A stretch of 20,878 nucleotides of DNA, taken from positions 24,197 to 45,074 of the forward strand of contig JBHEMM010000019.1 in the NCBI GenBank assembly GCA_046262595.1, given 5' to 3'. The notes below the pieces were generated by a model. The model did no database searches. It was given only the letters and a program-made list of their open reading frames with translations, and was not told the DNA's origin. Positions 1 through 20,878 of this stretch are shown here, in pieces. The DNA is from Vulcanimicrobiaceae bacterium. Lineage in GTDB: Bacteria; Vulcanimicrobiota; Vulcanimicrobiia; Vulcanimicrobiales; Vulcanimicrobiaceae. Numbering within the stretch: position 1 is the first letter of the stretch; each line of letters begins with the position of its first letter. Made by a program: the position numbers and the translations under genes.

Positions 1-254
1 CCCTCGACCCGGTCAGGGGCGACTTCGGGCTCACCGCCCTGCGGGCCAAGGCTGTGAGCCAGCTCGAAGGAAGCGGCCTGCCGGCGTCCACCGATCCCTA
101 CTGGCGCTTCGGGGCAACCGTCCTCGGGCCGGTCTTCACCGGCTTCGCCGGAAAGTCGATTGCGGCACGAACGTCAGTCGAGCTGCGTTTGTATCGAACG
201 ACGGGCAGTACGGCGGCAACGGCTGGGTTCATCGGCCTGCGTTTGAGCCTTTAA
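1..254 (+). CDS. 3' end of a hypothetical protein, possibly an outer-membrane beta-barrel (partial, runs off the window start)
   Basis: The frame is open from base 3 ([18 protein letters not shown]...) to TAA at 252-254. The C-terminus GFIGLRLSL has the alternating hydrophobic pattern of a terminal beta-strand. Confidence 0.5.
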
Positions 255-258
255 GATT

Positions 259-284
259 GGAACTAAAGATTCGAGCACGGGGTT
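259..284 (+). promoter_or_regulatory. Possible ECF (SigH/SigR-type) stress promoter for clpC
   Basis: GGAAC (259-263)-N18-GTT (282-284) matches the actinobacterial SigH/SigR consensus GGAAY-N17/18-GTT. The motif is short and could be chance. Confidence 0.3.
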
Positions 285-372
285 ATGCGGTGTCACCGGT
301 TCGCAACCAATCAGGGTAAGTACGTCACCAGGTCGCTGCGGCCGGCAGCGAAGGGAGTTTAAGGAACAGACC

Positions 373-2871
373 ATGTCAATGTGGGAACCGTTCACCGAAC
401 GCGCGCGGCGCAGCATCGTGCTGGCACAAGAAGAAGCGCAACGCTTGGGGAACAACTACATCGGAACCGAGCACATTCTGCTCGGGATTATCTCCGAGGG
501 CGAGAGCCTTGCCGCCAAAGTGCTCGAGACGCTGGGCGTCAATCTGGCCAAAGTACGCCAAGAAGTCGAAGCGATTGTCGGCCGCGGCGGACAGACGGTT
601 CAGCAAGAGATGGTCTTCACGCCCCGCGCCAAGCGCGTCATCGAACTGGCTTTTGAAGAAGCGCGTCAGCTCAATCACAATTATATCGGTACCGAGCATC
701 TGCTCTTGGGCCTGATCCGCGAGGGCGAAGGCGTGGCAGCGCGCGTGCTCACGAATTTGGGCGTCGATCCTGCAAAAGTGCGCGTGCAAACCACCTCGCT
801 GCTGGGCGCCGAAGGGCAGCCTCCGGCACCAAAAGGCAAGAGCAAGACGCCGACGCTCGACGCGTACGGCCGCGATCTCACGCAGCTCGCGAGGGAGAAT
901 AAACTCGATCCCGTCATTGGGCGGGCTTCCGAAATCGAGCGCGTCATCCAGATTCTCTCGCGGCGTACGAAGAACAATCCCGCGCTCATCGGTGAACCGG
1001 GCGTCGGCAAAACGGCGATCGCCGAAGGTCTCGCGCAACGCGTCATCAAGGGTGACATCCCCGAGCCGCTGCGCGACAAACGCGTAATCACGCTCGATTT
1101 GGCGGGCCTGGTCGCCGGCACGAAGTACCGCGGCGAGTTCGAAGAACGCATGAAGCGCGTGATGGATGAAATCCGCGCCGCCGCGGGCGAAATCATCCTC
1201 TTCATCGACGAACTGCATACGCTCGTCGGAGCGGGCGCCGCCGAAGGCGCCATCGACGCGAGCAACATCATCAAACCCGCGCTCGCGCGCGGCGAGCTGC
1301 AATGCATCGGCGCGACGACGCTGAATGAATTCCGCAAGCATATCGAAAAAGACTCGGCGCTGGAGCGGCGGTTCCAGCCGGTGATGGTCGGCGAACCGTC
1401 GTTAGAGGAAACGGTCGAGATTCTCAAGGGTCTGCGCGACCGCTACGAAGCGCATCACAAAGTGCAGATTACCGATGAAGCGCTGGCAGCCGCGGCGAAA
1501 CTGGGCGACCGGTACATCACCGATCGTTTCTTGCCCGACAAAGCGGTCGATCTGATCGACGAGGCGGCCTCGCGCGTGCGCCTGCAGGCAACGCTGCCGC
1601 CGCAAGAGATTCGCGATATCGACGCTCAACTGCGCAAAGTCATCGTTGAAAAAGAAGCGGTCGTAAAATCGCAAGAGTTCGACAAAGCTGCCGAGCTGCG
1701 CGACCGCGAAGAGAAGATCCGCCTCGAAAAAGCGCGCCTCGAAAAAGAGTGGCAAGACAAGCGCGCGCAAAGCGACAAGGTGATCAAAGTCACGGAAGAA
1801 GATATCGCGTACATCGTTTCGTCGTGGACCAAGATTCCGGTGAGCCGCCTGGCTCAGGCCGAAACGCAGAAGCTGCTGAACATGGCCGAATCGCTGCACA
1901 AACGCGTTGTCGGCCAGGAAGAAGCAATCAACGTGATCGTGCGCGCCATCCGCCGCTCGCGCGCCGGCTTGAAGAATCCGAACCGGCCTATCGGCTCGTT
2001 CATGTTTCTGGGCCCGACGGGCGTGGGCAAGACGGAAGTCGCGCGCAGCGTGGCGGAGTTCTTGTTCGACGATTCGGATTCGATGGTCCGCATCGACATG
2101 TCGGAATACATGGAGAAGTATGCCGTCTCACGTCTGGTCGGCGCACCTCCGGGATACGTCGGCTATGAAGAAGGCGGCCAGCTCACCGAAGCCGTGCGCC
2201 GGCGTCCGTACGCCGTCGTGCTGCTCGACGAAGTGGAAAAAGCGCATCCGGACGTGTTTAACCTGCTGCTGCAGGTCCTCGACGACGGACGCCTGACGGA
2301 TTCACAAGGGCGCCAGGTCGACTTCAAAAACGCCGTGATCATTATGACGTCGAACGTCGGCGCCACCGGCATGCAGACGACGAGTGACATCGGTTTCCGC
2401 ACCAGCAAGACGACGGACGAGGATGAAGCGCGTCAGTACGAGCGCATGAAGAACAAAGTGCTCGAAGAAGTCAAGCATACGTTCCGGCCGGAGTTTCTCA
2501 ACCGCTTGGATGAAGTGGTCGTTTTTCATCAACTTACGCGCCCGCAGATCGAAGAGATTGTGGGCCTGGAGCTCGAGAAAGTCATGCGCGAGGTCAAGGC
2601 GCAAGACATGCATCTCGAAGTCACCGAAGAAGCCAAAGCGCTGCTTGCGAAAAAAGGCTGGGACCCGCAGTACGGCGCGCGTCCGCTGCGCCGGGCGATT
2701 CAGCGCGAAGTGGAAGACGAGCTTGCCGAAGAGATGCTGCGCGGCCGCTTCGGCCCCGGAGCCCGCATTTTGGCGGAAGTCGACCCCGGCAACCCGGAGA
2801 AGCTGCGCTTCAGCAAAATACCGGGCATCGAACCGCCTGCGGCGCCGCAGCCCGAACACGCGACGAACTGA
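373..2871 (+). CDS. clpC: ATP-dependent Clp protease ATP-binding subunit ClpC
   Basis: 832 aa. Double Clp-N repeat, Walker A GEPGVGKT and GPTGVGKT, Walker B ILFIDE and VLLDEVE, a short UVR-type middle domain ([13 protein letters not shown]) and the ClpP-docking IGF loop. RBS AAGGA upstream. Confidence 0.96.
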
Positions 2872-2878
2872 CGTCTGC

Positions 2879-3277
2879 CTATTGACGCAGGGTCGTCACT
2901 GCGGCAAACGCGATCGCAATCGCGACGACATCTTCCGTCGCTCCGGCCGGAACCGCGCCAATCAATCCGATGAGGCGCATCCGCAACCGGTGGCCTGCGA
3001 ACGTTCCGATGAGTGCGCCGGCGACGCCGATGGCAGCGCCGGCAGCTTCGGCAGCGATCCAGCCCATGAAGCCGCCGCTCGCACAGCGCGCGATCGCTGG
3101 CCCGATCGTTGTGCGCGAGGGGCATTGCGGCAAAAGATCGACGGCGTATTCGCCGATTGCGCCCAGAATAAAGACGATTCCCCACGTGCCGCCGCGGAAG
3201 CCGAAAAAGACCGCCTCGCCCGTAAGCGTTCGCAAGCCGGCGACAATACCGAAGAGCAGAGCCGCAACGAGACTCAT
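2879..3277 (-). CDS. Small membrane protein (DUF4126-like)
   Basis: 132 aa from ATG 3277 (MSLVAALLFGIVAGLRTLT...GEYAVDLLPQCPSRT...EDVVAI). Hydrophobic, Gly/Ala-rich helices. The start is supported by the leaderless promoter. Confidence 0.75.
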   Translation of the reverse strand: MSLVAALLFGIVAGLRTLTGEAVFFGFRGGTWGIVFILGAIGEYAVDLLPQCPSRTTIGPAIARCASGGFMGWIAAEAAGAAIGVAGALIGTFAGHRLRMRLIGLIGAVPAGATEDVVAIAIAFAAVTTLRQ

Positions 3278-3283
3278 GGGGTC

Positions 3284-3312
3284 AGTATAGTGGCACGCAG
3301 TATCTAAAGCAA
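3284..3312 (-). promoter_or_regulatory. Sigma70-type promoter giving a leaderless mRNA
   Basis: Minus strand TTGCTT (3312-3307)-N17-TATACT (3289-3284), then 6 nt, then ATG at 3277 as the predicted +1. Confidence 0.7.
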
Positions 3313-3331
3313 CGTAAGCGAAGCACCTGCC

Positions 3332-6202
3332 ATGCATCAGATCGCGCTGCTTCTTTCGCTCGTCACCTCGGCGATGTTCTCGCATTTAGACTTTCGCAAC
3401 ATCGGACCGCTGCCCGGACGCATCGATACGGTTTCGGGCGTTTCGGGCGATCCGCGTGTTTACTACGGCGGCGGTCTGGGCGGTCTGTTCAAAAGCAGCG
3501 ACGGCGGCGTTTCGTGGGAACCGGTTTTTCATCAGCAGTCGGTCAGTTCGATCGGCGCGGTTGCGGTTGCACCGTCGGATCCTTCGATCGTTTACGCCGG
3601 AACGGGCGAACCGAATCTGCGCAACGACGTCGCCTTCGGCAACGGCGTGTACAAGTCGAGCGACGCAGGCGCAACGTGGCAGCACGTCGGCTTGGATGCG
3701 AGCGGTTCGGTTGCGCGCATCGCGATCGATCCTGTTGATCCGCAGCGCGTCTTTGTGGCGGTCTCGGGCGATTTCTACGCTGCGAACGGCGAGCGGGGTA
3801 TCTTTAAGACAACCGACGGCGGCACGACCTGGCGCAAGGTGCTCTCCTCCGGCGAACGCACCGGCGCCTCGTCCGTCGCAATCGATCCGCGCGATCCCAA
3901 GCACCTGATCGCCGGCATGTGGGAGGCATGGCGCACGCCGTATCATCTCAACAGCGGCGGCAAAGACGACGGTTTATACGCGTCCTCCGACGGCGGCGAA
4001 CATTGGGCGCGTCTGCAAGGCAACGGACTGCCGGGCGGCACCATGGGCCGCATCGACGTGCGCTTCGCGCCCGGAAATCCCAAACGCGTGTACGCGCTGA
4101 TCGAGTCGAATGAGGGGACGCTTTGGCGCAGCGACGACGGCGGTAAAACATGGGCGGTGATCAACACAAGTCACGGTATCGATCAGCGTCCGTTTTACTT
4201 CACCACGATGGCGGTCGATCCGAAAGACGAGAATCACCTGTTCTTCATGTCGGTGCAGATGTGGGAGTCCAAAGACGGCGGCAAAACGGCGAAAACGTTG
4301 CGCGGCACGCGCGGGGGAGACTACCACGCCCTCTGGATCGACCCGCAGGATCCGCATCGCATGGTTGCGGGCGATGACGGCGGCATCCAGTACACCGTCG
4401 GCGCGCCCAAAGGCTGGACCAGCGCGGCGGTTGCCGTATCGCAGCCGTACCACGTGGATACCGACAACCGCGTTCCGTACACGGTGTGCGCGGAAACGCA
4501 AGATTCGGGCAGCGCGTGCGGTTCGAGTACGAACACGGCATCGAACCGCGGCGATTGGTTTTATGCGGGCGGCGGCGAGAGCGGATGGATCGTGTTCGAT
4601 CGCGGGAACTCGAATCTCATCTACGGCGACGGCTACCAGGGCGCCCTCACGGAATACGACCGCCGCACGGATCAGGCGCGTGCTATCGACGTATGGCCGG
4701 AGGATGCGATGGGTTGGGCGGCCGCGGCTCTGAAGTACCGCTTCCAATGGACTTCGCCGCTGGCAGTGAGCGCGCATCACGCTCACCGCCTGTTTATGGG
4801 CGGCAATAAAGTGTTCGCAACGGACGACGGCGGCCAGCATTGGCGCGCGATCAGCGGCGATCTCACCCGAAATGCGAAGCAGTTTGAGCAGTTTTCCGGA
4901 GGTCTGACGCGCGATAACACCAGCGTCGAATACTACGACACGGTTTTCAGCATTGCCGAGTCGCCGCTGCGCGCGGGCACGTTGTGGGCCGGCACCGACG
5001 ACGGGTATGTGTGGGTGACCCGCGACGAAGGCGCCCATTGGAACAACGTGACGCCGGCCGCAATGCGGGCTGACGCGCCCGGCGCGTGGGGCCGCGTGGA
5101 TGGCGTCGCGCCGTCGCCGTTCGACCCGGCGGTCGCATACATGACGGCGGATTATCACAAGTCGGGCAGCCGCGTTCCGCACTTGTATCGCACGGCAGAC
5201 TACGGGCGCACGTGGACCGCGATCGCGCAAACGCTTCCGCAGGACAGCTACGCGCGTATGGTCCGGCCCGATCCCGTGCGCCGCGGCATGTTGTACGCGG
5301 GAACAGAAACCGGCCTGTGGCTTTCATACGACGACGGCGCGCATTGGATGGCGCTAAACACGAATCTGCCCACCGCTCCCGTGTACGACTTTCACGTTCA
5401 GCGCCAATTCGATGACCTCGTGGTTGCAACGCACGGCCGCGGCATCTGGATATTGGACAATCTGCACGCCTTGCAGGAGTTGAATGATGCCGCCGCCGCG
5501 CAGCCGCTGCATCTGTTCACGCTGCGTCCTGCGTACCGTTCCGTGAGCGGTCAAGAAGCGCTGATCGACTTCTTCCTTAAGCAGCCGCCCGCGAGCGGCG
5601 GCGTACGCGTCGAAGTTTTGCAGGACGGGCGCGTGATCCGCACGCTTGCGGTGGAGAAGCCCGCGGCGGGCATCAACCGGGTGCGTTGGAATCTGCAATA
5701 CGAAGATCTCAAGCCGGTGAAAAACTACGTACCGTGGGGATCCGGCGGCTTCGACGGTCCGGCAGTGCTGCCGGGAAGGTACACGGTGCGCGTGACGGCG
5801 GGCGGCATCTCGCGCACGGGGAGCCTGCAAGTGCGGCTCGACCCTCGCGTACACGTCGCAGCAACGGCGCTGCGCGAGCAGTTGACGTTCATTCAGCGCG
5901 CCCGGGGCGACCTGTCCTCCCTTACCGCGCTCATCAACCGCCTCAATGTTCTCAAAGCGAAAAACGGCCGCAACGCGGCAAAGATCGATGCCTTGCTGCA
6001 CCGCATCTACGAGCCCGAGGTCACGGAAGGCGAGGATGCGCTTCGCTACCCGCAGCAAGTGTACGGCAAGATTGCCTACCTGGCCGGAAACGCCGGCGCG
6101 AGCGATGCGCGCCCTACGGCGTCCGACTATGCCGTGCTCAACGCGCTCGAAACGCGCGCGCGCGCGCTCGAACGGGAAGCCCGGTCGCTGACCACGCCGT
6201 GA
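3332..6202 (+). CDS. Secreted BNR/Asp-box (VPS10/sortilin-like) beta-propeller glycosyl hydrolase-like protein
   Basis: 956 aa. Many S/T-x-D-G-G-x-x-W Asp-box repeats, the family motifs FRNIGP, YAGTGE, QRPFYF and ATHGRGIWI, a hydrophobic N-terminus, and a C-terminal Ig-like (PGRYTVRV) plus helical region. Confidence 0.85.
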   Translation: MHQIALLLSLVTSAMFSHLDFRNIGPLPGRIDTVSGVSGDPRVYYGGGLGGLFKSSDGGVSWEPVFHQQSVSSIGAVAVAPSDPSIVYAGTGEPNLRNDVAFGNGVYKSSDAGATWQHVGLDASGSVARIAIDPVDPQRVFVAVSGDFYAANGERGIFKTTDGGTTWRKVLSSGERTGASSVAIDPRDPKHLIAGMWEAWRTPYHLNSGGKDDGLYASSDGGEHWARLQGNGLPGGTMGRIDVRFAPGNPKRVYALIESNEGTLWRSDDGGKTWAVINTSHGIDQRPFYFTTMAVDPKDENHLFFMSVQMWESKDGGKTAKTLRGTRGGDYHALWIDPQDPHRMVAGDDGGIQYTVGAPKGWTSAAVAVSQPYHVDTDNRVPYTVCAETQDSGSACGSSTNTASNRGDWFYAGGGESGWIVFDRGNSNLIYGDGYQGALTEYDRRTDQARAIDVWPEDAMGWAAAALKYRFQWTSPLAVSAHHAHRLFMGGNKVFATDDGGQHWRAISGDLTRNAKQFEQFSGGLTRDNTSVEYYDTVFSIAESPLRAGTLWAGTDDGYVWVTRDEGAHWNNVTPAAMRADAPGAWGRVDGVAPSPFDPAVAYMTADYHKSGSRVPHLYRTADYGRTWTAIAQTLPQDSYARMVRPDPVRRGMLYAGTETGLWLSYDDGAHWMALNTNLPTAPVYDFHVQRQFDDLVVATHGRGIWILDNLHALQELNDAAAAQPLHLFTLRPAYRSVSGQEALIDFFLKQPPASGGVRVEVLQDGRVIRTLAVEKPAAGINRVRWNLQYEDLKPVKNYVPWGSGGFDGPAVLPGRYTVRVTAGGISRTGSLQVRLDPRVHVAATALREQLTFIQRARGDLSSLTALINRLNVLKAKNGRNAAKIDALLHRIYEPEVTEGEDALRYPQQVYGKIAYLAGNAGASDARPTASDYAVLNALETRARALEREARSLTTP

Positions 6203-6211
6203 CGGGGCCGC

Positions 6212-6264
6212 TTGATGACTCCTTGATGGCAGAGGAGCGTGATTTTTGATGACATTTTTATGGC
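6212..6264. repeat. 19-bp imperfect direct repeat upstream of the WYL gene; candidate operator
   Basis: TTGATGACTCCTTGATGGC (6212-6230) and TTGATGACATTTTTATGGC (6246-6264), 15/19 identical. Confidence 0.5.
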
Positions 6265-6281
6265 CGGGGACCGGCGCATAG

Positions 6282-6296
6282 TGCCACAATTGTGGT
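6282..6296 (+). promoter_or_regulatory. Extended -10 promoter giving a leaderless WYL mRNA, overlapped by a 12-bp palindrome
   Basis: TGc-CACAAT (6282-6290), then 6 nt, then ATG 6297, with no Shine-Dalgarno. CCACAATTGTGG (6284-6295) is a perfect palindrome. Confidence 0.55.
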
Positions 6297-7292
6297 ATGG
6301 AACGCACGAACGAGCCGAAGATTGTGTTGCTGGTCCGGCTGCTCAACGCGATTGACGAAGGCCGCTTTTCGTTCGAAGAACTTAAAGACCGCATTGCCGA
6401 GGGAGAACACAAGCCGAGCACGCGCAGCCTGCGCCGCTATTTGGCAGTGCTTGCGGACGCGGGCTTCCCGTGGTACTTCGATCGCGCCACCAACACGTAC
6501 CGGTTTACCGAAGGTTACAGCCTCAAACGCCTGGAGCTCAACAGCAGCGAACTGTTCGGTCTGGTCGCGCTGCGCGCCATCAGCGCCAGTTTGAAGGGCG
6601 CCATCGGCACGTACGTTGACGAAGTGACCGCCAAGATCGTTGGCTCGAGCGGCAGCGGGGCGAAGGAACGGTTGCAGGCGCCCTCGCCGGTCGCGTTCCG
6701 CCTGAGCGAGATCGCGCTGGATGTGCAGGGAGAACAGATATTCAGCCGTCTCTCCTCGGCCGAACGCAGTTCGCGCAGTGTGCGGTTCCAATACCAGGAC
6801 AAAGAAGGCAATACGTCCACGCGCACGGCCGACCCCTACGGCTTTGTCGTGGGCGGCGGACGCGTGTACTGCGTGGCGCACGATCGCGACCGGCGCGGCA
6901 TGCGGACGTTCGCGGTCGACAACATGACCGACCTCACGGTGCTGGCGCAGACGTTTACCAAGCCGCAAAATTTCAGCGTCGAAGACTTTGCCTCGAGCTC
7001 GATCAGCGGCGTGCTGCACAGTTCGCAAACCGCGGAAGTGCGCGTGCGGTTCGCACCGCGCGTCGCGAAGGCGGCAATCGCCGCGCGCGTCGTGGCGGAT
7101 CGCGCCGTGAGCCGATCGGCCGACGGTTCGGTCGAGATAACGTACACCGTCGCGGACGTTGACGAACTGACGCGCTGGGTTTTGGGTTGGGGCGCACAGG
7201 CCGAGATCGTGGCGCCGGCGGAAGCACGCGCCAAAGTCCAGATGCTCATCTCCGAGATCGCGACGAAGTACGAACTTCCGGTCTCGCGCTAA
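6297..7292 (+). CDS. HTH-WYL-WCX transcriptional regulator (YafY/PafBC/DriD-like)
   Basis: 331 aa. N-terminal winged HTH (FSFEELK...STRSLRRYLAVLADAGFP), WYL domain (VRFQY...RTADPYGF...VYCVAHD...RTFAVDNM) and WCX C-terminus (WVLGWGAQAEIVAP). Confidence 0.9.
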   Translation: MERTNEPKIVLLVRLLNAIDEGRFSFEELKDRIAEGEHKPSTRSLRRYLAVLADAGFPWYFDRATNTYRFTEGYSLKRLELNSSELFGLVALRAISASLKGAIGTYVDEVTAKIVGSSGSGAKERLQAPSPVAFRLSEIALDVQGEQIFSRLSSAERSSRSVRFQYQDKEGNTSTRTADPYGFVVGGGRVYCVAHDRDRRGMRTFAVDNMTDLTVLAQTFTKPQNFSVEDFASSSISGVLHSSQTAEVRVRFAPRVAKAAIAARVVADRAVSRSADGSVEITYTVADVDELTRWVLGWGAQAEIVAPAEARAKVQMLISEIATKYELPVSR

Positions 7293-7305
7293 ACGGACAT
7301 ACATC

Positions 7306-7339
7306 AAAAACCCCGATGACTTTTACGTCACCGGGGTTT
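7306..7339 (-). terminator. Intrinsic terminator of ncRNA-A, possibly bidirectional with the WYL gene
   Basis: Minus strand CCCCGGUGAC-GUAAAA-GUCAUCGGGG followed by UUUUU. The G-U pair forms only on the minus strand. Confidence 0.8.
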
Positions 7340-7501
7340 GAACGTATTCGCCGGTTTGCGCCTGTCAGAATTCCGGTAAAAGAAATCGACTGACGCCGCC
7401 GTACGTTTGGCCGGCTCACTCGGGACCGCGGCTTTCACCGCTGTCCGTCAACATGTTCCGGTTGCGGCTTTTACGTTTGCCGCCCTTCAATCGCTTGAAG
7501 T
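7306..7501 (-). ncRNA. Putative structured ncRNA-A (~196 nt), paralog of 7657-7857
   Basis: Bounded by a promoter and a terminator. Hairpins CUUCAA-GCGA-UUGAAG, GCGGC/GCCGC and a GAAA-capped stem. Shares ordered motifs with ncRNA-B. No conserved ORF. Confidence 0.75.
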
Positions 7502-7507
7502 TCTTGC

Positions 7508-7536
7508 ATGGTATCATCCGGAAAATCACTTTGCAA
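7508..7536 (-). promoter_or_regulatory. Sigma70-type promoter of ncRNA-A
   Basis: Minus strand TTGCAA (7536-7531)-N17-TACCAT (7513-7508) with an extended-10 TG. Predicted +1 is A7501. Confidence 0.8.
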
Positions 7537-7549
7537 GAGCGCGATGCAG

Positions 7550-7658
7550 CGACTCACAGCATATGCACAAAAACTTTCAGTTGTTCGCCGTTTGTGCACT
7601 CGGCGGAGCGCGCTCCTCAATTCGCGATTACTCACACGTTGTGCACGCAGGTGCATAA
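7550..7658. promoter_or_regulatory. DnaA-box-like cluster upstream of the ncRNA-A promoter
   Basis: Against TTWTNCACA: ATATGCACA 7561 (1 mismatch), TTACTCACA 7628 (1), TTGTGCACG 7639 (2), reverse TTATGCACC 7650-7658 (1), TTGTGCACT 7592 (2), CGACTCACA 7550 (3). Several are spaced 11 bp apart. Confidence 0.55.
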
Positions 7659-7695
7659 AAAAACAGAAGCCCCGAATGTTCATCCGGAGCTTCCG
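7657..7695 (-). terminator. Intrinsic terminator of ncRNA-B
   Basis: Minus strand CGGAAGCUCCGGAU-GAAC-AUUCGGGGCUUCUG followed by UUUUUUU. G-U pairs fix the minus orientation. Confidence 0.85.
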
Positions 7696-7857
7696 GCGTA
7701 TGTCTTTCTCGCTCGTGCCTGTTTGGCTCCGGTGAAGAAACCCTACTGACCACCGCTTGAAAGTCCGGCCGTTTCACTCGTATCGCCGTCATGCGGCTGC
7801 ATCGTCAACATGGCCCGGCCGCGACGACACGTTCGCCGCACTTCGTTTCATCGAAGT
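7657..7857 (-). ncRNA. Putative structured ncRNA-B (~201 nt), paralog of 7306-7501
   Basis: Bounded by a promoter and a terminator. Hairpins ACUUCG/CGAAGU and GCGGCGA/UCGUCGC. Shares CAUGUUGACG, CGAGUGA, GUCAGU, UUUCUU..ACCGGA, ACAGGC and AUACG with ncRNA-A in the same order. Confidence 0.75.
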
Positions 7858-7863
7858 GTCTGA

Positions 7864-7892
7864 ATGGTAGCACCGTACAAATGTCGTAGCAA
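7864..7892 (-). promoter_or_regulatory. Sigma70-type promoter of ncRNA-B
   Basis: Minus strand TTGCTA (7892-7887)-N17-TACCAT (7869-7864) with an extended-10 TG. Predicted +1 is A7857. Confidence 0.8.
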
Positions 7893-7905
7893 GTAGCCGG
7901 GTGCC

Positions 7906-7957
7906 GTTTCCACCGCATTTCCACAAGAAAGACGCGTTATTCACATGGTTATACACC
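7906..7957. promoter_or_regulatory. DnaA-box-like cluster upstream of the ncRNA-B promoter
   Basis: TTATTCACA 7937-7945 (perfect TTWTNCACA), ATTTCCACA 7917 (1 mismatch), TTATACACC 7949 (1), GTTTCCACC 7906 (2). Confidence 0.6.
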
Positions 7958-8376
7958 TGCTTGCTCTGTTGCTCGCTCAAAGCATGTTCGCCGGTCTTCC
8001 TGTCGACGGTATCCGATGCGATTCGATGGAAGGTGCGCTCGAACACATCCACGCGCATTTGAAAATTACGGATGGCGGCCGCGCGCTGGAAATCCCCTCG
8101 GGCATCGGGATTCCGCAGGGCGGCCAGTGCCTGTACTGGCTGCATACGCATTCGTCCGACGGCCTCGTGCACATCGAGTCGCCGCTGAAGAAGACGTTTA
8201 GGCTGGGGCAATTCTTCGACATCTGGGGGGAGCCGCTGAGCCGCACGCAGGCCGCAGGAGCGCATGCGTCGCGAGGCCACGCGCTGCGCGTGACCGTCAA
8301 CGGAAAAGCCTGGAAAGGCGACCCGCGCACCATTCCGTTACGTGACCATGAGGAGATCGTCATCAACGGCTCATAA
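7945..8376 (+). CDS. Secreted His/Cys-rich hypothetical protein, possibly metal-binding
   Basis: 143 aa. Short signal-like N-terminus and the motifs HIHAHL, IPSGIGI, CLYWLHTH, HIESP and LGQFFDIWG. Ends 9 bp before hutH. Confidence 0.75.
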   Translation: MVIHLLALLLAQSMFAGLPVDGIRCDSMEGALEHIHAHLKITDGGRALEIPSGIGIPQGGQCLYWLHTHSSDGLVHIESPLKKTFRLGQFFDIWGEPLSRTQAAGAHASRGHALRVTVNGKAWKGDPRTIPLRDHEEIVINGS

Positions 8377-8385
8377 GGTATCCGC

Positions 8386-9930
8386 ATGGCAACTACCGCC
8401 GCCGCCATCGAACTCGACGGCAAACACCTCACCCTGCAGGCGATCCGCGCCATCGCTCAAGACGGCGCAACCGTCGCGATCACCGCCGGCGCGCGAGCAC
8501 GCGTTGCCGCGGCGCGCGCGCTGGTCGACGAAAAATTCGGTTTAGGCGATGCGATTTACGGCGTGACGACCGGCTTCGGCCGCTTGGCGAACATTCGGGT
8601 CGAACCGCACGATGCAAACCTCCTCCAGCTCAACCTCGTGCGCAGCCACGCCGCCGGCACGGGCGAGCCGCTGAGCATTCCGCATGTCCGCGCCGCGGGC
8701 GTCCTGCGCGCTAGTTCGCTGGCGGCCGGTCACTCGGGGATCCGCGAGAGCACCCTCGATCTGCTCGTCGGGCTGCTCAACCGGGGCGTCACGCCCGTGG
8801 TTCCGCGCCAGGGATCCGTCGGCGCCAGCGGCGATCTGGCGCCCCTGGCGCACATGACGTTGACGCTTATCGGCGAGGGCGAAGCATTTTATCAAAGTGA
8901 GCGCATGCCGAGCGCCGTTGCGCTGCAGCGCGCGGGCCTGCAGCCGATCGAGCTGGGTGCAAAAGAAGGACTGGCGCTCGTAAACGGTACTGAGGTGATG
9001 ACCGGCATCGCCGCCTTGTGCCAGCTGCGCGCCGAACGCCTTTTGGCGAGCGCCGACGTGATCGGCGCCATGTCGCTCGAAGCGTTTTTAGGAACGGACC
9101 GCGTGTTCGACCGGCGCATCAACGCACTGCGTCCGCATCCGGGTCAAGCACGCGTCGCCGACAATCTTCGCGCATTGTTGAGCGGTTCTCAAATTATCGA
9201 ATCGCACCGCGAATGCGGACGCGTGCAAGATCCGTATTCGTACCGCTGCATTCCCGTGGTGCATGGCACCGTGCGCGACGCCGCGGCGCATGCGCGCCGC
9301 GTCATCGAAATTGAGGCAATCTCCGTTACCGATAACCCGCTGGTTTTCCCGGAAGACGGCGAATTTTTGAGCGGCGGCAACTTCCACGGCCAGCCCATCG
9401 CGCTCGCATCCGATCTGTTGAAAATTGCGCTTGCGGAACTGGCCGGTATCAGCGAACGGCGTCTCTATCTGCTGCTCAATGCGGAAGAGCGCGGCCTGCC
9501 GCTGTTTCTCACGGGACGCTCGGGCTTGCAGTCCGGCTTGATGATCGTGCAGTACACCTCGGCGGCACTCGTCTCGGAAAATAAAGGCCTGGCATGGCCG
9601 AACAGCGTCGATTCGATTCCCACCTCGGCCGGCCAAGAGGATCATGTGAGCATGGGCATGACGGCGGCGGTTCATTTGGACCGCGTGCTGGAGAACGTCG
9701 AAGGCTCGTTGGCCTGCGAGCTGCTCGGTGCGCTCGTTGCGACGGATTTTCGGCGTCCGCTCAAATCGGGCGCAGGAACGCAGGCCGCGTTCGACGTGGC
9801 GCGCGAACGCATTGCGCCCTGGAGCGACGACCGCATTCCGGCCCCGGATATCGAAGCCGCGCGAATGCTCATTCGTTCCGGCGCGATCGCACAGGCCGCG
9901 GAGTCGGCGATCGGAACGGAGCTCGTATGA
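8386..9930 (+). CDS. hutH: Histidine ammonia-lyase
   Basis: 514 aa. YGVTTGFG, the MIO-forming [12 protein letters not shown], the HAL-type RSH, KEGLAL and QEDHVSMG. Confidence 0.95.
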
Positions 9931-11579
9931 TTGCCAAACCTCGCGCGGTGCGCGCGCCGCACGGCGCGCATCTGAGCTGCCAAGGCTGGCCGCAAGAAGC
10001 GGCGATGCGCATGCTGATGAACAATTTGGATCCGGACGTTGCCGAACGTCCCGACGACTTGGTCGTGTACGGCGGTAACGGCCGCGCAGCACGCTCGTGG
10101 GACGCGTATGAGGCGATTATACGCACGCTGCGGCGCTTGCAGAACGACGAGACGCTGATCGTGCAAAGCGGCAAGCCGGTTGCAGTGTGGAAGACGCACG
10201 CGCGCGCGCCGCGCGTGCTCATCGCCAATTCGAATCTGGTGCCGAAATGGGCGGACTGGTCGATCTTCCGCGAACTCGAAGCGAACGGCCTCACGATGTA
10301 CGGCCAGATGACGGCGGGATCGTGGATCTACATCGGATCGCAAGGCATCGTGCAGGGAACGTACGAGACGTTTGCGGAGCTCGCGCGCCAGCACTACGGC
10401 GGCTCGCTCAAAGGACGCGTTGCGCTCACTGCCGGTTGCGGCGGCATGGGCGGCGCGCAGCCGCTGGCGATCACGATGAACGAAGGCATTTGCCTGATCG
10501 TGGACGTCGATCGCTCGCGTCTGGACCGCCGCGTTGAATTGCGTTATCTGGATAAAGTCGCGGACTCGCGCGAAGAAGCGCTGCGCGAAGTGCACGCCGC
10601 TCGCCGCGAAGGGCGTTCCGTTTCGATCGGATATGAAGGCAACGCCGGCGATGAGTTCTTGGCGCTCCATGCCGCCGGATTGCGTCCTGATGCCGTGACG
10701 GATCAAACCTCGTCGCACGACATGCTCAACGGCTACGTTCCCGCCGGCATGAGCCTGCAAGAGTGCGCCGCGCTGCGCGCGCAAGAGCCGGAGGAGTACG
10801 AGCGCCGCGCGTATGAGACGGTCGCGCGCCACGTGCGCGGCATGCTGGCATTTCTTAAAGACGGTGCGGTCGTTTTCGACTACGGCAACAATATTCGCGC
10901 GATGGCTCAGCGTGCCGGCGTGCAGAACGCGTTCGATTTCCCCGGCTTCGTACCCGCTTTCATCCGTCCGCTCTTTTGCAAAGGCAGCGGTCCGTTCCGC
11001 TTTGCAGCGCTCTCGGGCCATCCCCAGGACATCGCGCGGTGCGACCGCGAGCTGCTTGAGCTATTCCCGGACGACACGCACTTGCAACGTTGGATCACCA
11101 TGGCGCAGGAACGCATCGCTTTCCAAGGACTGCCGGCGCGCATCTGCTGGCTCGGCTACGGCGACCGCGCGAAGGCGGGATTGCGTTTCAACGAACTGGT
11201 GCGCTCGGGCGAGCTCCGCGCGCCGATCGTCATCGGACGCGACCATCTGGACACGGGAAGCGTCGCATCGCCGTACCGCGAAACCGAAGCGATGAAAGAC
11301 GGCAGCGACGCGATCGCGGATTGGCCGCTGCTCAACGCGCTGCTCAACACCGCTGCAGGTGCCCATTGGGTTTCGATCCACCACGGCGGGGGCGTCGGCA
11401 TCGGCTACAGCACGCACGCCGGAATGGTGGTCGTTGCCGACGGGTCGGAAGATGCGCGCGAACGCTTGGAGTGCGTGCTTGCAACGGATTGCGGCATGGG
11501 CGTGGTTCGTCATGCCGATGCCGGCTATGAGATCGCAGTCGAAACGGCGGACGAAAAACACATCGACTGGCGGCTGTGA
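9927..11579 (+). CDS. hutU: Urocanate hydratase
   Basis: 550 aa from ATG 9927 (ATGA overlap with the hutH stop). [37 protein letters not shown] and HHGGGVGIG. Confidence 0.97.
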
Positions 11580-12829
11580 GCGCACCGCTTCTCGTCCTGG
11601 CCGGCACGATCGTCACCTGCGATACGGATGCCCCGCAGAACGGCGTGACATTCGAGGACCTGAACACCATACGGGATGGGGCGCTGCTGTGTTCGGGCGG
11701 AACGATCGACGCAATCGGTCCCCGAGCGGACATCGAGCCGCTCGTGAATGCGGCGCGCGAGCGCTACCGTATCGACGTCGCGGATTTTCGCGACTGCATT
11801 CTGGTCCCGGGCTTTGTGGACGCGCATGCGCACCCGCTCTTTGCCGGCGATCGGGAAGCGGATTTCGCGGCGCGCGTTGCCGGGCAGAAGCCGCCGCTGG
11901 GAATGCTTTATACCGTCGAGCGCACGCGCGAAGCGCTCGATGACGAGGGCGCCTTCGAGCGCACGATACTCAGCCGCCTGAGCGCTATCGCAGCGCACGG
12001 CACGACGACGCTTGAAACGAAAACCGGCTACGCGCTGCATAAACCGGGCGAGATGCAGCTGCTTGACCTGATCGCGCGCTGCAACGACGACGCACAGCTG
12101 CCGGGTACGCGCGTGCTGCCGCGTTTGATCGCCACGTTTTTAGGCGCGCATACGCTGCCGCCGGAGTTTTCCACGGAAAAGGACTATGTCGATTATCTGA
12201 TCGATCAGTGCTTGCCGTTCGCAAAGGCGCACGGCGCCGTCTACGCGGACGCTTTCTGCGAGCCGGGCTTCTTTTCGCCCGGACAGACGCGGCGCTACCT
12301 GGAAGCGGCGCGGGCGAACGGGCTGCGCCTGCGCGTCCACTGTGACGAGATGCAGTACGGCGGCGCGGCCGGGATGGCTGTCGTTACCGGTGTCGACGCT
12401 GTGGATCACTGCAACTGCATCCGCGAGGCAGACGTGCGCGCCATCGCGCAGAGCGGCACCATCACCGTCGCTTGCCCCGCGACCATCGCGTACCTCGATT
12501 TGCCGCAGCGCACTCCCGTGCGCGATTTGCTGCAGGCCGGCGGCTGTGTCGCCTTGGGCAGCGATTACAACCCGGGCACGTCACCGTGCTTCAACCTGCA
12601 GACCGTCGCATACTTCGGCCGTGCGCTCTTCGGTCTAACGGCCGCCGAGGCGCTCTACGGCGTCACCATTGCCGCCGCTGCATCGCTGCACGCAAATGCG
12701 GGCGTGCTGCGCAGCGGCGGTCCCGCCGATTTTGTCGCATTAGAGCTCGATTCGCCCTCGCAGTTCGGCTGGACGTTCGGAGGCAATCTGGCGCGCAGCG
12801 TGTACGTTGCCGGCCGCCGGGCGGAGTAG
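11576..12829 (+). CDS. hutI: Imidazolonepropionase
   Basis: 417 aa with a GTGA overlap. PGFVDAHAH metal motif, [22 protein letters not shown] and SDYNPGTSP. Confidence 0.9.
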
Positions 12830-14115
12830 TGGAACTGTTCCGTTGCGCGCGGGCGATTGCCGGCGGAAACGAACAGCGCGACTTCGCCTTCGCCGTCGAG
12901 GGCGCACGCATCACGGCGGCAGGGCCGGCGCCGCAGTTGCAGGCGCAATTTCCTGAAGCGCGGATCACGGCATTCGCGCAAGACGTGCTCGTGGTTCCAG
13001 GCTTTATCAACGGGCACAGCCACGCGTATCAGATACTTTTACGCGGTTGGGCCGACGATCTGCCGTTCGAGCGCTGGCGCAGCGATGCGCTGTATACCGT
13101 CATCCCGGGACTTACGCCCGACGAAGTGTATTGGACGTTTCGCTTGGCGTTCGATGAAATGCTGGCCGCCGGCATAACCACGGTTGCCGAGTTTTTCTAT
13201 TTGAATGGCGCGGGCAACGCACATGCGGAGCGCGCGATTCAAGCGGCAAGCGACAGCGGGATCCGCTTGATGTTCGCGCGGGCGTGGATGGACGCCGCAT
13301 CCGCGCCCGCCGCCTTCCGCGAAACTCCGGCGCTCGCAGCGCAGCGCACGGCCGAACTGATGGAATCGTTTCCCGGCATCGACATCTGCATCGCGCCGCA
13401 TTCGCTGCATGCGGCCTCGCCGGAGATGCTGCGCGCCGCGGCGGCGTTCGCGCGCGAGCGCGGCTGCATGATGCACGTGCATGCGGCGGAAGCGCCGTAC
13501 GAGGGCGCGCAGACGCTCGAACGTTTCGGCGCAACACCGGTCACGCTGCTCGACCGGCTCGGCGCGCTGAACGAACGCAGCGTGGTGATCCATGCGATCC
13601 ACGTTTCCGATGCGGAAAAGGATTTGCTCGCGGCCTGCGGCGCGCGCGTCATCCACAATCCCATGACGAACCAATATTTGGGCGACGGGATCTGCGACGT
13701 TTCGAAATTGCTCGCGCTGGGCGTACCGGTCGGCCTGGGCACCGATGCCGATGTCAAGCCCTCGCTGTTCGAGGAGATGCGCGCCGCCTCGCTGCTGCAG
13801 AAGATCGCGCGCTTGGACGGCAGCGCGCTGGGCGCCGCGGCCGCCTACGGTTTGGGAACGGCGCAGGGCGCTCGCGCGCTCGCGGTAGACGCCGGGGATC
13901 TGCGTGCGGGCGCCTTCGCCGATTTTGCGCTCATCGAGACGCGAGGCATCGACGCGTGGACCCCCGCGGTCAATGCGCTGGTGTACCGCGCCGAGAACAG
14001 CTGGGTTCGCGAAACGTTCGTCGGCGGACGCCGCGTGCGCGTTCGTTCCGCGGCTCCGCCGCAGCAGGCGCGGGAAGCGCTCGCGCCAATCTACGGGCGT
14101 CTACAATTGAAGTAA
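12829..14115 (+). CDS. Metal-dependent amidohydrolase, probable formimidoylglutamate deiminase (HutF-like)
   Basis: 428 aa from GTG 12829, overlapping the hutI stop. PGFINGHSHAYQ, AGITTVAEFFY, APHSL, HVHAAE and GLGTD. Position in the hut operon supports the call. Confidence 0.75.
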   Translation: MELFRCARAIAGGNEQRDFAFAVEGARITAAGPAPQLQAQFPEARITAFAQDVLVVPGFINGHSHAYQILLRGWADDLPFERWRSDALYTVIPGLTPDEVYWTFRLAFDEMLAAGITTVAEFFYLNGAGNAHAERAIQAASDSGIRLMFARAWMDAASAPAAFRETPALAAQRTAELMESFPGIDICIAPHSLHAASPEMLRAAAAFARERGCMMHVHAAEAPYEGAQTLERFGATPVTLLDRLGALNERSVVIHAIHVSDAEKDLLAACGARVIHNPMTNQYLGDGICDVSKLLALGVPVGLGTDADVKPSLFEEMRAASLLQKIARLDGSALGAAAAYGLGTAQGARALAVDAGDLRAGAFADFALIETRGIDAWTPAVNALVYRAENSWVRETFVGGRRVRVRSAAPPQQAREALAPIYGRLQLK

Positions 14116-14199
14116 GCCGCACGTCCTGTGCGACCTACTTTCTCTGCCCACGACCTACGTTGTACCCGCTGCATTTTCAAGCAAACGCCTTCCCGACGC

Positions 14200-14994
14200 C
14201 TAGATCAGTATTCGCACGGAACGCATAAAATCGCCAAAGCGGGCATCGTGCGCATCGCTGGACGGCGTTGCGGTATAAACGACCAAGACGAACGAGCGGC
14301 CATCGCACAGCTGCAAAATTCCGCCGTCGTGCGCCACCTCATCGGTGTCGCCGGTCTTATGGGCAAACCGGTCGCCTGGCTGCAAGCCGCGCGAAAGTTT
14401 GGTGTTCCACTCCTGGCGCGAGAGCAGCTCACGGAGTTCGGCCGCGTGCGGCACCGCGTCGCGCGCGATCAACTCGAAGACGCGGGCGGCATCGCGCAGC
14501 GAGTGGCGGTTCATCAGGACGCCATCCCACTGCGGATCGGGGATTAGCGGCTCGGCTCCGGAGAGTTTGCGGCGGAACGCGGTTGCGCCCAACGCGAAGC
14601 GCTCGCGCAGAATGCCGGAGGCGCGCTTACGGCCGGCAAGATCGTAGAGAATATTCGTGGCGACGTTGTCCGAGCGTGTTATGGCGAGTTCGATGAGCTC
14701 ACCGACATGCGCGCGGTAGCCGGGCACGAGCGGTGACGGCTTGTCGTTCTGCGTCATATTGTCGGCCGTGACGCTAACAGGCGCCTCGAGCGAGAGGACG
14801 CCATCATCGGCCAAGGCAAAGACGGCAAGGGCAAGCGGCGTTTTGAGCATGCTCGCGGGATAGATCTCGCGGTCCGGGTCGCCCCAGATGACGTCCGCGC
14901 CGGGCCGCGGGCCGTCAAGAGCCCGCAACAGCACGGCGGCCTGCCGCAGGCCGCAGGCGCCTGCCAGCCGCTCGAAGTCCGTTGATGTAACCAT
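14200..14994 (-). CDS. Class A beta-lactamase-related serine hydrolase
   Basis: SxxK (ASMLK), SDN and KTG motifs. Start chosen at ATG 14994 (264 aa) but uncertain. No clear signal peptide. Confidence 0.8.
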   Translation of the reverse strand: MVTSTDFERLAGACGLRQAAVLLRALDGPRPGADVIWGDPDREIYPASMLKTPLALAVFALADDGVLSLEAPVSVTADNMTQNDKPSPLVPGYRAHVGELIELAITRSDNVATNILYDLAGRKRASGILRERFALGATAFRRKLSGAEPLIPDPQWDGVLMNRHSLRDAARVFELIARDAVPHAAELRELLSRQEWNTKLSRGLQPGDRFAHKTGDTDEVAHDGGILQLCDGRSFVLVVYTATPSSDAHDARFGDFMRSVRILI

Positions 14995-15014
14995 TGCCGG
15001 GCTTTCGCCGTTAC

Positions 15015-15079
15015 GCAAGTAAGTACTTGCATTCGCCGCGGCGGCGTGGTACGCTCGGCGTGCAAGTACGTACTTGCAC
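15015..15079 (+). promoter_or_regulatory. Promoter with two palindromic operators, probably for the TetR at 15746
   Basis: GCAAGTA-AG-TACTTGC (15015-15030) and the perfect 20-bp palindrome GTGCAAGTACGTACTTGCAC (15060-15079) flank TTGCAT (15027-15032)-N17-TACGCT (15050-15055, extended TG). Confidence 0.8.
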
Positions 15080-15101
15080 CGCTTAGAGGACCCGACCATC
15101 C

Positions 15102-15743
15102 ATGCTTCGCATTTTTTTCGCCCTCACCGTTGCCATGGCGGCTTTAACCGCAGCAAGCCCACGGCCTGCGCCCGACGCGCAAAGCATCATGCACGCGATC
15201 GACGCACGCAATGCGTCGTTGACCACGTTCCAAACGCGCGTTCACGTGAATCTGCGACTGCTCAGTTTCCCGTGGCTCTTTTCGAACCTCGAGGGGACCG
15301 AGTATTTTAAGCGGCCGGACAAACACGGTGTGGTCTTCGACCGTGCGCCGTCGTATGCGCGCGGCATCAACTCGCTTTTCGGCGCCGTCGATGAGCCTTC
15401 GGAGTGGCGCAAAGACAGCAACGTTGTTTTTCTGGGAACCCGCCGCATCGCCGGAAAGCCCGCTCTGGTCCTTCGTATGACCAAAAAAGTCTACAGCGAT
15501 CAGGTTAAGGACACGATCGCGTACGTCGATCCGCGGTCGTATGAGGTCACGCGCATGGATTTCAACTACACCAATGGCGATGCGATAACGATGACGCAGA
15601 CGTACAAAAATCAAGGACCCTACAGCGTGGTGACCTCGCGGCATCTGGAGATCAAGCGCCACGTGCGCGCCGTCGCCGACGCCACCTATGCGGCCTATCA
15701 GACGAACGTTGCCATCAGCGACACCGTGTTCGAGAAGAAGTAG
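15102..15743 (+). CDS. Secreted LolA-like / lipoprotein-sorting fold protein
   Basis: 213 aa. Signal peptide, beta-rich body and the LolA-like C-terminal motif YQTNVAISDTVF. RBS AGAGGA. Confidence 0.65.
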   Translation: MLRIFFALTVAMAALTAASPRPAPDAQSIMHAIDARNASLTTFQTRVHVNLRLLSFPWLFSNLEGTEYFKRPDKHGVVFDRAPSYARGINSLFGAVDEPSEWRKDSNVVFLGTRRIAGKPALVLRMTKKVYSDQVKDTIAYVDPRSYEVTRMDFNYTNGDAITMTQTYKNQGPYSVVTSRHLEIKRHVRAVADATYAAYQTNVAISDTVFEKK

Positions 15744-15745
15744 CG

Positions 15746-16348
15746 ATGCTGCCGCAAACCGCCCCCGCGCGTTCGAGCCCTGAGGAAACGCGCTGCCGCA
15801 TTCTCGCGGCCACGCGCGCGCTTTTCGCAAAAAAAGGCCGACGCGGAACGACGACGCGCGAGATAGCCGAACTTGCCGGTGTCAACGAAGCGACGCTCTT
15901 CCGGCACTTCGGCCACAAGGACACGCTCATCGAAGCGTGCGCCCAGCACTACTGCCAAGCCGAACACTTGCAAGAGTTCATTCAGAACCTCACGGGCGAC
16001 ATCGAGTCGGACTTGCATGCGATTGCGCAAGCGCTTTACGAGCGGCTCAATCAAGTGCGCGACATGATCGTTATGTCGCTCGCCGAAGAGGAGGCCGATT
16101 CGGCGGTCGAGACGGCCGCGTGGCGGGCCCCCATGGCCATTCACACGATGGTGCGCGACTACATGACGCGCCGAGTGGAGAACGGCGAGCTGCAAGGCGA
16201 CCCGTTGCTGATGACCCGGCTCTTTCTGGGCATGATTTTTGCGCGCGTGATCGGGCGCAAGAAGTTTCCCGACGAGCAATACACACAGAACGATCTCATC
16301 GATTTTCAAGTCAACGTCTTTTTGAACGGCGTAAGGAAGAAGAAGTAA
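15746..16348 (+). CDS. TetR/AcrR family transcriptional regulator
   Basis: 200 aa. HTH signature ILAATRALFAKKG..GTTTREIAELAGVNEATLFRHFGHKDTL. Confidence 0.93.
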   Translation: MLPQTAPARSSPEETRCRILAATRALFAKKGRRGTTTREIAELAGVNEATLFRHFGHKDTLIEACAQHYCQAEHLQEFIQNLTGDIESDLHAIAQALYERLNQVRDMIVMSLAEEEADSAVETAAWRAPMAIHTMVRDYMTRRVENGELQGDPLLMTRLFLGMIFARVIGRKKFPDEQYTQNDLIDFQVNVFLNGVRKKK

Positions 16349-17610
16349 TGGATACGCGCGAACGCGAGCAAACGGCAAGCTCCGGCGAAGTCGATGCTGC
16401 GCCCCCGCAAGAAGACACCCTGATCGAAGAAGGCAGCGCAAAGCGGCCGGGACGCCCGATCGTTTGGATTATCGCGGCGGCCGCCGTCGTTCTGCTGCTG
16501 CTCTTCTGGGGTGTTCCGTATTTGAAATACGCCCGTTCGCATCAGAGCACGGACGATGCGCGCGTGGATGCAAGCGTGGTGGCGGTGACGAGTAAGATCA
16601 ACGAGCGTATCACCTCGATCTTGGTGGACACCGATCAGCGCGTGCGCAAAGGCGAGCTCGTTGTCGCCTTGGACAACGTGACGGAGCGCGCCGCAGTGGA
16701 TCAAGCGCGCGCAAATCTACAGTTTGCGCTCGAGAATCAGTCGGCGGGCGTTACGCAAGGAAGCGGCGGCATCGCGCAGGCGCAGGCGCAAGTCCAAAAC
16801 GCGGGGGCGCAGGTGCCCGAAGCGCAGGCCGGCGTGGCCGCCGCCCAGGCGCAGGTTGCACAAGCGCGCGCGGCACTGCCGGGCGCGCGTCAAGCGGTGG
16901 CCAACGCTCAAGCGAATTTGGCGCGCTCGCAGTCGCTGGTGCGAACCGGCGACGTCGCACGATCGCAGCTCGACGCCGCGCAAGCGCAGTACGAACAGGC
17001 CGTCTCTCAATACAACGCCGCGCAGCAAGCCGTCACCGTCGCGCAGGCCAATGTGGACTCCGCAGCGCAGCACATCGGCGCCGCGCAAGCCGGAGTTGCC
17101 GCGGCCCAAGGCGGCGTGACGACCGCGCAGGGCAAACTGAGCCAGGCGCAGGCGCCGGCGCAGATCGCCTCGCAGCGGGCGGCGCTCGCGATTGCGGAGC
17201 AGAATCTGCGCTATACGAAGATTTATTCGCCTATCGACGGTTTCGTGGGCGAGAAAAGCGTGGAATTGGGGCAAGTCGTTCAACCCGGTAACACGCTCAT
17301 GACGCTGGTGCCGAACCGCGTTTTCATTACGGCCAACTTCAAGGAAACGCAAGTCGGCAGCATGCGCCCCGGACAGCCGGTCGACATCAAGGTGGACGCT
17401 TATAAAGGCATGACGTTCCACGGGAAGGTGGACTCGGTCAATCCCGCCTCGCAAAACACGTATGCCCTCGTTCCAGCGCAAAACGCAACGGGGAACTTCG
17501 TGAAAGTCACGCAGCGCATTCCCGTGAAAATCGTCTTCACGGGTACGGATTTCAACAAATATCCGATGCGCCCGGGCATGTCGGTCGAAACGTCGGTCCT
17601 CGTAAAGTAA
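16348..17610 (+). CDS. HlyD/EmrA family efflux membrane-fusion protein
   Basis: 420 aa from ATG 16348 (TAATG overlap). Single TM helix, STDDARV, an AQA-rich coiled coil, ANFKETQ and PAQNATGNFVKVTQRIPVKI. Confidence 0.92.
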   Translation: MDTREREQTASSGEVDAAPPQEDTLIEEGSAKRPGRPIVWIIAAAAVVLLLLFWGVPYLKYARSHQSTDDARVDASVVAVTSKINERITSILVDTDQRVRKGELVVALDNVTERAAVDQARANLQFALENQSAGVTQGSGGIAQAQAQVQNAGAQVPEAQAGVAAAQAQVAQARAALPGARQAVANAQANLARSQSLVRTGDVARSQLDAAQAQYEQAVSQYNAAQQAVTVAQANVDSAAQHIGAAQAGVAAAQGGVTTAQGKLSQAQAPAQIASQRAALAIAEQNLRYTKIYSPIDGFVGEKSVELGQVVQPGNTLMTLVPNRVFITANFKETQVGSMRPGQPVDIKVDAYKGMTFHGKVDSVNPASQNTYALVPAQNATGNFVKVTQRIPVKIVFTGTDFNKYPMRPGMSVETSVLVK

Positions 17611-17620
17611 ATGTACCACG

Positions 17621-17812
17621 ATGCTCGAAATGATCCACACGGCGATCGCCAACGTCGTGTCTCCTAACCTGCACGCATTCGTCACGCAACAGGCATACGT
17701 GCTTTCTTCTGCCGGCACGCGACGGCTGACTGCCGTCCTCTGCCTGGTGCTCGCGCTTCTCGTCATCATCATGCGCCGCGCGCGCACCGCCGCCGCCGTC
17801 GCGGCGGGATAG
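17621..17812 (+). pseudogene. Internally deleted remnant of an EmrB/QacA (DHA2) MFS transporter
   Basis: 63 aa. The N-part MLEMIHTAIANVVSPN resembles the EmrB TM1 motif (M.E..DT.I.NV.LP). The C-part TQQAYVLS...LTAVLCLVLALLVIIMRR resembles the EmrB last TM. It sits in the emrB slot between emrA-like and tolC-like genes. Confidence 0.65.
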
Positions 17813-17820
17813 GAGTCCAC

Positions 17821-19581
17821 GTGTTGTTCGTCCCGAGCTTGATACTGGCCGCGTCAATCGCTGCGGTTCCCTCACCGGCTCCTAAGCCGCAGCTGCCCGC
17901 GGTGCCGGCGGTTGCGCCCGGCTATGCCGCGCCTAAAATTTCCCAGCCGCCGCCGCAGGTGATCGGCGTGACGCAGCAGCCGTTCGTCGGAATAACGCTC
18001 GAAAACGCGATCGGCATGGCGCTCGCGCGTAATCCCGACCTTGCGATCGCGCAGGCGAACCGGCGCATCTCCGCCTATCAAATTCAAGCGGCGCGCGGCG
18101 CATACGACGTGAACCTCTCGGTGCTGCCGCAGTATCAATATTCGAAGCAGGCGCCGCAAAATGCATTTTTTGCCAGCCCGAATTTTGGCCCCATCGTGCA
18201 GCAGACCACCTCGATCAACGGCGGCGCGCAAGGCACGCTTCGCGGCGGGCAGCAGTACGACGTGACGCTGGCGGGGCGTAAAGTGAACGACAACACGACG
18301 ATCAATACGTTCGATCCGTATTACCCGACGATCTTTTCCGTCAATTTCGCGCAGCCGCTCGGGCGCGGCCGCTCGACGAACCAGGCGGTGCATCAACTGC
18401 AGCTCGCGCAGATCAATCAAGCCGCAACGAACGCTCAAACGCTCTCGACCGTTTCCAGCACGATCGCCGGCGTGCAAAATGCGTATTGGGATCTGGTGTC
18501 GGCTTGGCGGAGCGTCGCGATTCAAGAAGAGGCGCTCAAAGACGTCATCGCGCAGCAGCACAGCAACGTGCGGCTTGCGCGGGCGGGGGCGAGCGCACCG
18601 GTTGACGTCGTGCAAGTGAACAGCCAGATAGCCGTTTTCCAGCAAAACGTTTTCCAAGCGCTGCAGAATGTCGCGCTGCTGCAAAATCAGCTCAAGTCGC
18701 AACTCGTGGACAATCCCGCCGATCCGATCTGGACTGCGAATCTCGTGCCGACGTCTCCCGTGCTGGAGTTGCCGACGCAGCCGTCTCTGTCCGCGCTCGT
18801 CACCCAGGCGCTCGGCAATCGGCCGGAGATCGCGCAGCTGCGCTCGCAACTCCAGGTTGCGGCGGAGAACTTGGCCTACGCGCAAAATCAGGTCAAGCCG
18901 CAAGTCGATCTGAAATTGGGGTACACGAGCAACGGTTTTGCCGGACAGGTCATTCCGCCCGGCTCATTTTTCCAGAGTTCGGCGGAGCAAGTCGTCGCGA
19001 TCGATCAACTGATCGCGGCGGTGAATCGGACGCTTCCGCCGGCGCAGCAGATTCCGGCGCTGCCTGCGGCCAACACCCCGGTGCCGGCATACCTTGCCGG
19101 CGGGCTCGATCGATCGATCAAGAATCTGCTCTCCAACCGCTTTCCGGTGTATACCGCCGGCGTGCAAGTCAATTTCCCGGTAGGCAACAATGCCGCCAAA
19201 GGCAACTTGGGCGTTGCCCTGGAGCAGCAGCGCATCGCGCAGTTGCAAGAAGCCTCCACGATCCAGCGCATCACCGCCGACGTGCGCAACGCACTGCAAG
19301 CGTACTCGAGCTCGATAGCGCAGCTCGAAGCGGCGCGCGCCGCGCGGCAAGCCTCGCAAGAGGTTCTTGCGAGCGAATTACGCCGCTTTCGGGCGGGCGC
19401 ATCGACGACGTTTTTGGTGCTGCAGCGTGAAATCGAACTTGCGGACAACCGCGGACGCGAGTTGCAGGCTCAGACGAATCTCAATAAAGCCGTGGTACAG
19501 TTGCAACAGGCGACCGGAACGATTTTGAGCACGAATAACGTTAACATAACGACGGTTGGAGAAGGGAGTTCGAATCAATGA
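17821..19581 (+). CDS. TolC family outer-membrane efflux protein
   Basis: 586 aa, GTG start after AGGAG. Signal peptide, LENAIGMALARNPDL, NAYWDLV, NRPEI and RFRAGASTTFLVLQ. Confidence 0.9.
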   Translation: MLFVPSLILAASIAAVPSPAPKPQLPAVPAVAPGYAAPKISQPPPQVIGVTQQPFVGITLENAIGMALARNPDLAIAQANRRISAYQIQAARGAYDVNLSVLPQYQYSKQAPQNAFFASPNFGPIVQQTTSINGGAQGTLRGGQQYDVTLAGRKVNDNTTINTFDPYYPTIFSVNFAQPLGRGRSTNQAVHQLQLAQINQAATNAQTLSTVSSTIAGVQNAYWDLVSAWRSVAIQEEALKDVIAQQHSNVRLARAGASAPVDVVQVNSQIAVFQQNVFQALQNVALLQNQLKSQLVDNPADPIWTANLVPTSPVLELPTQPSLSALVTQALGNRPEIAQLRSQLQVAAENLAYAQNQVKPQVDLKLGYTSNGFAGQVIPPGSFFQSSAEQVVAIDQLIAAVNRTLPPAQQIPALPAANTPVPAYLAGGLDRSIKNLLSNRFPVYTAGVQVNFPVGNNAAKGNLGVALEQQRIAQLQEASTIQRITADVRNALQAYSSSIAQLEAARAARQASQEVLASELRRFRAGASTTFLVLQREIELADNRGRELQAQTNLNKAVVQLQQATGTILSTNNVNITTVGEGSSNQ

Positions 19582-19718
19582 AAAAGCGAATGAGCCGCAC
19601 GCGCCTCTCCAAACTTTCCGAACAAAAATTGCAGGAGCGCAGCGCGGTGCTGTACGGGCGTGAACTGGAGCGGTGGAACCAGCGCCCGCTAGGTTATCAG
19701 GCGACCGCTCAGGGGTAA
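19578..19718 (+). CDS. Small hypothetical protein (46 aa), not in the supplied ORF track
   Basis: MKKRMSRTRLSKLSEQKLQERSAVLYGRELERWNQRPLGYQATAQG. ATGA overlap with the tolC stop, and SD GAAGGGAG at 19561-19568. Confidence 0.45.
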   Translation: MKKRMSRTRLSKLSEQKLQERSAVLYGRELERWNQRPLGYQATAQG

Positions 19719-19727
19719 GATCCCGTC

Positions 19728-19940
19728 ATGAACGAGATCAACAAAGCGGCAAAAGATATCGGCGACACCGTAAAGGAAGGCGTGCACCGCGGCCAAGCGG
19801 ATTCCGAACGCGCGAAACGTGAGGCGGCAGGCGATGCAATGACGCCGGGTGATAAAGCCGGTTCCGTCATCGACGAAGCAGGCTCGACGGCGAAGGCAGA
19901 GATCGACCGCACGAAGCGCACGTTCCGCGACTCAACGTAG
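19728..19940 (+). CDS. Small hydrophilic LEA/CsbD-like stress protein
   Basis: 70 aa, rich in A/K/D/E, with no hydrophobic core. It fills the gap before the convergent pgl. Confidence 0.65.
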   Translation: MNEINKAAKDIGDTVKEGVHRGQADSERAKREAAGDAMTPGDKAGSVIDEAGSTAKAEIDRTKRTFRDST

Positions 19941-20646
19941 CTTACAATCGCTGCGCCTGGCGGCGGCGCGATCGGCAAACCATTCGAGCAGCCCGGACGC
20001 CGGCGAGACAATCTGCACCGGATGCGCCGCCGGATCGTAGGCGCCTTCGCGCACTTCGTGCAGCATTTCCGCTTTCGCCGCCCCTTCGCACGCAATCACG
20101 ATGTGCCGGGCGTCATTGATTGCCGCCGGCGTCAAGGTGATGCGGTGCGTCTTCAGCTTTTCAACCCAAACGGCGCGCACCAGCTGAGCCTCGTCGGTGC
20201 GCGGATCGCTGCCGGGAAACAGCGAGGCAGTATGTCCGTCGGGACCCATGCCCAAGAGAAGCAGATCGAAGTGAGGCTCCTCGCCCAGTAACGCGATCAG
20301 CAGGGTTGCGTACGCTTGAGCCGCTTCCGCGGGATCGTCTTCACCGCGCATGCGGTGGACGCTTTGCGCCGGCAGCGGCACCTTGCTCAGCAATGTGTCA
20401 TCCGCCATTTTATAGTTCGATTCGGCGTTAGCCGGCGGCACGCAGCGCTCGTCGCCGAAGAACACGCGCACGCGCTGCCAATCGACTTCGCCGCGCCACG
20501 GCTCCTGCGCTAACAAAGCGTATGCCGCCCGCGGCGACGTGGCGCGCAATGGCGTCTTTTGCGTCGTGAACGAAAACGCCCGCAACCGCCTCGGCGAGAT
20601 CTGCCGAAGATTCAAAGACGCGCAGCACGCCGGCGTTACGCGTCAT
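19932..20646 (-). pseudogene. pgl: 6-phosphogluconolactonase, frameshifted with an apparent internal deletion
   Basis: The N-terminus MTRNAGVLRVFESSADLAEAVA...DAIAR (ATG 20646) is in one frame. TSPRAAY...FFGDERCVPP...SNY...LLGMGPDGHTASLFPG...RITLT is in another. The junction is near 20541. Confidence 0.85.
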
Positions 20647-20878
20647 GAAAGGTGCTGCAGCAGCCGTCCGGCCATGCGCAGACTCTCAAGAAACACCGCT
20701 TGTCCGCTGGTGCCGAACACGGCGCGTTCGATCAGCGAGACCATATCGACTTCGCGCAACGGCGCGCAGCGTTGCGGCCGCTTCAGATCGCCTTCCACGT
20801 GCAAACAGACGACGTCGTCGGAGCCGTGTTGCACGGCTGCTTGAAAGAGCGCCGCCTGCGATGCAAGAGACACGCAGG
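20643..20878 (-). CDS. 3' end of a probable glucose-6-phosphate dehydrogenase assembly protein OpcA (partial)
   Basis: The frame is open to the window end and its stop overlaps the pgl ATG (ATGA). The call rests mainly on the common zwf-opcA-pgl gene order. Confidence 0.5.
   Translation of the reverse strand, partial: CVSLASQAALFQAAVQHGSDDVVCLHVEGDLKRPQRCAPLREVDMVSLIERAVFGTSGQAVFLESLRMAGRLLQHLS

Follow-up and report, generated by a model that had tools for sequence, protein, structure and literature searches.

Two predicted small RNA units beside a WYL regulator gene

The window analyzed here, a stretch of 20,878 nucleotides, contains a pair of predicted small RNA genes next to the gene for a WYL-domain regulator. 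The regulator gene (6297–7292, plus strand) encodes a DriD/PafBC homologue with a WYL domain (Pfam, 6.6e-19) followed by a WCX domain (2.5e-16), and its matches among PDB sequences include 8tp8 (6.5e-16), which we take to be DriD, as well as 7p5x and 6sj9. The N-terminus of the protein matches no HTH family in Pfam at E up to 0.001 and has no NCBIfam match, and alignments to PafB/PafC reach residue 42. Convergent with this gene on the minus strand is RNA A (7306–7501), a unit of 196 nt that consists of a 161-nt core and a terminator. The distal copy, RNA B (7657–7857, minus strand), is 201 nt long, with a 163-nt core and a terminator of its own. A plus-strand ORF of 143 aa (7945–8376), which has no Pfam or NCBIfam match, lies between the RNA B promoter and hutH (8386–9930) and is part of the neighborhood, not of the RNA.

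RNA A and RNA B align over their full length with 61% identity across the 164-nt core. RNA A is 81–82% identical to the WYL-proximal copies of two genomes of the same genus, and RNA B is 79–80% identical to copies from other genera. Both are recovered by R1, a covariance model of the family, with 132.2 bits (E = 1.5e-32) for RNA A and 145.2 bits (E = 4.8e-36) for RNA B. An earlier note on this DNA had described two minus-strand units, each with a promoter, an ACUUC start and a terminator, together with a series of ordered motifs common to both copies; both descriptions are confirmed at the coordinates given here, and the motif CAUGUUGACG, for example, is located at 7455–7446 in RNA A and 7812–7803 in RNA B. 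The minimum free energy of RNA A has a z-score of −5.3, with none of 200 shuffled sequences folding equally well, and that of RNA B has a z-score of −2.3 (5/200 shuffles).

As had been proposed, no ORF is kept between the two copies. The alignment of A and B contains indels of 1, 2, 3, 4 and 5 nt, and the longest complete ORF in the core ranges from 0 to 46 aa over 89 homologues without a preferred length. From these observations the region is best described as two old paralogues of an undescribed, predicted structured small RNA; that the transcripts exist, and where they start and end, we infer from the sequence.

An RNA family found in one bacterial family

BLASTN returned matches in 14 of 41 relatives, and the covariance model found between one and three full-length copies each in 92/151 Baltobacteraceae genomes and 44/78 genera, counts that are drawn from related, non-independent genomes. 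The best match of R1 in another genome scores 172 bits (E = 3e-43). In a sample of the phylum, the RNA is found in 52 of 71 Baltobacteraceae genomes versus 0 of 79 genomes of 20 other families. Within the genomes searched, the RNA family is therefore confined to the Baltobacteraceae (Ca. Eremiobacterota, formerly WPS-2).

Searched with the Rfam 15 covariance models, neither the window nor any of 18 homologous loci gave a match at gathering score, so the RNA family stays unassigned to any known one, in line with the earlier note, which did not recognize it. When the region 7200–8000 was searched at E up to 10, only four weak matches were returned (BTnc005, CC3552, Hammerhead_II and P26). We take these as chance; BTnc005, for instance, scores 19 bits versus the 174.8 needed.

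Conserved promoters and terminators

Each unit has a candidate promoter on the minus strand. That of RNA A consists of a −35 element TTGCAA (7536–7531), a 17-nt spacer and an extended −10 element TGA-TACCAT (−10 at 7513–7508), and that of RNA B consists of TTGCTA (7892–7887), a 17-nt spacer and TGC-TACCAT (−10 at 7869–7864). The predicted +1 positions are 7501 and 7857, respectively, and both start with ACUUC. A simple sigma-70 scan reports no promoter. TACCAT and TTGC deviate from its consensus rules, and the promoter call therefore rests on conservation over 101 unique homologous upstream regions, in which the −35 and −10 elements stand at a fixed distance from +1, and not on the scan.

At the other end, the intrinsic terminator of RNA A is a minus-strand hairpin (~7340–7308) followed by UUUUU, and 13 nt separate its end from the stop codon of the WYL gene, which is convergent with it. 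A terminator scan identifies that of RNA B at 7695–7664 (minus strand), with 14 pairs followed by UUUUUUU. A terminator is present in each homologous copy that we inspected. At the level of sequence, each unit has what marks an autonomous sRNA gene, namely its own promoter and terminator around a predicted non-coding transcript.

A pseudoknotted fold supported by covariation

The consensus fold, assessed on 89 sequences, contains the helices P1, P2, P3–P4 and P5–P6, and a pseudoknot joins the P2 loop to the 3′ tail. All elements are given on the minus strand. P1 is a 5′ hairpin, ACUUCA...UGAAG (A, 7485–7500; B, 7856–7841), with 98.2% of cells paired in the 89 sequences; 74 sequences have G-C as its closing pair and 7 have A-U, and its loop ranges from 6 to 27 nt across homologues. 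P2 (GCGGC...GCCGC) spans 7464–7483 in A, with the loop AACGUA at 7477–7472, and 7839–7821 in B, with the loop CGUGU at 7831–7827. The P3–P4 domain (A, 7411–7461; B, 7820–7767) is closed by P3, a CCGG/CCGG helix; inside it, the P4 hairpin stands between the junctions CAUGUUGACG and CGAGUGA. P3 is 91% paired, with changes on both sides in 5/5 pairs. In one subclade, the P3–P4 domain is replaced along with its junction motifs. P6 (A, 7359–7395; B, 7752–7716) is an irregular hairpin whose base, GCGUCAGU/ACAGGCG, is conserved; it is 96.5% paired and is flanked by P5, which forms a helix of at least 5 bp in 65% of the 89 sequences versus 29% after shuffling.

The 3′ strand of the pseudoknot is UACGUU in the tail of RNA A (7341–7346) and AUACG in RNA B (7701–7697), and it lies 3–4 nt from the terminator stem. 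In the consensus, ACGUAU of the P2 loop pairs with AUACGU of the 3′ tail, and compensated variants of this pairing (CGUGU/ACACG, UGUAG/CUACA and GUAUC/GAUAC) are found among the homologues. The pseudoknot has 90.6% of cells paired, with changes on both sides in 3/6 pairs.

Over the whole fold, pairing holds in 92.6% of cells, and changes on both sides are seen in 27/38 pairs, although these values come from an alignment of the 89 sequences that was fitted to the model structure and so favors it. In control calculations, none of 500 shuffles match the observed values and slid controls pair at 26–40%; RNAalifold recovers P1, P2, P6 and the terminator. The pairing also assigns the strand, since a U-G pair at alignment columns 204/254, present in 82/89 sequences, would become an A-C mismatch on the opposite strand. 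Homologues with covariation are thus at hand, and, together with the promoter and terminator conserved at each unit, they support the earlier proposal of a paralogous, independently transcribed structured RNA family.

The RNA is unlikely to be a divergent 6S RNA

The RNA is similar to 6S RNA (RF00013) and Ms1 in its size (~190 nt) and in being encoded by a separate gene that has a promoter and a terminator of its own, and the earlier note had kept a 6S- or Ms1-like RNA as an alternative. We find no support for it. The 6S model has no match in the window at gathering score, none at E up to 10 in 7200–8000, and none in the 18 homologous loci. Rfam also includes an Ms1 model, which likewise gives no match in Rfam 15 at gathering score and is absent from the four weak matches at E up to 10. 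The two ends are not joined into a rod around a central bubble, as they are in 6S and Ms1; instead, a local hairpin of 5–6 bp takes up the 5′ end, and the remainder folds into several domains and the pseudoknot. Additionally, 3 of 5 complete relatives carry full-length 6S-like matches elsewhere (45.7, 43.1 and 35.2 bits; gathering score 46.4), and a search of the source genome, an incomplete assembly, found no such candidate. The modeled fold lacks the rod shape, and relatives carry their 6S-like candidates at other sites; for these reasons we consider 6S identity unlikely.

DnaA boxes upstream of the RNA promoters

Arrays of DnaA boxes (consensus TTATCCACA) lie upstream of the RNA promoters, a feature that is absent from the earlier note. 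The array of RNA B (7906–7957, minus strand) has four boxes, all in the same orientation: GGTGTATAA at −100 (7957–7949, 2 mismatches), TGTGAATAA at −88 (7945–7937, 1 mismatch), TGTGGAAAT at −68 (7925–7917, 2 mismatches) and GGTGGAAAC at −57 (7914–7906, assigned by eye). RNA A has a weaker, box-like pair on the same strand, TGTGCATAT at −68 (7569–7561, 2 mismatches) and TGTGAGTCG at −57 (7558–7550, assigned by eye). The boxes of this unit all have at least 2 mismatches, and the pair coincides with the box positions seen family-wide. Allowing no more than 1 mismatch to TGTGGATAA, we count 107 boxes across the 101 promoters; in 200 shuffles, the mean count is 0.97 and the highest is 6. At least one box is present in 76/101 promoters, none is in the opposite orientation, and the boxes cluster at −111, −89, −69 and −57.

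The same kind of module is found at dnaA. The RNA B module TGTGGAAATGCGGTGGAAA is a close match to TGTGGAGAATGCTGTGGAAA upstream of dnaA in the same genome, and both TGTGGATAAGTGCATAAG and a double-box module, TGTGGAnAA-N3-TGTGGAnA, are present upstream of dnaA in the source genome and in 5/5 complete relatives. Over the source genome as a whole, DnaA boxes are not enriched (158 observed versus 205 expected) and form no cluster of three or more at up to 1 mismatch. A loose double-box pattern, which matches the dnaA upstream region and RNA B, is also not enriched (6 observed versus 5–9 in shuffles). Taken at the promoters themselves, the number, orientation and positions of the boxes suggest that the RNA promoters are probably controlled by DnaA. 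DnaA is a transcription factor for a few protein genes, and our literature search for sRNA genes under DnaA control found none among the papers listed.

We also considered whether the locus is oriC; this is ruled out by its distance of 0.7–1.1 Mb from dnaA in 5 complete genomes and by GC skew, which shows no switch at the RNA locus. The sequence GAAGAACTTC in the dnaA leader was considered as a pairing partner of P1 and rejected, as it occurs in the source genome only and in 0/5 relatives.

Genomic context of the main locus and of dispersed copies

The adjacency to the WYL regulator noted earlier is real and conserved. The regulator has a single-copy orthologue in 145/151 genomes of the family, and 72/80 orthologous loci have the RNA and the WYL gene tail-to-tail, with WYL proteins as little as 57% identical. 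The RNA is on the strand opposite the WYL gene in 71 of these 72 RNA-bearing loci, and 15/72 have tandem copies, each with its own promoter. Weak RNA homologues also occupy this site in additional genomes, whose WYL proteins share just ~50% identity. The whole region, ClpC–WYL–RNA–hutH, is syntenic; the pairing of RNA and WYL gene is kept in at least 9 loci that lack hutH in the flank, and some genomes with the WYL orthologue gave no RNA match.

Several candidate regulatory sites near the WYL gene were rejected. A perfect palindrome, CCACAATTGTGG, located before the WYL start and examined as a possible operator in common with the RNA promoters, is kept in 0/79 orthologous loci, and reading TGGCAC upstream of the WYL gene as a sigma-54 element gives the wrong spacing. 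The palindrome of the DriD type, given as ATACGAC-N7-GTCGTAT in PMC10853764, is absent, and the tail sequence AUACGUC resembles it by chance only.

A second type of copy, also absent from the earlier note, is dispersed and lies just upstream of co-oriented genes. These genes vary and include an OPT transporter gene, mutS, a gene for a zinc-finger protein and, in one genus, a gene with its own promoter-like site. In at least five dispersed copies from 3 genera (L143, L146, L149, L191 and L192), the OPT transporter ORF begins ~35–80 nt after the terminator, which leaves no room for a promoter of its own and gives a leader architecture. OPT follows after one intervening ORF in L145, L153, L190 and L199, and mutS is downstream of the RNA in 3/3 genomes of one genus. 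The terminators of the dispersed copies have short U-runs (GGGCUUUGUU), which suggests that they may be leaky, and none of 10 dispersed copies adjoins a WYL gene. In L194 the RNA is followed by a 400-aa ORF that looks like a membrane transporter by eye and has no Pfam match at 1e-5.

Separately, the ORF after the RNA in L188 appears glyoxalase-like, as judged by eye only.

A possible trans-acting sRNA and its alternatives

The reading that we favor, with a probability of roughly 50%, is that each unit is an autonomous sRNA, probably controlled by DnaA, that acts in trans. In the sequence, the modules of each copy follow one another as same-orientation DnaA boxes, a −35 TTGC element, a 17-nt spacer, an extended −10 element TGnTACCAT, the ACUUC start, the ~164-nt core and the terminator. 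DnaA, acting as a transcription factor, would set the rate of RNA synthesis, and the level of the RNA would consequently report the state of the replication initiator. The compact RNA would then be released at the terminator and serve as a trans-acting riboregulator; all 5 genomes checked, the source genome included, encode both Hfq and CsrA. It is possible that the tandem copies raise the dosage or, because the box strength differs between A and B, that they widen the response. The ancestral site would be the one tail-to-tail with the DriD/PafBC-type WYL regulator gene, where leaky termination would produce RNA antisense to the WYL gene, and at the dispersed copies leaky termination would drive the next downstream gene. 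Counting against an sRNA, the five helices, the pseudoknot and the conserved junction nucleotides are more elaborate than most base-pairing sRNAs, and in its complexity the fold resembles ligand-binding or protein-binding RNAs.

This complexity fits a cis-acting leader, an attenuator of the riboswitch-like or protein-dependent kind, whose core would sense a ligand and decide whether the terminator forms. Such a leader would regulate the gene downstream of the dispersed copies, often OPT, and its read-through at the main locus would produce regulated antisense RNA to the WYL gene. Along with the several helices, the pseudoknot and the highly conserved junction nucleotides, this is consistent with the few nucleotides between the pseudoknot 3′ strand and the terminator stem, with the OPT ORFs placed directly or one ORF beyond the terminator, with the recurrence of mutS, and with the short U-runs that suggest leakiness. 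However, at the main locus the RNA is followed by a convergent gene and not by a co-oriented one that a leader could control, and each tandem unit there has a full promoter. Inspection of the alignments showed no conserved antiterminator pairing, and the candidate P6/terminator pairings differ between the two copy types. The genes downstream of the dispersed copies share no single function, one of them having its own promoter-like site, and the P3–P4 domain is replaced together with its junction motifs in one subclade. On balance, we regard the leader as unlikely.

Alternatively, the RNA could bind a protein, either forming a particle with it or sequestering it, with the WYL regulator, DnaA, CsrA or RNA polymerase (as for 6S) as candidates. 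The compact, conserved fold would suit such a role, and the WYL regulator is suggested by the tail-to-tail arrangement, which extends to divergent WYL proteins and persists where hutH is missing from the flank. According to PMC10853764 and PMC11804915, DriD and PafBC bind ssDNA via the WYL domain. Yet the synteny from ClpC to hutH means that vertical descent may explain the adjacency, the WYL orthologue occurs where the RNA was not found, and the dispersed copies stand apart from WYL genes. The Rfam searches, the fold and the 6S-like candidates elsewhere argue against the 6S version, and the one or two GGA motifs in the RNA are far below the number in CsrB-type sponges. Protein binding therefore seems to us quite improbable.

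A reading that joins these elements is equally doubtful, namely that the RNA is a DnaA-driven, pseudoknotted riboregulator that opposes or partners a DriD/PafBC-type damage regulator and gates genes for peptide or amino-acid uptake. The link to the WYL regulator is proposed to be convergent antisense transcription or binding to the WYL domain, and the link to the uptake genes is proposed to be leaky or ligand-dependent termination. If this is true, RNA would directly connect replication status with a non-SOS damage response and with the import of nutrients in a phylum that is uncultured, and the RNA might also be a new riboswitch class.

Finally, it is extremely improbable that the locus is a conserved DNA element and not an RNA, be it a DnaA-box cluster of the datA/DARS type or a second origin. 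Such an element would fit the phasing of the DnaA boxes and the recurrence of their modules at the dnaA/oriC region, but conservation and compensatory changes reach ~200 nt downstream of the boxes, G-U pairs fit one strand only, the conserved stretch is bracketed by promoter and terminator, the variable P1 loop suits a hairpin and not a fixed operator, and both the distance from dnaA and the GC skew stand against it.

Comparison with known systems

The Eremiobacterota (WPS-2) are abundant in soils and bogs and almost entirely uncultured, and our full-text literature search on their regulatory RNAs found no study among the papers listed. The RNA family is ready for Rfam: its fold is supported by covariation, its promoter is defined, and its covariance model sets one bacterial family apart within the phylum. 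The DnaA-box arrays are its unusual part; if their role is confirmed, the replication initiator would have this RNA among its outputs. In addition, the position beside a DriD/PafBC-type regulator and before transporter genes gives hypotheses that can be tested in vitro without cultivation.

Among known RNAs, tandem or sibling sRNA genes under one transcription factor, such as OmrA/OmrB, PrrF1/PrrF2, Qrr1-5 and GlmY/GlmZ, offer one parallel. Like these, the two units are side-by-side paralogues of ~100–200 nt, each with its own promoter, the same upstream factor sites and a Rho-independent terminator, and the promoter is conserved as strongly as the RNA. They differ in that there is no sequence or Rfam relationship, that the fold of five helices and a pseudoknot is far more elaborate, and that the upstream sites are DnaA boxes and not those of a two-component regulator.

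Riboswitch-controlled antisense RNAs are a second parallel, as in the B12 riboswitch/AspocR opposite pocR in Listeria and the S-box antisense RNA of Clostridium acetobutylicum. Here too a structured RNA and a terminator face the 3′ end of a regulator gene, and therefore any read-through would be antisense to it. In contrast to those systems, the RNA described here has its own, probably factor-controlled promoter, tandem complete units and dispersed copies in other contexts.

The raiA motif RNA, OLE, ROOL and GOLLD are orphan bacterial non-coding RNAs with complex folds, all of which are in Rfam. Strong covariation, conserved unpaired nucleotides and a narrow taxonomic range are common to them and to the new RNA. 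The latter differs from them in fold and in phylum, does not reach the size of OLE, ROOL and GOLLD, and is the only one with a promoter marked by DnaA boxes.

A further comparison is with CcnA of Caulobacter (PMC8959179), a CtrA-dependent sRNA at the origin. In both cases a master regulator, of the cell cycle or of replication, would govern the synthesis of an sRNA, a link that for the new RNA is suggested by its DnaA boxes. The two RNAs are not homologous, and, unlike CcnA, the RNA described here lies far from dnaA and carries DnaA boxes.

Two complete predicted RNA genes beside a WYL regulator gene

The earlier note's proposal of two complete minus-strand units is confirmed: they lie 356 bp apart, and each has its own promoter, +1 and terminator, as read from the sequence. 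RNA A (7501–7306, 196 nt) follows a −35 element TTGCAA (7536–7531), a 17-nt spacer and an extended −10, TGA-TACCAT (−10 at 7513–7508); it starts with ACUUC at 7501 and ends in a 13-bp GC-rich hairpin (about 7340–7308) followed by UUUUU to 7306. RNA B (7857–7657, 201 nt) has TTGCTA (7892–7887), 17 nt, TGC-TACCAT (7869–7864) and a +1 at 7857; its terminator (7695–7664, with a U-run) was also picked up independently by a terminator scan. The units align end to end with a core identity of 61%, and the ordered motifs that the note had described as common to both were located at the positions it gave. It had also held that the copies share no conserved ORF, and none was found when the core was compared across homologues. 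Compared with shuffled versions of itself, RNA A folds far better (z −5.3; 0 of 200 fold as well) and RNA B moderately better (z −2.3; 5 of 200). RNA A is 81–82% identical to WYL-proximal copies of other genomes, compared with 61% to RNA B, while RNA B is 79–80% identical to copies of other genera. Each is thus nearer to copies in other genomes than to its neighbor, which indicates that the duplication is old and that both copies have been maintained.

The source genome (2.4 Mb, 122 contigs, 89.7% complete) encodes here a ClpC-type ATPase (373–2871), a BNR/sortilin protein (3332–6202) and a WYL + WCX protein (6297–7292, plus strand) related in sequence to the solved DriD and PafBC structures. 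The WYL gene and RNA A are convergent, the stop codon of the former lying 13 nt from the end of the latter. Upstream of this gene (6230–6296; loci L062–L141) two 11-nt direct repeats of the type TTTTGAGGYCA / TTTTGATGGCC occur, and an extended −10 resembling TGGCACAAT lies just 6–7 nt ahead of the ATG, a layout that points to a leaderless mRNA and to a site of autoregulation. The start codon is directly preceded by a perfect 12-bp palindrome, CCACAATTGTGG (6284–6295), which is conserved in 0 of 79 orthologous loci. The interval from the RNA B promoter to hutH contains a 143-aa ORF (7945–8376, plus strand) with a hydrophobic N-terminus and no Pfam or NCBIfam match; it stops 9 nt short of hutH, and its start codon (ATG) coincides in part with the DnaA-like box at −88 of RNA B. 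From 8386 onward follow hutH, hutU and two amidohydrolases. The longest hutU ORF (9594–11579, plus strand) overlaps hutH by ~340 nt, with urocanase domains starting only at residue 119, and the true start is probably near 9930.

Distribution and synteny

A BLASTN search with the region matched 14 of 41 relatives, all within the same family, and nhmmer returned 1–3 copies per locus, often in tandem. A covariance model built from 20 copies (164 positions, 32 pairs) and searched with stricter filters recovered the family in full length in 92 of 151 family genomes (44 of 78 genera; 63 of 96 high-quality genomes). In a sample of the phylum, also under stricter filters, 52 of 71 genomes of the family gave a match, against 0 of 79 from 20 other families. 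When 20 match-less family genomes were re-searched beside the WYL gene with filters off, weak matches in the expected place and orientation appeared in L171, L177, L166 and L169, and the hallmark promoter-ACUUCAGCAAUGAAG start is legible in L166, L167, L171 and L177, so the real range inside the family is wider than these tallies. Several tallies take in five unpublished genomes (G022, G023, G046, G137 and G150), and that of the WYL orthologue seven more; all sequence-level claims are independent of them.

The position beside the WYL regulator is conserved. A WYL orthologue is present once per genome in 145 of the 151 genomes of the family, and 72 of 80 orthologous loci carry the RNA (89 matches overall; two copies in 13 loci, three in 2), on the strand opposite the WYL gene in 71 of the 72. 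The nearest copy begins 32–230 nt beyond the WYL stop codon in 66 RNA-carrying loci. Four of the eight loci that lack a match have no downstream DNA. The wider synteny is ClpC–WYL–RNA–hutH, and the WYL–RNA pair is kept without flanking hutH in at least nine loci. L087 is the sole orthologous locus in which WYL lies next to hutH, about 90 nt away, with no RNA gene between, and is either a natural deletion or the pre-insertion state. G048:C6:325731-327509 shows a mirror image in which two partial WYL matches on opposite strands have a weak RNA match on each side; it stems either from an inverted duplication or from a palindrome in the assembly.

Consensus structure

RNAalifold recovers helices P1, P2, P6 and the terminator, to which we added P3, P4, P5 and a pseudoknot by inspection. 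Covariation across the 89 aligned matches supports the structure: pseudoknot included, 92.6% of cells are paired compared with 85.6% in shuffles (26–40% in slid controls), a percentage that leans toward the model because the alignment was fitted to it, and 27 of 38 pairs change on both sides compared with 17.0 in shuffles, a count less affected; 0 of 500 shuffles attain any measure. The pseudoknot joins the P2 loop ACGUAU to the tail AUACGU (90.6% paired; 3 of 6 pairs change on both sides), with compensated variants CGUGU/ACACG, UGUAG/CUACA and GUAUC/GAUAC. P5 forms a helix of at least 5 bp in 65% of sequences, compared with 29% after shuffling, using many different sequences. Alignment columns 204/254 are U-G in 82 of 89 sequences, and such G-U pairs fix the strand. 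Both RNA A and RNA B fit the consensus. In one subclade the P3–P4 domain and the junction motifs (CAUGUUGACG, CGAGUG) are swapped for another hairpin, so that conservation throughout the family is limited to P1, P2 plus its pseudoknot, P5 and the P6 base.

Putative DnaA boxes upstream of the promoter

Aligned on the +1, 101 unique upstream regions have in common both promoter elements (−10 and −35) and additional motifs, which are DnaA boxes by the consensus TTATCCACA / TGTGGATAA. Between −130 and −36 there are 107 matches with at most one mismatch, all in one orientation and none in the other; 200 shuffling runs averaged 0.97 matches and never exceeded 6. Their peaks at −111, −89, −69 and −57 imply a phasing of about 21, 21 and 11 bp. 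At least one box is present at 76 of 101 promoters, or 99 of 101 at up to two mismatches. RNA B has TGTGGAAATGCGGTGGAAAC at −68/−57 and TGTGAATAA at −88; the boxes of RNA A are weaker. Upstream of dnaA itself the source genome carries TGTGGAGAATGCTGTGGAAAG and TGTGGATAAGTGCATAAG, an arrangement also found in all five complete relatives. The RNA locus is not a replication origin, since it lies 0.7–1.1 Mb from dnaA in complete relatives and shows no GC skew switch. A further double-box module, TGTGGAATTCTTGTGGA, at G000:C27:22506 (+) in the source genome may be another DnaA-controlled site.

Dispersed copies

Many genomes have an extra copy elsewhere, with the same promoter and box array; the source genome shows only copies of the main, WYL-adjacent type. 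No WYL gene is near the dispersed copies in 10 loci. In five loci a co-oriented OPT oligopeptide transporter ORF lies directly downstream, beginning about 35–80 nt past the terminator, and in four others it follows one intervening ORF. mutS is directly downstream and co-oriented in all three genomes of one genus (g14), where the RNA is not WYL-adjacent; a zinc-finger protein follows in one locus, and in another genus (g59) the following gene carries a promoter-like site of its own. Also recurring in the vicinity are proline dehydrogenase and a peptide-binding protein. The terminators keep the loop CCUCACGG and the stem GCCCG/CGGGC in seven loci across several genera, which is more conservation than a plain terminator requires.

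Possible mode of action and relation to known RNAs

The element is conserved, structured and strand-specific, bracketed by a conserved promoter and terminator, present as old tandem paralogues and preceded by DnaA boxes. It is very likely transcribed as a discrete RNA some 200 nt long, and control of the promoter by DnaA is likely. We propose that DnaA would set promoter activity and that the released RNA would act in trans, a step to which we assign a probability of about 0.45–0.5 because the ancestral locus has no co-oriented following gene, every unit of a tandem has all its parts, dispersed copies sit in varied settings, and the genome encodes Hfq and CsrA.

A leader or riboswitch would fit the elaborate fold, the pseudoknot strand adjoining the terminator and the OPT genes that begin right past it; at the main locus it would put the WYL gene under regulated antisense transcription, and inspection of the alignments found no conserved antiterminator pairing. 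We consider this unlikely. A protein-binding role, for example with the adjacent DriD/PafBC-type protein, seems quite improbable; in its favor, homologues of that protein bind single-stranded DNA (PMC10853764). The 6S-like identity that the earlier note had kept as an alternative is not supported, as the fold is not a rod, the source genome (89.7% complete) has no 6S match, and three of five complete relatives have a full-length 6S-like match just under threshold at a separate place (45.7, 43.1 and 35.2 bits against a gathering score of 46.4), probably the true 6S RNA of the lineage.

The RNA matches no known family: neither the window nor 18 homologous loci reached the gathering score of any Rfam 15 model, and matches at E up to 10 were at chance level only. 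Among the papers listed by one full-text search, none dealt with RNAs of this phylum. The family is real and previously undescribed, and should clearly interest those who study RNA or replication control, within the limits of an uncultured, narrow host range. In kind, its members would belong with the factor-controlled bacterial sRNA genes; the promoter, marked by DnaA boxes, is unusual.

Follow-up and report, generated by a model that had tools for sequence, protein, structure and literature searches.

Tandem genes for a predicted pseudoknotted RNA of Baltobacteraceae lie downstream of putative DnaA-box arrays

The window, a 20,878-nucleotide stretch of a contig from a Vulcanimicrobiaceae bacterium, contains two predicted RNA genes, A and B, arranged in tandem on the minus strand, each of which forms a transcription unit of its own (Table 1). 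The existence, start and end of both transcripts are read from sequence signals. Each copy is preceded by a promoter of the TTGnnn-N17-TAnnnT type with an extended -10 element, which in copy B ends 6 nt upstream of the RNA, and is closed at its 3' end by an intrinsic terminator. With a promoter and a terminator of its own, and independent of any downstream gene, each copy has the predicted organisation of an independent small RNA gene. A sequence-only reading of this DNA had placed two related RNA-like units at 7343-7857; they are indeed found there, on the minus strand, but both reach beyond that range. The convergent neighbour encodes a regulator with WYL and WCX domains, for which a PDB search returned DriD (8tp8, 6.5e-16) and PafBC (6sj9, 2.2e-09), and the divergent neighbouring ORF (7945-8376) was assigned to no family in Pfam or NCBIfam. 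A palindrome at the start codon of the WYL gene, CCACAATTGTGG, was rejected as a candidate element, since orthologous promoters lack a conserved counterpart.

Table 1. Predicted features of the tandem RNA locus, with positions in the window
Feature	Position	Strand	Details
WYL + WCX regulator, DriD/PafBC family (convergent neighbour)	6297..7292	+	Pfam WYL 6.6e-19, WCX 2.5e-16
RNA copy A	7306..7502	-	~197 nt; R1 covariance-model match 148.5 bits
RNA copy B	7657..7858	-	~202 nt, inferred start CACUUCG to T7 run; R1 covariance-model match 185.8 bits
Promoter of A	7508..7536	-	-35 TTGCAA 7536-7531; 17-nt spacer; TGa and -10 TACCAT 7513-7508
Promoter of B	7864..7892	-	-35 TTGCTA 7892-7887; 17-nt spacer; TGc and -10 TACCAT 7869-7864
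Intrinsic terminator of A	stem 7339-7308, T5 run 7310-7306	-	faces the end of the WYL gene
Intrinsic terminator of B	7657..7695	-	stem 7695-7664, T7 run 7663-7657
P1 hairpin	B 7841..7856; A 7500-7485	-	B CUUCG...CGAAG; A GCGA loop; helix 1 98.7% paired
P2 hairpin	B 7821..7839; A 7483-7464	-	helix 2 94.0% paired; both-sided changes at 4/5 pairs
Stem-loop 3	B 7766..7821; A 7461-7411	-	basal helix 91.7% paired; both-sided changes at 5/5 pairs
Stem-loop 4	B 7717..7750; A 7394-7360	-	helices 8-10 95-98% paired; recovered by structure-blind alignment
P5, enclosing stem-loop 4	B 7704..7763; A 7401-7399 with 7354-7352	-	B CUUUC 7763-7759 with GAAAG 7708-7704; A CGG with CCG (3 bp, weak)
Pseudoknot, 5' strand (P2 loop)	B 7831-7827; A 7477-7472	-	B CGUGU; A AACGUA
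Pseudoknot, 3' strand	B 7697..7701; A 7346-7341	-	B AUACG; A UACGUU
Putative DnaA-box array of B	7906..7957	-	all in the RNA's orientation; PWM 36.9 bits
Boxes of the B array	7957-7949; 7945-7937	-	GGTGTATAA; TGTGAATAA; strict TTATTCACA at 7937-7945
Double box of B	7925-7917 / 7914-7906	-	TGTGGAAAT / GGTGGAAAC, 2-bp gap
Putative DnaA-box array of A (B-A spacer)	7550..7658	-	PWM 39.2 bits
Boxes of the A array	7646-7638; 7636-7628; 7600-7592	-	CGTGCACAA; TGTGAGTAA; AGTGCACAA
Double box of A	7569-7561 / 7558-7550	-	TGTGCATAT / TGTGAGTCG
Reversed box of the A array	7650-7658	+	GGTGCATAA

The two copies share a mean column identity of 78% over 224 columns, and a BLAST search of the genome with copy A recovered copy A alone, because copy B is too diverged. 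Their MFE folds are more stable than those of shuffled sequences (z = -5.22, with 0 of 200 shuffles as good, and z = -3.07, with 1 of 200). In the family tree, A and B fall into separate clades, each spanning several genera, which suggests that the paralogues have been kept; copy A belongs to a clade (support 100/99) that unites the downstream tandem copies of six genera. The promoter layout is likewise a property of the family, as TTGnnn-N16-18-TAnnnT is found upstream of all 106 copies, 101 of them with TGn, compared with 2 of 2140 random positions.

The RNA family appears to be limited to Baltobacteraceae (phylum Eremiobacterota/Vulcanimicrobiota). Covariance model R1 detected the RNA, of ~200 nt, in 91 of 151 Baltobacteraceae genomes, representing 45 of 78 genera. 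The other 60 genomes gave no R1 match, and at least two of these carry divergent copies, so that the RNA appears fast-evolving for a core function. A second, shorter covariance model was built without the terminator; model R2 gave matches in 54 of 71 Baltobacteraceae genomes and in none of 79 genomes from 20 other families of the phylum. Among pattern loci taken from named records, a full match was obtained in 60 of 68, and 58 of these 60 bear Eremiobacterota-type titles. The exact pattern CATGTTGACN{10,40}CGAGTGA occurs at 12 places in 201 genomes of the order; four foreign places (G074, G169, G194 and G178) were judged homologues from their flanks, and six (G004, G027, G134, G080, G155 and G190) were dismissed as apparent chance or coding matches. 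Searches of the literature outside subscription journals for noncoding RNA of Eremiobacterota and small RNAs of Baltobacteraceae or Baltobacterales yielded nothing relevant.

The alignment of 106 distinct sequences supports a fold composed of hairpins P1 and P2, stem-loops 3 and 4, the enclosing helix P5, a pseudoknot and the terminator helix. In the complete structure 92.3% of cells are paired, compared with 79.0% in shuffles that ignore sequence relatedness, and none of 500 shuffles reaches this value. An alignment blind to structure independently yields P1, P2, the base of stem-loop 3 and stem-loop 4. The P1 stem is nearly invariant (CG 104, UA 104, UA 97 and CG 105 of 105 lettered cells), and the terminator helix (helix 11) is 94.8% paired with both-sided changes at all 11 pairs. 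One basal pair of stem-loop 3 appears as CG 39, UA 36 and UG 13 times in the structure-blind alignment and as CG 42, UA 36 and UG 12 times in the model-fitted one. In copy B, stem-loop 4 is formed by GUCAGU...ACAGGC with an A-A mismatch and ends in the tip GGUUUC-UUCACC-GGAGCC. The cognate strands of P5 have a mean duplex energy of -8.08 kcal/mol, compared with -5.77 +/- 0.20 for permuted partners, a value that 0 of 2000 permutations reach. One conserved fold common to both RNAs had already been proposed from the two copies by eye, and it holds up for P1 and P2, which are present in both copies and paired across the 106 distinct homologues, as well as for the GNRA loops of copy A, GCGA in P1 and GAAA at the tip of stem-loop 3.

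The long-range pairing of the P2 loop with the 3' UACG, raised earlier as a possibility, proved to covary. In its family form, the P2 loop ACGUAU pairs with AUACGU just 5' of the terminator, giving an H-type pseudoknot in which a loop and a distal strand undergo compensatory changes. In the MAFFT alignment, made blind to structure, pairing reaches 82.3% of cells, compared with 74.8% in shuffles and 13-54% in slid controls, and 44 cells are changed on both sides, compared with 12.3 in shuffles; neither value is reached by any of 500 shuffles. Both-sided changes occur at five of the six pairs, and the model-fitted alignment gives the same result. The pseudoknot is unpaired in ~18% of cells, the L053 and L057 types being examples. 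The modelled core of ~165 nt represents a new pseudoknotted fold.

The sequence-only reading had also drawn a three-way junction from CCGG with a distal CCGG, UUGAC with GUCAG and a second junction hairpin, and had taken its invariant junction bases, CGAGUGA among them, as the mark of a protein-binding, ligand-binding or catalytic core. These helices can be drawn in both window copies, and the bases in question, CAUG included, are identical in the two; across the family, however, the helices are 65.3% paired compared with 64.0% in shuffles, and their covariation score of 0.124, compared with 0.117, is reached by 66 of 500 shuffles. CCGG instead pairs with a proximal CCGG that closes stem-loop 3, a competing pairing that does covary, and the partner of GUCAGU is ACAGGC, within stem-loop 4. 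The supported fold places UUUCUU in the tip of stem-loop 4 and so has no bubble of CAUG opposite it. One homologue (G178) lacks both GUCAG and the distal CCGG. The presumed invariant bases are part of stem-loop 3, which is a long, evolutionarily plastic arm and the family's most dispensable part. In copy B it consists of basal CGGCCG/CGGCCG, inner CAU-G-UUG/CGAGUG and the tip GCCG-CAUGA-CGGC, and in copy A of basal CCGG/CCGG and the tip GCGGU-GAAA-GCCGC; its inner sequence is replaced in most copies, and in two homologues only a 4-bp, tetraloop-capped hairpin is left of the whole arm. The CAUGUUGAC/CGAGUGA motif, although shared by the two window copies, recurs in relaxed form in just 41 of 107 copies of the family and exactly in 7. 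No ribozyme family was matched, hammerhead II giving 13.9 bits (E 9.8) compared with a gathering score of 37, and nothing was found in favour of catalysis or ligand binding. A junction-centred catalytic or ligand-binding RNA is therefore scarcely credible. The accompanying view that the RNAs are not plain cis-antisense transcripts is clearly borne out by their compact covarying core and their own promoter and terminator.

Upstream of each promoter lies an array of putative DnaA boxes. The distal boxes fit TGTGnATAA, which is the reverse complement of TTATCCACA, the DnaA-box consensus given in PMC4285127 and PMC11317965, and E. coli DnaA is described in the latter source as preferring pairs of boxes 2-3 bp apart. 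Several 9-mers in the arrays are within two mismatches of TTATCCACA, and they include pairs in the same orientation. The double-box motif TG(T/C)G-N7-TGTG is found upstream of 96 of 106 copies, compared with 26 of 2118 controls, and in 92 of the 96 it lies exactly 67-68 nt upstream, so that the double box with its 2-bp gap occupies about -68 to -49. The -120..-41 region contains on average 2.87 boxes in the orientation of the RNA and 0.04 in the opposite one (0.073 per strand in controls), and at least three boxes precede 69 of 105 copies. For the distal boxes the match extends over the whole 9-mer, G(T/C)GnnTAA being present in 92 of 106 copies and in 42 of 2118 controls. The same motif recurs at dnaA itself: in all six genomes compared, TGTGGATAA and AGTG(C/T)ATAA are found upstream of dnaA, with TGTGGAnAA pairs farther up. 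In the genome of the window there are just two clusters of at least three boxes, at dnaA and at the RNA locus, where it is the array of copy A. A PWM of the module exceeds 12 bits at four places in the 2.4 Mb; both RNA promoters are among them, with the two highest scores. A site resembling a DnaA box also precedes minC. In single-contig genomes, the second-locus copy is located 6.6-8.6% of the chromosome from dnaA and the WYL-locus copy 27-35%, on the other side. A P1-like sequence in the dnaA leader, GAAGAACUUC, was considered as a possible target of the RNA and abandoned, being present in only one of six genomes. In literature outside subscription journals on DnaA boxes or the DnaA regulon and small RNAs, no structured small RNA family with a phased DnaA-box array at each paralogue was found.

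As predicted, each unit comprises, in order, three to four putative DnaA boxes in the same orientation with the double box last, a sigma-70-type promoter, the ~165-nt core and a terminator. The conserved rows of putative DnaA sites hint that chromosome replication may be linked to RNA-based regulation. Judging from the motif, DnaA would bind the box arrays and set the transcription of the RNA, whose level would then report the status of DnaA and of replication initiation; since the B and A promoters already possess a good -35 and an extended -10, DnaA could either activate or repress them. The RNA may in turn act in trans through its conserved pseudoknotted core, and binding of a protein partner is more likely than long antisense pairing, given that the helices are conserved in sequence and that no single-stranded seed is. 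The family, its spread, its promoters and terminators, its fold and its box arrays are directly traceable in the genomes; on balance, it also seems probable, if far from assured, that the window RNAs are old tandem paralogues of a previously undescribed family of structured small RNAs that are controlled by DnaA and act in trans. A more speculative and rather improbable extension is a feedback loop, in which DnaA-ATP oligomers would set transcription, the RNA would act on DnaA or on the expression of dnaA or minCD, and the paralogues, kept at fixed distances from the origin, would serve as dosage sensors timed by replication, the equivalent in RNA of datA/DARS-type control.

The direct repeats might alternatively be the sites of a dedicated factor other than DnaA, for example a response regulator of the OmpR/PhoB type, with the RNAs as the output of its pathway, much as rsmX/Y/Z are the output of GacA signalling. 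The head-to-tail spacing of 11 bp immediately upstream of the -35 and the near-confinement of the module to the RNA genes, with those four genome-scan matches above 12 bits, would suit such a factor; yet the distal boxes fit the full TGTGnATAA rather than TGTG alone, the same 9-mers and pairs stand at the dnaA promoters of six out of six genomes, and dnaA is the only other cluster of at least three boxes in the genome, which makes this reading unlikely, though it retains some weight. If DnaA is accepted as the binding factor, the loci could still be elements for handling DnaA, similar to datA and DARS, the titration and reactivation elements of E. coli, with transcription or the RNA tuning DnaA and the RNA not serving as a general regulator. 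Conservation of the box clusters and of their position relative to dnaA is compatible with this idea, which is nevertheless improbable: the RNA body shows strong selection on its structure, which a mere DNA element would not need, the kept positions may simply reflect gene order conserved within one family, and the boxes occupy the classic promoter-proximal place.

The adjoining gene suggests another explanation, namely that the RNA serves the WYL regulator as a ligand, decoy or partner. In 64 of 88 loci the gene convergent with the RNA is the WYL gene, at protein identities down to 47%, and two more divergent genera show the same arrangement; WYL domains of the DriD/PafBC family bind single-stranded nucleic acid, according to PMC9186387 and PMC11804915; and TACGAC, one half of the DriD site given as ATACGAC(X)7GTCGTAT in PMC10853764, occurs in 15 of 16 promoters of the B clade. 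However, the whole ClpC-WYL-RNA-hut block is syntenic, so the linkage may simply be inherited, and an orthologue of the regulator is encoded in 145 of 151 family genomes, among them those that gave no RNA match, so that there is no co-occurrence signal. Moreover, 18 second-locus copies have no WYL neighbour, the full DriD palindrome occurs in the window about as often as expected by chance (7 matches, 6.44 expected), and the promoter of the WYL gene itself carries other repeats. Such a partnership is accordingly judged highly improbable. A similarly contextual argument could make the element a cis-acting leader, a riboswitch or attenuator of the downstream gene, since in seven second loci (genera g4, g13 and g20) the RNA and its terminator lie upstream of, and codirectional with, an esterase-like/OPT transporter operon. 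This agreement is by position only; the second-locus copies lie in unrelated contexts, with MutS, glyoxalase, a zinc-finger protein or YqeY downstream at the others, the next gene at the main locus is convergent, so that the element is no 5' leader on the same strand there, and each tandem copy has a full promoter. The chance that the element acts as a leader is therefore very small.

Eremiobacterota are a widespread phylum of soil and peat, for which, to our knowledge, almost no experimental genetics exists, and a conserved structured RNA in most Baltobacteraceae genomes offers a concrete handle on their regulation. DnaA regulates protein-coding genes; if it also drives these RNAs, the status of replication initiation would be linked to post-transcriptional control, and the RNAs would offer a clean system in which to study the action of DnaA oligomers at promoters. 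To RNA biologists, the new ~165-nt pseudoknotted fold offers an existing alignment of more than 100 natural variants.

Among known RNAs, none of the 4227 models of Rfam 15 matched anywhere in the window at gathering scores; within 7200-8000 the best was BTnc005, with 19 bits compared with a gathering score of 174.8, and the others had E values of 7.7-9.8. The RNAs resemble 6S RNA in length, in having a strong promoter and in sometimes occurring in two copies per genome. The 6S model (RF00013) nevertheless gave no match at the locus, the fold consists of separate hairpins and a pseudoknot rather than a rod with a central bubble, and four relatives carry separate full-length 6S candidates at other places in their genomes (27.8-45.7 bits, gathering score 46.4). 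A hammerhead or other self-cleaving ribozyme was likewise set aside, as no family model matched at its gathering score. raiA, OLE and ROOL are orphan structured bacterial RNAs of unknown function, and the present RNA shares with them a lineage-restricted, covarying multi-helix fold, a pseudoknot and the lack of a known partner; it differs in having no Rfam match and in a far narrower range, that of one family. RsmX/Y/Z-CsrB, GlmY/GlmZ and Qrr1-5 are paralogous small RNAs that each carry the same upstream activator site, and here, too, several homologous genes per genome possess a common upstream module that is nearly confined to them. Unlike in those systems, no repeated GGA loops were seen in the present sequences; a pseudoknotted core and DnaA as the apparent factor are further differences.

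Links between noncoding RNA and the cell cycle have a precedent in CcnA of Caulobacter crescentus, described in PMC8959179 as a stand-alone ncRNA of ~180 nt that is located in the replication origin among sites of a master cell-cycle regulator and has DnaA boxes within its gene; CtrA is its presumed driver, and the ctrA and gcrA mRNAs are its pairing partners. The RNAs of the window may likewise be stand-alone, cell-cycle-linked genes with regulator sites; judging by that description of CcnA, they are set apart by their distance of 0.24-1.6 Mb from dnaA and by the position of the DnaA boxes upstream of the gene. The closest counterparts of the promoters are those of E. coli nrdA, mioC and purH, which are listed in PMC11317965 as DnaA-regulated promoters with double DnaA boxes. 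As portrayed there, they share with the RNA promoters the promoter-adjacent pairs of TTATCCACA-like 9-mers 2-3 bp apart, which here have a 2-bp gap and, in 92 of 106 copies, stand at a fixed position. The predicted product, however, is a structured noncoding RNA instead of a protein, and three to four putative boxes in a single orientation are found at every paralogue.

Two related predicted small RNA genes, copy A and copy B, are read on the minus strand of the window (see the table). Each is preceded by TTGCnA, a 17-nt spacer, TGn and TACCAT, and each has at its end a G+C-rich hairpin with a T run behind it. The copies align over 224 columns with a mean column identity of 78 %, and both fold more stably than shuffled sequences (z −5.22 and −3.07, equalled by none and by one of 200 shuffles, respectively). 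The whole window gave no Rfam 15 match at gathering scores, and positions 7200–8000 gave only chance-level matches. Identity with 6S RNA was rejected, since full-length 6S-like candidates occur elsewhere in four relatives (27.8–45.7 bits, just under the gathering score). A leader of the downstream gene was likewise rejected at the main locus, where the next gene, encoding the WYL+WCX regulator, lies on the plus strand and is therefore convergent with the RNAs. Further along, ClpC is close to the WYL gene in several relatives, and the sortilin/BNR gene that separates them here has no counterpart in any of 88 related loci, as far as their short flanks extend; a lineage-specific insertion is one possible explanation.

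Features of the window around the two RNA genes
Feature	Position	Strand	Remark
ClpC-like ATPase gene	373–2871		
Sortilin/BNR protein gene	3332–6202		
WYL+WCX regulator gene	6297–7292	+	
RNA copy A	~7502 to 7306	−	promoter and terminator, read from sequence
RNA copy B	~7858 to 7657	−	promoter and terminator, read from sequence
Conserved ORF, 143 aa	7945–8376	+	no Pfam or NCBIfam family; signal-peptide-like N-terminus; divergent from copy B
hut operon	from 8386		

A search for the exact motif across the order (201 genomes) found 12 places, including four foreign homologues, one of them from the unpublished genome G178; this tally, like the two tallies of 151 genomes below, includes a few unpublished genomes. 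Within the family to which the window belongs, the six-sequence covariance model R1 matches 45 of 78 genera and 91 of 151 genomes; most genomes have one to three copies, which often lie in tandem about 320 nt apart. The collected set comprises 107 matches from 89 sources, all relatives being from one family and hence non-independent, and most genomes being metagenome bins. A second model, R2, for which 105 cores were aligned blind to structure, matches 54 of 71 genomes of the family versus none of 79 genomes from 20 other families of the phylum. Among 68 loci found by a pattern scan of named species genomes, 60 match R2 in full, and 58 of these are titled Eremiobacterota, Vulcanimicrobiota, Baltobacteraceae, Cybelea, Rubrimentiphilum, Tumulicola or similar. 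The other two (L117 and L153; 116.2 and 131.8 bits) are full-length copies labelled 'Candidatus Acidiferrales', which could reflect mislabelled bins, contamination or transfer, while the eight loci that do not match R2 (Pseudomonas, Psychrobacter, Dyadobacter and others) were discarded as chance. With filters off, divergent copies were found beside the WYL gene in two R1-negative genera (28.6 bits in G039 and 24.6 bits in G042), so that limited sensitivity accounts for part of the 60 'negatives' among the 151 genomes.

RNAalifold, applied to six sequences and again to the structure-blind 105-sequence alignment, predicts the hairpins P1 and P2, followed by stem-loop 3, which is long, and stem-loop 4 (GUCAGU...ACAGGC). 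The sequence-only reading had proposed a three-way junction; on the homologue alignment its P1 and P2 are recovered, but the CCGG box closes stem-loop 3 instead of the junction, the box after P2 pairing with that right after CGAGUGA. On an alignment of 106 distinct sequences that was fitted to the model, and with shuffle controls that ignore phylogeny, the whole structure is 92.3 % paired versus 79.0 % after shuffling; both-sided changes affect 50 of the 58 pairs, a value reached by none of 500 shuffles. The three junction helices, on this same alignment, which favours the rival fold, are 65.3 % paired versus 64.0 %, with a covariation of 0.124 versus 0.117 that 66 of 500 shuffles reach. The case against the junction nevertheless holds beyond that alignment, because independent evidence comes from the base of stem-loop 3, recovered model-free from the structure-blind alignment (one pair is CG in 39, UA in 36 and UG in 13), and from two alignment-free facts: stem-loop 3 has shrunk to AGCC-GCAA-GGCU and GGCC-GAGA-GGCC in two homologues, and stem-loop 4 is cleanly absent from the G178 copy, a single unpublished genome. 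The supposedly invariant core CAUGUUGAC...CGAGUGA was not upheld either, its relaxed form being present in 41 and its exact form in seven of 107 copies, and the inner sequence of the arm differs in most copies that lack it. In P5, the helix enclosing stem-loop 4, cognate strands pair at −8.08 kcal/mol versus −5.77 ± 0.20 for permuted partners (101 distinct pairs from 106 copies; none of 2000 permutations), and on fixed columns 64 cells changed on both sides versus 31.6 in shuffles.

On the other hand, the pseudoknot suggested between the P2 loop (ACGUAU) and the 3' AUACGU is borne out by covariation. It is paired in 82.3 % of cells versus 74.8 % in shuffles, with 44 cells changed on both sides versus 12.3 and 18 further pair types versus 12.7 (each reached by none of 500 shuffles), on an alignment that was not fitted to the pseudoknot; the model-fitted alignment gives a similar result. 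The compensations (GUAA/UUAC, GUAG/CUAC, GUGU/ACAC, GUAC/GUAC and CCGUAA/UUACGG) are scattered over clades, about 18 % of cells are unpaired, and some types (L053, L057) fail to pair. Copy A carries a second AACGUAC (7401–7407) between stem-loop 3 and P5; it offers the 3' UACGUU another partner, one that the minimum-free-energy fold uses, so that the pseudoknot has a competing alternative in this copy.

The promoter pattern TTGnnn-N16–18-TAnnnT is present in all 106 copies having 60 nt upstream, ending 3–10 nt before the model start, versus two of 2140 random positions; the TGn element is found in 101 of these copies, and a T run after the terminator, by our own pattern, in 73. At the main locus the order WYL, RNA, ORF, hutH is syntenic, and among 88 loci the RNA neighbours WYL in 64, HutH in 55 and, between RNA and hutH, the ORF in 51. 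Copies away from this locus were found at 19 second loci (18 with flank enough to judge), in settings that include an esterase-like/OPT transporter operon, proline dehydrogenase, MutS/MiaB and CHAD-CYTH. These form a group of their own in a maximum-likelihood tree (21 rows, support 94/91, not starred). Copy A is one of 14 downstream tandem copies, from six genera, that make up a starred clade (100/99), and copy B falls among the upstream copies; the tandem pair is thus an old duplication that has been kept.

The RNA loci also keep their place relative to dnaA in five single-contig relatives (G149, G070, G062, G069 and G011), with the second-locus copy 239–323 kb away (6.6–8.6 % of the chromosome) and the WYL-locus copy 0.72–1.6 Mb away (27–35 %) on the opposite side. 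At one locus near a contig end (L094; G065 contig C6:325730–327510), two identical inverted RNA copies flank two partial WYL frames, which suggests either a palindromic duplication or an artefact of assembly.

All clades have in common an upstream module with the consensus GTGnATAAc ... tTcTTGTGGAnAngtTGTGagt, followed after about 15 nt by the −35. TG(T/C)G-N7-TGTG is present in 96 of 106 copies (26 of 2118 controls), exactly 67–68 nt upstream of the RNA start in 92 of the 96, and a further G(T/C)GnnTAA in 92 of 106 (42 of 2118 controls). Read in reverse complement, TGTGnATAA gives the DnaA box TTATNCACA; Table 1 of PMC4285127 gives TTATCCACA as the 'perfect' DnaA box for E. coli, Vibrio, Pseudomonas and Bacillus. 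The proximal box pair is separated by a 2-bp gap, and between −120 and −41 the mean number of boxes is 2.87 in the orientation of the RNA and 0.04 in the opposite one (background 0.073), with at least three boxes in 69 of 105 copies and at least four in 32.

The window's own genome, scanned over 2.42 Mb (89.7 % complete), contains eight strict TTATNCACA sites versus 19.1 predicted from composition, of which one lies upstream of dnaA and one at 7937–7945; the start codon of the divergent ORF lies inside the latter box, and the divergent control region is therefore common to the ORF and RNA B. Its 264 relaxed boxes form only two clusters of at least three within 160 bp, one in the rpmH–dnaA spacer and the other between the two RNA genes. 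A 41-nt position weight matrix of the module exceeds the 12-bit threshold at four places: RNA A (39.2 bits), RNA B (36.9 bits), a site between MiaB-like and LytR-family (LytR_cpsA_psr) genes (28.8 bits; contig C31:13951–13991, minus strand), with no RNA-like sequence or promoter after it, and the spacer upstream of minC-minD (22.4 bits; locus L206, contig C29:8019–8059, plus strand). The last holds a DnaA-box-like cluster (TGTGGAGAA, GAGGATAA, TTGTGCACC, TGTGGACA) divergent from an M48 peptidase gene, and these division-site genes may share the regulator of the RNAs. Upstream of dnaA, all six of six genomes have TGTGGATAA followed by AGTG(C/T)ATAA, plus TGTGGAnAA pairs further up. In view of these dnaA promoters and the genome scans, the module is read as an array of putative DnaA boxes.

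A functional tie between the RNA and its WYL neighbour is possible. The latter is a member of the DriD/PafBC family (8tp8 at 6.5e-16), although the alignment spans residues 84–311 and thus does not cover the DNA-binding end. TACGAC, a half-site of the DriD consensus ATACGAC(X)7GTCGTAT given in PMC10853764, runs from the end of the −35 hexamer into the spacer in 15 of 16 promoters of the copy B clade (L021–L049; window 7887–7882) and is absent from those of other clades. However, the window has no excess of full palindromes, the promoter of the WYL gene itself carries other repeats, and a WYL orthologue is present in 145 of 151 genomes whether or not the RNA is detected. In that promoter region (6244–6296), TTTTGATGAC and TTTTTATGGCC form direct repeats, whose conserved form in relatives is TTTGAkGnC-N-TTTGATGGC, then TGGCACAAT; a palindrome, CCACAATTGTGG (6284–6295), abuts the WYL start codon in the window's genome only.

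Control by DnaA is the preferred reading, and its solid part consists of the conserved transcription unit, the covarying pseudoknotted fold, the retained paralogues and the box arrays at a fixed promoter distance. DnaA would occupy the array to −49, probably by ATP-dependent oligomerisation that starts from the distal 9-mers, and would modulate the RNA promoter, up or down; the RNA would then act in trans. At the weakest step, a protein-binding or scaffold RNA would fit better than a seed-pairing sRNA, because what is conserved is helix sequence (in the P1 stem, the pseudoknot and the A-A-mismatched base of stem-loop 4), together with a few junction purines (GAAC, GAGUGA), while the loops, stem-loop 3 and the tip of stem-loop 4 vary. 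At that tip, one paralogue group has YYCACC and another has a GNRA-like tetraloop.

The literature searched, mostly non-subscription journals, yielded no account of a family of structured sRNAs with DnaA-box arrays in front of its genes. A regulator-driven sRNA gene is of a known kind; the presumed regulator, DnaA, is unusual and the fold is new. One close arrangement is that of sRNA families whose every paralogue carries the same upstream activator site. Also among the closest known arrangements are promoters under DnaA control that carry double boxes (PMC11317965), DnaA binding being predicted in the present case, and the Caulobacter ncRNA CcnA, which is 182 nt long, embedded in the origin and thought to be driven by CtrA (PMC8959179).
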